Of a stretch of DNA of 64,000 nt, positions 1-64,000 are shown piece by piece. This DNA is from Alphaproteobacteria bacterium (GTDB lineage Bacteria > Pseudomonadota > Alphaproteobacteria > UBA828). A program made the position numbers and the translations under genes. Every line of letters starts with the position of its first letter. Positions within the stretch are counted from its first letter, which is position 1. The notes under the pieces were generated by a model. It was not told the DNA's origin. It did no database searches and saw nothing but the letters and a program-made list of their open reading frames with translations. Location: assembly GCA_963667785.2 (NCBI GenBank), contig CAXXMU010000002.1, positions 608,001-672,000 of the forward strand. Reading direction: 5' to 3'.

Positions 1-67
1 GCCGGCGCCGGCGGAACCGGGTCCCCGCCGTTCGATCTCAACTTCAATGTCAAAAGGGAGGTCTATC

Positions 68-1117
68 ATGCTGGAAAACAATCGATCGTATCGCACGGCG
101 CCCAGCCGTCGCCAGGTCCTCAAGGGCGGCATCGCCCTCGGCGGCGTCGCCGCCATGTCGTCCCTCGTTAGCGTCGAGGTCCTCGGCGCCGACGCGGCGA
201 AGGTCAATATGCAGCTCGGCTGGCTCGCCAGCAACGGCATCATGGGCGAGGTCGTGGCCAAGCGCACCGGCATCTACGACGAGCTCGGCATCGAGCTCGA
301 GGTCACGCCCGGCGGGCCCGGCGTGGACGGCGTCGCCTCGGTGGCGGCCGGGCGGGCGCAGGTGGGCCATCTCTCCTCCAGCCCGTCGCTGATGCTCGCG
401 CGCTCCGCCGGCATCCCGGTCAAGGCGTTCGCCGCCGGCTATCAGAAGCACCCGTTCACCTACTTCTCGCTCGCGAGCAATCCCGTCCGCACGCCCCAGG
501 ACATGATCGGCAAGACCATCGCCACCCAGCCGACGGCGGTGATCCTGCTCCGGGCGCTGCTGGCGAAGAACGGCATCGCCGAGGACCAGGTCGAGATCGT
601 CAAGATGGGGAGCGACATGAACCAGGTGATGACCGGCCAGGCCGCCGCCGTCACCGGCTGGATGACCAACACCAATGCGCTGAAGATTCTCGGTGACGAC
701 CGCGTCGACATGATGCTGTGGGACGCCGGCATCCAGCTCTACGCCAACGTCTACTACGCCACCGACGAGATGCTGGCCGAGCACGCGGATGTGCTGACCC
801 GCTTCCTCACCGGCTCGGCCCGCGGCTGGGGCGAGGCGCGCAAGAACCCGGAGGCCGGAGTCGACCACCTCGTGGCCGAGTACCAGAACCTGGACCGTGG
901 GAGCGAGCTGGAGGCGGTGGGGCCGGTGCTCGGCTTCTCGTTCAACGACGTGACGGCCGCAGACGGCTGGGCGGCCATGAACCCGGCCAACTGGCAGGCC
1001 CAGCTCGACACCTACGCCGAGCTCGAGCAGTTCCAGGGGCCGACACCGAGCGTGGACGACGTCATGACCTCCGATATCCTGGCGGCGACGGAGGCCGTGA
1101 GGAAACAGGTTGGATGA
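68..1117 (+). CDS. ABC transporter substrate-binding protein (NMT1/THI5/SsuA-like), Tat-exported
   Basis: Twin-arginine signal SRRQVLKGG; QLGW..NG and EVTPGGPG motifs of NMT1-like binding proteins; start set at ATG68 after GGGAGG. Confidence 0.85.
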   Translation: MLENNRSYRTAPSRRQVLKGGIALGGVAAMSSLVSVEVLGADAAKVNMQLGWLASNGIMGEVVAKRTGIYDELGIELEVTPGGPGVDGVASVAAGRAQVGHLSSSPSLMLARSAGIPVKAFAAGYQKHPFTYFSLASNPVRTPQDMIGKTIATQPTAVILLRALLAKNGIAEDQVEIVKMGSDMNQVMTGQAAAVTGWMTNTNALKILGDDRVDMMLWDAGIQLYANVYYATDEMLAEHADVLTRFLTGSARGWGEARKNPEAGVDHLVAEYQNLDRGSELEAVGPVLGFSFNDVTAADGWAAMNPANWQAQLDTYAELEQFQGPTPSVDDVMTSDILAATEAVRKQVG

Positions 1118-1929
1118 CGCCGGCCACCGCCGGGGCGACGGCAGGCGCTGAGGCGTCCGCCGCCACGGCGATCTCGGTACGCGACCTGTCGGTCCGTTTC
1201 GACGGAGACGCCGGCAGCGTCACCGCGCTCGACGGGGTCGGCTTCGAGGTGCCCGAGGCCGGCTTCGTCACCATGCTGGGGCCGTCCGGCTGCGGCAAGT
1301 CCACGCTGCTGCGGGCCATCGCCGACCTGGTGCCGATGTCCGCCGGCGCGATCAGCATCTTCGGCCGCACGCCGGAGCAGGCCCGGCGGGCGCGCGATTT
1401 CGCCTTCGTCTTTCAGGATGCGACGCTGCTGCCCTGGCGCAGCGTCATCGACAACGTCCGCCTGCCGCTGGAGGTCGGCCGGCGCGGCGGCGCCGTCGAG
1501 CAGCATGCGGAGCCGGAGGAGCTGCTGGCGCTGGTGGGCCTCCAAGGGCGCGAGGACGCGCTCCCCCACGAGCTCTCGGGCGGCATGCGCCAGCGCGTCT
1601 CCATCGCCCGGGCGCTCGTCTGCCGCCCCCGGGTGCTGCTGATGGACGAGCCCTTCGGCGCGCTGGACGAGATCAAGCGGGACAATCTCAACGAGGAGCT
1701 GCTGCGCATCTGGCGGGAGACCGGCACCACGATCATGTTCGTCACCCATTCGGTGCCGGAGGCAGCGTTCCTCGGCCAGAAATGCCTAGTGCTGTCAGCC
1801 CAGCCCGGCCGCGTCCTCGAGTACATGGACATCGGCTTCGCCTCGCCCCGGACCCTCGGCATGCGGGACACCATGGAGTTCGTGCAGGTCACCGCGCACC
1901 TGCGCGGCCTGCTGGAGACGGCGCGATGA
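1114..1929 (+). CDS. ABC transporter ATP-binding protein (NitT/TauT family)
   Basis: Walker A GPSGCGKST, signature LSGGMRQR, Walker B LLMDEPFGALD; ATGA overlap with the upstream stop. Confidence 0.92.
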   Translation: MTPATAGATAGAEASAATAISVRDLSVRFDGDAGSVTALDGVGFEVPEAGFVTMLGPSGCGKSTLLRAIADLVPMSAGAISIFGRTPEQARRARDFAFVFQDATLLPWRSVIDNVRLPLEVGRRGGAVEQHAEPEELLALVGLQGREDALPHELSGGMRQRVSIARALVCRPRVLLMDEPFGALDEIKRDNLNEELLRIWRETGTTIMFVTHSVPEAAFLGQKCLVLSAQPGRVLEYMDIGFASPRTLGMRDTMEFVQVTAHLRGLLETAR

Positions 1930-2762
1930 CCCAGGCGGAGGTCGGTGCCAGCGCCGCCAAGCCGCAAGCGGCGGCGGCAGGCGTGAGCAGCGGGAGGGCG
2001 AAGACGCTGCGGCGCTTCCGCTACGCGCCGGCCGTCGCCGCCGGCGCCGGCATGGTGATCGTGTGGCACCTCATCGTCACCGGCTTCGACATCCCCACCT
2101 ACATCGCGCCGAGCCCGTGGCAGGTGCTGCAGGTGTTCGCCACCCAGGGCGACCTCCTCTGGGTCAATTTCCTGCCGACCCTGCTGGAGGCGGTGTGCGG
2201 CTTCGCGCTGGGCAACACCATCGCGGTGTTGCTGGCGGTCTGGTTCGTGCACAGCGGGCTGGCGGAGCGCGCGTTCTATCCCATCGCTGTCTTCATCAAC
2301 ACGATTCCGATCATCGCGATTGCGCCGATCCTGGTGCTGATGCTGGGCAACGGCTACGAGCCCAAGATCGTCATCGCGGCCCTGATCTGCTTCTTCCCCA
2401 CGCTGGTCAACATGGTGCGGGGCCTGAAGGCGGTCAGTCCGCAGATGCTGGAGCTGATGCGCGTGCTCTCGGCCAGCGAGCGGGAGGTGCTGTTCAAGAT
2501 CCGGCTGCAAAGCTCCCTGCCGTTTCTCTTCGCGGCGCTCCGGATCGCTTCGACGACCTGCGTCATCGGCGCCATCGTCGGCGAGTGGATCGGCTCCAAC
2601 TACGGCCTGGGCTCCCTCATCATCGAGGCCACCTACAACTTCCGCGCCCCGCTGCTCTACGCCACGGTCATCCTGGGCGCCGGGCTCGCGGTGGCCTTCT
2701 TCGTCATCACCTCGCTCGTCGAGCGGATCGTCCTGAAGTGGAAGCCGGGTGAGGTCTATTGA
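1926..2762 (+). CDS. ABC transporter permease (NitT/TauT family)
   Basis: Multiple TM segments, FFPTLVN, IGAIVGEWIGS..GLG; ATGA overlap at 1926. Confidence 0.9.
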   Translation: MTQAEVGASAAKPQAAAAGVSSGRAKTLRRFRYAPAVAAGAGMVIVWHLIVTGFDIPTYIAPSPWQVLQVFATQGDLLWVNFLPTLLEAVCGFALGNTIAVLLAVWFVHSGLAERAFYPIAVFINTIPIIAIAPILVLMLGNGYEPKIVIAALICFFPTLVNMVRGLKAVSPQMLELMRVLSASEREVLFKIRLQSSLPFLFAALRIASTTCVIGAIVGEWIGSNYGLGSLIIEATYNFRAPLLYATVILGAGLAVAFFVITSLVERIVLKWKPGEVY

Positions 2763-2794
2763 GCCGACCGCGGCGGATAGCTGGAGGCAAGCGC

Positions 2795-4156
2795 ATGTCA
2801 TCGCCCGAAATCCTGACCCGGCCCGAAACCCGCGTGCCGGTCGTCGCCACCGCCGACGTGGTTGTCGTGGGCGGCGGGCCCGCCGGCCTGGCGGCGGCGG
2901 TCTCGGCTGCGCGCAACGGCGCCGGGGTGATCCTGGTGGAACGCTATCCCTACCTCGGCGGCCTCGCGTCGGGCGGCATGGTCCTGGTGCTGGACGACAT
3001 GCACAACGACACGGAGATCTCCGTGCGGGGCCTCGCCATGGAGATCATCGAGCGCATGCACGCCAAGGAGCTCTGCGTCTACCCGCCGGAGGCCGACCGC
3101 GACCCGGCGGTGCGCGCGACGGAAGAGATGTGGCGCAAGTGGTCGCGCTGGGGCGTGTTCAATTTCTATGCCAGCACGAAGCCCTATCCCATCATCTTCG
3201 CCGCCTCCTTCGACCCGGACGGCTTCAAGCAGGCATCGCTCGACATGGTGCGGGAGGCCGGCATCGAGCTCAGGCTGCATAGCTGGTTCCAGTCCACGAT
3301 CGTGGAGGACGGCCGGGCGGCCGGCGTGATCGTCGAGACCAAGGAGGGCGCGCAGGCCATCCGCGGAAGCGTCGTCGTCGATGCCACCGGCGACCTCGAC
3401 GTGGCCGCCAGCGCCGGCGCTCCCTACGCCGACGGCTCGTACATCGTCACCACGGTCTCCCGCATGGGCGGGGTGGACACGGACGAGGCGGAACGCTTCC
3501 AGTTCGAGGAGCCGGAGCGTTTCGCCGAGATCGACCGCCGCGCCCGGCGCCTGATCGGCGGCTGCTGGCAGCACTGGTGGCTGAAGACCCCGCTGCCCGG
3601 CATCGTCTGGTGCAACTGCCCGCACATGTCCGGCTTCGACGGGCTCAAGGTGGCGGACCTCACGGCGGCCGAATTCGAAGGTCGGCGGCGCATGCAGGCG
3701 CTGCTGGAATACGCCCGCGAGCACGTGCCGGGCTTCGAGCGCGCTTACGTCGTGGACTTCGCCCCGCAGACGGGTGTGCGCCAGACCCGCCTGCTCGAAG
3801 GCGAGTACGTGGTCACCGCACGCGACGTGAAGGAGCGGGTGCACTTCCACGACAGCGTGTGCCGCGGCCGCGACTACTACACCCCCTACCGCGCGCTGCT
3901 GCCGGTGGGGGTAGACCAGCTTCTGGTCGCGGGCCGCCACTACTCGGCGACGCCGCAGGCCCAGAAGATCAGCCGCGAGATTCCGCCCTGCATGGCCATG
4001 GGCGAGGCCGCCGGCATCGCCGCCGCCCAGGCTCTCGATGCCGGCGTCCTGGTGCGCGACGTCGACGTGCGCGGCATTCAGAGACAGGTGCGGGCCCAGG
4101 GCGGCGATCCCGGAGACCGGCCGGCCGAGAACGCGCTCGTGACGGAGGCCGCCTGA
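2795..4156 (+). CDS. FAD-dependent oxidoreductase (FAD_oxidored family)
   Basis: DVVVVGGGPAG Rossmann motif, VVVDATGDLD, C-terminal VAGR...CMAMGEAAG. Confidence 0.85.
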   Translation: MSSPEILTRPETRVPVVATADVVVVGGGPAGLAAAVSAARNGAGVILVERYPYLGGLASGGMVLVLDDMHNDTEISVRGLAMEIIERMHAKELCVYPPEADRDPAVRATEEMWRKWSRWGVFNFYASTKPYPIIFAASFDPDGFKQASLDMVREAGIELRLHSWFQSTIVEDGRAAGVIVETKEGAQAIRGSVVVDATGDLDVAASAGAPYADGSYIVTTVSRMGGVDTDEAERFQFEEPERFAEIDRRARRLIGGCWQHWWLKTPLPGIVWCNCPHMSGFDGLKVADLTAAEFEGRRRMQALLEYAREHVPGFERAYVVDFAPQTGVRQTRLLEGEYVVTARDVKERVHFHDSVCRGRDYYTPYRALLPVGVDQLLVAGRHYSATPQAQKISREIPPCMAMGEAAGIAAAQALDAGVLVRDVDVRGIQRQVRAQGGDPGDRPAENALVTEAA

Positions 4157-5346
4157 TGTCCCCGATGTCGTCCGAACCGGACCCCGGCGCCGGCCGCCCG
4201 CTTCCCCTCGACGGCGTGCGGGTTCTCGACTTCACCCAGGTGATGATGGGGCCGTCCTGCACCCAGATGCTGGGCGACTACGGCGCCGACGTCATCAAGA
4301 TCGAGCGCGTGGGCGCCGGCGACCTCTCGCGCTGGAGCGTGGGCGAGGACCCGGACGGCGGCAACAACCCGGTCTTCGCCAGCCTGAACCGCAACAAGCG
4401 CAGTGTCGCGCTCGACCTGAAGTCGGACGCGGACCGGCAGGCAGCCCTCGCTCTGGTGGAGAGCGCGGACGTGGTGGTGAGCAACTTCCGCCCCGGCGTC
4501 ATCGAGCGCATGGGGTTCGGCTACGACGACTTGCGCCGCGTCAACCCGCGCATCATCTGCGCGGTCGGCACCGGCTTCGGCCTGGAGGGGCCCTACGTGC
4601 ACAAGGGGGGGCAGGACGTGCTGGCCCAGGCCATGAGCGGCGCCATGCACCGCCGCGCCGATCCGGCGCTGCCCCTCTCGATCTATCCCACGGCGCTCGC
4701 GGACTACAGCGCCGGCATGCACCTGGTGCAGGGGATCCTGCTGGCGCTGCTGCAGCGCGAGAAGACCGGCGAGGGGCAGCAGGTCGCGGTCTCGCTCTAC
4801 AACTCCATGCTGGCGATGCAGATGCAGGAAGCGGCGATGTGGATGATGCGGGGCCGCGAGCTGAACTGGGCCGCCATGCCGCTCACGGGCGTGTTCGAGA
4901 CCGCCGACGGCGCCATCGTCGTGGTGGGCGCGTTCAAGGAGAATCCGCTGCGCGACATCTGCCGGGCGCTCGGGATCGACGATCTCTCGGCCGATCCCCG
5001 CTACGCCACCCTGGAGCAGCAGAGGACACACCGGGCGGTGCTGCAGGCGATCTTCCGCGAGGGCTTCGCCGGCGACACCACGGCTCACTGGCTGGCGCGG
5101 CTCGAGGAGGTCGACATCCTGTGCGCGCCGGTGGCGACGCTCGAGGACGCCCTGGACGATCCCCAGACATCCTGCAACCGTATGATCGTGGAGCTGGAGC
5201 CGACCGCCGGCGGGCCCGTCCGTCTCGTGGCCTCGCCCATCGACATGTCGGCGGCGCCGTTTGCGGTGCGCCGCGCCCCGCCGGCGCTGGGTGAGCACAA
5301 CGACGAGGTGCTGCCGCAGCCGCGCTCCAGCGAGCACGCCGCGTGA
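4156..5346 (+). CDS. CaiB/BaiF family (class III) CoA-transferase
   Basis: PLDGVRVLDFTQ..GP, GADVIKIE, NRNKRS, NFRPG, PPALGEH; TGATG coupling to the upstream gene. Confidence 0.92.
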   Translation: MSPMSSEPDPGAGRPLPLDGVRVLDFTQVMMGPSCTQMLGDYGADVIKIERVGAGDLSRWSVGEDPDGGNNPVFASLNRNKRSVALDLKSDADRQAALALVESADVVVSNFRPGVIERMGFGYDDLRRVNPRIICAVGTGFGLEGPYVHKGGQDVLAQAMSGAMHRRADPALPLSIYPTALADYSAGMHLVQGILLALLQREKTGEGQQVAVSLYNSMLAMQMQEAAMWMMRGRELNWAAMPLTGVFETADGAIVVVGAFKENPLRDICRALGIDDLSADPRYATLEQQRTHRAVLQAIFREGFAGDTTAHWLARLEEVDILCAPVATLEDALDDPQTSCNRMIVELEPTAGGPVRLVASPIDMSAAPFAVRRAPPALGEHNDEVLPQPRSSEHAA

Positions 5347-6110
5347 GCGTAGAGTACGACGTCGCGGGCGGCATCGCCCGGGTCACGCTGAACCGGCCCG
5401 AGCGGCTGAACGCCATCGACTCCGCCGCCGCGGCCTCTCTCGACGAGATCTGGACCGCGATCGACGGGGACCCGGCGATCCGCTGCGTCGTGCTCACCGG
5501 CGCAGGCCGCGCCTTCTGTGCGGGCGCCGACATGAAGGAGGACGGCCCCGACGGACTGGCCTACTGGGCCGCCACCGGCGACTACGGCTTCGGCGGCATC
5601 GCGCTCGGCGGGCGGCTCTCCGTACCCCTCATCGCCAGGGTCAACGGCGCCGCCCTCGGCGGCGGCTTCGAGATGGTGCTCGGCTGCGACCTCGTCGTCG
5701 CTGCCGAGAGCGCCGTCTTCGGCCTGCCCGAGCCGCGCGTCGGCCGTCTGCCGCTCGACGGCATGGTCCTCCTGCCCCGCCTGATCCCGCGCGCGCGCGC
5801 CATGGAGATGCTGCTGACCGGCCGCCGCATCGGCGCGGCGGAAGCGCTGGAGCACGGCCTGATCAATCAGGTCGTGCCGGACGCCGGGCTCGACGGCGCC
5901 GTGCAGGCATGGATCGACGACATCGTGGCGTGCGCGCCGCTCAGCCTGAAGGCGATCAAGCGTTCCGTCAGCGACACCGCGCAACTGACGATCCGGCAGG
6001 CCCGCAACGCCCGCCTGCCGAGCCTCGTCGAGGCGCTGCAGAGCCGGGACGCGCAGGAGGGGGTGCGCGCCTTCAGGGAGAAGCGGGCGCCCAAATGGAG
6101 CGGCGACTGA
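5343..6110 (+). CDS. Enoyl-CoA hydratase/isomerase (crotonase family)
   Basis: TLNRPERLNA, AFCAGADMK, GGGFE, FGLPE, AFREKRAP. Confidence 0.92.
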   Translation: MSVEYDVAGGIARVTLNRPERLNAIDSAAAASLDEIWTAIDGDPAIRCVVLTGAGRAFCAGADMKEDGPDGLAYWAATGDYGFGGIALGGRLSVPLIARVNGAALGGGFEMVLGCDLVVAAESAVFGLPEPRVGRLPLDGMVLLPRLIPRARAMEMLLTGRRIGAAEALEHGLINQVVPDAGLDGAVQAWIDDIVACAPLSLKAIKRSVSDTAQLTIRQARNARLPSLVEALQSRDAQEGVRAFREKRAPKWSGD

Positions 6111-6220
6111 CGCGCTTCGCGCGAGCGACCGTCTCGGCACGGCATCGGTTCGTATTGCCGTCGATTCCCATTTCTTCGATGATTCGCCATCCTGAGGTGG
6201 CGGACAGAGGCTGAGAATCG

Positions 6221-7144
6221 ATGCATGCAGCGGTGCTGCGGTACTTCGAGGCGGTCGCCGAGGACGGCTCGATCCGGCGTGCCTCGGAGCGGCTGCACAT
6301 CTCCCCCTCGGCCGTCAATCGGCAGATCCTGAAGCTGGAGGACGATCTCGGCACGCCGTTGTTCGAGAGGCGGCCGGACGGCATGCGGCTGACCGATGCC
6401 GGGCACCTGGTGCTGCGCCACGCGCGCGCCACCCTGCACGATTTCGCCCGGCTGCGCGGCGACATCGACAAGCTGCGCGGCGTCGTCAGCGGCGACGTCA
6501 CCATCACCACCGTGGACAGCCTGAACGTGCAATTCCTGCCCGAGACGGTGTCCGGGCTCATCGCGGCCCACCCGGCGGTGCAGATTCGCGTGATGGCCTG
6601 CGATCCGGTGACGGCCATGCAGGCCGTCGCCCAGGGAAACGCGGACCTCGGCCTGACCTTCTCGCCGGCCCTGCGCCGCGGAATCACCGTGCTCAAGGGC
6701 CTGCCGTGCCCGATGTGCGCCATCATGGCGCCGGACCATGCGCTGGCGGCGCGCAAGAGCGTCACCCTGGACGAGTGCGGCGCCTACCCGCTGATGTACC
6801 AGGACCACTCGGGCTCGATGCAGCTCTTCTTCGGCGAGGAGATGGAGGCGTTCAAGAACGCGCACAAGCCGATCGCGATCTCCAATACGCTGGCGATCCT
6901 GAAGCGACTGCTGCTGGGCGGCGTCGGGATCGCCTTCTACACGCGCCTCGGGTTCGCCGAGGAGCTCGCCGGCGGCCGCCTGGTCGCAGTACCGCTCGAA
7001 GGGGAGCGCCTGTCGACCCTGCGCCTCTGCCTGATCGCCCCCTCCGAGCGGAAGCCGACCGTGGCCGCCCACGCCGTGGCCGCGCATCTGCAGCAGGCGC
7101 TGGACCGGTTCGCTGCCGGCCTCCGCCCGTCTCTCACCGCGTGA
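6221..7144 (+). CDS. LysR-family transcriptional regulator
   Basis: N-terminal HTH GSIRRASERLHISPSAVNRQILKLE..LGTPLFER. Confidence 0.93.
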   Translation: MHAAVLRYFEAVAEDGSIRRASERLHISPSAVNRQILKLEDDLGTPLFERRPDGMRLTDAGHLVLRHARATLHDFARLRGDIDKLRGVVSGDVTITTVDSLNVQFLPETVSGLIAAHPAVQIRVMACDPVTAMQAVAQGNADLGLTFSPALRRGITVLKGLPCPMCAIMAPDHALAARKSVTLDECGAYPLMYQDHSGSMQLFFGEEMEAFKNAHKPIAISNTLAILKRLLLGGVGIAFYTRLGFAEELAGGRLVAVPLEGERLSTLRLCLIAPSERKPTVAAHAVAAHLQQALDRFAAGLRPSLTA

Positions 7145-7151
7145 CCGGGCT

Positions 7152-7595
7152 CTACGGCCCGGCGCGGCGGAGCGCGACGATGGGGATTGGGCGGGAGGTG
7201 GCGGCGCGGTAGGTGGCGTAGCGCGGATTCGTCGCGACCACCCTGTCGAACAGCCCGCCGCGTTCCGGCTCCGGCGTTATGCGGGCCTGGGCGGCGAAGC
7301 GTTCGCCACCGGTCTCGACGTGAACCGCCGGGTCGGCGGCGACGTTCAGGTACCACGCGGGATGGCGGTTCTGGCCGTAGTTGGACGCGACGACGAGGAG
7401 GTCGCCGGAGTCGTCGAAGCGGAAGTACGTCAGGGGCGAGGAGCGAGGCCTGCCGCTCCTGCGTCCCCTCGTGACGAGTATGAGAATGCCGCAGCCTTCC
7501 AGGCGGCCCAGCAGGCGGCCGCCCGAGAGGCGGAACAGGAAGCGGTGCAACGGGACGAAGAACCACGCGATGAGGAGGCGATTCCAGGTCGGCAT
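7152..7595 (-). CDS. Deazaflavin(F420)-dependent nitroreductase (Ddn) family protein
   Basis: TRGRRSG.PR..PL, VVASNYG...PAWYLN, Y..Y...TSR.IP motifs. Confidence 0.85.
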   Translation of the reverse strand: MPTWNRLLIAWFFVPLHRFLFRLSGGRLLGRLEGCGILILVTRGRRSGRPRSSPLTYFRFDDSGDLLVVASNYGQNRHPAWYLNVAADPAVHVETGGERFAAQARITPEPERGGLFDRVVATNPRYATYRAATSRPIPIVALRRAGP

Positions 7596-7632
7596 TGCCG
7601 GTTCCTTCGGCTGCGGCAGGCGATCCGCAGGC

Positions 7633-7709
7633 TGGCGCGCCCGGCAGGACTCGAACCTGCGACCCCTTGATTAGGAATCAAGTGCTCTATCCGGCTGAGC
7701 TACGGGCGC
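7633..7709 (-). tRNA. tRNA-Arg (anticodon CCT)
   Basis: Reverse complement GCGCCCGTAGCTCAGCCGGATAGAGCACTTGATTCCTAATCAAGGGGTCGCAGGTTCGAGTCCTGCCGGGCGCGCCA folds as a cloverleaf: CTTGA/TCAAG anticodon stem with CCT, TTCGA T-loop, encoded CCA. Confidence 0.96.
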
Positions 7710-7719
7710 GCGCGCCCCA

Positions 7720-7747
7720 TCGATAGCGCAGGCGGGGCTTTTGTCAA
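7720..7747 (-). promoter_or_regulatory. Probable sigma70 promoter of tRNA-Arg
   Basis: Perfect TTGACA (7747-7742), about 16-17 nt spacer, TATCGA-like -10 just upstream of the tRNA. Confidence 0.5.
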
Positions 7748-7758
7748 TCGGGCGTGCG

Positions 7759-9753
7759 TCAGAGCCTCATCCCCAGCGTCCGCCCTTCGTAGAAGGCCAT
7801 GCCCGCGGTGCGCGCCGCGACCATGTCGCCGATGGTGTGGACCTCGAGATCGTCGTCCGCCAGCGCGTGCGCGAGCACGTCGTCCACCGTGTTGGTGGTG
7901 GCGAGCACGAGATCGTCGAAGGTCATCTCCGTCGTCTCGCCGGTGTGGAGGCTGACGACCGTCGCCGTCTTCCCCGCCCAGCGCGTCAGCGCATGGCCGC
8001 AGAGCACCGTGACGCCCAGCCTGGCGAAGCGCTCGCGCGTGCTCGGGCCGAGGTGCGAGCTGTCGAGCGCTTCCGCCGGCTTCTCCGAGGCGGTGACGAC
8101 GGTCACGCCGTGGCCGTTCTCCGCGAGGTGGAGCGCGGTGCCCGAGGCGGGCCACCAGCCATTGATGTCGTCGAGCAGGAGCACCCGCTCGCCCGGCGCC
8201 GCCCGGCCGTCGAGAACGTCGTTCGCGCTGTGGACGTTCGCCTGGTCCGCGCCCGGCAGCGCGTCGACGTGGGGCAGCGCGCGCTGGAAGCCCGTGCGCG
8301 TCGGCACCGACCCGGTGCAGAGCACGACCGCATCGGCGCCGGAGCCGCGTACGGCCTCGGCCGTCATCTCGGTCCCAAGCCGGACCCGGACCTGCAGCTT
8401 CTCGAGCTGCCCCCGGTACCAGGCGAGCAGCTCGTCGATCTCGCCCCGCTCCGGCTGCGCCGCGGCGAGGCGGAATTGTCCGCCCAGCGCGTCCGCCTTC
8501 TCAACCAGCGTCACCCGGTGCCCGCGCACTGCTGCGACGCGGGCGGCCTCCAGTCCGGCCGGCCCGCCGCCCACCACCAGCACCGCGCGGGGCGCCTCGG
8601 CGGGCGCCGGGTCGTCGCCGTCCCATTCGTGCTCGCGGCCGACGGAGGGGTTGACCAGGCAGGAGATGTGATAGTCCCGCATGCGCCGCCCGATGCAGAG
8701 CTGGTTGCAGGAGATGCAGGGGCGGACCTCGTCCGCGCGCCCCTCGCGCGCCTTCCTGGCGAGGTGCGGGTCCGCGATCTGGCCGCGCACGATGGAGACG
8801 AGATCGCAGGCGCCGCCGGCGATGGCGGCGTCCGCCCGCGCGGGCGTCTTGACCCGCGCCTCGGCCGTGACCAGCGCGTGGCTCACCACCTGCTTGATCG
8901 CGGCGGCGTCCTCCACGCCGAGCGGCGTCGCGTGATGGAAGCCCGGAACGATGGACGTGAACCGGTTGATGTAGCTGCCGGTGCCGCAGGAGAAGTAGTC
9001 CGCCAGCCCGCGCGAATCGAGCCAGGCGAAGATCTCCTGCTTGTCGGCCATGCTGAGGCCGCCGGGGTAGGGCTCCGCGCCGGAGACGGTCATGCCGACG
9101 ATGAAGTCCGGGCCGCAGGCCTTGCGGATGCCGCCTGCGATCTCGGTCACGAAGCGGAGCCGGTTCTCCAGGCTGCCGCCCCAGCGATCGTCACGCCGGT
9201 TGGTCAGCGGCGACCAGAACTGGTCGATCAGGCAGGAGTAGCCGGCGAAGAGATCGACGCCGTCGAAGCCCCCCTCGCGGTCGCGCACCGCCTGGTCGAT
9301 GAAGGCCTGGATCAGCTCGGCGATCTCCGCCTCGCTCATGGCGTGGCTGCCCCAGGGGTCGTGGTGGCTCACCTGCCCCGAAGGCGACCAGTAGGGCGAC
9401 CAGGAGTTGTCCTGATCGCCGTGCGCGCCGACGTGATAGATCTGGTGGCACATGACGGTGCCGAAGCGGTGGCACTCGTCCGTGATCCTGCGGAAGTGGG
9501 GGATGACGGCGTCGTCGGCGAGGAAGTTGCCGCGCGTGAGCACGGCCGTCGGATGCGGCGGGGTCGGCTCCACCACGATCATGGCGGCGCCGCCGCGGGC
9601 GCGCTCGCGGTAGTAGCCGAGGTGGCGCTCGCGCGGCAGCCCGCCTTCCGCCATGTTGGCCGTGTGCGCGCCGAAGACGATGCGGCAGTTCAGCGTGTGG
9701 CCGCCGAGGCGCGCCGGGGCGAACAGGTGGGGGAAGCGTTCCGGCTCCGTCAT
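7759..9753 (-). CDS. NADH:flavin oxidoreductase (Old Yellow Enzyme domain with 4Fe-4S and FAD domains; FadH/TMADH/DgcA-like)
   Basis: LFAP..LG...LN.RIV, RARGGAAMIV, NRRDDRWGGSLENRLRF, CISCNQLC, CLVNP, VVGGGPAGLEAA; start 9753 or 9765. Confidence 0.88.
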   Translation of the reverse strand: MTEPERFPHLFAPARLGGHTLNCRIVFGAHTANMAEGGLPRERHLGYYRERARGGAAMIVVEPTPPHPTAVLTRGNFLADDAVIPHFRRITDECHRFGTVMCHQIYHVGAHGDQDNSWSPYWSPSGQVSHHDPWGSHAMSEAEIAELIQAFIDQAVRDREGGFDGVDLFAGYSCLIDQFWSPLTNRRDDRWGGSLENRLRFVTEIAGGIRKACGPDFIVGMTVSGAEPYPGGLSMADKQEIFAWLDSRGLADYFSCGTGSYINRFTSIVPGFHHATPLGVEDAAAIKQVVSHALVTAEARVKTPARADAAIAGGACDLVSIVRGQIADPHLARKAREGRADEVRPCISCNQLCIGRRMRDYHISCLVNPSVGREHEWDGDDPAPAEAPRAVLVVGGGPAGLEAARVAAVRGHRVTLVEKADALGGQFRLAAAQPERGEIDELLAWYRGQLEKLQVRVRLGTEMTAEAVRGSGADAVVLCTGSVPTRTGFQRALPHVDALPGADQANVHSANDVLDGRAAPGERVLLLDDINGWWPASGTALHLAENGHGVTVVTASEKPAEALDSSHLGPSTRERFARLGVTVLCGHALTRWAGKTATVVSLHTGETTEMTFDDLVLATTNTVDDVLAHALADDDLEVHTIGDMVAARTAGMAFYEGRTLGMRL

Positions 9754-9757
9754 CGCG

Positions 9758-10537
9758 TCACGCATCGGCGAGCGCCGACGGACTCTCGGGCAGGATCTGC
9801 CCGCCGTCGAGCACCAGCGCCTGCCCGGTGATGTAGCGCGCCTGGTCGCTGGCGAGGTAGACCGCAGCAAAGGCGATGTCCTCGGGCTCGCCGATGTAGC
9901 CGGCGGGGATGACCGCCCTGATGTCCTCCACCTGATCGCCGCCGAGATCGACCAGGCCCTCGGTCATGATGGAGCCGGGGGAGATCGCGTTGACCGTGAT
10001 GTCGTGCTTGGCGAGCTCCAGTGCTGCGCCCCTGACGAACGCGTTCACGCCGCCCTTCGACGCCATGTAGTGGGAGAGCCCCGGCCAGCCCACGTTGGGG
10101 CCGGTGATCGAGGAGATGACGACGACGCGGCCCTTCCCTTGCGCCTTCATCTGCGGGATGCACGCCCGGACGCCGTGGAAGACGCCCTTCAGGTTGGTAT
10201 CGATCGTGTCGTCCCAGGTCTCGTCGTCCATGTCCGCGATGTGGGCGACGGGAAAGACGCCCGCGTTGGCGCAGAGCACGTCGATGGCGCCGTAGCGGGC
10301 GATGCAGGCCGCCGCCATCCCCTCCATGTCGGCGCGCCGCTTGACGTCGGCCTGGAGGAACGAGGCCTCGCCGCCGGCCGCGCAGATCGCGTCGGCCGTG
10401 GCCTGCCCGGCGTCGGCGCTGCGGTTCACCACCAGCACCCGCGCGCCTTCCCGCGCGAACACCGTCGCGATGCCCTTGCCGATGCCGCGGCCCGCGCCGG
10501 TCACGATTGCGGCCTTGCCCTCGAGCGTGATCGCCAT
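9758..10537 (-). CDS. Short-chain dehydrogenase/reductase (FabG-like)
   Basis: TGAGRGIG, CANAG, YMASK, NAISPG, ITGQALVLDGG; the real gene is the C-terminal part of track ORF 9758..11977. Confidence 0.9.
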   Translation of the reverse strand: MAITLEGKAAIVTGAGRGIGKGIATVFAREGARVLVVNRSADAGQATADAICAAGGEASFLQADVKRRADMEGMAAACIARYGAIDVLCANAGVFPVAHIADMDDETWDDTIDTNLKGVFHGVRACIPQMKAQGKGRVVVISSITGPNVGWPGLSHYMASKGGVNAFVRGAALELAKHDITVNAISPGSIMTEGLVDLGGDQVEDIRAVIPAGYIGEPEDIAFAAVYLASDQARYITGQALVLDGGQILPESPSALADA

Positions 10538-10654
10538 GCTCCCCTCCCGCCGGTTGCGCGCGGACGATAGCACGGCGCCGCGCAGGCCGTGACCGTGGGG
10601 AGACATGCGGGCTAGAGTGGCGCCGCCGGGATGCCGTAATTCGGAGCTGTCTCG

Positions 10655-11797
10655 ATGCCCATTGACGACGTGTGCGATTCGCTGCCGCTGGTCGACCACC
10701 ATTGCCACGGGCTCTTTCCCGCGGACCTGGATGACGAGCGCCTCGCCGACTCGCTGAGCGAGGCCTTCGCGCCAGCGCCGGCCGGCACGAGCCACTGGGA
10801 CAAGCCGGTCGCGCTGTCGGTGCGGCGCTGGTGCGCGCCGCTGCTCGACCTGCCGCCGCTCTCTTCGCCCGCGGACTACGCCGCGCGCCGGTGCGCGCTC
10901 GGGGCCGAGGAGGTGAACAGGCGCTTCCTCGCGGCGGCGGGGATCGGCACCTATCTGGTCGATTCCGGCAACCGGCCGGAGGAGCTCTGCAGCGTCGCCG
11001 AGGTCGGCGCCATCGCCGGCGCGCCGGCGCGGGAGATCGTGCGCATGGAATCGGTCGCGGAAGTGGTCGCCCAGAGCGGCGTCGCGGCGGCCGGCTACGG
11101 CGAAGCGTTCGAGGCGGCCCTGCGCGAGTCCATCGGGGGCGACGTCGTCGGTCTCAAGTCCATCCTCGCCTACCGCGCGACGCTCAGCATCGACTACGGC
11201 CGGCCGAGCGATGCCGAAGTCGAGGCGGCGGCCGGGCGCTGGCTCGCCGAGATCGAGCGGACGGGCCGCGCGCGCATCACCGACCAGGTGCTCGAGCGGC
11301 ACCTGATCTGGACCGGCGCGGAGATCGCGGGCGAGCGGGGCTTCCCCATGCAGTTCCACATCGGCATCGGCGATCCCGACATCGAGCTCCACCGCGTCGA
11401 CCCCAGCCACCTGACGCCGTGGATCAAGGCGGTGGAGCCGATGGGCTTCCCGATCACGCTGCTGCATTGCTATCCGTTCCAGCGCGAGGCGGGCCTGCTC
11501 GCGGAGAACTTCCCGGCTGTCTATTTCGACGTGGGCTTCGCGCTCAACTGGGTCGGGCCCGGCTACCAGCGCATCCTGGACGAGGCGCTGGAGCTCGCGC
11601 CCTTCACCAAGCAGCTCTACAGCTCCGACGCCTTCGGCCTCGCCGAGCTCTACTTCCTGGGGGCGCTGCGCTTCCGCACCGCTCTCGCTGCGGCGCTCGG
11701 GCGCTGGGTGGAGGCGGACGAGTGCTCGGCCGCAGACGCCGAGCGGATCGCGGGCCTCATCGGCGTCGAGAACGCCCGGCGCATCTACAGAGTCTAG
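10655..11797 (+). CDS. Amidohydrolase family protein (similar to FluG/NodGS N-terminal domain)
   Basis: VDHHCH metal motif, GLKSILAYR, QFHIGIGD, LLHCYP, YSSDA. Confidence 0.82.
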   Translation: MPIDDVCDSLPLVDHHCHGLFPADLDDERLADSLSEAFAPAPAGTSHWDKPVALSVRRWCAPLLDLPPLSSPADYAARRCALGAEEVNRRFLAAAGIGTYLVDSGNRPEELCSVAEVGAIAGAPAREIVRMESVAEVVAQSGVAAAGYGEAFEAALRESIGGDVVGLKSILAYRATLSIDYGRPSDAEVEAAAGRWLAEIERTGRARITDQVLERHLIWTGAEIAGERGFPMQFHIGIGDPDIELHRVDPSHLTPWIKAVEPMGFPITLLHCYPFQREAGLLAENFPAVYFDVGFALNWVGPGYQRILDEALELAPFTKQLYSSDAFGLAELYFLGALRFRTALAAALGRWVEADECSAADAERIAGLIGVENARRIYRV

Positions 11798-11801
11798 GAC
11801 G

Positions 11802-12599
11802 ATGGCAGGCACGGCGCTGCTCGGCCCGGGCGACCCGCCGCCCTTCGATTCGCTGAACACGCGGAGCACCTCGCGGGCGCTCGTCGTCTGCGACCATGCG
11901 AGCTGCCGCATACCGGCCGCGCTCGGCAACCTCGGCGTGAGCGAGGCGGAGCGCATCGAGCACATCGGCTGGGACATCGGCGCCGCGGCCGTGGCGCGGC
12001 GGCTCAGCGCGCTGCTCGGTGCGCCGGCGATCCTCGCCGGTTACTCCCGCCTGGTGATCGACTGCAACCGGCCTGAGGCGGCGCCGGACAGGATCCCGGC
12101 GGAAAGCGATTCGGTGCCGGTGCCGTGCAACGCAAACCTGGACGAGGCGGCGGTGGAGGCGCGCATCGCGGCGATCTTCACTCCCTATCACGACGCGATC
12201 CACGACGCCCTGGAGCGGATGTGCGCGCGCGGCGACGTGCCTGTGCTGATCGCGGTCCACAGCTTCACCCCGCAGCTCGCGGGCGGCGAGCCGCGCCCGT
12301 GGGAGATCGGTGTCTGCTGGGACAAGGACCAGCGCATGTCGGCGCCGCTGATCGAGCGCCTGCGGGCCGACGGGATCAACGTCGGCGCCAACGAGCCCTA
12401 CGACTTCGGCGTCCTCACCGACTACACCGTGCCGATCCACGCCGAGAGCAGGGGGCTGCCCTCGCTTCTCGTCGAGATCCGCAACGACGAGATTCGCACG
12501 CCCGCGGAGATCGAGACCTGGGCGCAGCGCCTCGCCCGCCACATCCCCGCACTGCTGGCCCTGCCGGAGACGCAGCGTATCGAACACGCCACCGGGTAG
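11802..12599 (+). CDS. N-formylglutamate amidohydrolase family protein
   Basis: CDHAS, HIGWDIGA, YSRLVIDCNR, HSFTP, NEPY, EIRND. Confidence 0.9.
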   Translation: MAGTALLGPGDPPPFDSLNTRSTSRALVVCDHASCRIPAALGNLGVSEAERIEHIGWDIGAAAVARRLSALLGAPAILAGYSRLVIDCNRPEAAPDRIPAESDSVPVPCNANLDEAAVEARIAAIFTPYHDAIHDALERMCARGDVPVLIAVHSFTPQLAGGEPRPWEIGVCWDKDQRMSAPLIERLRADGINVGANEPYDFGVLTDYTVPIHAESRGLPSLLVEIRNDEIRTPAEIETWAQRLARHIPALLALPETQRIEHATG

Positions 12600-12636
12600 C
12601 GCCGCAGCGGGAGGGCGACGCGCCGTTCCCTTTTCA

Positions 12637-12726
12637 CGCTACGGCCGGATTCGTTCCGGCCATCCACGAGTTTTCGTGTAGCAGGGGCAAAGAACGTGGA
12701 TGCCCGGAACGAGTCGGGGCATGACG
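12637..12726. repeat. Inverted pair of REP-like palindromes (CGTCATG..CCG..TCGTTCCGG.CATCCACG family)
   Basis: 12637-12668 is an imperfect inverted repeat of 12695-12726; lies between convergent genes; related sequences at 15711, 33341 and about 51735. Confidence 0.75.
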
Positions 12727-12750
12727 TGTCACGTTGATAGCCGCGTTCGG

Positions 12751-13476
12751 TTATTCGAAGGGCAGGGGAGCGAGGGCCTCGCCGCTCGGCGGGCGGCGGA
12801 AGCGCTGCAGCAGGTAGCGCCGGAGGAACTCTTCCTCCCACTCCCTGGTGCGCTTGATCGCCAGAGCGATCTCCGGCTCCTCCATCGTCATCATCACGAC
12901 GTAGGCGTAGTTCTCCGCGGCCGCGCCGACCTCCCGCAGGTTGGTCTCCGGGTCGCCGGCGATGATCGTCGCCGTGCTGAGCAGGAAGAGCGCTTCCACG
13001 TCGTCCTTGAGCACGCCGAGGCCGCGCGCGTAGAGCACGCCGAGGTTGAAGCGGCTCGCCGCGTCGTCCTGCGCGCCGGCGCGGGCGAACCAGTCGGCCG
13101 CCACCGCATAGTCGCGCTCGACGCCGAGGCCGCCGGCATAGATGGTGCCCATGTTGAACTGGCCGGTGACATCGCCCTGCTCGGCGGCGAGCCGGGTCCA
13201 GTGCAGCGCCTTCGCATGGTCGACCGCAACGCCCTGGCCGTGGATGTAGAGACTGCCGAGCGCCGCCTGGGCCCGCGCGTCGCCTGCCTCGGCGAGCGGC
13301 GTCCATGCCTCGAGCGCAGCCGCGATGTCGCCCCGCTCGTAGGCTTCCTGGCCGCTCTCCCAGTCGGCAAGGGCGCTGCCCGGCGCCGGCGCCATCACGG
13401 CGAGGCCTACGGTGAGGGCGAGCGCCAGCGCGGTCGCCGCCCGTCGCAGGCCGTGCCGCGCGCGGCGATCCTTCAT
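12751..13476 (-). CDS. Secreted Sel1-repeat (TPR-like) protein
   Basis: Signal peptide, then AQAALG.LY..GQGV..D, GQFNMG.IY..GLGV..D and FNLGVLY..GLGV repeats; ATGA overlap with the guaA stop. Confidence 0.85.
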
Positions 13477-15017
13477 TCCCATTCGATCGTCCCCGGCGGT
13501 TTCGAGGTCACGTCGTAGACCACGCGGTTGATACCCCGCACCTCGTTGACGATACGGTTCGCGACGGCGCCGAGGAAACCCATGTCGAAGTGGTAGAAGT
13601 CGGCGGTCATGCCGTCCGCCGAGGTGACGGCGCGCAGCGCGCAGACATGCTCGTAGGTGCGCGCATCGCCCATGACGCCCACCGTGCGCACCGGCAGCAG
13701 CACCGCGAAGGCCTGCCAGATGGCGTCGTAGAGCCCGGCGTTGCGTATCTCCTCGATCAGGATCGCATCGGCCTGGCGCAGGATCGCGAGCTTCTCCTCC
13801 GTCACCTCACCGGGAATACGGATCGCAAGCCCCGGGCCGGGGAAGGGGTGGCGCCCGGTCAGCGCCTCCGGCATGCCGAGGGCGCGGCCGAGCGCGCGCA
13901 CCTCGTCCTTGAAGAGCATGCGCAAAGGCTCGACCAGCTCGAGGTTCATCCGCTCCGGCAGCCCGCCGACATTGTGGTGCGACTTGATGACCGCGCTCGG
14001 GCCGCTGACCGAAACCGATTCGATCACGTCCGGATAGAGGGTTCCCTGGGCCAGGAAGTCGGCATCGTCGGCGCTCCGCGCGGCCCGCTCGAACACGTCG
14101 ATGAAGGTGGTGCCGATGATGCGGCGCTTCTCCTCGGGCTCGGTGATGCCGGCGAGCCGTTCCAGGAACGCGGCCCTCGCGTCCTCGTGGACGAGCGGGA
14201 TGTTGTAGTGGCCGCGGAAGAGCTCCGCGACCTCGTCAGCCTCGCGCTCGCGCATCATGCCGGTATCGACGAAGACGCAGGTGAGCTGCTCGCCGATCGC
14301 CTCGTGCAGCAGCACCGCCACCACCGACGAATCGACGCCGCCCGAGAGCCCGCAGATCACCCGGCCTTCGCCCACCTGGGCGCGGATCGCCTCGACGGCG
14401 CTGACGCGGAACGAGGCCATCGACCACTCGCCGCGACAGCCCGCGACGCGGCGCGCGAAGTTCTCCAGTAGCGCCGCCCCGTGGGGGGTGTGCACCACCT
14501 CGGGGTGGAACTGGATGCCGTAGAAGCCGCGCGCGTCGTCGGCGATCGTGGCGAAGGGGGCCGAGTCGGTTCGCGCCACAACGCGAAAGCCGGCCGGCAC
14601 CGCCGCCACCGCGTCGCCGTGGCTCATCCACACCTGCTCCCGCGCGCCCACCGGCCAGACGCCGTCGAACAGCGCGCAAGGCTCCACCACATCGAGGAAG
14701 GCGCGCCCGAACTCGCGCTGGCTCGCGGATTCGACCGCGCCCCCCAGTGCCGCGCACATGGCCTGCTGGCCGTAGCAGATGCCGAGCAGCGGAATACCGA
14801 GCCGGTAGAGGCCCTCGTCCGGCCGCGGCGCCTCAGCCTGCGTCAGCGATGCCGGGCCGCCCGAGAGGATCACGCCCTCGGGCGCCAGCCGCTCGATCTC
14901 GGCCGCCGGCACGGAGAAGGGGCGGATCTCGCAATAGACCCCGGCCTCGCGCACGCGCCTCGCGATGAGCTGTGTCACCTGCGAGCCGAAGTCGAGAATC
15001 AGGATCCGCTCGGTCAT
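13473..15017 (-). CDS. guaA: GMP synthase (glutamine-hydrolysing)
   Basis: [48 protein letters not shown]. Confidence 0.98.
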
Positions 15018-15106
15018 GAATCACCGTCACACGGGGCCCCGACCGGCGCAAGATCGGCCAGATCGGGCGAAGCGTTCGCCGCTGCCGGCGGAAGGCGTAT
15101 GCTGTG

Positions 15107-15257
15107 CTAGAGCGTATCCGTCTTTGACGGATACGCGACAGGCCGCGACTGCGGCCCGCCGTCTATGCGGCGCGCCCGCGCAGGCGCCGGCCGCAGGCCG
15201 GCTGCCGTGAGCGACAAAGAGGCTGGAGCGTTTCCGTGTAGAGCGGACACGCTCTAG
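15107..15257. repeat. ~150-bp CTAG-bounded multi-hairpin dispersed element, copy 1 (MITE/RIME-like)
   Basis: Terminal IR CTAGAGCGT...ACGCTCTAG; close second copy at 40300-40449. Confidence 0.88.
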
Positions 15258-15285
15258 GCGCGGCGAGGAGGGGAGGGCCCGGCCG

Positions 15286-15522
15286 ATGGAGCGATGCAGC
15301 CCGCACGCATGGCGCACGCCTGTGGCAGGCGATTCGGCGCTCGTCTGCGACGTGTGCGAGAGCCGGCTCGATCTCGTGTCCGAGATCACGCCGGCGGTGC
15401 AGGCCGACATCCTGCGGGATTACCGCCGCCGCTGCGGCCCCATCGTCGGCCAGCACTTCGAGGAGGCGCTGGAGGCGGCGCTCGCCGAGGCGCGGCGGCG
15501 CGCCGGGAGGCGGGGCGGCTGA
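15286..15522 (+). CDS. Hypothetical small protein with C-x2-H...C-x2-C pattern
   Basis: Strong RBS (GAGGAGGGAGG), GC3-rich codon usage, 78 aa. Confidence 0.55.
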   Translation: MERCSPHAWRTPVAGDSALVCDVCESRLDLVSEITPAVQADILRDYRRRCGPIVGQHFEEALEAALAEARRRAGRRGG

Positions 15523-15523
15523 G

Positions 15524-15664
15524 ATGCGCCGCTTCCTGAGGGACGCCGCCGTCGCCCTGGTGGTGGGCGCCGTCCTGGTGGCGCTGGCCATCCTCTTCAA
15601 GCCCCCGCCCGACGACGCGCCGGACGCCGCGCCGCCGCCGGCTGAGGCGGGGGCGGAGCCCTAG
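15524..15664 (+). CDS. Small single-pass membrane protein (46 aa, below ORF-track cutoff)
   Basis: MRRFLRDAAVALVVGAVLVALAILFKPPPDDAPDAAPPPAEAGAEP*; TGA-G-ATG coupling to the previous ORF. Confidence 0.55.
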   Translation: MRRFLRDAAVALVVGAVLVALAILFKPPPDDAPDAAPPPAEAGAEP

Positions 15665-15710
15665 CATGCCGATCGAGACGGTCGACCGCATCGACGAGGT
15701 GCCCCCGTCA

Positions 15711-15730
15711 CGTCATGGCCGGGCATGACG
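15711..15730. repeat. Collapsed REP-like palindrome CGTCATGGCCGGGCATGACG
   Basis: Matches the outer ends of the 12637-12726 element. Confidence 0.55.
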
Positions 15731-15740
15731 AGCCCGGTTG

Positions 15741-16046
15741 CTATGCCGCCGACTGCCTCGGCGTAACCCGTTCGTCTATCTCGCGGCCCCTGGCAATCTC
15801 GGCCCGCCGCAGCTCCCATGTCTTCTGCAGGTTCATCCAGAGTTGCGGAGTCGTTCCGAAATACCGCGCCAGCCTGAGCGCCGTATCCGCGCTCACCCCC
15901 CGCTGGCCGTTGAGGATCATCGTGATCCGATTCACCGGCACGCCCAGCGACTTCGCCAGCTCGTTCGCTGACAGGCCGAGCCCGGCGATCTCCTCGCGAA
16001 GGATCTCACCTGGGTGCACCGGCCGCATTCCGTTCCGGACAGTCAT
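15741..16046 (-). CDS. higA: HigA-family antitoxin (XRE HTH)
   Basis: PVHPGEILREE, LGVPVNRIT.ILNGQRGVSADTALRLARYFGTTPQLWMNLQ. Confidence 0.93.
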   Translation of the reverse strand: MTVRNGMRPVHPGEILREEIAGLGLSANELAKSLGVPVNRITMILNGQRGVSADTALRLARYFGTTPQLWMNLQKTWELRRAEIARGREIDERVTPRQSAA

Positions 16047-16057
16047 GTTCGCACCCC

Positions 16058-16336
16058 TCAGTGGTAGTCGACGATCTCCACGTCGGATGGGCCTTCGTCA
16101 GTCCAGCGAAAGCAAATGCGCCATTGCACGTTGACTCGAATGCTGTGCTGCCCCTCCCGGTTACCCCGCAACGCCTCCAGCCGATTGCTCGGCAAGGCGG
16201 CGAGGTCCCGAAGCGATTCGGCTGCATCAAGAAGTGCAAGGCGCCGCGCCGCCTGATCGGCGAACCCCTGAAATGCCGAGACGCGATGACCTTCGAAGAA
16301 GCGCTGCGTGTCCCGTCCCTTGAAGCTTCGAATCAT
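16058..16336 (-). CDS. higB: HigB-family (RelE/ParE superfamily) toxin
   Basis: MIRSFK, PSNRLEALRGNREGQHSIRVN.QWRICF.W, EIVDYH; toxin-first order. Confidence 0.93.
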   Translation of the reverse strand: MIRSFKGRDTQRFFEGHRVSAFQGFADQAARRLALLDAAESLRDLAALPSNRLEALRGNREGQHSIRVNVQWRICFRWTDEGPSDVEIVDYH

Positions 16337-16344
16337 TCTCGGGA

Positions 16345-16373
16345 ACAGTACTCGCTGTTACGTACTCCGTAAA
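16345..16373 (-). promoter_or_regulatory. higBA promoter with overlapping palindromic operator
   Basis: Minus strand TTTACG-N17-TACTGT, ending 8 nt before the ATG; palindrome TTACG-N5-CGTAA at 16358-16372. Confidence 0.65.
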
Positions 16374-16381
16374 CGCTCCCC

Positions 16382-17569
16382 TCATGCCTTCAGGCGGCTG
16401 CCCAGATGGTCGACGGCCGCCGAGACGCCGCCCCTGCCGTGCGGGATGTCGAGTGCGACGAGCCCGGTCTCCACGGCCCCGAGCGTGCCGAGCATCATGG
16501 GCGCGTTGACGTAGCCCATGTGGGCGATGCGGAAGGCGTGACCGCTGAGCGGACCCAGGCCGATGCCGAGGCTGACGTTGCAGAGCTCCGGGCACCAGTC
16601 GAGCAGGCGGCCGAGATGCGGCTCCTCCAGCAGGATCGTCGTCACCGTCGGCGAGCGTTCCGACGCCTCGGGAGCGTTGAAGGCCAGCGCGCCGCCCTCG
16701 CACCAGCGCTCCACCGCCGCCTGGGTCGCGCCGGCCAGCAGCGCGTGGCGGTGGAAGGCGTCCTCCATCCCCTCCTCGAACAGCATGTCGAGGGACTTGC
16801 GCAGGCCGAACAGCAGGTGCACGGGCGGAGTGCCGCAGTATTTCATGTAGTGGATCTCGCCCTCGCGCACGGTCCAGTCCCAGTAGCGCGTCCTGAGACC
16901 GGCATCGGCGTGGGCGGCGCGCGCCTTCTCTCCCGCCGCGACGAAGCTCAGGCCGGGCGTCATCATCAGCCCCTTCTGCGCGCCGCCGACCGCAACGTCG
17001 ACGCCCCAGCCGTCCATCTCGAACGGCATCGAGCCGAGCGAGGCGATGACGTCGACCATGAAGAGCGCGTCGTGGCCGCTCGCGGCGATGGCCTCGCCCA
17101 GCGCCGCGATGTCGTTCGCGATGCCGGAGGCGGTGTCCACCTGCACCACCAGCACGGCCTTGATCGCGCCCGCGCCATCGGCGCGCAGCCGCGCCTCGAG
17201 CGCTGCCGGCGAGACGGCGCGCCGGGGCTCGGCCTCCAGCACCTCGACCTCGATGCCGAGCGGCTCGGCCATCTCGCCCCAGCCGACGGCGAAGCGCCCG
17301 CTCTCCAGCACCAGCACCTTGTCGCCGCGCGAGAGCACGTTGGTGAGCGCCGCCTCCCAGGCGCCGTGGCCGTTGGCGATGTAGATGTAGGTGCGGCCCT
17401 CACGCGTGCGGAAGACGCGGCGCAGGTCGTCCAGGCAGGTATCGGTGATCCCCGTGAGCTCGCCGCCGTAGATGTCGACGGCCGGCCGGTGCATGGCCTG
17501 CAGCACCTCGTCGGGAACGGTGGTGGGGCCGGGAAGGGCCAGGAAATCGCGGCCGCGGCTTACGGGCAT
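16382..17569 (-). CDS. Class V PLP aminotransferase (serine/alanine-glyoxylate aminotransferase-like)
   Basis: LPGPT, ANGHGAWEAA, VDTASG, VDVIASLG, GAQKGLM (PLP Lys), FRIAHMG. Confidence 0.9.
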   Translation of the reverse strand: MPVSRGRDFLALPGPTTVPDEVLQAMHRPAVDIYGGELTGITDTCLDDLRRVFRTREGRTYIYIANGHGAWEAALTNVLSRGDKVLVLESGRFAVGWGEMAEPLGIEVEVLEAEPRRAVSPAALEARLRADGAGAIKAVLVVQVDTASGIANDIAALGEAIAASGHDALFMVDVIASLGSMPFEMDGWGVDVAVGGAQKGLMMTPGLSFVAAGEKARAAHADAGLRTRYWDWTVREGEIHYMKYCGTPPVHLLFGLRKSLDMLFEEGMEDAFHRHALLAGATQAAVERWCEGGALAFNAPEASERSPTVTTILLEEPHLGRLLDWCPELCNVSLGIGLGPLSGHAFRIAHMGYVNAPMMLGTLGAVETGLVALDIPHGRGGVSAAVDHLGSRLKA

Positions 17570-17675
17570 GGCATACCTCTAGAGGTTCGGCGGCCGGGCC
17601 GGCCGCCGGGCCTTGCCCTACCCCTCCCGCATCGCTTGGGCAACCCCGTTCTGCGCGCGCCCGCCGCCGGCAGCC

Positions 17676-18524
17676 CTAAAGGCCCATCTGGGCGAGCACG
17701 GCCGCCGTGAGAGCGCTGCCGGGGCGACCCATCTCCATGACCACCGAGTAGTGGTTGAGGCCGCCGGCCTCGATCACCGTGGCGTCGTAGCCGCACGTCC
17801 GCCAGGCATCGGCGAAGGCGCGGTTCTGGGCGATGAAGGCGGCGGTCTCAGCCGCGCCGACCGCGGCGATGAGCGGCGCGCCGCCCGCCGCCGGCAGGAG
17901 GTGGATCGGGCTGTTCCGCGCGGCCGCTGCGGCGTCGAGCCGGATGTCGTCGTTGATGCTGGTCTCCATCAGCGGCGCCAGGTCGAAGATGCCGGAGATC
18001 GCCGTGCCGCCCTTCACCAGGTCGGCGGCTCGGCCCCGCGCCGCCCAGTCGGTGCACAGCATCATGGCGGTGAGGTGCCCGCCGGCCGAATGCCCGGAGA
18101 CGAAGATGCGGCCCGCGTCGCCGTTGAGCGTGTCCGCGTTGTCGGCGATCCACTCGACCGCGGTGCGGCACTGCTCGACGATGGTCTCGAGGGTCACCGC
18201 GGGCGCCAGCGCGTAGTTGAGCGAGACGGCCGCGCCGGCGGCGGCGACGATGCCCTCGGCGGGGAAGGAGTGCACGTCCTTGTCCATGGCGCGCCAGTAG
18301 CCGCCGTGGATGAACACCTGGATCGGCGCGCCGCTTTCTGAGGCCGGGAAGAGGTCCGCGGTCATGCCGGGGCCGTCGCCGTAGCGCACGTCCAGGGTGC
18401 AGGCGAGAGCCTCGCGCACCCGCACGCTCTCGGCCTCCCACACCGCGAAATGATCCTCGAAGTCCGGGTGCCGCAGGCGCAGGTTGTATTCCGCCTCCTG
18501 CGGGAGATCCCGCCGCTCGCTCAT
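17676..18524 (-). CDS. Alpha/beta hydrolase (arylformamidase/kynurenine formamidase-like)
   Basis: FIHGGYW, GHSAGGHL nucleophile elbow, SGIFDL, NH. Confidence 0.85.
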   Translation of the reverse strand: MSERRDLPQEAEYNLRLRHPDFEDHFAVWEAESVRVREALACTLDVRYGDGPGMTADLFPASESGAPIQVFIHGGYWRAMDKDVHSFPAEGIVAAAGAAVSLNYALAPAVTLETIVEQCRTAVEWIADNADTLNGDAGRIFVSGHSAGGHLTAMMLCTDWAARGRAADLVKGGTAISGIFDLAPLMETSINDDIRLDAAAAARNSPIHLLPAAGGAPLIAAVGAAETAAFIAQNRAFADAWRTCGYDATVIEAGGLNHYSVVMEMGRPGSALTAAVLAQMGL

Positions 18525-18554
18525 CCCGTCGCTCCCGTCGTTCGGTTGCCGTCG

Positions 18555-20024
18555 TCACTCGCCCCGCAGCAGGTCGAAGGCGACGCTGATGCGCTCGCCT
18601 TCGCCGGCGAAGGGCAGGGTGCGGTGAAACATGTACGAGGGGAAGAGCAGCATCAGCCCTTCCTCCGGCTCGATCAGGCGGGTCTCCGGCTCCGCCCTCA
18701 TACGGAAGTCCCAGTAGGGGCGGCCGAACTCGATCCACCCGGCGGTGCCGTCGTCGTCCGCGCCGAGGGAGCGGGGCAGGGCGACGTAGTAGACGCCGCT
18801 GAGCCAGGCCGAGGGGTGGATGTGGGGCACCTGGTAGGCGCCCTCGTCGAGGATCACCCCCCACGCCGTGATCCTGACGCTCTGCGGAACGTCGGCGAGG
18901 AAGGGATGGCCGGGGTCCTGCGGCAGCGCCGCGCGATAGGCGTCGAGCGCGCGCTCCACCAGCACGCCGAACGCCGCCGCCGGGCCACCCCGGCCGGGCA
19001 GCAGCTCGCCGGTGCTGCGCCCGCGCTCCATGGAGTAGCTCTCCGGCGCCTCCCGCAGCGTCGGATGCTCCCGGACGTGGGCGGCGAGCGCCTCGTTGAA
19101 GGCAGCGATGTCGCCGAAGCCGGCGGGCGGGGCGCAGCGCTCGCGGCGCAGCAGGCGGTCGAAGTCGAGCAGGGCGCGCGCCTCTTCCCGCTCGCCCGCT
19201 TCCTGCAGCGCCACCGCCTTCATCGCCAGCGCGCCGCTCTGGCCCGGCCGGCGCGCCAGCAGATCGTCGCAGGCGGCGAGCGCGGCCTGCGGATCGCGGC
19301 GGTCGAGATGGGCATGGACGTGGCGCGGCTTCCCCACCTCGAACGAGGAGTCGAGGATGTCGGGGCGGAACGCCGCGGCCTGCCCGTAGGCCGCCACCGC
19401 CTCGTCGAGACGGCCCCCGGCATAGAGGACGTTCCCCAGCGCGAAGTGGGCCTCGGCATTGCCGGGCTCGATCTCCAGCGCCTGGCGGAAGGCGCGCGCG
19501 GCCTCGTCGAGATCGCCCCTCGCGTGGTGGACGAGCCCGATGCGGAGCAGGGTGCCCGCGTGATCGGGACGCAGCGCGGCCGCCCGGCCGAAAGCCCCGG
19601 CGGCGCCGTCGAGGTCTCCGGCGGCCCGCAGCGCCTGACCGAGATTGAGGTGGGTCTCGGCCCTCTCCGGGTCGATCGCGACGGCCCGGCGATAGGCGGC
19701 GAGGGCTGCGTCGATGCGCCCCGCCGCCTGCAGCACGTTGCCGAGGTCGTTGTGGGCGCCGGCGTCGCCGGCATCGAGGGCGACGGCGCGTTGCAGCAGC
19801 ATCGCCGCCTCGTCCAGCGCCTCGAGCCGGAAGGCGGCCAACGCGCAGGCCTTCAGCGCGTCGCGGTGGTCGGGGCGGGCGGCGAGAACGCTGCGGTAGA
19901 GCGCCCGCGCCTCCGCGTGCCGCCCGGTCCGCCCGTAGCGCGCGGCGCGGTGCATCGCCTCCCGCACGCGCGTCGGCGAGAGCCGCTGCCTCCTGCCTCC
20001 CTCCGCCCGTCTCCCGCTCGCCAT
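18555..20024 (-). CDS. TPR-repeat protein with C-terminal putative 2OG-Fe(II) oxygenase domain
   Basis: Several TPR units, then PHIHP.AWLSGVYYV, LFPSY..H.T.P, RISVAFD. Confidence 0.82.
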   Translation of the reverse strand: MASGRRAEGGRRQRLSPTRVREAMHRAARYGRTGRHAEARALYRSVLAARPDHRDALKACALAAFRLEALDEAAMLLQRAVALDAGDAGAHNDLGNVLQAAGRIDAALAAYRRAVAIDPERAETHLNLGQALRAAGDLDGAAGAFGRAAALRPDHAGTLLRIGLVHHARGDLDEAARAFRQALEIEPGNAEAHFALGNVLYAGGRLDEAVAAYGQAAAFRPDILDSSFEVGKPRHVHAHLDRRDPQAALAACDDLLARRPGQSGALAMKAVALQEAGEREEARALLDFDRLLRRERCAPPAGFGDIAAFNEALAAHVREHPTLREAPESYSMERGRSTGELLPGRGGPAAAFGVLVERALDAYRAALPQDPGHPFLADVPQSVRITAWGVILDEGAYQVPHIHPSAWLSGVYYVALPRSLGADDDGTAGWIEFGRPYWDFRMRAEPETRLIEPEEGLMLLFPSYMFHRTLPFAGEGERISVAFDLLRGE

Positions 20025-20070
20025 GCCCGCGAGACTCCTCCGTCGTCCGCGCCGGAGATGCTAGCCCGCC

Positions 20071-21156
20071 TTAGGGGCCGGGGCGATGGCGCGCGGCATG
20101 GCGGACCAGCTTGCGCGTCAGTGCCGGCAGCGCGTGCTCCGAGAAGCGGGAGGGCGGGCACCAGATGCCGGCAAGGTCGCCGCCTCCGCCGTCGGTCTCG
20201 GCGGTCGCCACCAGGAACTCGATCTCGAAATGGGTGAAGCCGTGCCGCACCGGCTCCGGCAGCGCCTGCCAGGGGCGCGCCTCGGGCGCATGGGTCGTTG
20301 CCTCCGCGAGCTCCCAGGGCTCCGCCCGCCAGGGCGTGCTCGGCAGCTCGATCATTCCGCCGAGCAGGCCCTCGTCCGGCCGGCGCCGCAGCAGCACGGC
20401 GCCGTCGGCGCGCATCAGCCAGAAGGCGACGCCGTGGCGCAGCGGACGCGGGCGCGTGCGAGCCCGGCGCGGCAGGCTCTCGGCGAGGCCCCGCGCCCGC
20501 CCCTCGCAGGCGCCCTGCCAGGGGCAGGCGAGGCAGCCGGGCTTGCGCGGCGTGCAGACCGTGGCGCCGAGGTCCATCAGCGCCTGCGCGTAGTCGCCGG
20601 GCCGGGTGCGGGGGGTGAGCGCGGCGGCGAGAGCGTGCAGCGCGGGCTTCGCCGCCGGCAGCGGCGTCTCGACCGCGCGCAGGCGGGCGATCACCCGCTC
20701 GACATTGCCGTCGACCACGGTCGCCGGCCGCCCGTAGGCGATGGCAGCGATGGCGGCGGCGGTGTAGCGCCCGATCCCCGGCAGCGCCCGCAGCGCCTTC
20801 TCGTCGGCCGGGAAGCGCCCGCCCTGATCGGCCAGCACGGCCCGCGCGCAGGCGTGCAGGTTGCGGGCACGGGCGTAGTAGCCGAGCCCCTGCCAGGCAT
20901 GGAGCACCTCATCGAGCTCGGCGGCGGCGAGCGCCTCCAGGGTCGGCCAGCGCTCCAGGAAGCGCCGGAAATAGCCGGCGACGACCGGCACGGTGGTCTG
21001 CTGCAGCATGATCTCGCTGAGCCAGACCTCGTAGGGCTCCGGCGTCTCGCCGGGCGGTGCGCGCCAGGGCAGGCGGCGGCGGTGGCGGTCGTACCAGTCG
21101 AGCAGCAGCCGGGCCAGCCGCGCAGGCGAGTCGGGCTTCGGCTTCGACTCTGGCAT
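20071..21156 (-). CDS. mutY: A/G-specific adenine glycosylase
   Basis: VWLSEIMLQQT, WQGLGYYARARN, LPGIGRYTA, VDGNVERV, C-x6-C-x2-C-x5-C. Confidence 0.96.
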   Translation of the reverse strand: MPESKPKPDSPARLARLLLDWYDRHRRRLPWRAPPGETPEPYEVWLSEIMLQQTTVPVVAGYFRRFLERWPTLEALAAAELDEVLHAWQGLGYYARARNLHACARAVLADQGGRFPADEKALRALPGIGRYTAAAIAAIAYGRPATVVDGNVERVIARLRAVETPLPAAKPALHALAAALTPRTRPGDYAQALMDLGATVCTPRKPGCLACPWQGACEGRARGLAESLPRRARTRPRPLRHGVAFWLMRADGAVLLRRRPDEGLLGGMIELPSTPWRAEPWELAEATTHAPEARPWQALPEPVRHGFTHFEIEFLVATAETDGGGGDLAGIWCPPSRFSEHALPALTRKLVRHAARHRPGP

Positions 21157-21248
21157 CGGCGCCCCGCTCACCGGCCGCCGCGCCGCTTCACAGCGGGCGG
21201 CAATGGGCGTACACCGTAGCCCTGACCCCGCGACTCCCGGCCCCGGAC

Positions 21249-21713
21249 ATGCGCAAGGCCCGCCAGGCGCAGCCTCTCTCCTCGCTGATCGGCAGGATCG
21301 CCGCCAGGTCCTTCGAGTCGCGGGGGCTCGCGGCGGCAGGGATCGCCGGCGCGTGGCCCGCGATCGTGGGCGAAGCCGTCGCGGCATGCTCGTGGCCCGA
21401 GCGCCTGGGGCGGGACGGCACGCTCCGGGTCTGCGTCGCCGGCCCGGTCGCGGTCGAGCTGCAGCATCTCGAGCCCCAGATCCTGGAGCGGATTGCCGTG
21501 CACTACGGCTACCGCGCGGTAACCCGGATCGCCTACGTCAACCGGGCGCCGCGGGCGCCCGTGACAGGCGGCAAACAGAGGCCGGCCCGGGCGAAAACCG
21601 ACTCGGAGTCGCTCGCGCGCGTCGAATCGGCGGTCGGCGCCACGCGGGACGCCCGCCTGAAGGCGGCCCTCGCGGCCCTGGGGCGCGCCGTTCTCACGCG
21701 CCCGCGCAAATAG
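21249..21713 (+). CDS. DUF721 / DciA-like protein
   Basis: W..IVG..VA....PE.L, GTL.V, A.ELQH....I..RI...YG...V.RI; divergent from mutY as in alphaproteobacteria. Confidence 0.8.
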   Translation: MRKARQAQPLSSLIGRIAARSFESRGLAAAGIAGAWPAIVGEAVAACSWPERLGRDGTLRVCVAGPVAVELQHLEPQILERIAVHYGYRAVTRIAYVNRAPRAPVTGGKQRPARAKTDSESLARVESAVGATRDARLKAALAALGRAVLTRPRK

Positions 21714-21844
21714 CAACCCGCTGATAAACCGCATGTATTTCGACTGAAAGAGCGGCGACCCGGGGCGCTCAGACGCCACCGGGCGAGGCCGGGATCAGAC
21801 GAACTATACTTTTCGCCGCGCCCGTGCGTACAGTCCGCGCCGGA

Positions 21845-22588
21845 ATGGTCAGCGAGGCCGTCACGTCGCAGGAAGCCCCGCCGGGTGCCGGAAGGGACTC
21901 GGTCTTCTCCTCCGTGCGGCAACTGGACCAGCCGCCACTCATACTACCGGTGGGGTTGGCCTTCGACAGCCGCCTCAAGATGGAGGGGCTCTGCTTCCTC
22001 GGCCTGCTGCCGGACGCCACCGTCCCCGTCGCCTTCCTGGACCCGCAGTATCGCGGCGTGCTCGATCATCTCGCCTACGGCAACGAGGGCGTGCGCCGCG
22101 GCGCAGGCCGCGCCGCCCTGCCGCAGATGACCGACGAGATCCCGTCGTTCATCCGCGAGCTCGACCGCTGCCTGATGCCGAGCGGACATCTCTTCCTGTG
22201 GACGGACAAGTACCACCTCTGCACCGGCTTCGGCGACTGGCTCGCGGGCACCGCGCTCGCCATCGTGGACATGGTGACCTGGCACAAGAAGCGCATCGGC
22301 ATGGGCTACCGCACCCGGCGGGCGAGCGAATACCTGATCGTGCTGCAGAAGGCGCCGCGCAAGGCCAAGGGCGTGTGGAAGGTGCACACCATCCCCGACG
22401 TGTGGAGCGAGGCGGTCGAGCCCCGCAACCGCGTCCACCCCAAGCCGGTCGGCCTTCAGGCCGCCCTGATCGAGGCGGTCAGCAATCCGGGCGACGTGGT
22501 CGTCGATCCGGCGGCGGGCTCCTTCTCGGTCATGGAGGCGTGCAGGCAGACGGGGCGGAGCTTCCTCGGATGCGACATCAATGGATGA
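21845..22588 (+). CDS. Orphan site-specific DNA methyltransferase (N6A/N4C, beta-class order)
   Basis: Motif IV-like DPQY near the N-terminus, HPKP, motif I-like VVVDPAAGSFS near the C-terminus, FLGCDI; start uncertain (21824/21845). Confidence 0.82.
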   Translation: MVSEAVTSQEAPPGAGRDSVFSSVRQLDQPPLILPVGLAFDSRLKMEGLCFLGLLPDATVPVAFLDPQYRGVLDHLAYGNEGVRRGAGRAALPQMTDEIPSFIRELDRCLMPSGHLFLWTDKYHLCTGFGDWLAGTALAIVDMVTWHKKRIGMGYRTRRASEYLIVLQKAPRKAKGVWKVHTIPDVWSEAVEPRNRVHPKPVGLQAALIEAVSNPGDVVVDPAAGSFSVMEACRQTGRSFLGCDING

Positions 22589-23225
22589 GGGCAGGACAGT
22601 GATTTCGCGGCGTTTTCTGCTCGGGGCCATGGCGGCGATTCCGGCCCTTCCGGCGGCCGCCCTGGTGGCGCCGGCGCGCTCGCTCGGCGCCGGCATCGGC
22701 GAAAGGCCCGGCGACCTGGCCCAGGGCGATCCGAACGCGCCGGTCACCCTGATCGAGTATTTCTCGCTCACCTGCCCCCACTGCCAGTGGTTCCACCAGA
22801 ACATCTACGACCGCCTCAAGCCGGACTACGTGGATGCAGGCAGGCTGCGCTACGTGGCGCGCGACTTCCCGCTCAACGCGCCGGCCCTTCATGCCGCCAT
22901 CCTCGCCCACTGCGCCGGGCGTGAGCGCTACTTCACCTTCGTCGACGTGCTGTTCCAGACCTTCGACGACTGGGCGCGCAGCAGCCGCTACATGGACGAG
23001 CTGGTCCAGCTCGGCGAGCTGGGCGGGGTGAGCCGGGAGCGGTTCGAGGACTGCCTCGCGGACAAGGATCTCGAGGACTCGATCTTCCGCTCGATGGGGA
23101 TGGCCCAGGACGAACACGACGTGTCCTCCACCCCGACGATCGTCGTCAACGGCGAGAAGTACGACGGCAAGATGACCTACGAGGCGCTGACCCGTCACAT
23201 CGACCGTCTGCTCCAGGGCTCCTAG
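22581..23225 (+). CDS. DsbA-family thioredoxin-fold protein, Tat-type signal
   Basis: SRRFLLG, GDPNAPVTLIEY.S.TCPHC, RDFPL, STPT. Confidence 0.9.
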   Translation: MDEGRTVISRRFLLGAMAAIPALPAAALVAPARSLGAGIGERPGDLAQGDPNAPVTLIEYFSLTCPHCQWFHQNIYDRLKPDYVDAGRLRYVARDFPLNAPALHAAILAHCAGRERYFTFVDVLFQTFDDWARSSRYMDELVQLGELGGVSRERFEDCLADKDLEDSIFRSMGMAQDEHDVSSTPTIVVNGEKYDGKMTYEALTRHIDRLLQGS

Positions 23226-23240
23226 GCGGAGGGGACGCCC

Positions 23241-26200
23241 GTGCAGGTCACGAAGCTCAGGGTCGCCGGCTTCAAGTCCTTCGTCGAGCCGACGGAGCTC
23301 TACATCGAGCCCGGGCTCACCGGGATCGTCGGCCCCAACGGCTGCGGCAAGTCGAATCTCGTCGAGGCGATGCGCTGGGTCATGGGCGAGACCGCGCCCC
23401 GCCAGGTGCGCGGCGGCGGCATGGAGGACGTGATCTTCGGCGGCACCACCCGCCGCCCGTCCCACGGCCTCGCCGAGGCCACGCTCAGCCTCGACAACAC
23501 GGACCGCACCGCGCCGCCGGCGCTGAGCGAGGCGGCCGAGATCGAGGTGACCCGGCGGATCGAGCGCGGCGAGGGCTCCACCTACACCCTCAACGGCAAC
23601 GAGGTCCGCGCCCGCGACGTCCAGCTCCTGTTCGCCGACGCCGCTACCGGCGCGCACAGCTCCGCGCTGGTGGGGCAGGGGCGCATCGGCGACATCATCG
23701 GGGCGAAGCCGGTCCAGCGCAGGGCCCTGCTCGAGGAGGCCGCCGGCATCACCGGCCTGCACGCCAGGCGCCACGAGGCCGAGCTCAAGCTCCGGGCGGC
23801 GGAGACCAACCTCGAGCGTCTGCAGGACGTGATCGGCACCCTCGAAGGGCAGCTTCGCGACCTCGAGCGCCAGGCGCGCCACGCCCGGCGCTACAAGCGG
23901 CTCTCCGGCAAGATCCGCGAGACCGAGGCGGTGCTGCTGCTGGTGCGCTGGACGGCGGCCCGGCTCCGCGCCGAGGAGGTGTCGCGCCAGGCCGACGAGA
24001 CCGCGTGGAAGGTCGAGCGCGCCACCGCCGAAGCCGCCGAGGCGGCGCGCCGCCAGGCCGATGCCGCGGCGATCCTGCCCGAGCGGCGGCGCCACGAGAC
24101 CGAGCGCGCGGCCGCCCTGCAGAGGCTGCGCATCGAGCACGAGCGGCTGGCGGAGGAGGAGGAGCGCCTCGCCCGCGCCCGCGAGGAGAACGCGGCGCGG
24201 CGCAGCCAGATCGCCGCCGACATCGGGCGCGAGGAAGCGCTCGCCGCCGAGGCCGCCGGGGCCCGCCGCCGCCTCGACGAGGAGAGCGGCCGGCTCGCCC
24301 GCGAGGCCGAAGGCGACGCCGAGGCCGAAGCCGCGGCACGCACGGCCCGCGAGGAGGCGCGCGCCGAGGTCGAGGCGGCAGATCGGCGCCTCGCCGCGCT
24401 CGCCCAGGCGGAGGCCCGGGCGGAGGCGGAGCGCGAGGCCCTCGGCAGGCGGATCGGGGACGCGCGAGACCGGCGTGCGCGACTCGAGCGGGATCTGGCT
24501 GTCGCGCTCGACGAGCGCGCGGCGCTGGAGAAGGGCTCGCCGGCCGACGATCGCCTGGCCGAGGCCCGAGTCGCCGAAAGTGCGCACGCCGCGCGGTTCG
24601 AGGAGGCGCGGACTGCGCTGCGCGAGGCGGAGGCCGCGCGTGCCCGTGCCGAGGACCGCGAGCGGTCGCTGCGCGAGGAGCTGCGCGCGGCCGATGCTAA
24701 GCTCGCAGGAAATGAAGCGGAGCGCGCGGCGCTGGCCGCGCTGCTCGCCGCGCCTGATGCCGGCAACGGCCCGGCACTGTGGGACCGGGTGACGGTGAAG
24801 CCGGGCTTCGAGGCCGCCGTGGGCGCTGCGCTCGGCGACGACCTCCAGGCCGGCACCGACGAGGACGCGCCGGTGCACTGGCGCACCCTCGCCGGGGCAT
24901 CCGATCCCGCGCCGCTGCCGCCGGGCGCCTCGCCGCTCGCAGACGCGGTACGGGCGCCGCAGGCGCTGGCGGCGCGGCTCGCGCAGATCGGCGTGGTGGC
25001 GGAAGCCGAGGGCGCCCGCCTGCAGCAGGCTCTCCGCCCCGGCCAGCGACTCGTCAGCCGTGAGGGCTCGCTCTGGCGCTGGGACGGCTTCACGGTGGCC
25101 GCCGACGCGGCGACGGCGGCGGCCCGCCGGCTCGAGGCGCGGAACCGGCTGGCGGCGCTGGCCGGAACCTGCGCCGAGGCCGAGGGCGCCAAGAGCGCGG
25201 CAGAGCAGGCCGTCGCGGCGGCGACGGCGGCCAGGGAGGAGGCGGAGGCCGCCTGCGGCCGGATCCGCGCCGCTGCCGACGAAGCGGCGGACGCGCTGCG
25301 GCAGGCGCGGGAGGCGAAGTCCCTGGCCTCGGCCGAGGCGGCGGCGGCGCGAACGCGGCTTGCCTCGCTGGAGGAGACGGTCACGCGGCTCCGGCAGGAG
25401 AACGCGGAGACGGACGAGGCCGAGCGCCTGGCGCAGGCCGCGCTCGACGCCCTGCCGGCCGAGGACGACGCAGGCGGCAAGGTGGAGGTCGCCCGCCTGC
25501 GGGACGAGCTGGCCGCTCTCCGCAACCGCTACGAGGAGCGGGCGGCCCGCCACCACGAGGTCGCCCAGGCGGCCGCCGGGCGCGGCACCCGGCTCGCCGG
25601 GCTGGCGCGGGAGAGCGAGATCTGGGCGGCGCGCGGGGGCAGCGCGCGGCAGCGCCTCGCGGACCTCGCCGAACGGCGGGACGAAGCCGAGGCGGCGCGT
25701 GCCGCGCTTGACGCCCGCCCCGCCGCGCTGGAGGCGAGGCGGGCCGACCTGCTCGACGCCATCGGGCGCGAGGAGGCGACGCACCGCAGCGCCGTCGATG
25801 CGCTGGCCCGAGCCGAGGAGGAGGCGAAGGCGGCGGCCGGCGCGCTCAGGCAGGCCGAAGCGGCGCTGGGCGCGGCCCGCGAGGACAAGGCCCGGCTGGA
25901 GGGTCTCGTGACCGAAGCCGGCCACGCGGAGGACCATGCCGCGCAGCAGATCACGGAGCGACTCGGCGTGGCGCCGGCGGAGGTCCACGCGGTCGCCGGA
26001 CTTGCGCCCGAGGACGAGCTTCCCGATGCCGAGGCGGTGGAGATCAGGCTCCAGCGCCAGATCCGCGAGCGCGAGAACATCGGCGCCGTGAACCTGCGGG
26101 CGGAAGAGGAGGCAGGCGAGCTCGAAGAGCGCATCCGCGAGATGCAGGACTCCCGCACCGACCTGCTGGAAGCGATCGGCCGCCTGCGCCGGGGCATCGC

Positions 26201-26705
26201 GAGCCTCGACCGCGAGGGGCGGGAGCGGATGCGGGAGGCCTTCGGCACCATCGACGGACACTTCCGGCGCCTCTTCACCGAGCTCTTCGGCGGCGGCAAG
26301 GCCCACCTCGCGCTGATCGATTCCGACGATCCACTGGAAGCGGGGCTGGAGGTCGTGGCGAGCCCGCCCGGCAAGCGGGCGCAGTCGCTCTCGCTGCTTT
26401 CCGGCGGCGAGAAGGCGCTGACCGCCATCGCGCTGCTCTTCGCCGCGTTCCTGACCAACCCGGCGCCGCTCTGCGTGCTCGACGAGGTCGATGCCCCGCT
26501 GGACGACGCCAACGTGGAGCGCTTCTGCTCGCTCGTCGCCAGGCTGGCCGAGGAGACGCGCACCCGCTTCGTCATCGTCACCCACCACCGCATCACCATG
26601 GCCCGCGTCGACAGGCTGTTCGGCGTCACCATGGTGGAGCAGGGGGTCTCCGAGCTCGTGTCGGTCGATCTGGAGCGCGCCGTGCGTCTGCGGGAGAGCG
26701 CCTGA
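23241..26705 (+). CDS. smc: Chromosome segregation protein SMC
   Basis: GFKSF, VGPNGCGKSN, long coiled coils, LSGGEKAL, LDEVDAPLDD, VTH. Confidence 0.96.
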   Translation: MQVTKLRVAGFKSFVEPTELYIEPGLTGIVGPNGCGKSNLVEAMRWVMGETAPRQVRGGGMEDVIFGGTTRRPSHGLAEATLSLDNTDRTAPPALSEAAEIEVTRRIERGEGSTYTLNGNEVRARDVQLLFADAATGAHSSALVGQGRIGDIIGAKPVQRRALLEEAAGITGLHARRHEAELKLRAAETNLERLQDVIGTLEGQLRDLERQARHARRYKRLSGKIRETEAVLLLVRWTAARLRAEEVSRQADETAWKVERATAEAAEAARRQADAAAILPERRRHETERAAALQRLRIEHERLAEEEERLARAREENAARRSQIAADIGREEALAAEAAGARRRLDEESGRLAREAEGDAEAEAAARTAREEARAEVEAADRRLAALAQAEARAEAEREALGRRIGDARDRRARLERDLAVALDERAALEKGSPADDRLAEARVAESAHAARFEEARTALREAEAARARAEDRERSLREELRAADAKLAGNEAERAALAALLAAPDAGNGPALWDRVTVKPGFEAAVGAALGDDLQAGTDEDAPVHWRTLAGASDPAPLPPGASPLADAVRAPQALAARLAQIGVVAEAEGARLQQALRPGQRLVSREGSLWRWDGFTVAADAATAAARRLEARNRLAALAGTCAEAEGAKSAAEQAVAAATAAREEAEAACGRIRAAADEAADALRQAREAKSLASAEAAAARTRLASLEETVTRLRQENAETDEAERLAQAALDALPAEDDAGGKVEVARLRDELAALRNRYEERAARHHEVAQAAAGRGTRLAGLARESEIWAARGGSARQRLADLAERRDEAEAARAALDARPAALEARRADLLDAIGREEATHRSAVDALARAEEEAKAAAGALRQAEAALGAAREDKARLEGLVTEAGHAEDHAAQQITERLGVAPAEVHAVAGLAPEDELPDAEAVEIRLQRQIRERENIGAVNLRAEEEAGELEERIREMQDSRTDLLEAIGRLRRGIASLDREGRERMREAFGTIDGHFRRLFTELFGGGKAHLALIDSDDPLEAGLEVVASPPGKRAQSLSLLSGGEKALTAIALLFAAFLTNPAPLCVLDEVDAPLDDANVERFCSLVARLAEETRTRFVIVTHHRITMARVDRLFGVTMVEQGVSELVSVDLERAVRLRESA

Positions 26706-26788
26706 GCGCGAAAGACCGGATTCGGCGGGCGGCAGATTTTCGTGTTATTTCATACTATTACGGCGCCCGTCAGCGCCGCTTCCCCGGC

Positions 26789-26817
26789 TTGACAGGGGGC
26801 GGGGCAGCCCCTATGGT
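26789..26817 (+). promoter_or_regulatory. Sigma70 promoter of the atp F0 operon
   Basis: TTGACA-N17-TATGGT with an AT-rich stretch upstream (26737-26760). Confidence 0.7.
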
Positions 26818-26870
26818 GCGGGCGTTTTTCGACTGCGGGGCCTGCGCGCGCCCTGGCCGAGCGGGTTTGC

Positions 26871-27221
26871 ATGGACGACAAACCACGGCCGTCCCTGGAG
26901 GATCTTGGCTCCCGGCTGCGCAAGGCCCGAGGCGAAGACGGGTCGGGCGATCGGGGACGATTGCCCGGCACGCGCCTTGGGCAAGCGCTGCACCTCGCGA
27001 TCGAAATGGCGGCCGCGCTGGCCGTCGGCGGCGGCATCGGCTGGCTGCTCGACGACTGGCTCGGTACCAGGCCGTGGCTGTTCGTGGTCTTCATCTTCGT
27101 GGGGATCGCGGCCGGCATCCTGAACGCATTTCGGGCGGCACAGAGGATGGGGGCCACGCCGTTGTCCCGCGTTGACGCGGAGCGGCGTGACGAGGGACAG
27201 GACGAGCGAAGCCAGGGGTAG
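26871..27221 (+). CDS. atpI: ATP synthase protein I (AtpZ/AtpI family)
   Basis: E..A..AVG..IGW.LD.WLGT.PW motif; first gene of the F0 operon. Confidence 0.9.
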   Translation: MDDKPRPSLEDLGSRLRKARGEDGSGDRGRLPGTRLGQALHLAIEMAAALAVGGGIGWLLDDWLGTRPWLFVVFIFVGIAAGILNAFRAAQRMGATPLSRVDAERRDEGQDERSQG

Positions 27222-27229
27222 GACGGCCA

Positions 27230-28003
27230 GTGGCAACGACGGAGAACGGCGCCGCCGGGCACAACGGCGATGCGCATCACGGCCCGCTCGATCAGTTCGC
27301 GATCAACCGCTACGTCGAGATAGACCTCGGCGGCTTCGACGCATCCTTCACCAACTCCGCGCTGATGATGTGCGTGACCGTGATCATCATCACGGCGCTC
27401 ACGACGCTCGGCATGGGGCGCGGGCGCCTGGTGCCGGGCAGGCTGCAGTCGATCGTCGAGATGAGCTACGAGATGATCGCCCGAATGCTGGGCGACATCG
27501 TGGGCGGCCGCGGCGCGCAGAAATTCTTCCCGTTCGTCTTCAGCCTGTTCATGTTCCTGCTGCTCGGCAACGTGCTCGGGCTGATTCCCTATTCCTTCAC
27601 CTTCACCAGCCACATCATCGTAACGCTCGCGTTCGCGCTGGTGGTCTTCGTCGGCGTGACGATCCTCGCCATCGTCATCCACAAGCACCGCTTTCTCACC
27701 TTCTTCCTGCCGCCCGGCGTGCCGATCTGGATGGCGCCGCTGCTGGTACCGATCGAGGTGGTCTCCTACATGGCGCGGCCGATCAGCCTGTCGGTGCGTC
27801 TCTTCGCCAACATGATGGCGGGACATTCGATCCTGCACGTGTTCGGCGCCTTCGTCTTCGTCCTGAGCTTCGCCGGCGTCCTGCCGTTCGCGTTCATCGT
27901 CGCCCTCTACGGGCTCGAGCTTCTCGTCGCCGTGCTCCAGGCCTACGTCTTCACCATTCTGACCTGCCTCTACATCCGCGACGCGATCGAGTTGCATCAC
28001 TGA
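27230..28003 (+). CDS. atpB: F0 ATP synthase subunit a
   Basis: [43 protein letters not shown]. Confidence 0.97.
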
Positions 28004-28061
28004 GCGGACTGGAAGCGGGTCGCACGAAATAGTCTCCGAACAAACCGAGGGAAACAGGATC

Positions 28062-28301
28062 ATGGACGCAGATGCAGCGAAACTGCTCGGTCAGCTCATT
28101 GGCGGCGGCCTCGCCACGATCGGCGTGGCCGGCTCCGGTGTCGGCATCGGCATCATCTTCGGCAACTACGTGTCGGCGGCGGGCCGCAACCCGGCGGCGG
28201 CGCCGAAGCTGTTCGGCAACGTGCTGCTGGGCTTCGCGCTGACCGAGGCGATCGCGCTCTTCGCGCTCGTCATGGCCTTCATCATCCTGTTCGGCTCCTG
28301 A
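28062..28301 (+). CDS. atpE: F0 ATP synthase subunit c
   Basis: GxGxGxG, RNP loop, FALTEA carboxylate. Confidence 0.97.
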
Positions 28302-28345
28302 TCGGCAGCCGCCGGCTGGCCTGAGTCGAAGGCGGGAGGCGCCCG

Positions 28346-28837
28346 ATGCCACAGCTCGAGATGGGGGACTACGCGCCCCAGATCTTCTGGCTGGTCGTCA
28401 CCTTCGTCGCGCTCATGGTGATCATGTGGTCCGTGGGCCTGCCCCGGATCCGGCGCGTCATCGAGGCGCGCGAGTCGAAGATCAGCGAGGATCTCGCCGA
28501 GGCGGAGCGCGCCAAGGGCGAGGCGGAGGCCGCGCTCGAGGCCTACGAGGCGGCGCTGGCCGATGCGCGCTCGCACGCCCACGGCGTGCTCGCCGAGACC
28601 CAGGCGAAGCTGACGGCGGAGGCGGACGCGCTGCGGGCGGAGCTCGATGCCGACCTCGCCGCCAAGGCGGAAGAGGCGGAGGCGCGCATCCAGGAGACGC
28701 GCGCCCAGGCGCTCGCCAGCCTGCGCGACGTGGCCGGCGAGGTCGCGCGCGCGGCCACCGAGCGGCTGGTCGGCACCGCGCCGTCCGAGGACGCCGCCCG
28801 CGCGGCGGTCGACGCGAGCCTGGGCGAGGGGCGCTGA
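28346..28837 (+). CDS. F0 ATP synthase subunit b'
   Basis: MPQL...Y.PQIFWL, LPRI, coiled coil. Confidence 0.93.
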   Translation: MPQLEMGDYAPQIFWLVVTFVALMVIMWSVGLPRIRRVIEARESKISEDLAEAERAKGEAEAALEAYEAALADARSHAHGVLAETQAKLTAEADALRAELDADLAAKAEEAEARIQETRAQALASLRDVAGEVARAATERLVGTAPSEDAARAAVDASLGEGR

Positions 28838-28840
28838 GCC

Positions 28841-29398
28841 ATGAAGAGGATGGTCAGGAAGCCCGAGTTCTGGGTGATCGTCGCCGCCTGCATCTTCGTC
28901 GTCGTCGGCAGCCAGATCACCGAGGACGCCAACTTCTGGATCCTCATCGCCTTCATCACCTTCTTCGGCGCCTTCGGCCGCGCCGCCTACAAGAAGGCGA
29001 CCGAGGTTCTCGACAAGCGGGCGGAGCGGATCAGGAACGAGCTCGAGGAGGCCGAGTCGCTGCGCGACGAGGCCAGGGCGCTGCTGGCGGAGCACGAGCG
29101 CAAGCGCCAGGAGGCCGAGGAAGAGGCGCGCCTGATGGTCGAGCACGCCAAGGCGGAGGCCGAGCGCCACGCGGCCGAGGCCCGCACCGCGCTCGAGGAG
29201 ACCATGAAGCGCCGCGCCGAGCTCGCGGAGCAGCGCATCGCCCGGGCCGAGGAAGAGGCCATGCGGGAGGTGCGCCAGACCGCCGCCGTGCTGGCCATCG
29301 AGGCGGCGCGCCGGCTCATCGGCGAGACCGTCGACGAGAGCCGCGCCGACCGCATGATCGAGGAATCGATCCAGGAAGTCCGCGACCGGCTGAACTGA
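28841..29398 (+). CDS. atpF: F0 ATP synthase subunit b (two N-terminal hydrophobic segments)
   Basis: FW..IAF..F, LDKRAERIR.ELEEA..LR.EA, coiled coil; operon position. Confidence 0.93.
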   Translation: MKRMVRKPEFWVIVAACIFVVVGSQITEDANFWILIAFITFFGAFGRAAYKKATEVLDKRAERIRNELEEAESLRDEARALLAEHERKRQEAEEEARLMVEHAKAEAERHAAEARTALEETMKRRAELAEQRIARAEEEAMREVRQTAAVLAIEAARRLIGETVDESRADRMIEESIQEVRDRLN

Positions 29399-29452
29399 CG
29401 CGAGAGCCCGCCGCTCGCGGCTCCGCCCGGCGCCGGCACGGGAGGCGCGCCA

Positions 29453-30640
29453 GTGTACAAGGGCATGTACGCCTACCCCTGGGACCTGGTGGACGAGGGG
29501 ATCGGCACCGCCACCGGCCGGATGCGCGACTGCGGCATCAACACGGTCACGCTGGCGGCGAGCTACCATGCCGGCAAGTTCCTGCGCCCCCACGCGCCGG
29601 CCGGCCGGGTCTACTTTCCCGAGGACGGCACGGTCTACGTCCGCCCGCGGCCCGAGCGCTACGGCGCGATCAAGCCGATCCAGAGCAGGCTCGCCGCCGA
29701 GCGCGACACCTTCGCGGAGCTCGCGGCGGAGGCGCCGGACATGGGGCGCGTCGCCTGGACGGTCTGCCTGCACAACACGCCGCTCGGCATGCGCCACCCG
29801 GAGCTGACGGTGCGCAACTGCTACGGCGATTCCTATCCCTACAGCCTGTGCCCGGCCTACGACGAGGTGCGGCGCTACGTCGTGACGCTGTGCGTCGACA
29901 TGGCGGAGCGCTACGAGCTCGACGGGCTGGCGCTGGAGACCCCCGGCTTCCTGCCCTTCGATCACGGCTTCCACCACGAGTTCTTCCTACTGCCGATGAA
30001 CCGCTGGGCCGGCTGGCTGCTGGGGCTCTGCTTTTCCGAGGGCACCATCGCCGCGGCCGAGGCCCGCGGCATCGATGCCGAGCGGCTGCGCTGGCAGGCC
30101 TGCGCCGCGCTCGACGGCTTCTTCGCCGCGCCGGAGCCGGTGCCGGAGCACGTCGCCGCCGAGTGGTGGATCGCGGACATCGTCGCCGACCCGGAATGGG
30201 CGGTGTTCCTGAGTTGGCGCTGTCAGCTCGTGGCCGATCTCGTGGCCGAGGTCCGCGCGGCTCTCCCCCGCGAGACCGGACTCGCGGTGATCCCGACCGT
30301 GCAGCGGCCGAGCGCCGCCGCCTGGTCGGAGGGGAGCGATCTCAGCCTGCTCGCCGAGGCGGCAGACACGCTGGAGGTGCCGGCCTACGAGGCGAGCGCG
30401 GCGGCGGTGGCGCTGGATGCCCGCGACGTGCGCCGCCGCGCGGGCGCGGACGCGCGCATCAGCTACATCCTGCGCCCGGCCCATCCCGATCTCGCGAACG
30501 GGGCGGAGTGCGCCGCTGCCGTGCGCGCGCTGAAGGCGGGCGGGCTCTCCGGCATCGCCTTCTACAACTACGGCCACGTCGCGCTCGGCGCTCTCGACCG
30601 GGTGCGCGAGGCGCTCGCCCTGCTGGAGGAAGAGACATGA
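29453..30640 (+). CDS. Conserved hypothetical protein, probable glycoside-hydrolase-like TIM barrel
   Basis: Y.YPWD, LAASYH, W.V.LHN, LCP, LE...F...HG.HHE, FYNYG. Confidence 0.65.
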   Translation: MYKGMYAYPWDLVDEGIGTATGRMRDCGINTVTLAASYHAGKFLRPHAPAGRVYFPEDGTVYVRPRPERYGAIKPIQSRLAAERDTFAELAAEAPDMGRVAWTVCLHNTPLGMRHPELTVRNCYGDSYPYSLCPAYDEVRRYVVTLCVDMAERYELDGLALETPGFLPFDHGFHHEFFLLPMNRWAGWLLGLCFSEGTIAAAEARGIDAERLRWQACAALDGFFAAPEPVPEHVAAEWWIADIVADPEWAVFLSWRCQLVADLVAEVRAALPRETGLAVIPTVQRPSAAAWSEGSDLSLLAEAADTLEVPAYEASAAAVALDARDVRRRAGADARISYILRPAHPDLANGAECAAAVRALKAGGLSGIAFYNYGHVALGALDRVREALALLEEET

Positions 30641-31428
30641 TGCGCTTCCTGGGAAAGGCCGCGCTCGTCACCGGCGGAGGCGGGGGCATCGGCAGCGCCA
30701 TCGCCGAGCGGCTCGCCTTCGAGGGCGCAGCCGTCGGCGTGCTCGACCGGCGAGGCGATGCGGCGGCGGACGTGGCGGCACGGGTGGAGGCGGCGGGTGC
30801 GAAGGCGCTCGCGCTCACCGCCGAGATCACCGAGCCGGACTCGGTCGCCGCCGCCCTGGCGACGATGACCGACGCTGTCGGCGCGCCGGACGTGCTGGTC
30901 AACAACGCGGCATGGGCGCTCAAGGGCGACCTGGAGAGCACGGCCCTCGCCGACTGGCAGGCGGAGCTCGCGATCGACCTCGACGGCCAGTTCGTCTGCG
31001 CCAAGGCGGTGCTGCCCGGCATGGTCGCGCGCGGCGCCGGCGCCATCGTCAACATCGGCTCGGTCAACGGCCTGATGGCGCTCGGCAACCCGGCCTACAG
31101 CGCCGCCAAGGCAGGCCTGCTCAGCTTCACCCGCTCGCTCGCAGTGGAGTACGGGCCGAATGGCATCCGCGCCAACATGGTCTCGCCCGGCACGGTGGAG
31201 ACCGACATCGAAACCTGGCGCATCCGGCGCGAGAAGAACCCGCAGATCTTCGAGCAGCTCGCACGCTGGTATCCGGTGGGGCGCGTCGGCCGGCCCGACG
31301 ACATCGCCGCGGCCGTGGCATTCGTCGCCGCCGACGAGGCGGGCTTCGTCAACGGCGCCAACCTGGTGGTCGACGGCGGGCTCACGGCCGGCCTTCCGGT
31401 GATGATCGAGGAGCTGATCCTCGAATAG
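30637..31428 (+). CDS. Short-chain dehydrogenase/reductase
   Basis: TGGGGGIG, NNAA, YSAAK, VVDGG; ATGA overlap. Confidence 0.9.
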   Translation: MMRFLGKAALVTGGGGGIGSAIAERLAFEGAAVGVLDRRGDAAADVAARVEAAGAKALALTAEITEPDSVAAALATMTDAVGAPDVLVNNAAWALKGDLESTALADWQAELAIDLDGQFVCAKAVLPGMVARGAGAIVNIGSVNGLMALGNPAYSAAKAGLLSFTRSLAVEYGPNGIRANMVSPGTVETDIETWRIRREKNPQIFEQLARWYPVGRVGRPDDIAAAVAFVAADEAGFVNGANLVVDGGLTAGLPVMIEELILE

Positions 31429-31551
31429 GCGCCCCCTGCCGCCCGTCCCCTTGCTGTGCGGGCGGGCTCCCTTGCGCGCTCTTCCGGCGCGCCATAGGCT
31501 TCGGCCGGCGGCGATTTCCGTCACGAGAGACGCGCGAGGAGGTAGGTGTCC

Positions 31552-31959
31552 ATGGCCGAGCCCCTCTCCGGCGGCTGCCTCTGCGGCGACGTGCGCTACG
31601 AGGTCCGCGGGGCACCGGTGTACGTCTTCCACTGCCACTGCTCGATGTGCCGTCGAGCGGGCGGCGCCGCGTTCCAGACCTGGGCGGGGCTCGAGGCCGA
31701 CGCCGTCACGGTCACGCAGGGGACGCCGCAGAGCTACCGGTCGTCCTCCTTCGCGCGCCGGAGTTTTTGCGGACGCTGCGGCGGGCAGCTCTTCTACCAC
31801 TACACCGGGGCGCAGAGCCCGGCGCTCTGGGTTTCGGCGGGCACGCTCGACCACCCGGAACGGGTAACTCCCGACCGCCACGTGTTCGCGGACGACCGCG
31901 TCCCGTGGGTGCACATGGAGGACGGGCTGCCGCGGACCGACGGCGACCCGGAACTCTAG
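31552..31959 (+). CDS. GFA (glutathione-dependent formaldehyde-activating/CENP-V) family Zn protein
   Basis: GGCLCG, CHCSMCRR, FCGRCG. Confidence 0.9.
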   Translation: MAEPLSGGCLCGDVRYEVRGAPVYVFHCHCSMCRRAGGAAFQTWAGLEADAVTVTQGTPQSYRSSSFARRSFCGRCGGQLFYHYTGAQSPALWVSAGTLDHPERVTPDRHVFADDRVPWVHMEDGLPRTDGDPEL

Positions 31960-31985
31960 CGGGACGAGCCATTCGCCAGGACGCC

Positions 31986-32993
31986 ATGCGCGACTTCCTC
32001 GACTCCACCGCTCTCATGGGCGACGGCCCGGCGCTCGCCGCGCGGCTCCGGCGCGACGGCTATCTCTTCCTGCGCGGGCTGCTGCCGGGCGCGGCCGTGC
32101 TGGAGGTGCGCCGGCGCCTGCTGGAGAAGGCGGCGGCCGGCGGCTGGCTCGACCCGGCGCATCCGCCGGAGGCGGGCATCGCCAACCCCGCCGCCGCCTG
32201 CAAGGACCCCGAGGAACGCTACATGGCGGTGTTCCGCGGCATCTGGGCCGACGAGGCGCTGCACCGGCTGAGGACGCACCCGGCCGTGCTGGCGCTCTTC
32301 GAGCGGATGTTCGGCGAGCCCGCGCTGGCGCATCCGATGTTCGTCCAGCGCAACATCTTCCCCCAGAGCGAGAGCTTCGACTTCACCACCGGCGCGCATC
32401 AGGACAAGGTCCATATCGGCGGCGCGACCAGCCACGCGCTGTGGGTGCCGCTCGGCGACTGCCCGAGGGAGAAGGGGGCGCTGGCGGTGGCGGCCGGCTC
32501 GCACCACGCGGGCGTGCTGGAGACCAGGGTCGGCGGCGGCGCCGGCGGCATGGACATCAGCGTGCCGATCCCCGGCGAATGGGTGAGCGGCGCCTTCGCG
32601 GCGGGCGATGCGCTGATCTTCTCGGACACCACGGTGCATCGCGCGCTGCCCAACCGCTCGCCCGAGATCAGGCTCTCTTTCGATGCCCGCTACCAGCCGG
32701 CGAGCCAGCCCGTCGCCGAGACCAACATGCGCCCCTATTCAGGCTGCGGCACCTGGGAGGAGGTCTATGCCGGCTGGTCCTCGGACGACCAGCAGTATTA
32801 CTGGAAGGCGCTGTCGCCCGTCGTCGTGCCCCTCGACCGCAGCCACTACGAGCGCCGCGACCGGATGGCCTTCGCCATGGCCGAGAGCGGCGACGCCACG
32901 GCGCGCGATGCGCTGCTGCGCATCGCACAACGCGACCCGGACGAGGCAAAACGCCGGCGCGCGGAAGGCCTGCTGCGCGGCCTCGGCGCCTGA
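31986..32993 (+). CDS. Phytanoyl-CoA dioxygenase (PhyH) family 2OG-Fe(II) oxygenase
   Basis: DGYLFLRG, HQD, WVPLGD, GSH, GD.L.F...TVH, R.S.D.RY. Confidence 0.85.
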   Translation: MRDFLDSTALMGDGPALAARLRRDGYLFLRGLLPGAAVLEVRRRLLEKAAAGGWLDPAHPPEAGIANPAAACKDPEERYMAVFRGIWADEALHRLRTHPAVLALFERMFGEPALAHPMFVQRNIFPQSESFDFTTGAHQDKVHIGGATSHALWVPLGDCPREKGALAVAAGSHHAGVLETRVGGGAGGMDISVPIPGEWVSGAFAAGDALIFSDTTVHRALPNRSPEIRLSFDARYQPASQPVAETNMRPYSGCGTWEEVYAGWSSDDQQYYWKALSPVVVPLDRSHYERRDRMAFAMAESGDATARDALLRIAQRDPDEAKRRRAEGLLRGLGA

Positions 32994-33001
32994 GCGAACG
33001 C

Positions 33002-33107
33002 CCCTCCTCACCCCGGCCCTCTCCGCCCCCAGGGGCGGAGAGGGAGAGCAGCCGGCGCCGCCTGCGTTCCCCCTCCGCCTTTGGGGGAGGGGGACAGGGG
33101 GAGGTGG
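33002..33107. repeat. Inverted pair of CCCTCACCCC-GGCCCTCTCC-type palindromic repeats
   Basis: Hairpin CCCTCTCCGCCCC/GGGGCGGAGAGGG and a second, inverted unit; related third unit at 33446-33480; between convergent genes. Confidence 0.65.
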
Positions 33108-33516
33108 GAGTCGTTCAAGCCGTGGTGGTCTCGGTTGGTCGGATAATGCTCTAGCCATGACGCGACGGGGGCCGAACACCGCTCCCTCACGTGGCGACCG
33201 GAAGTGGGATTCGCCAGAGGGGGGCATGCGGGATTTCGCGGGATAGCGAGGGATTCCGGCGGGACAGGCGGCCTCCATATCCCACTTCGCCACCGCCCCC
33301 TGCCGTGCTCCGCCCCTTCCCGCTCGTCTGCGCTCTCGCCCGTCATGCCCCGACCCTCGCACGGCACGCGCACGAGCGGCACCGCACCATGGTCCGGAGA
33401 CTCTCGCGCAGCGCAAGGCAGCGCGGCTCGGCGCTGCCGCCTCTTTCCCCCTCCTCCTGGGAGGAGGGGGCAGGGGTGGGAATGGTTCGGACCGCCGAAG
33501 GGGCGGCCCGGCGGGC

Positions 33517-35514
33517 CTACTCGGCGGCCTGGTCGAGCTCGGCGATGGCGTCGTTCCAGTGCGCGGCCGAGCGCTTCTTCATCATGGTGCGGAACTCGGC
33601 GGTGGTCTTGGGGAAGTACTCGCCGGTGCCCCAGTCCACGATGACGCCATAGCGGCGCACCATGTCGAACTCGTCGAGCTCGCCCTTGCGGTAGCGCTCG
33701 GCGACGGCGGCGCCGTCCTCCTCCAGCCAGCCGCGGCGAGCCTTGGCGATGGCCGCGCGCTCGGCGCGGGTCGCCTCGACGTCCACCTCGTAGCTCGCGA
33801 GGTCGGCGTCAATCACCGTGAGCACGACGCCATAGTCCTTGCGCGCGCGCGCTAGCGAGACGTAGTCGTCCTCGACGTCCCGCATCACCAGCGCCGGGTC
33901 GCGCTCGAGCGGATCGCCGAGCCCGCCGCCGCCGGCCGTCGGGCGCGAGAAGATGTCGCCGGATGCGATGGGCACGTCGGAGAAGATCGAGCCCAGCCAC
34001 TCGCGCTCGTTCTTGCCCTTGCGCTGGATGTAGAGCCCGTGGGGCATCGACGGCAGCCCGCCCTTGATGCCCCAGACGATGGCCCGCTCGCGGTCGCAGA
34101 TGTAGGAGATGACCGTGCTCTCGGCATCCTGAAGGGTGCTGGTCTTGACCACGCCCGCGCCGCCCCGCCACTTGCCGGGGCCGGGGGAATCGGTGTTGAT
34201 CTGGTACTCGTTGGCGATGATCGGGCAGAGCCGTTCCTGCCCCTCCACCGGCTGGGTCATCAGGCCAGTGCCGAAGCAGGCGGTGGTGACGTTGCAGCCG
34301 TCCTTGCCGTTGCGCCCGCCCCAGCCGCCGGGCAGCCAGTCGTAGAACATGAAGATGTTGCGGTCCTCGGTGCGGAGGTCGCGGCCGCCGGTGAGCAGGT
34401 ACTCGAGGTTGAAGGCGCATGCGATGGCGCGCTCGGGCATGATGTCGGACCAGATCTCGTAGATCGAGTTCATGATCTTCTCGAACGGCATCAGGAAGCC
34501 CGTCACCGCGACCGGCCACTGGGCGTCCACGATGGAGTTCTCGGGCGCGATCACGTTGATCGGCCGGTAGAAGCCCGAGTTCAGCGGCAGGTCGGGGAAG
34601 TAGGTCTTCATGCCCGCGACCACGGCCGAGAAGGTGCCGCCGAAGGCGGAGTTGTAGAGGGTGCTGATGGTGTCGTGGCTGCCGGTGAAGTCGTAGGTGA
34701 CCTCGTCGCCCTCGATGGTGAGCTTCACCTTGATCGGGATCAGCCCCTCGCCGAGCGCGGGGTCGCGGTCGATGTAGTCGACGTTCTCCCAGGTGCCGTC
34801 AGGCAGCTCGGCGATGCGCTGGCGCGTCGCCAGCTCGACATAGTCCTGCACCTCCTGGGTGCCGGTGACGACGGTGTCCTTACCGTACTTGTCGACCAGC
34901 CTGAGGATCTCGCGCTCGGCGACGCGGGTGGCCTCGGCCTGGGCGTTCATGTCACCGATGATGGATTCCGGATCGCGCGTGTTGGCGGCGATCATGTCGG
35001 CGAAGTCCTTGCGCCACTTGCCCTCGTCGATCAGCCGCGTCGGCGTGATGCGGATGCCCTCGCGGAACATCTCCTTGGCGAGCACGTCGAAGGAGCCGGG
35101 CGTGCTGCCGCCCACGTCCGACCAGTGGCCGTTGGACTGGGCGAAGGCGATGATCTCGTCGCCCACGAACACCGGCCGGATGATGCGCACGTCGTTGAAG
35201 TGCGTGCCGCCGGCGTAGGGGTCGTTGGTCATGAACACGTCGCCCGGCCGCATGTCGTCCTTGAAGGTCTCGATGACCGCCTTGCAGGTGTAGTGGAGCG
35301 TGCCGACGTGGACGGCGATGTCCATGTTGCCCTGGGCGATGGAATCGCCGTTGGCGTCGTTGAGCGCGGACGAGAAGTCGCGGTTGTAGATGACGAAGGA
35401 ATAGCAGGTCCTGAGGATCTGCTCCGCCATCTGGTCGACGGTCGTGATGAACGAGTTCTTCAGAACCTCGAAGGTTACCGGATCGAGCGTGATGCCAGCG
35501 CCTTGCTTGCTCAT
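33517..35514 (-). CDS. Hydantoinase B/oxoprolinase family subunit
   Basis: LDPVTFEVL, RDFS, NDPYAGGTHFND, HWSDVGG, GPGKWRGGAG, GGGG.GDPLERD. Confidence 0.93.
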   Translation of the reverse strand: MSKQGAGITLDPVTFEVLKNSFITTVDQMAEQILRTCYSFVIYNRDFSSALNDANGDSIAQGNMDIAVHVGTLHYTCKAVIETFKDDMRPGDVFMTNDPYAGGTHFNDVRIIRPVFVGDEIIAFAQSNGHWSDVGGSTPGSFDVLAKEMFREGIRITPTRLIDEGKWRKDFADMIAANTRDPESIIGDMNAQAEATRVAEREILRLVDKYGKDTVVTGTQEVQDYVELATRQRIAELPDGTWENVDYIDRDPALGEGLIPIKVKLTIEGDEVTYDFTGSHDTISTLYNSAFGGTFSAVVAGMKTYFPDLPLNSGFYRPINVIAPENSIVDAQWPVAVTGFLMPFEKIMNSIYEIWSDIMPERAIACAFNLEYLLTGGRDLRTEDRNIFMFYDWLPGGWGGRNGKDGCNVTTACFGTGLMTQPVEGQERLCPIIANEYQINTDSPGPGKWRGGAGVVKTSTLQDAESTVISYICDRERAIVWGIKGGLPSMPHGLYIQRKGKNEREWLGSIFSDVPIASGDIFSRPTAGGGGLGDPLERDPALVMRDVEDDYVSLARARKDYGVVLTVIDADLASYEVDVEATRAERAAIAKARRGWLEEDGAAVAERYRKGELDEFDMVRRYGVIVDWGTGEYFPKTTAEFRTMMKKRSAAHWNDAIAELDQAAE

Positions 35515-37553
35515 GAGCTTGCCTCCGCAACGTGGATCCGGACGTTGAGCCACTCGTCCACTTCCGCGCGTACGCCGGGCGGGATGACCGTGGTCGAATC
35601 GAGTTGCTCGATAATCGCCGGCCCCTCGATCACCGCGCCCGCAGGCAGCGCGTCGTGGGAGTATATCGGTGTCTCCACCGCCCCCTCAACCTCGTCGAAG
35701 TCGACCATGCGGGCGCCCTCGGCCTCGGCCTTGGCGCCGTTCGTGGCGTGGCGCATCAACTCGGCCTTCGCCACCGTGCCGATGGCGGTGAGGCTGAGCC
35801 GGAACAGCTCGACCGGCGTGTCGTCCCGGCGGAAGGCGTATTCCCGGTCATGGTCGGCGTGGAAGGCGTTGACGGCGTCGGGCACCGAGGTGAAGGGCGA
35901 GGCCACCGGCACCTGCAGCGAGCGCCACTGGCCCTGGTACATCATGTCGATGCTGCGCTGCAGCACCATGTCTGCCTCTGCCACGCCCTCCTTCACCAGG
36001 CGGCCGTGCGCCTCCGCCTCCATCTCGCCGAAGCGGGCCTCGATGTCGGCCGGGTCGGCCTCTGCCGCGAGCGCCAGGTAGGTCTGCGAGAGGTCGTGGC
36101 GGATATCGACGAGCAGGCAGCCGAGCGCCGACGTCACGCCCGGATTGGGCGGCACGATCACCGTCGGGATGGAGAGCTCCCTCGCCAGCGCCACACCGTG
36201 CAGCGCGCCCGCGCCGCCGAAGGCGACCAGCGCGAAGTCGCGCGGATCGTAGCCCCGGCTGATGGAGATCAGCCGCACCGCATCCGCCATGTTGGCGTTG
36301 GCGACGCTGACGATCGCCTTGGCGGCGGTCACCGGGTCCATCCCCAGCGGCTCGGCGACGCCGGTGCGGACGGCGGCCTCCGAGGCCGCCTTGTCGAGCT
36401 CGATCTGGCCGCCGGCGAGCGAGGTGCCGAGCCGGCCGAGCGCAAGGTTGGCGTCGGTGTTGGTGGGGGTCGTGTTGCCGCGGCCATAGCAGGCCGGCCC
36501 CGGGTCGGCACCCGCCGACTGCGGCCCGTTGTGGAGCGAGCCGGCGTCGTCGATCCAGGCGAGCGAGCCGCCACCCGCCCCGATGGTCAGCACCTCGATG
36601 CTGGGGAAGCGGATCGGGTAGCCGAACTCGATGTGCCAGTCCTTGGTGACGCGGGATTCGCCGCCGAACACCAGCGACACGTCGCAGCTCGTGCCTCCCA
36701 TGTCGAGGCCGATGGAGTTCTCGTAGCCGCAGAGCATGGCGATGTGGCGGCTGGCGATCGCGCCGGCGGCGATGCCGGAGCCGGCGAGGCGGCCGGCGAA
36801 CTGCCCGGCGGTCGCGGGCGTCATCACCCCGCCGCCGGAATGGAGCATCAGCAGGTCGCTGGCGTAGCCGCCCTTCTGCAGCGCCTCGTTCATGCGGCTG
36901 ACGTAGCCGCCCACGACGGGGCTCAGGATCGCGTTCACCACCGTCGTGGAGAAGCGCTCGTGCTCGAAGATCTCCGGCAGGGTCTCGGAGGAGGTGGTGA
37001 TCTCCACGCCCGGCAGCTCCTCCTGAAGGATCTCCTTCATGCGGGCCTCGTGGACCGGGTTGATGAAGGAGTTCATGAAGCAGACGGCGACGGCCTCGAC
37101 GCCCCGCTTGCGCAGGATGCGGGCCTTCTCGCGCGCGTCCGCCTCGTCGAGCGGGGTGGCGATACGGCCGCCGTGGTCGATGCGCTCGCGCACGGTGAGC
37201 CGGTCGCGGCGGCGGATGTAGGGCTGGGCCACGTCCTTGTAGGTGTCCCAGAGGTCCTCCTTGTTGGCGCGCCTGATCTCGATGACGTCGCGATAGCCTT
37301 CGCTGCAGACCATCGCCGACGACGGCAGCCGGCGGGTGATGAGCGCGTTGGTGGCGACCGTCGTGCCGTGGGAGAAGAGCGTCACGTCCCGCAGGTCGAT
37401 CTCCGCCTCCTCCAGCCCCCGCATGGCGCCGATCAGGGGGTCCTCGGGCGTCGAAGCGGTCTTCGCGACCCTGAGCGCGCCGGAGTCCTCGTCGAGCACG
37501 CAGATGTCGGTGAACGTGCCGCCGATATCGACGGCCACCCTGAGCTTCGTCAC
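35511..37553 (-). CDS. Hydantoinase A/oxoprolinase family subunit (ATP-binding)
   Basis: DIGGTFTD, HGTTVATN, DMGGTS.D, IGAGGGS, GPQSAGA.PGPACY, AFGGAG. Confidence 0.93.
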   Translation of the reverse strand: MTKLRVAVDIGGTFTDICVLDEDSGALRVAKTASTPEDPLIGAMRGLEEAEIDLRDVTLFSHGTTVATNALITRRLPSSAMVCSEGYRDVIEIRRANKEDLWDTYKDVAQPYIRRRDRLTVRERIDHGGRIATPLDEADAREKARILRKRGVEAVAVCFMNSFINPVHEARMKEILQEELPGVEITTSSETLPEIFEHERFSTTVVNAILSPVVGGYVSRMNEALQKGGYASDLLMLHSGGGVMTPATAGQFAGRLAGSGIAAGAIASRHIAMLCGYENSIGLDMGGTSCDVSLVFGGESRVTKDWHIEFGYPIRFPSIEVLTIGAGGGSLAWIDDAGSLHNGPQSAGADPGPACYGRGNTTPTNTDANLALGRLGTSLAGGQIELDKAASEAAVRTGVAEPLGMDPVTAAKAIVSVANANMADAVRLISISRGYDPRDFALVAFGGAGALHGVALARELSIPTVIVPPNPGVTSALGCLLVDIRHDLSQTYLALAAEADPADIEARFGEMEAEAHGRLVKEGVAEADMVLQRSIDMMYQGQWRSLQVPVASPFTSVPDAVNAFHADHDREYAFRRDDTPVELFRLSLTAIGTVAKAELMRHATNGAKAEAEGARMVDFDEVEGAVETPIYSHDALPAGAVIEGPAIIEQLDSTTVIPPGVRAEVDEWLNVRIHVAEASS

Positions 37554-37635
37554 TGATTCCTCCCCCCGCTCTGATCCCTGTCGCCGCCGCCGCGACGGCG
37601 GCGCTGCAGTCTTCTCGTCTGCCCTTCCGCCGGCC

Positions 37636-38364
37636 TCATCCCGCGGCCGATGCCCTGCTGCGGCCGGCGTCGAGGTCCGGCGGCAGGATCGTCCTCTCGT
37701 CCACGGTCGCCTCGGAAAGCTGCGCCTGCGTCAGGTTTCGGACCTCGCCGAGGTCGGCGCCGGAGAGATCGGCGTCGGCGAGCGTCACGCCGCCGAAATA
37801 GGCGCTCCTGAGCGATGCGTCGCGAAAGCTCGTGCCGGGGAACTCGGCGCCCACCAGCATCGCGCCCTCCAGGTTCGCCCGCTCGAAGCTGGCGCGGCCG
37901 ACCCAGGCGCCGTGCAGGTCGGCGCGGGTGAGCGTCGCGTGCTCCAGGTGCGCGCGGCCGAGCCAGGCGCGCTGCAGGCTGGCCTCGACCAGCGAGGCGT
38001 GCTCCATGCGCGCATCGCCGAGCGCGGCGTCGGAAAGGTCGGCCCGGTCCAGCACTGCGCCCTGGAGCGTCGAGCCCGCGAGGTCGGCGCGGTTCAGGTT
38101 GGCGCCGCTGAGGTCGGCTTCCGAGAGATCGGCGCCGGCGAAGTCGGCGCGGAAGAGGGTGGCGTCGGCGAAGAGCGCGCGGCGCAGGTCGGCGCCGGGG
38201 AAGCGCACGTCAGACAGCGCCATCCCCGAGAAATTCGCCCGCGCGCCGTCCTCGCCGTCGCTCGCCAGCCAGCGCGCGTGATCGGCGCGCATCCGGGCGA
38301 TCGCGTCCGCATCGGGCGTCGGGTCCGTCGCCGCGCCTTCCGGCGGCATCAGCATATGGCGCAC
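37636..38364 (-). CDS. Pentapeptide-repeat protein
   Basis: Long A(D/N)Lxx repeat tract; N-terminal H..WL...G..G.RA.F. Confidence 0.88.
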   Translation of the reverse strand: MRHMLMPPEGAATDPTPDADAIARMRADHARWLASDGEDGARANFSGMALSDVRFPGADLRRALFADATLFRADFAGADLSEADLSGANLNRADLAGSTLQGAVLDRADLSDAALGDARMEHASLVEASLQRAWLGRAHLEHATLTRADLHGAWVGRASFERANLEGAMLVGAEFPGTSFRDASLRSAYFGGVTLADADLSGADLGEVRNLTQAQLSEATVDERTILPPDLDAGRSRASAAG

Positions 38365-38557
38365 ACTCCCTCGCCCCGCGCAGCCGCCCCCGGCGCCGCG
38401 CAGGCCTCTCTCGCCGAATTGCGGCTATCCAATAGCGGCAGAGGGCGCTTCGATCAATGGTGGAGGGGGCGAGGACAGCCGCTCTCCGCCGGCATCGGGA
38501 CCGGAGGCCGGCGGCGGCGGCCGCATGTAGATGCGGACGTCGAAGCGACGTCGGCGC

Positions 38558-39043
38558 CTATTCCGGGAGCTCGGATTCGAGCCTGGTACCCAGGCGTTCG
38601 AACATCTGGTTGAGCAGGGGCCCGGCGTCGGCGGCGAAGGACTGCATGAGAAGATTCGATTTCAGCATGACGCTTGCCCCGAGTTCCGTGTTCAGGAAGT
38701 CGTTGAATGCCTGGATCTCTTCCAGCGTCAACGTCTCGCTCACGGCTGTCGTCAGGAGACCCTCGAGTTGCGGACGCATCCGCTGGAGTTCCTCCTGGAT
38801 GATCCGGGTCAGCGCTTCCGCCTGATCGTCCCGCAGTTGCGTGCCCTGCATCTGCAACTGCAATTCGATGAAAGACCGCAGCATGTCGACGGAAATTGCA
38901 TCGTCCACCACACGCTGCGTGACTGGGTGTCCGACATAGCTCTTTGCGGCGGCCTTGAGCGCCGCATCGTCATCGGCGAGGGCAGAGCTCGCGACAACCA
39001 CCAGAAGTGCTGAGCCGGCAATCGCAGCAATTATTCTGGTCAT
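38558..39043 (-). CDS. Secreted DUF2059-like protein
   Basis: Signal peptide (ASSALA), helical body, T.EEI.A...F..T.LG...K; RBS AAGGAGGAG. Confidence 0.65.
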   Translation of the reverse strand: MTRIIAAIAGSALLVVVASSALADDDAALKAAAKSYVGHPVTQRVVDDAISVDMLRSFIELQLQMQGTQLRDDQAEALTRIIQEELQRMRPQLEGLLTTAVSETLTLEEIQAFNDFLNTELGASVMLKSNLLMQSFAADAGPLLNQMFERLGTRLESELPE

Positions 39044-39121
39044 GGGACTCCTCCTTCGTGCTTCGCCGGCCCGAGCGGGTGAGTGTTCCAACCGGGCCGG
39101 TCCACGCCAAGGCAGGGCGCG

Positions 39122-40285
39122 TCAGTCTACATTGGACGCACAGGCGGAGCCCGATCTTGGAACCAGCACCCGCCCCTCCATCAGGCGACGTGCGGTGCGG
39201 GTGACGGTGAGGCGGGCGAGGCGGGGCGGATCGGCGGCGGCGAGTTCGACCCCGACCGCCGCCCGGCCCGAGGGATGGCCGAGGCGGACGGGGGCATCGG
39301 CCGCCGCGCCGGGGTCGGCCGGCCGGGCCGCCTCGACGGCGAGGGTTCCGGGGATGCGCGCGGCTGCCGCCAGCGCCAGCGCCGCGGTGAGAGGCAGCGC
39401 CCGGTGCGCGCGGCCCATGGAGATGACGCGGGCGGAGAGATCGACCGCATCCGCCGCAAGCCGCGCGCCGCTCAGCGTCTCCGCGTCGGCGGGCGGGGCG
39501 ACGAAGCCCACCTTGGGCACGCTCGCGGTCTCCGGCGCGAGGCCCATGGCCGCCGCGGCGGCGCGGCGGATCCCCTCCAGCCGCGCACCCAGCGCGGCGT
39601 CGCCCTCGATCGCCGCCGGCGGCTCGATACCCGCGAGGCCCAGGTCGGCCGCGCGGACGACGACCACGGCAGTCGCCGCGTCGATCAGCGTCGCCTCGAT
39701 GGCGCCCGTGCCCGGCACCTCGAGGGCGTCCCGGGCGCGGCCGGTCGGCAGCAGGCGGCCGGTGACGGCGCCGCCCGGCTCCAGGAAGGAGAGGGCGATG
39801 GGCGCGCCCCGGCCGGCGACGCCGTCGAGCACGGTCTCGCCCGCCACCGCCGCGCGGCCTCCCGCTACCGGGAAGCGCGCTTCGATGCGCTGGTCCAGGT
39901 TCTCGTTGTGGAGGGTGAGTACCGCCTCGCCGTCCGCCGCCTGCACCAGCCCCTCGTCCACCGCGAAGTGGCCCACGGCGGCGGTGAGGTTGCCGCAGTT
40001 GCTGCGGTAGTCCACCAGCGCCTGCCCGACCGCTACCTGGCCGAAGAGGTAGTCCACGTCCACGCCCGGCCGCGCGCTCGGGCTCACTACCACGACCTTG
40101 CTGAGCGACGAGATGCCGCCGCCCATGCCGTCGAGCTGGCGGCCGTGCGGGTCGGGGCTGCCGAGGGCGGCGAGGAAGAGCGCGTCCCATTCGGCGCGCT
40201 CGGCCGGGAGGTCGCGGCGGTGGAAGAAGAGGCCCTTGCTGGTGCCGCCCCGCATGAAGACGGCGGGCAGCGCGATCTGGCTCAC
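39122..40285 (-). CDS. PrpF/AcnD-accessory family isomerase
   Basis: MRGGTSKG, GSPDP..RQLDGMGGG.SS.SK, NCGNL, GHPSG, RTARRLMEG. Confidence 0.9.
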   Translation of the reverse strand: MSQIALPAVFMRGGTSKGLFFHRRDLPAERAEWDALFLAALGSPDPHGRQLDGMGGGISSLSKVVVVSPSARPGVDVDYLFGQVAVGQALVDYRSNCGNLTAAVGHFAVDEGLVQAADGEAVLTLHNENLDQRIEARFPVAGGRAAVAGETVLDGVAGRGAPIALSFLEPGGAVTGRLLPTGRARDALEVPGTGAIEATLIDAATAVVVVRAADLGLAGIEPPAAIEGDAALGARLEGIRRAAAAAMGLAPETASVPKVGFVAPPADAETLSGARLAADAVDLSARVISMGRAHRALPLTAALALAAAARIPGTLAVEAARPADPGAAADAPVRLGHPSGRAAVGVELAAADPPRLARLTVTRTARRLMEGRVLVPRSGSACASNVD

Positions 40286-40299
40286 CGCGATCCCGCCCG

Positions 40300-40449
40300 C
40301 CAGAGCGTATTCGTCTTTGACGGATACGCGACAGGCCGCGACCGCGGCCCGCCGCTCATGCGGCGCGCCCGCGCAGGTGCCGGCTGAAAGCCGGCTGCCG
40401 TGAGCGACGAGGAGCTAGAGTGCTTCCGTGTGACACGGATGCACTCTAG
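40300..40449. repeat. ~150-bp multi-hairpin dispersed element, copy 2
   Basis: Aligns along its full length with 15107-15257; its terminal CTAG contains the TAG stop of the upstream minus-strand gene. Confidence 0.88.
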
Positions 40450-41918
40450 CGCAGGTTCCTGCGCGCCGCCGCGTCGCGCCCGGCGATCCGGCCGAAGACC
40501 GCGCCCCGCATCACCGAGGTGGAGCCGGTATAGGTGCGGTAGTAGAGCCCGGCGGTCTCGCCGGCGGCGTAGAGGCCGGGAATCGCCTCGCCGTCAGAGT
40601 CGAGCACCCGGGCGGAGGGGTCGATCTTGAGCCCGCCGAAGGTGAAGCAGTTGGCGGCGATGATCGGCCAGGCGCGATAGGGGGGGCGGTCCACCGGCCT
40701 CGCCCAGTTCGACTTCCGGGGCTCGAGGCCGGCCGTCTCCAGGCCGTCCGGCGCGAGCGGGGCGAACCCGTCCTCGGCCGGGCAGGCGGCGTTGTAGGCG
40801 GTAAGCGTGCCAGCCAGCCCCGCGCCGTCGATGCCGAGCGCGTCCGCCAGCGCGGCCGGGGTCTCCGCCTCCACCGGCGGCTGGTCGGTCCGCACCGCCT
40901 TTCGCCAGTTGGGCACGTCGTCGAGCCGCGCGTCGGTGACGGCAAACGCGATGCCCTCGGTCTGCGCCATGATCCGCCGCGACGTGGCCTCGTAGGTCGC
41001 GTCCACCGTGGCCGGCGCCTCGTCGGTGAAGCGCCTGCCTTCGCGGTTCACCAGAATGCCGTAGGTGTAGTTGAGCACCACCGGCTCGTGCCGGCCCGAG
41101 CGCGGATCGACCGGCTGGGCGTGGAAGCTGCCGTAGTCGCCGCAGGGGGCGGCGCCGATCTCGAGCGCCATGCGGATGCCCTCGCCCCGGTTGTAGTAGC
41201 CGCCGCGCGCGACCGGGCGGATGAACTGGCTCTGTGGGCCGAGATAGCGGCTCAGCATCTCCGGGTTGCCCTCGAAGCCGCCCGACGCCAGCACCACTGC
41301 GCGTGCGTTCAGCCTGAGCCTGCGATTGCCGGCGCCGCTCGCCTCGATGCCATTCACCCGGCCCGCCTCGTCGAGGGAGAGGCGCCGCGCCGTCGTCTCG
41401 TAGCGGACGGCGATCCGCTCCGGCACCGATTCGGCATGGGCCGCCAGCGCCTCCACGAGCGCGAGGCCGCCGCCCGCCGGCGCCATGCGGGTGGTGCTCT
41501 CGGTGATAAAGTAGTTGGGGAGGAAGTCGAAGGCGACGCCGAAGCCGCTGAGCCAGCGGAGCGTCGGCCCGGCGTTCTCGGCGAGCGTCGAGACCAGCTC
41601 GGGATCGACGAAGCCGAGCCCGCGCAAGAGCCGGGGCCAGGCGTCGTAGGGCTTTGCGCTCTCTCCGATCACCGCCGGGTCGGGGTGGCCGCCGGCGTTC
41701 TCGGCGAATCGGTCCCAGAAATCCTCCGAGACCTCGTCGTGGCTCCGCATGCGCCAGAAGGATTCGGTGTAGCGGGTGTTGCCGCCGCGCTCCTCCCTCG
41801 GCGCCCGCTCCAGCAGGGCGACCCGCGCGCCCGCCTGCTGCGCGCTCACCGCGGCCGAAAGCCCGGCGATGCCGCAGCCCACCACGATCACGTCGTAGCC
41901 GTCGTCCCCGCTCGCCAC
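40446..41918 (-). CDS. FAD-binding dehydrogenase, TcuA (tricarballylate dehydrogenase)/flavocytochrome c-like
   Basis: YDVIVVGCGIAG, RGGNTRYT, VLASGGFEGN, KSNWA, FTFGGL, PGLYAAGE. Confidence 0.8.
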   Translation of the reverse strand: MASGDDGYDVIVVGCGIAGLSAAVSAQQAGARVALLERAPREERGGNTRYTESFWRMRSHDEVSEDFWDRFAENAGGHPDPAVIGESAKPYDAWPRLLRGLGFVDPELVSTLAENAGPTLRWLSGFGVAFDFLPNYFITESTTRMAPAGGGLALVEALAAHAESVPERIAVRYETTARRLSLDEAGRVNGIEASGAGNRRLRLNARAVVLASGGFEGNPEMLSRYLGPQSQFIRPVARGGYYNRGEGIRMALEIGAAPCGDYGSFHAQPVDPRSGRHEPVVLNYTYGILVNREGRRFTDEAPATVDATYEATSRRIMAQTEGIAFAVTDARLDDVPNWRKAVRTDQPPVEAETPAALADALGIDGAGLAGTLTAYNAACPAEDGFAPLAPDGLETAGLEPRKSNWARPVDRPPYRAWPIIAANCFTFGGLKIDPSARVLDSDGEAIPGLYAAGETAGLYYRTYTGSTSVMRGAVFGRIAGRDAAARRNLR

Positions 41919-42001
41919 GCTGGCGCCCCCCGCCGTTTGCGGCCATCCATGCGTCGGGCTATCTACCCTGCGGGCGCACGGGCGGCAACGCGGGCGGCGG
42001 G

Positions 42002-44386
42002 ATGGCGAGGGGTATCGGCACGGCCGAGAGGCGGGTGGAGGACGAGCGCTTCCTCACCGGCCGCGGGCGCTATCTCGACGATATCGCGCTGCCCCGCCAG
42101 GCCTGGGGCCACGTGGTGCGCTCGCCCCATGCCCACGCGGACATCAGGGCGATAGCGACCGGCGCCGCGCTCGCCATGCCGGGCGTGCGTGCGGTCTTCA
42201 CCGCCGCGGAGCTCGCCGCCGCCGGCATCGGCGGGATCCCCTGCGTGATGGTGCCCACGGGGGCCGACGGCAGCGCGGCGGCGATCCCGCCCCGCCCGGT
42301 GCTCGCGCACACTCGCGTGCTGACGGTGGGCGACCCGGTCGCCTTCGTGGTGGCCGACAGCGCCGCCGAGGCCCGTGCAGGCGCCGAGGCCGTCGCCGTG
42401 GACTACGAACCGCTGCCGGCCGTCACCGATGCCGGGGCCGCGCTCGCGCCCGGCGCGCCGCTCCTGCACGAGGACGCGCCCGGCAATCTCTGCCTCGACT
42501 GGGAGCTGGGCGACCGCGCGGCGGTGGAGCAGGCGTTCGCCGCCGCCGCCCATCGCGTCAGCCTGGAGACGCGCAACCAGCGGCTCAGCGTCTGCCCCAT
42601 GGAGACGCGGGCCGCGCTCGGCGCCTTCGACGCCGGCACCGGGACCTACACGCTCACCGCCGGCACCCAGGGCGTCCACCTGGTGCGGAACGTCATTGCC
42701 AGGCACGTGCTGAAGGTGCCGGTCGCGAACGTGCGCGTGGTGACGCCGGACGTCGGCGGCGCCTTCGGGGTCAAGATCTGGGTCTATCCCGAGTACGCGC
42801 TCGTGCTCTTCGCCGCCCGCGCGCTCGGCCGTCCGGTCAAGTGGGTGGGGGACCGCAGCGAGTCCATGGCGATCGACCACCATGCCCGCGACCTCGACGC
42901 CCGCGTGACGCTCGCGCTCGACGCCGACGGGCGCTTCCTCGCGCTGAGCCTCGAGAACGTCGCCAATCTCGGCGCCTATCCCTCCAATTACGGGCCGTCC
43001 GTGCCGACCGTCGGCGGCAGCCGCGCGCTGATCGGCCCCTACACCACGCCGGCGCTCCACGTCCGCGTGCGCGCGGCCTACACCAACACCGCGCCGACCG
43101 ACGCCTACCGGGGCGCGGGCCGGCCGGAGTGCGTTCACCTGCTGGAGCGCGTGATCGACAAGGCGGCGCACGAGCTGGGCCTCTGCCCGGCCGCGCTGCG
43201 CCGCCGGAACCTGATCCCCGCCGCCGCCATGCCCTACCGCACGCCGCTCGGCCACACATACGATTCCGGCGACTTCCCGGCCATCCTCGAGGCGGCCTGC
43301 GCGGAGAGCGGCTGGCACGCGGCGCGCGAGCGGCGGGTGGCCGGGGCGGAAGGGGAGGGCGCGGAGGAGGGGACTCACCTGCGCGGCATCGGGCTCGCCC
43401 TCTACGTCGATCCCTGCGGCCGCAACCGCAACCAGTGGGCGGCGCTGCACTTCGATGCGGACGGCGGGGCGACGGTGCTGATCGGCAGCCAGTCGACCGG
43501 GCAGGGGCATGAGACCGCCTTCGCCCAGATCGTCGCCGACCACCTCGGCATCCCGCTCGCCAGCGTGCGCGTACGCCAGGGAGACACCGACCTCATCCCC
43601 CACGGCAGTGGCTCCAGCGGCTCGCGCTCGCTCGCCATGGGCGGCAACGCGCTGCGCCGGGCCGCGGCCGACGCGGCGGAGAAGGGGCGTGCCGTGGCCG
43701 CCGCCCTGCTGCAGGCGCCGGCGGACGACGTGCGCTTCGAGGACGCGCGCTACCGCGTCGCCGGCAGCGACAGGACCCTCGACTTCGCGGAGGTCGCGCG
43801 CGCCTCCTTCGACCCGGTGCTCCGGCCCGACGCCGAGACCCTCGGCCTCGACTGCCAGGTCAACCACGTGGCGCGCGCCGTGACCTTCGCGAATGGCTGC
43901 CACGTCTGCGAGGTGGAGATCGAGCGCGCCACCGGCCAAGTGCGCATCGTCGGCTACACCGCCGTCGACGACTTCGGGCGTATCCTCAATCCGCTGCTGG
44001 CGGAAGGCCAGAACCACGGCGCCATCGCGCAGGGAATCGGCCAGGCGCTCTCCGAGCGCACCGCCTACGACGAGGCCAGCGGGCAGCTTCTGACCGGCTC
44101 CTTCATGGACTACACGCTGCCGCGTGCCGACGAGCTGCCGCCCTTCGCCGGCCGCTTCGCCGTGATACCGTGCCTCACCAACGAGCTCGGCGTGAAGGGC
44201 ATGGGCGAGGCCGGCACCATCGTAGCGCCGGCGGCGGTGATGAACGCGGTGGCTGACGCGCTCCGCGACCACGGCGGCCACGAGGCGCTGGCCATGCCGG
44301 CCACGCCGGAGGCGGTCTGGCGGCTCCTGCGGCGGGAGCCCGGGGGCGGTCAACCGGACGAGACGGAAGGAAAAGGCGACTCATGA
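42002..44386 (+). CDS. Xanthine dehydrogenase family molybdopterin-binding subunit (CoxL form II-like)
   Basis: R.EDERFLTG.G.Y.DD, RSPHAHA, DVGGAFG.K, AYRGAGRPE, GQGHET, GVKG.GEAG. Confidence 0.9.
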   Translation: MARGIGTAERRVEDERFLTGRGRYLDDIALPRQAWGHVVRSPHAHADIRAIATGAALAMPGVRAVFTAAELAAAGIGGIPCVMVPTGADGSAAAIPPRPVLAHTRVLTVGDPVAFVVADSAAEARAGAEAVAVDYEPLPAVTDAGAALAPGAPLLHEDAPGNLCLDWELGDRAAVEQAFAAAAHRVSLETRNQRLSVCPMETRAALGAFDAGTGTYTLTAGTQGVHLVRNVIARHVLKVPVANVRVVTPDVGGAFGVKIWVYPEYALVLFAARALGRPVKWVGDRSESMAIDHHARDLDARVTLALDADGRFLALSLENVANLGAYPSNYGPSVPTVGGSRALIGPYTTPALHVRVRAAYTNTAPTDAYRGAGRPECVHLLERVIDKAAHELGLCPAALRRRNLIPAAAMPYRTPLGHTYDSGDFPAILEAACAESGWHAARERRVAGAEGEGAEEGTHLRGIGLALYVDPCGRNRNQWAALHFDADGGATVLIGSQSTGQGHETAFAQIVADHLGIPLASVRVRQGDTDLIPHGSGSSGSRSLAMGGNALRRAAADAAEKGRAVAAALLQAPADDVRFEDARYRVAGSDRTLDFAEVARASFDPVLRPDAETLGLDCQVNHVARAVTFANGCHVCEVEIERATGQVRIVGYTAVDDFGRILNPLLAEGQNHGAIAQGIGQALSERTAYDEASGQLLTGSFMDYTLPRADELPPFAGRFAVIPCLTNELGVKGMGEAGTIVAPAAVMNAVADALRDHGGHEALAMPATPEAVWRLLRREPGGGQPDETEGKGDS

Positions 44387-45414
44387 CGAGCTGGCGCAAC
44401 CGCAAGACCCTGATCCTCAGCCGCACCGACATGATGGGCCTGCTCGAGCCCGGCGAGTATGTCGACTGCGTCGAGACCGCATTCCGCCGGCACGGCGAGG
44501 GACGCTGCTACCTGGAGCCCAAGGGCCACATCGTGCTCGACAAGTATCCCGGTGAGTGGGAGGTCATGCCGTCCTACATCGAGGAGCCGGCCGGTGCGGG
44601 CGTTACCGAGGCCGCCGCCTGCAAGTGGGTCTCGATCCGCGAGCACAACCGCGCCCGCTTCGACCTGCCGACGGTCTTCTCGATCCTGGTCTACACCGAG
44701 CCGGAGACCGGCTTTCCCCTGGCCATCGTCGACGGCAGCTACCACACCATGATGCGCACAGGCGCGTCCGCCGCCGTCTCGATCCGCTGGCTCGCGCGCG
44801 AGGACGCGAAGGTGCTGGCGCTGGTGGGCGCGGGCGACGTGGGCATCGGCTCGCTCCGCACCTGCGCCGGCGTGCGCGACTGGTCCGAGGTCAGGGTCTG
44901 GAGCCGCACCCAGGCCACCCTCGACGCCTTCATGGCGAGCGAGACGGCGCGCCATCCGGGACTCGCGCTGGTGCCCTCCACCGATCTCGAGGCCGTGGTG
45001 CGGGGCGCCGACGCCGTCGTCACCACCACCACCGGGGCCGCGCTCGTGGTGAGGAACGAGTGGATCGCCGACGGCACCCACATCGCGGCGCTCGGCTCCG
45101 ACCTCGCCGGCAACCAGGAGCTGGAGAGCGCGATCGCGGCCAGGGCGCGCATCTTCGTGGACGACATCAGGCAGTGCGTGCCGGACGGCGAGATCAACGT
45201 GCCGATCAAGGAAGGCGCGATCGCGCCGGGCGACGTGGCCGGCGAGATCGGCGCCGTCATCTGCGGCACCCTGGAGGGCCGGCGCGAGGACGCAGAGGTC
45301 ACGCTCTTCGATTCCACCGGCATCGCGATCCAGGATTCCGCGACCGTCCCGCTCGAATACCAGCGCGCGGTGGAGGCGGGCGTCGGCATCGAGAAGAAGA
45401 TGATCTCGACCTGA
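44383..45414 (+). CDS. Ornithine cyclodeaminase/mu-crystallin family protein
   Basis: MRTGA, GAG, GTHI.A.GSD, FDSTGIAIQD. Confidence 0.88.
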   Translation: MTSWRNRKTLILSRTDMMGLLEPGEYVDCVETAFRRHGEGRCYLEPKGHIVLDKYPGEWEVMPSYIEEPAGAGVTEAAACKWVSIREHNRARFDLPTVFSILVYTEPETGFPLAIVDGSYHTMMRTGASAAVSIRWLAREDAKVLALVGAGDVGIGSLRTCAGVRDWSEVRVWSRTQATLDAFMASETARHPGLALVPSTDLEAVVRGADAVVTTTTGAALVVRNEWIADGTHIAALGSDLAGNQELESAIAARARIFVDDIRQCVPDGEINVPIKEGAIAPGDVAGEIGAVICGTLEGRREDAEVTLFDSTGIAIQDSATVPLEYQRAVEAGVGIEKKMIST

Positions 45415-45529
45415 TCCCGCGGCCGGCGTTCGCTCTCGTGCCCTGCCCCTGGGTGCTTGCGGCCGCTGCGGCGGCGACATAGCTTCATCGCGGCACCGCT
45501 GCCGGCAGCGACAAGGAGAGAGGAGCACG

Positions 45530-46684
45530 ATGGCCAAGATCGTAGACGTGCGCGCGAGCGCGCATTCCTGCTCGCTCGATAACTACCGCGTGCGCCTGGG
45601 GCTCGGCACCAACACCAAGCGCGACATCGTGCTGGTGCGCATCACCGACGAGAGCGGCGCGGTGGGCTACGGCGAGGCCCATCACGGCCAGAACCCGACC
45701 GCCATGGCGACGGTGATCCAGGACGGGCTCGGCTCGCTCATCATCGGCGCCGACCCGCTGGACAGCGAGGGCATCTGGCACCGGCTCGAGCGTCAGCAGA
45801 TCGTCACGCACGGGCTGGGCGCCGGCAGCATCACCGCGCTCGCCGGCATCGACAACGCGCTCTGGGACCTCAAGGGCAAGCTGCTGGACCTGCCGGTCTA
45901 TCGCCTCCTCGGCGGGGCGAAGAGGCGCATCCGCGCCTATGCCGGCGGGCTCAGCCTCGGCTTCAAGCCGCCGGAGGAGCTGGAGGCCGAGGTCGAGGCC
46001 CTGGTCGCAGACGGCTACACCGCCATCAAGATGCGCGTCGGCGATCACCCGGCGCGGGATGCCGAGCGCGTCGGCCACATCCGCAGGACCTTCGGCGACG
46101 ATCTCGACATCGCCGTCGACGCCGCCACCCGCTACGACCTGCTCGATATCCCCGACGTGCTGCGCTATTGCGAGGAGAACCGCGTCTACTGGCTGGAGGA
46201 GCCGTTCACGCCTGACAACATTCCGGCCTATGCGGAGCTCAGGCAGCGCACGGCGATCCCCATCGCCGCCGGTGAGAACCACTACGGCAGGCCGGCGTTC
46301 CGCGCCCTCTTCGAGGCCCGCGCCATCTCCATCTGCCAGGCCGATTTCTGCAAGTCGGGCGGGATCAGCGAGCTCAAGAAGATCGCCGACATGGCCGCCG
46401 CCTGGCACATCCCGGTGGCGCCGCACACCAGCCACAGCATCCTGAGCGCCGCCGGCAACGCTCATCTGCTGTGCGCGATCCCGAACGGGCTGATCTACGA
46501 GGCCGACGTGGCCCGGGTAAACCCCTTCCGCACCGATCTCGCGAAGGGCTACACCGGCGTCGTCGACGGCCACATCGAGCCGCCGGACGGCCCCGGCTAC
46601 GGCATCGAGATCGACGAGACCGTGCTGGAGCGCTATCCCGCCATCCCCGGACCCTGCTACATCCCCGGCTGGGCGGACGGGTAG
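45530..46684 (+). CDS. Mandelate racemase/muconate lactonising enzyme (enolase superfamily)
   Basis: GYGEA, GID.ALWD.KGK, K.R, VDA, WLEEP, AGEN, GPG.GIE. Confidence 0.9.
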   Translation: MAKIVDVRASAHSCSLDNYRVRLGLGTNTKRDIVLVRITDESGAVGYGEAHHGQNPTAMATVIQDGLGSLIIGADPLDSEGIWHRLERQQIVTHGLGAGSITALAGIDNALWDLKGKLLDLPVYRLLGGAKRRIRAYAGGLSLGFKPPEELEAEVEALVADGYTAIKMRVGDHPARDAERVGHIRRTFGDDLDIAVDAATRYDLLDIPDVLRYCEENRVYWLEEPFTPDNIPAYAELRQRTAIPIAAGENHYGRPAFRALFEARAISICQADFCKSGGISELKKIADMAAAWHIPVAPHTSHSILSAAGNAHLLCAIPNGLIYEADVARVNPFRTDLAKGYTGVVDGHIEPPDGPGYGIEIDETVLERYPAIPGPCYIPGWADG

Positions 46685-46707
46685 GCGCGCGCCGGGGAGG
46701 GGGGGCC

Positions 46708-47577
46708 ATGGCGCTCGAGATCACGCCCATCGACGCCACTCTCGGCGCGACGGTGAGCGGCGTCCGCCTCGATGCGCTCGACGACGAGACCTTCGCGGCC
46801 ATCGAGGCGGCGTGGCACGCCCACGCCGTCCTGGTCTTCCCCGGCCAGCATCTCTCCGAAGAGGCGCAGGTCGCCTTCAGCGAACGCTTCGGCCCGCTGG
46901 AGCGCAGCCTGACCAAGACCCACACCCAGCACGACCCGGCCATCATCCACCTCTCCAACGTCAGGAAGGACGGCACGCTCTGGCCCGCCAACAGCGAGAC
47001 CGGGCTGCTGCTCAAGGGCAACAACTACTGGCACACCGACAGCTCCTTCAAGCGCATCCCGGCCAAGGGCTCGGCGCTGACCGCGAGGATCGTGCCCGAG
47101 ACCGGCGGCGACACTGCGTTCGCGGACATGCGCGCGGCCTACGACGCCCTGGAGCCCGCCATGCAGGACTGGCTCGCCGACAAGATCGCCGTGCACAGCT
47201 ACGCCTACAGCCAGGGCAGGGTCGGCGGCATGGCCGGGATCAGCGAGGACGAGTGGGAGGCGCTGCCGCCGGTGGAGCAGCCGCTGATCCGCACCCACCC
47301 GGCGACGGGCCGGCGCAACCTCTATATCGGCCGCCACGCGAGCCACATCGTGGGCGAGGACGAGCGGGAGAGCCGCCGCCTGCTGGAGCGTCTCTGCGAG
47401 GACGCCTGCCGGCCGCCCCGCGTCTTCGTCCACGACTGGGCGATCGGCGACCTGGTGATGTGGGACAACCGCTGCGTGCTGCACCGCGGCCTCGGCTATC
47501 CCGCCGACCAGCCGCGCCGCATGGTCCGCACCACCATCGCCGGCGACAGCGGCGACGCCAACGAGTGGGTCGCCTGA
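46708..47577 (+). CDS. TauD/TfdA family 2OG-Fe(II) dioxygenase
   Basis: WHTDSS, GGDT.FADM.AAY, HP.TGR, WDNRCVLHR. Confidence 0.9.
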   Translation: MALEITPIDATLGATVSGVRLDALDDETFAAIEAAWHAHAVLVFPGQHLSEEAQVAFSERFGPLERSLTKTHTQHDPAIIHLSNVRKDGTLWPANSETGLLLKGNNYWHTDSSFKRIPAKGSALTARIVPETGGDTAFADMRAAYDALEPAMQDWLADKIAVHSYAYSQGRVGGMAGISEDEWEALPPVEQPLIRTHPATGRRNLYIGRHASHIVGEDERESRRLLERLCEDACRPPRVFVHDWAIGDLVMWDNRCVLHRGLGYPADQPRRMVRTTIAGDSGDANEWVA

Positions 47578-47644
47578 GCCGGGCACCTCTGGCGACAAGA
47601 CCAAACTGCGAAGCGTGAAATGGTCCGGCGCCGGCTGAACCACT

Positions 47645-47694
47645 ATGGTGCGCCGCGAGGGCGGGACCGGATGGTGCGCCGCGAGGGCGGGACC
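47645..47694. repeat. Perfect 24-bp tandem direct repeat
   Basis: ATGGTGCGCCGCGAGGGCGGGACC at 47645-47668 and 47671-47694. Confidence 0.85.
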
Positions 47695-47713
47695 TGAGAG
47701 GGAGAGACGAGCG

Positions 47714-48109
47714 ATGGTTGAGCTGCCGGATCTGGCGCGGAGACTCCTGGAGGGCAAGAACTTCGCCACCGTGGCGACCCTGATGGCCGACGGCCAACCC
47801 CAGGCGTCGGTGGTGTGGATCGACACCGACGGCGCCCTCATCGTCTTCAACACCGCGGAAGGGCGCGTGAAGCCCCGCAACATGCGGCGCGACGCGCGGG
47901 TCGCGGTCGCCGTGTTCGATCAGGAGAACCCCTACCAGCAGGCCATGATCCAGGGCCGCGTGGTGGAGATGGTGCACGAGGGCGCAGAAGAGCACATCGA
48001 CGCGATGGCCAAGAAATACCTGGGCGTGGACAGCTATCCCTTCCGCAAGGAGGGCGAGCAGCGGGTGATCGTGAAGATCGCGCCGGAGAAGGTCGCGCTG
48101 ATGGAGTAG
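47714..48109 (+). CDS. PPOX-class putative F420-dependent oxidoreductase
   Basis: ATL..DG.PQ.S.VW, GR.K.RN.RRD.RVA, AKKY.G...YP, RV. Confidence 0.88.
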   Translation: MVELPDLARRLLEGKNFATVATLMADGQPQASVVWIDTDGALIVFNTAEGRVKPRNMRRDARVAVAVFDQENPYQQAMIQGRVVEMVHEGAEEHIDAMAKKYLGVDSYPFRKEGEQRVIVKIAPEKVALME

Positions 48110-48146
48110 GCCGTCAGCGGACGACGGGACAAGGGAGGGACGCGCG

Positions 48147-48893
48147 ATGAGGCTGGCCGGCAAGCGGGCGCTGATCACGGGCGGGCTCGGCGGCATCGGC
48201 CGCAAGGTGGCCGAGCGTCTCGCCGCCGAAGGGGCCACGCTCGCGCTCGCCGATGCCGCCGCCGGCGAGAGCCCGGTCGCGGACGCGCGCTGCTACGTGG
48301 CGGACCTCGCCCGGGTCTCGGAGTGTCGCAGGCTGGCCGACGAGGTCCGGGCCGATCTCGGCGACATCGACCTGCTGGTCAACTGCGTCGGCGTCTTCGA
48401 GCAGTCGGAGTTCGACGAGACCACCGAGGAGAACTGGGACCGCACCGTCGACATCAACCTCAAGGGGGTGTTCTTCCTCATCCAGGCGGTGGCGCCGCAG
48501 ATGCGCCGGCAGGGAGGCGGGCGCATCGTCAACATCACCTCGATCGCGGCCAGCCAGGGCTTCGCCACGGCGCAGGCCTACTGCGCGGCGAAGGGCGGGC
48601 TGCTCAACCTCACCCGCGCGCTCGCGCTGGCGCTGGCGCCGGACGAGATCAACGTCAACGCGGTGGCGCCGGGCTTCATCCGCACGCAGATGACCGAGCA
48701 TCAGTGGACCGACGACGCCTTCATCGGCAGCCTCGGCCGCATGCTCGCGACGCGGAAGGGTTACATGGAGCCCGACGCGATAGCAGCCGCCGTGCTCTTC
48801 CTCTGCTCGGACGATGCCGCCCACGTTCACGGCGTCAATCTGGGCGTGGATGACGGCTGGCTCGCCGGCATCTCGGGGGCCGCCTTCACGTGA
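48147..48893 (+). CDS. Short-chain dehydrogenase/reductase
   Basis: TGGLGGIG, YCAAK, NAVAPG. Confidence 0.9.
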   Translation: MRLAGKRALITGGLGGIGRKVAERLAAEGATLALADAAAGESPVADARCYVADLARVSECRRLADEVRADLGDIDLLVNCVGVFEQSEFDETTEENWDRTVDINLKGVFFLIQAVAPQMRRQGGGRIVNITSIAASQGFATAQAYCAAKGGLLNLTRALALALAPDEINVNAVAPGFIRTQMTEHQWTDDAFIGSLGRMLATRKGYMEPDAIAAAVLFLCSDDAAHVHGVNLGVDDGWLAGISGAAFT

Positions 48894-48941
48894 AGGCTTG
48901 CCGCCTGATTTCGCGTCAAATCAACCGATAAGGACAGAACG

Positions 48942-49973
48942 ATGAAGTTCGGTCTGATGTTCGCCCATCAGGTGCCGCCGGAGAGCGGCATCGCCAGCAG
49001 CGAGACCTACGGCGACATGCTGCGCTGCCTGCCGCGCGCCGAGGAGCTGGGCTACGTCTCGGCCTTCCAGTGCTCCCATCACGTGCAGCGGGACAGCTTC
49101 TGCCCCGGCCCTCTGGTGGCGATGGCGGGGGCTGCGGCCGTGACCGAGCGCATGCGGATCGGCACCGCGGTCCTGCTGGTGCCGCTCTATGCGCCGCTCA
49201 AGCTCGCAGAGGACGTCGCCGTGCTCGACAACCTCTCGGGCGGGCGCTTCGTGTTCGGCGTGGCGCCGGGCTACGTGAGCCAGGAGTTCGCCGCCCACGG
49301 CGTGCCGCGCGACGAGCGCGTCGGGCGCTTCGAGGAGGCGCTGGACCTGATGATCCTCGCCTGGAGCGGCGAGCCCTTCTCCTTCGAGGGGCGCTACTAC
49401 CGGGTGGCGGAAGGGCAGGTGACGCCGAAGCCGGTGCAGAGCCCCCATCCACCCATCTGGTACGGAGTCTCGGCGCCGGGCTCGCTGCGCCGGGCGGCGG
49501 CGCGGCGCTGCGTGCAGATCATGTCGCCGCGCCACGGGCTCGCCGAGCTCGAGGCCCACTTCCAGCCCTACGAAGCCGCCGCGGCGGAGGCCGGCTGGGA
49601 GATCCCCGAGCGGCCGATCATCCGCCAGGTGTTCGTGGCGCCGACCATGGCCGAGGCCGAGGAGAAGGCCGCGCCCGCCGTGAACTACCTCTACCGCGTG
49701 CTCTACGGCGCCGCGTCGGCCGCCGGCGACCGGGTGCTCAGGCGCGACGACGGCAGCGTCATCGACGACGTCGGCAAGGTCGCGTTCGAGACCTTCAAGG
49801 ACCGCTACATCATCGGCGACCCGGACTTCGCGCTGCGCCGCATCGAGGACTACCGCAAGGCGGTGAACCCGAGCGAGGTGATCTGCTGGATGCACATGCC
49901 GGGCATCCCCGGCGCCGACGCCATGGCCTCGGTCGAGCTCTTCGCCAGCGAGGTCATGCCCCACGTCCGCTGA
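48942..49973 (+). CDS. LLM-class (luciferase-like) flavin-dependent oxidoreductase
   Basis: MKFG, AEELG, T.R.RIGT.V, P..LAE..A.LD.LS.GR, PKPVQ.PHPP. Confidence 0.9.
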   Translation: MKFGLMFAHQVPPESGIASSETYGDMLRCLPRAEELGYVSAFQCSHHVQRDSFCPGPLVAMAGAAAVTERMRIGTAVLLVPLYAPLKLAEDVAVLDNLSGGRFVFGVAPGYVSQEFAAHGVPRDERVGRFEEALDLMILAWSGEPFSFEGRYYRVAEGQVTPKPVQSPHPPIWYGVSAPGSLRRAAARRCVQIMSPRHGLAELEAHFQPYEAAAAEAGWEIPERPIIRQVFVAPTMAEAEEKAAPAVNYLYRVLYGAASAAGDRVLRRDDGSVIDDVGKVAFETFKDRYIIGDPDFALRRIEDYRKAVNPSEVICWMHMPGIPGADAMASVELFASEVMPHVR

Positions 49974-50012
49974 CGCGACGGGCACGGCAAGCGGAACAGG
50001 GGGCGGCAGCGC

Positions 50013-51692
<1,680 letters not shown>

Positions 51693-51724
51693 CCCCCCGT
51701 TTCCGAGGTTCCCCCGCTCACACG

Positions 51725-51788
51725 CGGTTCCCCTTCACGTCGAGGCCGGGCCCCGGAACGAGTCCGGGGGGCGTTCCGGCCATCCACG
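51725..51788. repeat. REP-like arm with a nested palindrome
   Basis: Matches 12625-12668 (GTTCCC.TTCACG....GGCCGG...CGTTCCGGCCATCCACG) with CCCCGGAACGAGTCCGGGG inserted; between convergent glnS and hflX. Confidence 0.65.
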
Positions 51789-51837
51789 TGTTTGCGTCTC
51801 GTCGCGCCGGGTCCGGCCGGGCGAGGTGGCGGCGGGC

Positions 51838-53196
51838 TCAGGCGAGCGAGATGCCGGGGCGCTGCTCCAGGCGGCCGGCGTCGGCGGGCGTGAGGCCGAC
51901 CCGGATGCACGCCTCGTCGCCGTCGTCGGCGCGGTCCAGCACCTCGCCGTGGCGGTAGAGCCAGGCGAGCGTGGCGCCGTCGGCGTAGGGCACCCGCACC
52001 TCGACGATGCGCCGCGCCGCAGCCAGCCGCGCGTCGATCATGCCGATGACGTCCTCCATCCCGGTGCCGGTGAGCGCGGACGCCGCCACCCAGGCGCCGT
52101 TCCCGTCGCCCGCGCCGCCGTTCTCCCCGTCGCCGCCGTGCGCGAGGAGCGCGGCCCGCTGCCTCGGGTCCAGCAGGTCGAGCTTGTTGAGGACCTCGAC
52201 GACCCCGCTCCGCAGGCGGTCCTCGATCCCGAGCTCGGCGAGCACCTTCAGCACGTCCGCGCGCTGCTCGGCGCTGTCGGCATGGGCGCAGTCGCGCACG
52301 TGCACGATGAGGTCGGCGGCCACGACCTCCTCCAGCGTTGCCCGGAAGGCCGCCACGAGGTCGTGCGGCAGGTCGGAGACGAAGCCCACCGTGTCCGACA
52401 GGATCACGCGCAGGCCCGACGGCAGGACGAGCCCGCGCATGGTCGGATCGAGGGTGGCGAAGAGCTGGTCCTTGGCGTCGGTGGCCGCGCCCGTGAGGCG
52501 GTTGAAGAGCGTGGATTTGCCGGCGTTGGTGTAGCCCACCAGCGCGACCACGGGATAGGGAACCCGGCGCCGCGCCGCGCGGTGCAGGCCGCGGGTCCGC
52601 CTGACGCCGTCGAGCGCGCGCTCGAGGCGGCCGATGCGGGTGCGGATCTGGCGCCGGTCGGCCTCGATCTGGGTCTCGCCCGGCCCGCCCACGAAGCCGA
52701 GCCCGCCGCGCTGGCGCTCGAGGTGGGTCCACGAGCGCACCAGCCGGCTGCGCTGGTAGCGGAGAGCGGCGAGCTCTACCTGGAGCCGGCCCTCGCGGGT
52801 GCGGGCGCGGGCCGCGAAGATCTCCAGGATGAGCGCGGTGCGGTCAATCACCTTGCAGCGCCACGCCCGCTCAAGGTTGCGCTGCTGCACCGGGCTGAGC
52901 GCCCCGTCCACGACCACCAGCCCGATGCCGTCGGCGGAGACCGCGTCCGCCACCGCCTCCACCCGGCCCGGCCCGAAGAGCGTCGCCGGCCGCGGCCTCT
53001 GCACGGGCACGACGTCGGCCGCCACGATCTCGAGGTCGATGGCGCGGGCGAGGCTCACCGCCTCGACGAGACGGCCCTCGGGCTCGCGCGCAGGCTCGTT
53101 CGCGCGCACGCTGGCCGGCGCACGGGTCAGCGCCGGATGCAGGACCCAGGCGCGCGGCAGCGGCTTGCCGTTGCGAAGCGCGCGCGAGTCCGCCAC
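51838..53196 (-). CDS. hflX: Ribosome-splitting GTPase HflX
   Basis: GPGETQIE.DRR, GYTNAGKST, LFATLDPT, DTVGF, NKLD. Confidence 0.96.
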   Translation of the reverse strand: MADSRALRNGKPLPRAWVLHPALTRAPASVRANEPAREPEGRLVEAVSLARAIDLEIVAADVVPVQRPRPATLFGPGRVEAVADAVSADGIGLVVVDGALSPVQQRNLERAWRCKVIDRTALILEIFAARARTREGRLQVELAALRYQRSRLVRSWTHLERQRGGLGFVGGPGETQIEADRRQIRTRIGRLERALDGVRRTRGLHRAARRRVPYPVVALVGYTNAGKSTLFNRLTGAATDAKDQLFATLDPTMRGLVLPSGLRVILSDTVGFVSDLPHDLVAAFRATLEEVVAADLIVHVRDCAHADSAEQRADVLKVLAELGIEDRLRSGVVEVLNKLDLLDPRQRAALLAHGGDGENGGAGDGNGAWVAASALTGTGMEDVIGMIDARLAAARRIVEVRVPYADGATLAWLYRHGEVLDRADDGDEACIRVGLTPADAGRLEQRPGISLA

Positions 53197-53457
53197 CTAG
53201 GTGTCGTCCTCCTCCGACGGCTCCGTGCCTGGATCGAACAACTGGATCGGCTGAACCGGCATCACCGTGGAGATTGCGTGCTTGTAGACGAGCTGCGAAT
53301 GGTCGTCGCGCCTGAGCAGCACGCAGAAGTTGTCGAACCAGGTAATGATCCCCTGGAGCTTGACCCCGTTCACGAGAAAGATCGTGACCGGCAGCTTTCC
53401 TTTGCGCACGTGATTGAGGAAGACGTCCTGGAGATTGTGGGATCGAGTGCCAGTCAT
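53197..53457 (-). CDS. hfq: RNA chaperone Hfq
   Basis: [25 protein letters not shown]. Confidence 0.98.
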
Positions 53458-53538
53458 GTGTTCCTCTACCCCTTTCCCGCCCCGTCACTCCGGATGCGGG
53501 CGCCGGGCACCACCGCACTTGACGGCACGCCCTGCTTG

Positions 53539-53566
53539 ACTATACGGCGATCCTGTGGCGCCGCAA
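53539..53566 (-). promoter_or_regulatory. Possible internal hfq promoter
   Basis: TTGCGG-N16-TATAGT overlapping the end of the HAD gene. Confidence 0.35.
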
Positions 53567-54196
53567 CAAACACTGCAGCGCCGCGTGGTCCGCGACCTGG
53601 TGATCCGGCGTGCACGCAAGGTCGCCGTCGCGCGGCGGGTCGCTGCCGACGATGACCGCGACGCAGGCCGAATTGCGGGCGCAGGTCACGTCGATGCCCG
53701 TGTCGCCGACATACCACACGTCCGCGCCGGGGCCGGCGCCCGTGCCCTCGAGAGCCAGCGCCACGGCCTCCGGCGCCGGCTTGTCGCGTGCCGCATCTTC
53801 GGCGCCGACGATGCGGCCGAAATAGCCGCTCCAGCCCAGATGCTCGGCCTCCTCGCGCACCAGGTCGCCCAGCTTGCTGCTCACCACCCCGAGAGGGACG
53901 CGGTTGCGCCGGAGCGCCTCCAGCGTGCCTGCCGCGCCGGCGAGCGGGCTCAGCAGGTCGAGGTGATGCGCCCGGTAGTGCCGGTAGAACGCGCGCTCGG
54001 CGCGCTCCGCGTCCGCCCCGAAGAGATCGGGAAACGAATCCCGCATCGAGCGACGCACCCACGCCTTCGTCTGGGCGAAGCTCCACGGCTCGCGCCCGAG
54101 GTCCTCGAAGGTCCGCCGCAGGCTCTCGTGGATGATCTCCCAGCTCGCGACGAGGGTGTTGTCCCAGTCGAAGAGGACGGCACGGGGCGGCGTCAA
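53540..54196 (-). CDS. HAD-family hydrolase (phosphoglycolate phosphatase-like)
   Basis: FDWDNTL, KP.P, VGD...D. Confidence 0.88.
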   Translation of the reverse strand: MTPPRAVLFDWDNTLVASWEIIHESLRRTFEDLGREPWSFAQTKAWVRRSMRDSFPDLFGADAERAERAFYRHYRAHHLDLLSPLAGAAGTLEALRRNRVPLGVVSSKLGDLVREEAEHLGWSGYFGRIVGAEDAARDKPAPEAVALALEGTGAGPGADVWYVGDTGIDVTCARNSACVAVIVGSDPPRDGDLACTPDHQVADHAALQCLLRRHRIAV

Positions 54197-55056
54197 CGGT
54201 TGGCGCGCCCGTTGCGGCAGTAGTCCAGGTAGAGCGCGCGCAGCTTTACTGTCACCGGGCCCGGCGCGCCGCTGCCGACCGTGTGGCCGTCGATGCTGAC
54301 GATGCCGCGCACGAAGGAGGTCGTGCTGGTGAGGAAGGCCTCGGGCGCGGCCTGCGCCTCCGCCAGCGTGAACGCACGCTCCGCCACCTCCAGCCCGGCC
54401 TCGCGGGCCAGCCCGATCACCCTCTGGCGGGTGATGCCGCCGAGGATGTTCGATTCGAGATCGCGGGTGACGACGCGCCCGGCGTCGTCCACGATCCAGG
54501 CGTTGGTGGACGAGCCTTCGGTGACACGACCCTCGGCATCGACGAACCAGGCCTCGTAGGCGCCCTGCTCGCGCGCGGCCTGCTTGGCGAGCACGTTGGG
54601 AAGCAGGGAGACGGACTTGACGTCGCAGCGCCCCCAGCGCCCGTCCGACATCGAGACCACCGCGACGCCGCCGTCGTCTGCCGCCGCCTCGGGCCAGCGG
54701 ACCGGGCGCGCTGTGAGCACGACCGCACCAATGGCCTCCTCCGGGAAGGGATGATCCCGCGCCGCAGCGCCGCGCGTGACCTGGAGATAGACCATGCCGT
54801 CCCGCACCCGGTTGCGGCGCAGCACCTCGCGGGTCACGAGCCTGAGCGCGCTGCGCGGAAGCGGCAGGTCCATCCGGAGCTCGGCGAGCGAGCGCTCCAG
54901 CCGGTCCAGGTGCGGCTCCTCGTCGATGACGCGGCCGTCGCAGACGGCGGCGACCTCGTAGACGCCGTCGGAGAACTGGTATCCCCGGTCCTCGACGTGG
55001 ACCTGGGCGTCGTCGTGCCGCAGGTAGCGGCCGTTCACGTAGGCGATGCGGGACAT
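54193..55056 (-). CDS. dat: D-amino-acid aminotransferase (PLP fold IV)
   Basis: DRGYQFSDGVYEV, YLQVTRG, DVKS..LL.N, TEGSSTN, ILGGITR. Confidence 0.88.
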   Translation of the reverse strand: MSRIAYVNGRYLRHDDAQVHVEDRGYQFSDGVYEVAAVCDGRVIDEEPHLDRLERSLAELRMDLPLPRSALRLVTREVLRRNRVRDGMVYLQVTRGAAARDHPFPEEAIGAVVLTARPVRWPEAAADDGGVAVVSMSDGRWGRCDVKSVSLLPNVLAKQAAREQGAYEAWFVDAEGRVTEGSSTNAWIVDDAGRVVTRDLESNILGGITRQRVIGLAREAGLEVAERAFTLAEAQAAPEAFLTSTTSFVRGIVSIDGHTVGSGAPGPVTVKLRALYLDYCRNGRANR

Positions 55057-55068
55057 GCCGGCCTCCGG

Positions 55069-56445
55069 TCAGATGAACTCCAGGCTCACGGCGAAGAGCT
55101 GCTCGATCTTCTTCACCGCGCGCGCCGCCGCCAGGATCACGACCCGGTCATGCTCCTGGATCACCGTGCTCGGACGCGGAATGATGACCTCGTCGTTGCG
55201 CAGGATCGCGCCGACGATCATGCCGGCGGGCAGCTTGGCCTCGCCCAGCGCATGGCCGACCATGGGAGAGGTCCCCAGCGCCTCGGCCTCGATGATCTCG
55301 GCGGCACCGTCCCGGATCGAGTGGACCGCCAGGATGCGGCCGCGCCGGATGCGCTGCAGGATGGTGGAGACCGTCGATTCGCGCGGGCTCACCGCCACGT
55401 CGACGCCGAGGCTGCCCATCAGCGGCCCATAGCTCGAATTGTTGACCAGCGAGATCGCGGTCCGGCAGCCCGCGCGCTTGGCCAACAGCGCCGCCAGGAT
55501 GTTCACCTCGTCGTCGTTGGAGACGGCGATCACCGCCTCGGCGAGCCCGATGTTGATCTCGATGAAGATCTCCGCATCCAGCGCGTCGCCGCGGATGACG
55601 GTGGTGTGGCCGAGCTGCTCCGCCAGGAAGTGCGCGCGCTCCTCGCGCAGCTCGACGATCTTGAGGTCGAGTCCCGGATGGCCGGTCTCCAGCTCCCGCG
55701 TGAGGAAGTAGCCGATGTTGCCGCCGCCGATGATGACCACCCGGCGCGCCTCCGGCTCCTCGTGCCCGAAGACGGCCATGCCCCGCGAGACGTGCTCCGA
55801 ATCGACGGCGAAGTACACCTCGTCGCCGATCAGCATCTGGTCGTCGCCGCGCGGCACCATGAGGCGCGAATCCCGGCTGATGGCGAGGACCGTGATGTTG
55901 AGGTCGGGAAAGAGCTCGGTGAGCTGGCGCAGCGGCGTGTTGATGATGGGGCAGCCTTCCTCGCAGCGCACCGCGATCACCCGCACGCGGCCGCCGCCGA
56001 AAGGCAGCATGTCGAGGGCGCCCGGCACCTGCAGCCGGCGCTCGATGGCGCGGGCGACCTCGATCTCGGGCGAGATGATGAGGTCGATCGGCATATTGTC
56101 GGCGCTATAGAGGTCCGCCCAGGCGGGATTGAGGTAGCTCTGGTGGCGCACGCGCGCGATCTTCTCCGGCACGTCGAAGAGCGAATGGGCGACCTGGCAG
56201 GCCACCATGTTGACCTCGTCGGAGTGGGTGACGGCGACGATCATGTCGGCGGTCTTGGCGCCCGCCGCCTCGAGCACGTCGGGCAGCGACGCGTTGCCGA
56301 CGATCGCCCGCGCGTCCACCGAGTCCGAGAGCCGCTGCACGACCGTGCGGTCACTGTCGATCACGGTCACGTCGTTGGCCTCGTTCGCGAGCTGGCGGGC
56401 GATGCTCGAGCCGACCTGGCCGGCGCCGCAGACGATGATCTTCAT
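55069..56445 (-). CDS. trkA: Trk potassium uptake NAD-binding subunit
   Basis: MKIIVCGAGQVG, VT.SDEVN, second GGGNIG RCK domain. Confidence 0.95.
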   Translation of the reverse strand: MKIIVCGAGQVGSSIARQLANEANDVTVIDSDRTVVQRLSDSVDARAIVGNASLPDVLEAAGAKTADMIVAVTHSDEVNMVACQVAHSLFDVPEKIARVRHQSYLNPAWADLYSADNMPIDLIISPEIEVARAIERRLQVPGALDMLPFGGGRVRVIAVRCEEGCPIINTPLRQLTELFPDLNITVLAISRDSRLMVPRGDDQMLIGDEVYFAVDSEHVSRGMAVFGHEEPEARRVVIIGGGNIGYFLTRELETGHPGLDLKIVELREERAHFLAEQLGHTTVIRGDALDAEIFIEINIGLAEAVIAVSNDDEVNILAALLAKRAGCRTAISLVNNSSYGPLMGSLGVDVAVSPRESTVSTILQRIRRGRILAVHSIRDGAAEIIEAEALGTSPMVGHALGEAKLPAGMIVGAILRNDEVIIPRPSTVIQEHDRVVILAAARAVKKIEQLFAVSLEFI

Positions 56446-57893
56446 GGGCCGTCCGGCCGGCCGTTGCCGCCCGCAGCCCCCTTGCCGCGGCTCTCGCCCG
56501 CGCCCGGCTCGCGGTCGAGCACCCCGAGCGAGCGGAGCTTGCGGTGGAGCGCCGAGCGCTCCATGCCGACGAACTGGGCGGTGCGCGAGATGTTGCCGCC
56601 GAAGCGCGCGACCTGGGCGTTGAGGTAGTCCCGCTCGAACTGGCGGCGGGCGTCGCGCAGCGGCAGCATCATCATGTCGGCCTGGCCGGGCAGCGAATCC
56701 GCGTGGCCGGTCGCCGGCCCCAGCGCCGCCGGGATCATGTCGGCGCCGATCGACTGGCCGGGCGCGGCCTGCGCCATGATGAGCAGCCATTCGACGAAGT
56801 TGCGGAGCTGGCGCACGTTGCCCGGCCAGTCGAACGACTGCAGCATCGCCATCGCGTCGTCGCCGATCTCGCGCGGGGGGGAGCCGGCGCTTCCCGCCAC
56901 CTGGTCGATGAAGAAGCGCGCGAGCGCGGGGATGTCCTCGCGCCGGTCGCGCAGCGCGGGCACCTCGATGGGGCTGACCAGCAGCCGGTAGTAGAGGTCG
57001 CTGCGGAAGCGGCCCTGGGCGATCTCCGTCTCCATGTCGCGCGTGGTCGCCGCCATGACGCGGATGTCGACCTCGATCTGCTGCGAGCCGCCCTCGCGCT
57101 CGAAGGTGTGCGCCTGCAGGGCGCGGGCGATCTTGCCCTGGGTCTCCAGCGGCATGTCGGCGATCTCGTCGAAGAAGAGGGTGCCGCCGTGGGCGCGTTC
57201 GAAGGTCCCGATCTTGCGCGAGCGCGCGGCGCCGCGCCCTTCTCCCTCGCTGCCGAACAGCTCCATCTCGACGTGGTCGGGCCGCATCATCGCGGCGTTG
57301 GCCACCACGAAGGGGCCGGCGGAGCGGCGCGAAAGGCGGTGGACGAGGCGCGCGACCAGCTCCTTTCCCGAGCCGGCCGGACCGGAGATGAAGATGCGCC
57401 TGTCGGTCGGCGCCGCGCGCTCGGCCGCCATGCGGGTCTGCCTGATGGCCGCCGACGAGCCGATCAGCTCCGTCATCGTGTTGGTGCGCTGCTTCAGCTC
57501 GGCGACCTCGCGCCTGAGCTCCGCCGCCTCCAGCGCGCGCGCGACCGTGAGCAGCAGCCGGTCGCTGTCGAGCGGCTTCTCGATGAACTCGTAGGCCCCC
57601 TTCTTGATGGCCGTGACCGCGGTGTCGATGGTGCCGTGCCCGCTGATCATGATGATCGGCACCTCGGGGTGGCTATGGGTCACCGCCTCCAGCACGTCCA
57701 TGCCGTCGAGCTCGCTCCCCTCCAGCCAGACATCGAGGATGAGGAGCGCCGGCGGCGGCCCGGAATCGATCGCAGCCAGCGCGGCCGCGCCATCGGCCGC
57801 GTCGCGCGGCGCGTAGCCGCCGTCCTCGAGGATGCCGGCCACCGATTTGCGGATATAGGCCTCGTCGTCGACGATCAGGATGTCGCGGAGCAT
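56442..57893 (-). CDS. ntrX: Nitrogen-assimilation response regulator NtrX
   Basis: REC domain (DDE, LDVWL, ISGHG), AAA+ domain lacking GAFTGA, Fis HTH GMERSALHRKL; next to ntrY. Confidence 0.93.
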   Translation of the reverse strand: MLRDILIVDDEAYIRKSVAGILEDGGYAPRDAADGAAALAAIDSGPPPALLILDVWLEGSELDGMDVLEAVTHSHPEVPIIMISGHGTIDTAVTAIKKGAYEFIEKPLDSDRLLLTVARALEAAELRREVAELKQRTNTMTELIGSSAAIRQTRMAAERAAPTDRRIFISGPAGSGKELVARLVHRLSRRSAGPFVVANAAMMRPDHVEMELFGSEGEGRGAARSRKIGTFERAHGGTLFFDEIADMPLETQGKIARALQAHTFEREGGSQQIEVDIRVMAATTRDMETEIAQGRFRSDLYYRLLVSPIEVPALRDRREDIPALARFFIDQVAGSAGSPPREIGDDAMAMLQSFDWPGNVRQLRNFVEWLLIMAQAAPGQSIGADMIPAALGPATGHADSLPGQADMMMLPLRDARRQFERDYLNAQVARFGGNISRTAQFVGMERSALHRKLRSLGVLDREPGAGESRGKGAAGGNGRPDGP

Positions 57894-60163
57894 CAGCTCT
57901 CACCGCCCGTGGAGGAGACACGATCCGTCACGCCGCCGGCGAAGACGAGCGTGACGAGGGCGCCGCCGCCGGCCCCGTTCTCCAGGACCAGCCTGCCGCC
58001 GTGATCCTCCATGATTCGCCGCACGATGGCGAGGCCGAGCCCGGTGCCGCCCTCGCGGTTGGTGACGTAGGGCTCGGTCAGCCTCTCCTTCGGCGTCGCC
58101 GGCAGGCCCGGCCCGTCGTCCTCGATCTCGACCCGCCAGTGCCCGTCCGCCTCGCGCAGGCGGATGACGATGTGCCCGGCCGGACTCGCGTCGGTTTCCC
58201 GGCTCTCGATGGCCTCGATCGCGTTCTTGAGCACGTTGGTGAGCGCCCGGCCGATCTGGCGGGGATCGCACTCGATCTCCACCGGGCCCTCGGGCCGCTC
58301 GATCTCGAAGACGACCTCGGGGCTCGCCACCCGGTGCAGGACCACGGCCCGCTCCACGGTATCGATCAGGTCGACCCGCTCCGGCACCGGCGCCGGCATC
58401 CGCGCGAAGGAAGAGAACGCGTCGATCATCTGGCGTATGTCGCCGACCTGGCGGACGATGGTATCGGTGCAGTCCTCGAACACGTCCGGCTGGGTGCGGA
58501 CCTCGCCGAGATAGCGGCGCTTGAGCCGCTGCGCCGAGAGCTGGATCGGCGTCAGCGGGTTCTTGATCTCGTGGGCGATGCGTTGCGCGACGTCGGCCCA
58601 GGCCGCCCGCCGCTGGGCCGAGACCAGCGCGGTGATGTCGTCGAAGGTGACGACGAAGCCGTCGATCTGCTGGTCTGCCCGCTCGGTCACGATGCGCACG
58701 AGCAGGGTGCGGCGATGCTCGCCCCGCACCAGCTCGACGTGGTCCTCCACCAGCGGCTGCTGCGGCTGCGCCCGCGCGCTGGCCAGCAGCTCGGCCATCT
58801 CGGGAATCGCCTCCTCGAGCGGATGGCCGGTGAGCGCGGCCGCATCGGCGCCCAGCAGGGCGAGCGCGGACGGGTTCGGCAGCGTGATCCGCCCGTCCGC
58901 GTCCAGCCCGATGACCCCGGCCGAGACGCCGGCGAGCACGGCCTCGGTGAACCGCCGCCGCTCGTCGAGCTCTAGGTTGGCGTCCTGCAGCGCCTGCTGC
59001 TGGCTGTGGATCTGGCCGGTCATCCGGTTGAAGGCGCGGCTGAGGGAGCCGAACTCGTCGTCCCGCCCGGGCTCGTCGACGCGTGCCGCAAGCTCGCCGG
59101 CGCGGACCCGGTCGGCGGCGGCGACGAGGCCGCTGATCGGATAGGCGATGCGGTTGGCGAAGATCAGCCCCAGCCACACCGCGGACAGCAGGACCAGGAG
59201 CGCCACCACGATGAAGATCATCACGAAGGTGATCTGGATGCCGTAGCGCTCCTCCTCGAGGCGCTGGTAGTCCCTCACCGCGGTGTGGATCTGCCGCGTG
59301 TGGGCGACCACCTCGCGCTCCAGCGAGCGCGTGACGTAGAGATAGGCGTCGACGAAGCTGGTGAGCCTGATGAGGGCGCGCACGCGGTCGTCGTCGGCCG
59401 GCAGGATCACCAGGCGCCCGTCGGACGCCGCATCCATGGCCCAGTCCGGCGCGGGCGTGAGGTCGAGGCTCAGGCTCTGGCTGTTGCGCGCCAGGATGTC
59501 TCCGTTGCGGCGCGTCACGATCGCCTCGGACAGCGTGAGCGCGTTCACTGTCTCGTCCAGGAGGCGGGGCATGAGCTGCGGATCCCGCGCCACGCGGACG
59601 ACCTCGCCGTTCAGCCTCAGCGCCGCCGCCAGGGTGCTGACGCGAATGCCGTCGTTCTGCTCCTGCACGTAGGTCTGGGCGACGATGAGCGAGCGGTCGA
59701 GCGCGCTCGACACCTTCTCGCTGAACCAGGACTGCATGCCGAAATGGAGGAAGAGCGCCGAGAACACGGCGACCACGATGGTGGGCGTCATGGCGACCAG
59801 GCTGAACAGCGTCGCCATGCGCGTGTGCAGGCGCGCGCCTGCCCTGCCGCGGCGACGCTCGATCCAGAGTCGCACCAGCCGCGAGGCGACCAGCGCGCCG
59901 AGGCCCAGCAGAAGCACGAGATCGACGTTGAGCAGGATCAGGATGTTCTGCGGGTCAGGGCCGAAGGGCGCCGATCCGCTCATGGCGACGTAGGTCAGCG
60001 CGCCGGAGATCACCGCGGCGGAGGTCAGCCCGATGGCGAGCATCCGAGGCAGGTCGCGGCGCCGCGACCACGCCAGGAAGCGTCGCCGCCAGGCGGCGTC
60101 CGCAAAGCTGCGGACCGCCCGCCGGCCGGACGCCTCCGTGCCGGGCAGCGCCTCGTCAGCCAT
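57893..60163 (-). CDS. ntrY: Sensor histidine kinase NtrY
   Basis: TM-HAMP-PAS, AW..VA.RIAHEIKNPLTPIQLSA, EPYVT, GTGLGL. Confidence 0.93.
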   Translation of the reverse strand: MADEALPGTEASGRRAVRSFADAAWRRRFLAWSRRRDLPRMLAIGLTSAAVISGALTYVAMSGSAPFGPDPQNILILLNVDLVLLLGLGALVASRLVRLWIERRRGRAGARLHTRMATLFSLVAMTPTIVVAVFSALFLHFGMQSWFSEKVSSALDRSLIVAQTYVQEQNDGIRVSTLAAALRLNGEVVRVARDPQLMPRLLDETVNALTLSEAIVTRRNGDILARNSQSLSLDLTPAPDWAMDAASDGRLVILPADDDRVRALIRLTSFVDAYLYVTRSLEREVVAHTRQIHTAVRDYQRLEEERYGIQITFVMIFIVVALLVLLSAVWLGLIFANRIAYPISGLVAAADRVRAGELAARVDEPGRDDEFGSLSRAFNRMTGQIHSQQQALQDANLELDERRRFTEAVLAGVSAGVIGLDADGRITLPNPSALALLGADAAALTGHPLEEAIPEMAELLASARAQPQQPLVEDHVELVRGEHRRTLLVRIVTERADQQIDGFVVTFDDITALVSAQRRAAWADVAQRIAHEIKNPLTPIQLSAQRLKRRYLGEVRTQPDVFEDCTDTIVRQVGDIRQMIDAFSSFARMPAPVPERVDLIDTVERAVVLHRVASPEVVFEIERPEGPVEIECDPRQIGRALTNVLKNAIEAIESRETDASPAGHIVIRLREADGHWRVEIEDDGPGLPATPKERLTEPYVTNREGGTGLGLAIVRRIMEDHGGRLVLENGAGGGALVTLVFAGGVTDRVSSTGGES

Positions 60164-60212
60164 CGTCAGTCACCGTCAGCCGCCGCGTCGCGCTTCGGCA
60201 CCCCGAGCGGCG

Positions 60213-60572
60213 TCAGGCGACCGTCTCGCCGCCGGGCGGGCCGTAGAACACCACCCAGACGTAGAGGTCGTCGCTGAAGTCCTCGAAGCGGTGCTCGGCC
60301 CCGGCGGGGACGAACAGCACGTCGCCGGGTTGGAAGGGATGGCGCGCCGGGCCGTTGCGGAAGGTTCCGCGGCCGCTCATCACCACGTAGACCTCGTCCT
60401 GGTCGTGGGGCTGCTGCGTGTCCTCCCCGCGCGGCGCGTAGAGGCCGACACGGAGGGTCCCGCGGGTCATCAGCTCGGCCCAGGGCCTGCTGCCCGGCGG
60501 CCCCTCCGCCAGCGCGGCGACGGCGCGGGCCAGCGTGACGTGGCCGGGCGCCTCCGTCGGCGTGTCGCTCAT
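60213..60572 (-). CDS. Cupin domain protein
   Basis: QQPHDQDEVY.V..G.G, GD..FVPAG.EHRF, FYGP.GGE. Confidence 0.88.
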   Translation of the reverse strand: MSDTPTEAPGHVTLARAVAALAEGPPGSRPWAELMTRGTLRVGLYAPRGEDTQQPHDQDEVYVVMSGRGTFRNGPARHPFQPGDVLFVPAGAEHRFEDFSDDLYVWVVFYGPPGGETVA

Positions 60573-60614
60573 GCGCTCCTTCCTCTCCCGCGGCGGCAGA
60601 GCCGCGCCGGCCGC

Positions 60615-61022
60615 TCAGCCGGCGTCGTCCCAGACCCAGGCGATCTGCTCGGTGTCCTCGTACGCCTGCCAGTGGACGATGGCGCCGCCGACGATGCGGA
60701 AGTACCAGGCGGTCTCCTGATGCAGCAGCCGGCCGGTGTTCTTGGCGGCCGAGGTCTCGTCGATGAGCACCATGACGTGCTCGCCCTCGCCGAACATCAG
60801 CGTCACCGTATGGTCGCGGATGTCGAGCAGCGCGCCGATGGCGCTGAAGCACTGCTTGATCGGCTCCCGCCCCTGCCAGCGCCCGGCCCAGGCGACCCTG
60901 AACGAGCCGGGCAGGACCACGACAGCGTCCTCCGCCAGCAGGCTCATCATCGTCTGGCCGTCGCCGCCCTTGATCGCCGTCAGGAACTGCTGAACGACGC
61001 CCTTGGCTCCGTCGTCTGCCAT
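60615..61022 (-). CDS. SnoaL/NTF2-like protein
   Basis: V..F..A...GD, LAED, G...GR..I, YEDT; start at MADDGAK. Confidence 0.78.
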   Translation of the reverse strand: MADDGAKGVVQQFLTAIKGGDGQTMMSLLAEDAVVVLPGSFRVAWAGRWQGREPIKQCFSAIGALLDIRDHTVTLMFGEGEHVMVLIDETSAAKNTGRLLHQETAWYFRIVGGAIVHWQAYEDTEQIAWVWDDAG

Positions 61023-61162
61023 GGTCCTTGCCTCCCTGCCGTGGATGTTCCCCGGCGCTGGCTCGCGACTGCCCGTCGCCGCCTGCCGCCCATATTGCAC
61101 CCGCGCCCGAGTGCTGTATACAGGGCCGGCCGCCACGGCCAGCTCACCGGAGAGGCCCGCGC

Positions 61163-61372
61163 ATGGCCCGCATGGCCAGCATCACCCCCGATCTCATCGT
61201 CGCCCAGGCGACGGCAGCGGGCCGTACCCCGCCGGGCGCAGACCGCGCGGCGGCGCTCGCCGAGGCGGTGGGACTGCTGGTGCGGGCGGCCGACGAGGCG
61301 GCGGCGGAGCTGCGCTTCGAGGCCGAGCCCGCGCAGGTGCTCACGGCCATGGACGAGACGGCCTCGGGCTGA
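61163..61372 (+). CDS. Small putative amidase partner protein (AtzG/GatC-like)
   Basis: About 69 aa, helical, C-terminal FEAEPA; TGA-G-ATG coupled to the amidase. Confidence 0.55.
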   Translation: MARMASITPDLIVAQATAAGRTPPGADRAAALAEAVGLLVRAADEAAAELRFEAEPAQVLTAMDETASG

Positions 61373-61373
61373 G

Positions 61374-62786
61374 ATGACGGGCGACATTCACCGCCTGAGC
61401 CTGGTCGAGCTCGCGGACGCCATCGCCCGGCGCGAGCTCTCCGCCACGGAGGTGATGGAAGCCACCGTGGCCCGCGCCGAGCGGCTGCAGCCGGAACTCA
61501 ACTGCTTCATCTCCCTGCAGCCGGAAGCGGCGTTAGACAGCGCGAAGGCGGCCGACGCGGCGCTCGCCAGGGGCGACGCGCCGGGGCCGCTCCACGGCGT
61601 GCCGCTCGCCCACAAGGACATGTTCTACCGCGCGGGGCACGTCACCACCTGCGGCTCGCGTATCCGCCGGGACTTCGTGCCGGACCACGACAGCACCGCG
61701 CTCTCCCGCCTCCACGGCGCCGGCGCCATCTATCTCGGTGGGCTCAACATGGCGGAGTTCGCCACCGGCCCCACCGGCCACAACGAGCACTGGGGCGACT
61801 GCCGCAACCCGTGGAACCGGGCGCACATCTCCGGCGGCTCGTCGAGCGGCTCCGGCGCCTCGGTCGCAGGCCGCGTGGTCTTCGGCGCGCTCGGCTCCGA
61901 TACCGGCGGCTCGGTGCGCCTGCCGTCCGCCTGCAACGGCGTGGTCGGGCTCAAGCCGACCATGGGGCTGGTCAGCCGCCGCGGGATCATGCCGCTCTCC
62001 CACACGCTCGACACGGTGGGACCGCTCGCCCGCACCGTGCGCGATGCTGCCCGGCTCACCGGCACGATCGCGGGCTTTGACCCGCTCGAACCGACCTCCA
62101 GCCGGCGCCCCGTGCCCGACTACGAGGCGGCGCTGGCGGCGGGCGCAGACGGCCTCACCGTCGGCGTGCCGACCGGCTACTTCTACGACATCGCCACCGA
62201 CGAGGTACGGGCGGCGATGGAGCATAGCCTCGACGTGCTCCGCTCTCTCGGCGCCCGGGTGGTCGAGGTGGCGGTGCCCGACATCGAGCGCATCAACCAC
62301 CTCTCCAACGTCGTCCTCTCCAGCGAAGCGGCGGCGATCCACGAGGCCTGGATCGCCGGCCGGCCCGACGACTACCAGGAGCAGGTGCGGAACCGCTACG
62401 AGCCGGGCCTGCACGTGCCGGCGGTGAAGTACATCCAGGCGCTGGCCGCCCGCGCCGGCTTGCTGCGGGAGTTCGTGGACACCGCGCTCGCGGGCGCCGA
62501 TGTCCTGCACACGCCGGCCATCCCCTTCCCCATCCCGACCCGGGAGGAGACCAATGTCGGCGGCGGCGAGCGCATGGCGGAGATGGTCGCCGGGCTGAGC
62601 TGGTGCACCCGCGCCGCCAACTACCTGGGCGTGCCGGCCCTGGTCGTGCCCTGCGGCTTCACCGCGAGCGGCCTGCCCAGCGCCTTCCAGCTCATGGGCC
62701 GCCCGTTCTCCGAGGCGACGCTCTTCCGCCTCGGCCATGCCTACCAGTCCGCCACCGACTGGCACACGCGCGCGCCCGACCTATAA
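61374..62786 (+). CDS. Amidase-signature family enzyme
   Basis: GPLHGVPLAHKD, GGSSSGSGA, GSDTGGSVR.PS (Ser-cisSer-Lys triad). Confidence 0.92.
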   Translation: MTGDIHRLSLVELADAIARRELSATEVMEATVARAERLQPELNCFISLQPEAALDSAKAADAALARGDAPGPLHGVPLAHKDMFYRAGHVTTCGSRIRRDFVPDHDSTALSRLHGAGAIYLGGLNMAEFATGPTGHNEHWGDCRNPWNRAHISGGSSSGSGASVAGRVVFGALGSDTGGSVRLPSACNGVVGLKPTMGLVSRRGIMPLSHTLDTVGPLARTVRDAARLTGTIAGFDPLEPTSSRRPVPDYEAALAAGADGLTVGVPTGYFYDIATDEVRAAMEHSLDVLRSLGARVVEVAVPDIERINHLSNVVLSSEAAAIHEAWIAGRPDDYQEQVRNRYEPGLHVPAVKYIQALAARAGLLREFVDTALAGADVLHTPAIPFPIPTREETNVGGGERMAEMVAGLSWCTRAANYLGVPALVVPCGFTASGLPSAFQLMGRPFSEATLFRLGHAYQSATDWHTRAPDL

Positions 62787-62858
62787 TCCCGCGATCCCGC
62801 CCGAGCCCTGTCGGGCGGGCACCCCGTTACCCCTGGAACGCGGAGGAGGACGCGAGAG

Positions 62859-63251
62859 ATGCCGACGACGGCGCACGGCACATTCTTCTGGAACGAGCTG
62901 AACACCTGGGACGTGGACAAGGCCAAGGCGTTCTACGGCGAGACCCTGGGCTGGCACTACGAATCGCACCCGATGGCGGACGGCGGCACCTACACGCTCT
63001 GCAAGACGGGCGAGGCGATGGCCGCCGGCATCTTCGAGATGAAGCCGGGGGCCAGCTTCGACGGCCTTCCCGACCACTGGTTCGCCTACATCGGCGTGGA
63101 CGACGTCGATGCCCGGATCGCCGGCGTCGAGGCGGCGGGCGGCACCATCTGCCGGCCGGCCTTCGACATACCCGGCGTGGGCCGCTTCGCCATCGTCAGG
63201 GACTCGGGCGGTGCCACCGTCGGCTGGGTCACGCCCGCCGTGGAGGACTGA
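62859..63251 (+). CDS. VOC/glyoxalase family protein
   Basis: W.EL.T.D...AK.FY...LGW, W..Y..VDDVD, P.DIPGVGRFA...D..G. Confidence 0.9.
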   Translation: MPTTAHGTFFWNELNTWDVDKAKAFYGETLGWHYESHPMADGGTYTLCKTGEAMAAGIFEMKPGASFDGLPDHWFAYIGVDDVDARIAGVEAAGGTICRPAFDIPGVGRFAIVRDSGGATVGWVTPAVED

Positions 63252-63252
63252 G

Positions 63253-64000
63253 ACGCCGGGGGACCGCGCGATCTACGACGCCATCGTCGTCGGCGCCCGC
63301 TGCGCCGGCGCGCCCGCGGCCATGCTGCTGGCCCGCAAGAGCCATCGCGTGCTGCTGCTCGACCGCGACCGCTTCCCCAGCGACATGGGGCAGTCGACCC
63401 ACCTGATCCACCCCTTGGGCGTCGCCCATCTCCGCGCCTGGGGCGTACTGTCGCAGATCGCCGCGCGCGCCGCCCCCTTCACCGACTGGCGCGTCGACCT
63501 GCACGGCACGGTGCTGGAGGGCGCGCCGCCGGCGGTAGACGGCCACGACATCTCGCACGGGCCCAGGCGCCGCCTGCTCGACGGCGTGCTTGCCGAGGCG
63601 GCCGTCGCGGCCGGCGTCGAGTTCCGCGACGGCGTGCGGGTCGTCGACCTGGCCCTGGAGGGCGGCCGCGTCGCCGGCGTCGTGACCGCTGGCCCGGACG
63701 GCGCGCGGCAGGTCGAGCGCGCGCGCCTCGTCATCGGCGCGGACGGGCCGGGCTCGGTCGTCGCCCGCGCGGCCGGCGCCAAGGAATCCCTCGTAGAACC
63801 GGTCGTCCAGAGCAACATCTGGAGCTACTGGGCGGGCATCGCGCTCGATCACGTGCGCCTTTATATCCGCGAGCGCAAGGGCGCCTTCGCCTTCCCCGCG
63901 AGCGACGGCACCGTGCTGGTCGCCGCCAACCTGATGCACGACGAGTTCGTGCGCGCGAGGCACGACCGCGAGGCGGCGTTCCACGCGAGGGTCGCAGACG
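63253..64000 (+). CDS. NAD(P)/FAD-dependent oxidoreductase (geranylgeranyl reductase/halogenase-like), truncated by the window end; no canonical start visible
   Basis: Open frame YDAIVVGARCAG..AMLLAR..HRVLLLDR..FPSD, VIGADG..S; absent from the ORF track because no stop falls inside the window. Confidence 0.8.

Follow-up and report, generated by a model that had tools for sequence, protein, structure and literature searches.

Introduction

Repeats of the Bru-RS and RIME families carry TAGAGC ends. Bru-RS1/2 of Brucella and RIME/Sm of the rhizobia are described as palindromic intergenic repeats of 100-120 bp which, like the element studied here, occur in dozens of copies, have a conserved secondary structure and are of unknown function (PMC2267715, PMC10800456, PMC2573895). 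CIR1-4, the CcrM-associated intergenic repeats of Caulobacter with relatives in Brucella, are also similar by description, being alphaproteobacterial and intergenic, with TA termini and with independently folding arms and a linker (PMC2229807). However, CIR repeats are given as about 110 bp long with a conserved GANTC at the loop (PMC2229807), whereas the present element is at least 150 bp long and has a three-hairpin core as its linker. GANTC is absent from its consensus, and the 17 of 48 copies that contain one carry it at scattered places or within an insert. The mobility mechanism of such two-armed TA repeats was stated to be unresolved (PMC2229807).

TA ends and target duplication are also described for RUP of Streptococcus pneumoniae and for Correia/NEMIS, which are IS630-type MITEs (PMC2229807, PMC10969869). 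RUP was tied to IS630-Spn1 by the likeness of their ends, the same kind of evidence as is used below (PMC2229807), and inversion has been reported for Correia (PMC2229807, PMC10969869). By these descriptions RUP and Correia are A+T-rich and fold end to end, whereas the element here is G+C-rich and forms local hairpins. A preference for CTAG is known for IS870 (PMC13630536). The bcr1 repeat of the Bacillus cereus group, non-autonomous and about 155 bp long, has a cruciform-like fold kept by compensatory changes, but it is reported with 5-bp direct repeats, in another phylum, and was shown to be transcribed (PMC3184786). GTAG/CGTC-tagged REPs are hairpins that, as here, are overrepresented close to 3' ends and between genes that converge; unlike the element, they are described as 20-40 bp long and without TIRs (PMC3733652), and the genomes that carry the element are without a Y1/RAYT-type enzyme.

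We analysed a 64,000-nucleotide stretch of alphaproteobacterial DNA (the window), in which two copies of the element had been noticed from the letters alone. The original prediction left open whether it was a non-autonomous mobile element or a structured RNA, and suggested an undescribed family. Rfam searches, at the gathering threshold and at E-value level, returned nothing relevant, the best score (24 bits) being far below threshold. The mostly open-access literature that was searched, which included text of a MITE census (bioRxiv 10.1101/2024.01.18.576219), contained no description of the family or of its core. The suggestion thus agrees with the lack of an Rfam match, but the kind of element, a two-armed TA-flanked alphaproteobacterial repeat and MITE, was already described. 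The separation from CIR, Bru-RS and RIME is based on their descriptions and not on their sequences.

Results

Two copies of a five-hairpin element in the window

Both copies were found at the places and in the shared orientation first proposed (Table 1). They are, however, only two of 75 in the genome, and copy 2 is not purely intergenic, its right end being the TAG stop (40446-40448) of a TcuA-like gene. The description as CTAG-bounded suited one end of copy 2, but this copy starts with CCAG and the boundary common to the family is TA. DNA folding recovered all five hairpins in both copies, with z = -6.5 and -7.5 for copies 1 and 2 and no equally good fold among 200 shuffles. The proposed differences between the stems were also correct: C-G/T-G in H1, loop only in H2, T-G/C-G in H3, C-G/T-A in H4, and the compensated pairs C-G/T-A and T-A/C-G in H5. 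The stem of H4 had been described properly, but its longer bulged extension (element positions 71-107) had been missed. The two copies differ at 23 of 151 aligned columns, and copy 1 differs from its nearest copy in the genome at 4 of 151.

The outer arm of H1 is the IS630-like end of the element, and H5 is itself bounded by two CTRG/CTAG words. Copy 1 lies inside the predicted 5' leader of a 78-aa ORF, directly behind a conserved TATGCT word (15099-15104), a candidate promoter element; a sigma-70 scan found no site. The ORF matched no Pfam family at the cut-off, and two Cys pairs are located near its start. Besides the repeat, the summed contig depth peaks at positions 12468-12935 and 15744-16211 of the window, which suggests other repeated or highly conserved sequence.

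Table 1. Coordinates of the two copies, their parts and their neighbours in the window, and loci of the tRNA-linked cores.
Feature	Position	Strand	Remark
Copy 1, full 151-bp element	15107..15257	+	both TA dinucleotides and outer C/G included
Left TA, predicted target duplication	15108..15109	+	family left ends (n=64): T 52, A 56
H1, left end hairpin	15112..15136	+	4/11 pairs changed on both sides
Conserved ~80-nt core of copy 1	15140..15218	+	covariance model R1, 93.5 bits
H2 of copy 1 (core)	15141-15156		
H3 of copy 1 (core)	15157-15172		
H4 with bulged extension, copy 1 (core)	15177-15213		followed by A-rich tail
H5, right end hairpin	15223..15257	+	7/15 pairs changed on both sides
Right TA, predicted target duplication	15255..15256	+	family right ends (n=51): T 38, A 47
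78-aa ORF, family unassigned	15286..15522	+	start region alignable in 15/15 relatives
guaA, GMP synthase	13473..15017	-	divergent neighbour of copy 1
Copy 2, 150-bp element	40300..40449	+	left boundary CCAG
Core of copy 2	40333..40411	+	covariance model R1, 87.3 bits
H5 of copy 2	40415..40449	+	two compensated pairs
TcuA-like FAD-dependent oxidoreductase	40446..41918	-	366 bits vs cut-off 369
PrpF-family isomerase gene	39122..40285	-	starts 14 bases beyond copy 2
tRNA-linked cores	L486, L492, L498 (G138), L496 (G039), L500 (G123)		att-like remnants

A short, dispersed, non-coding family

The genome of the window, hereafter G000, measures 4.09 Mb and is 98% complete; the other G-numbers refer to comparison genomes and the L-numbers to loci. 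A profile search of G000 returned 84 hits that do not overlap, of which 75 had E<1e-6 and 48 were full length. The full-length copies measure 149-208 bp and share on average 90% identity with the majority sequence (n=48), the closest pairs differing at 4 of 151 columns. Variants of 165-208 bp contain one of two inserts within the core. No copy is located inside a called gene, and the family is non-coding, short and dispersed, with about 70% G+C. Its boundary keeps a TA and, next to it, GAGCG, while the base outside the TA varies (C at 38 of 64 left ends, G at 37 of 51 right ends). The terminal inverted repeats are present but imperfect: over the outer 15 positions, 84% of cells pair.

Of the other genomes, 18 of 20 in the genus and 23 of 48 in the order contain the family. 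Exact-pattern scans for the G000-type end matched one GTDB record, in a set possibly without near relatives, and gave no match in viral contigs. Such scans of metagenomes returned nothing in one case and 101 stretches in a later one. No match to the element was found in 72,556 plasmid records, a set rich in rhizobia.

Some further observations concern repeats and CTAG sites in G000. A second family, bounded by TA-GAGCA and about 226 bp long, is represented at C2:94327-94552, C6:449682-449907 and about 13 other places. Its hairpin cargo is of another kind, purine/pyrimidine-rich, and its ends are like those of the other IS630 subgroup of the genus. At C5:24702 and C5:25153 it adjoins the 151-bp family or is nested with it. 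At C2:348990-349180, upstream of a tRNA-like gene, a CGTC-type REP-like dimer is found within a broken second copy that adjoins a full one. CTAG is scarce, with 1,378 sites in 4.09 Mb, despite which TAG accounts for 32% of called stops. The ends of the element often read CCAG or CTGG, as if CTAG decayed after insertion.

Empty sites and the TA boundary

Both sites of the window are empty in relatives, as expected of a mobile element. The site of copy 2 is empty at 11 of 11 relative loci, six of which show a single TA-containing stop there, and that of copy 1 is empty in 15 of 15 relatives and on one contig of public run X4. A systematic search was performed on 184 full copies (42 own, 142 foreign), 74 of which gave an alignment spanning the junction; 20 of these passed a filter for gap-free alleles at 70% identity. 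In 16 of these 20 alleles a single TA was found at the predicted place, a count open to gap-placement bias as the queries had the TA built in. Among three empty alleles on public-run contigs, one had the TA (TAG) and two did not. The first exception is the copy 1 site in run X4, where the 4-bp gap has the expected length but reads TCCG, with TCC replacing CTA plus the element; two relatives show the akin GCCG. In the other exception, CAAG is found within a locally diverged stretch. Apart from the exceptions, copy 1 among them, the empty alleles agree with an element that probably inserted with duplication of a TA target.

Insertion sites and orientation

Site statistics were calculated on our own gene calls (3,530 genes in G000). 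A stop codon is present at an end of 39 of the 48 full copies, compared with 403 of 1061 non-coding CTAG sites (p=3e-9), and in 8 full copies both ends are stop codons. Moreover, convergent genes flank 42 of 74 copies, an arrangement shown by 475 of 3,516 gene pairs, and 30 of 49 stop-overlapping copies are convergent where 35% would be expected (p=2e-4). Since duplication of TA preserves a TAG or TAA stop, survival bias would suffice to produce the stop-codon pattern; retention for a function at 3' ends would give the same pattern.

Orientation relative to transcription is even (14 vs 15). GC skew on these contigs was too weak for orientation to be read against it. At shared sites that include G000, 6 copies have the same and 5 the opposite orientation, and between other named genomes 15 have the same and 1 the opposite. 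These counts would fit vertical inheritance among close kin and repeated use of few sites across larger distances. One stop-codon junction carries the element in opposite orientations in two genomes (G000 C2:348849 and G018 C1:2547188), and opposite orientations at a shared junction were likewise seen for L316 and C2:775811 and for L299 and C6:113665. Such junctions reflect either independent insertion or in-place inversion. In-place inversion is not needed as a general explanation: in most opposite pairs the two copies sit at different bases, and a 6:5 split is what independent insertion would give. It is possible at two or three exact-base cases.

A candidate transposase of the IS630 family

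Of the 21 genomes of the genus, 16 have genes for IS630-type DDE enzymes. One subgroup consists of 1.05-kb elements with two ORFs, present in G008, G011 and G012 and scoring above the NCBIfam IS630 cut-off; it is annotated as IS630 in plasmid relatives and is TA-bounded at five different sites. Its ends (L023, L026 and L040) match those of the element at 20-21 of 24 bases, with 13 of 13 for L026. As a background, 15 of 39,316 TA-started 24-mers reached 20 matches in 1.84 Mb of G018, a count that includes G018's own copies of the element. Other IS630 subgroups reached at most 16-17 of 24, and 10 IS5-type loci at most 15 of 24. The two ORFs of the best-matching element (L026:1387-2436) are joined by a run of nine A, which we take to be the usual sign of programmed frameshift.

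These IS630 elements and the repeat have like ends, a TA boundary and a preference for CTAG in common; the repeat differs in containing no transposase sequence and in having both ends extended into hairpins. In the 30 IS630 loci, the core had no match except in separately inserted copies. By its ends and boundaries, the element is thus most likely an IS630-type MITE, and the mobile half of the original prediction agrees with the empty sites, the TA boundary and the IS630-like ends.

An autonomous element with the same ends was not found in G000: of 39 TAGAGC..GCTCTA pairs within 2.5 kb, the short ones are members of the second repeat family, whereas those further apart appear accidental. Neither tblastn nor family searches detected an intact IS630 transposase in this genome, where one 27-bit remnant was found, even though some copies of the element differ at only 4 of 151 bases. 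IS630 is also absent from the carriers G020 and G009 and from all 5 distant carriers. In G011, which has the best-matching IS, only 1-2 copies of the MITE occur. Loss of the cognate IS, or failure of a multi-copy IS to assemble, could explain these absences. Two other enzyme routes were rejected. HUH/RAYT (Y1) enzymes number none in G000 and occur in 1 of 49 genomes of the order, that one being a non-carrier. The gene of the IS5/IS427-type route is absent from G000 and present in 7 of 21 genomes of the genus, and the ends mismatch.

Covariation of the local hairpins within the genus

Covariation was assessed on extant sequences, with shuffles, slid partners, re-paired columns and disjoint pairs as controls, which correct for relatedness only in part. 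Changes on both sides were counted at 13 of 52 pairs among 30 copies, in H1, H4 and H5, compared with 0 of 500 shuffles and at most 7 for slid partners. H2 and H3 are nearly invariant within the genus (0 of 12 pairs changed on both sides). Disjoint pairs of the 48 own copies gave 8 compensated differences in H1, 6 in H4 and 15 in H5, and 0 of 5,000 re-pairings did so. The predicted covariation of the local hairpins was thus found once more copies were aligned. The minimum-energy RNA fold of copy 1 (z about -6) pairs end with end, unlike the local hairpins. This end-to-end stem was rejected as the conserved fold for want of covariation: 3 of 15 pairs were changed on both sides, a count reached by 435 of 500 shuffles.

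Between 15 pairs of same-site copies, the difference per site is 0.014 in core stems and 0.285 in core loops, 0.11-0.12 in end stems and 0.13 in linkers. When only G/C columns are considered, paired positions differ at 0.020 and unpaired ones at 0.136. Several unpaired core bases are fixed. The end hairpins therefore drift yet stay paired, as hairpin repair could produce, and the core is nearly fixed. Copies at one site trade subfamily variants, and the apparent conservation of stems may be inflated by gene conversion. Comparison of G-T with A-C changes picked no strand, with 11 vs 13 in the ends and 3 vs 1 rare states in the core. The earlier claim that the fold is under selection is consequently backed, as regards constraint, by covariation with controls; the fold may act as RNA or as DNA, and the compensated changes of H1 and H5 may stem from selection or from hairpin repair.

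No intrinsic terminator site was predicted on either strand of copy 1; an A-rich run follows the core on the + strand. In G000, copies without H5 retain an intact core, and several of them stop exactly at the inner CTA word.

An ~80-nt core found beyond the genus

Outside the genus, only positions 34-112 of the query match. Each of the three helices shows covariation among 45 cores of the order (14 of 27 pairs, 0 of 500 shuffles), that of H2 and H3 becoming visible only once distant genomes are included, and RNAalifold recovers the same three helices. Unpaired bases, namely a bulged T and a G-A opposition, are invariant in 45 of 45 cores. A covariance-model search with strict filters, covering 140 other members of the class at one genome per family, detected the core in 7 of them. 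Among 25 class-wide matches, aligned by fitting to the model, 21 of 27 pairs covary. At least 8 other families retain the helix lengths, bulges and spacing of the core. In G000 the model matches only the present family.

The surroundings of distant cores vary. Some are inside TA-hairpin shells of other sequence, and G028 has six tandem cores with an 88-bp period and no end hairpins. Apparently the same convergent junction carries a single core in two sister-family genomes (L458 in G025, L459 in G027) and the six tandem cores in a third (L439/L467 in G028). At 4 of 23 distant loci the core lies 0-11 nt behind the 3' end of a tRNA, on the opposite strand, and at three of these four the other flank of the core carries a degenerate repeat of the tRNA end. 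The tRNAs concerned are tRNA-Ser, -Ala, -Met(cat) and -Val, and L496 and L500 contain a second core in tandem, partial or full. In the ORF lists, no frame long enough for an integrase was recognised next to the tRNA-linked cores. This distribution suggests that the core may be older than its shell and that its fold may have a job of its own.

Discussion

We consider it probable that the element is a non-autonomous MITE with 75 copies, likely moved in trans by an IS630-family transposase and carrying the older ~80-nt core as cargo. The TA boundaries, the empty sites and the ends of one IS630 subgroup, all directly observed, would be accounted for if a transposase supplied in trans bound the end sequences and inserted the element at TA, preferably within CTAG, with duplication of the TA. 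As regards the position on stop codons, likewise seen directly, insertion on a TAG or TAA stop would leave the gene intact, and copies on stops, chiefly between convergent genes, would survive purifying selection. A few hundred usable sites would thus be hit repeatedly, in either orientation, and the core would then be co-transcribed in 3' untranslated regions from either strand. For the core, the direct observations are the covarying hairpins and its occurrence elsewhere. It may persist because its fold acts at RNA 3' ends, as a nuclease barrier or processing signal, or because it aids spread. Our best guess from these analyses is a putative RNA 3'-end barrier or processing signal, about as probable as a role at the DNA level. 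A role at RNA 3' ends has been proposed for other MITEs and REPs, as described in PMC2229807 and PMC3733652.

A bolder reading, which we hold only tentatively and regard as doubtful, is that the core is a hitherto undescribed module of structured nucleic acid in the Alphaproteobacteria, older than its carriers and under selection, which rides unrelated vehicles and whose bulged bases would form a putative protein-binding or recombination signal. Its vehicles would be TA shells of the IS630 type, tandem arrays, and att-like units placed behind the 3' ends of tRNAs.

It is unlikely that the core is instead the primary unit, namely a structured module of single-stranded DNA or RNA with its own spreading route, recognised by a putative host or element protein and only sometimes enclosed in an IS630 shell. 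Several of the results point in this direction: the restriction of matches beyond the genus to the core, shells that differ in sequence between families, the six shell-less tandem cores, the tRNA-linked cores, the invariant unpaired bases and the many carriers without IS630. However, no carrier in the order has an HUH Y1 transposase, the ORF lists beside the tRNA-linked cores show nothing of integrase size, every full copy in the genus has a TA shell, and slippage can make arrays.

The explanation as an ordinary neutral MITE, in which paired changes arise from template-switch repair of palindromes and from gene conversion while the fold is unselected, appears highly improbable for the whole element. 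It would account for end hairpins that diverge at about the linker rate while still pairing, for the lack of strand bias and for the exchange of subfamily variants between same-site copies. As an account of H1 and H5 alone, neutral repair is about as likely as selection. It fits poorly with the core, whose stems barely vary while its loops do, also in G/C columns only, whose helix lengths, bulges and spacing are kept across families, and which is intact where an end hairpin is gone.

Finally, a family of small RNA genes or of riboswitch-like cis-regulatory RNAs, and not mobile DNA, is hardly credible: the fold is strong and covaries, and contigs of one RNA library cover the repeat (share 0.06, although contigs cannot show a discrete transcript), but presence at orthologous sites is patchy, the ends are TA, either orientation occurs, the neighbours are unrelated, and with 75 scattered copies in both orientations to transcription and no Rfam match the stand-alone structured RNA of the original prediction was not borne out.

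For the preferred explanation, an IS630-type MITE with an older core, the consequences are of two kinds. A family with CIR-like layout now has empty sites and a named candidate transposase, so that the link can be tested directly. The interiors of MITEs are usually expected to drift. The more surprising part is therefore a core whose fold is kept across families while it changes vehicle. If the core acted neither on RNA nor on DNA, the family would be one more MITE. If it acts on DNA, it would point to an unrecognised recombination signal, and an action on RNA ends would mean that about 2% of G000 genes carry an imported 3' structure. Should the module reading be true, dozens of gene ends in each genome would be supplied by MITE shells with a ready-made device for RNA 3' ends or for recombination.
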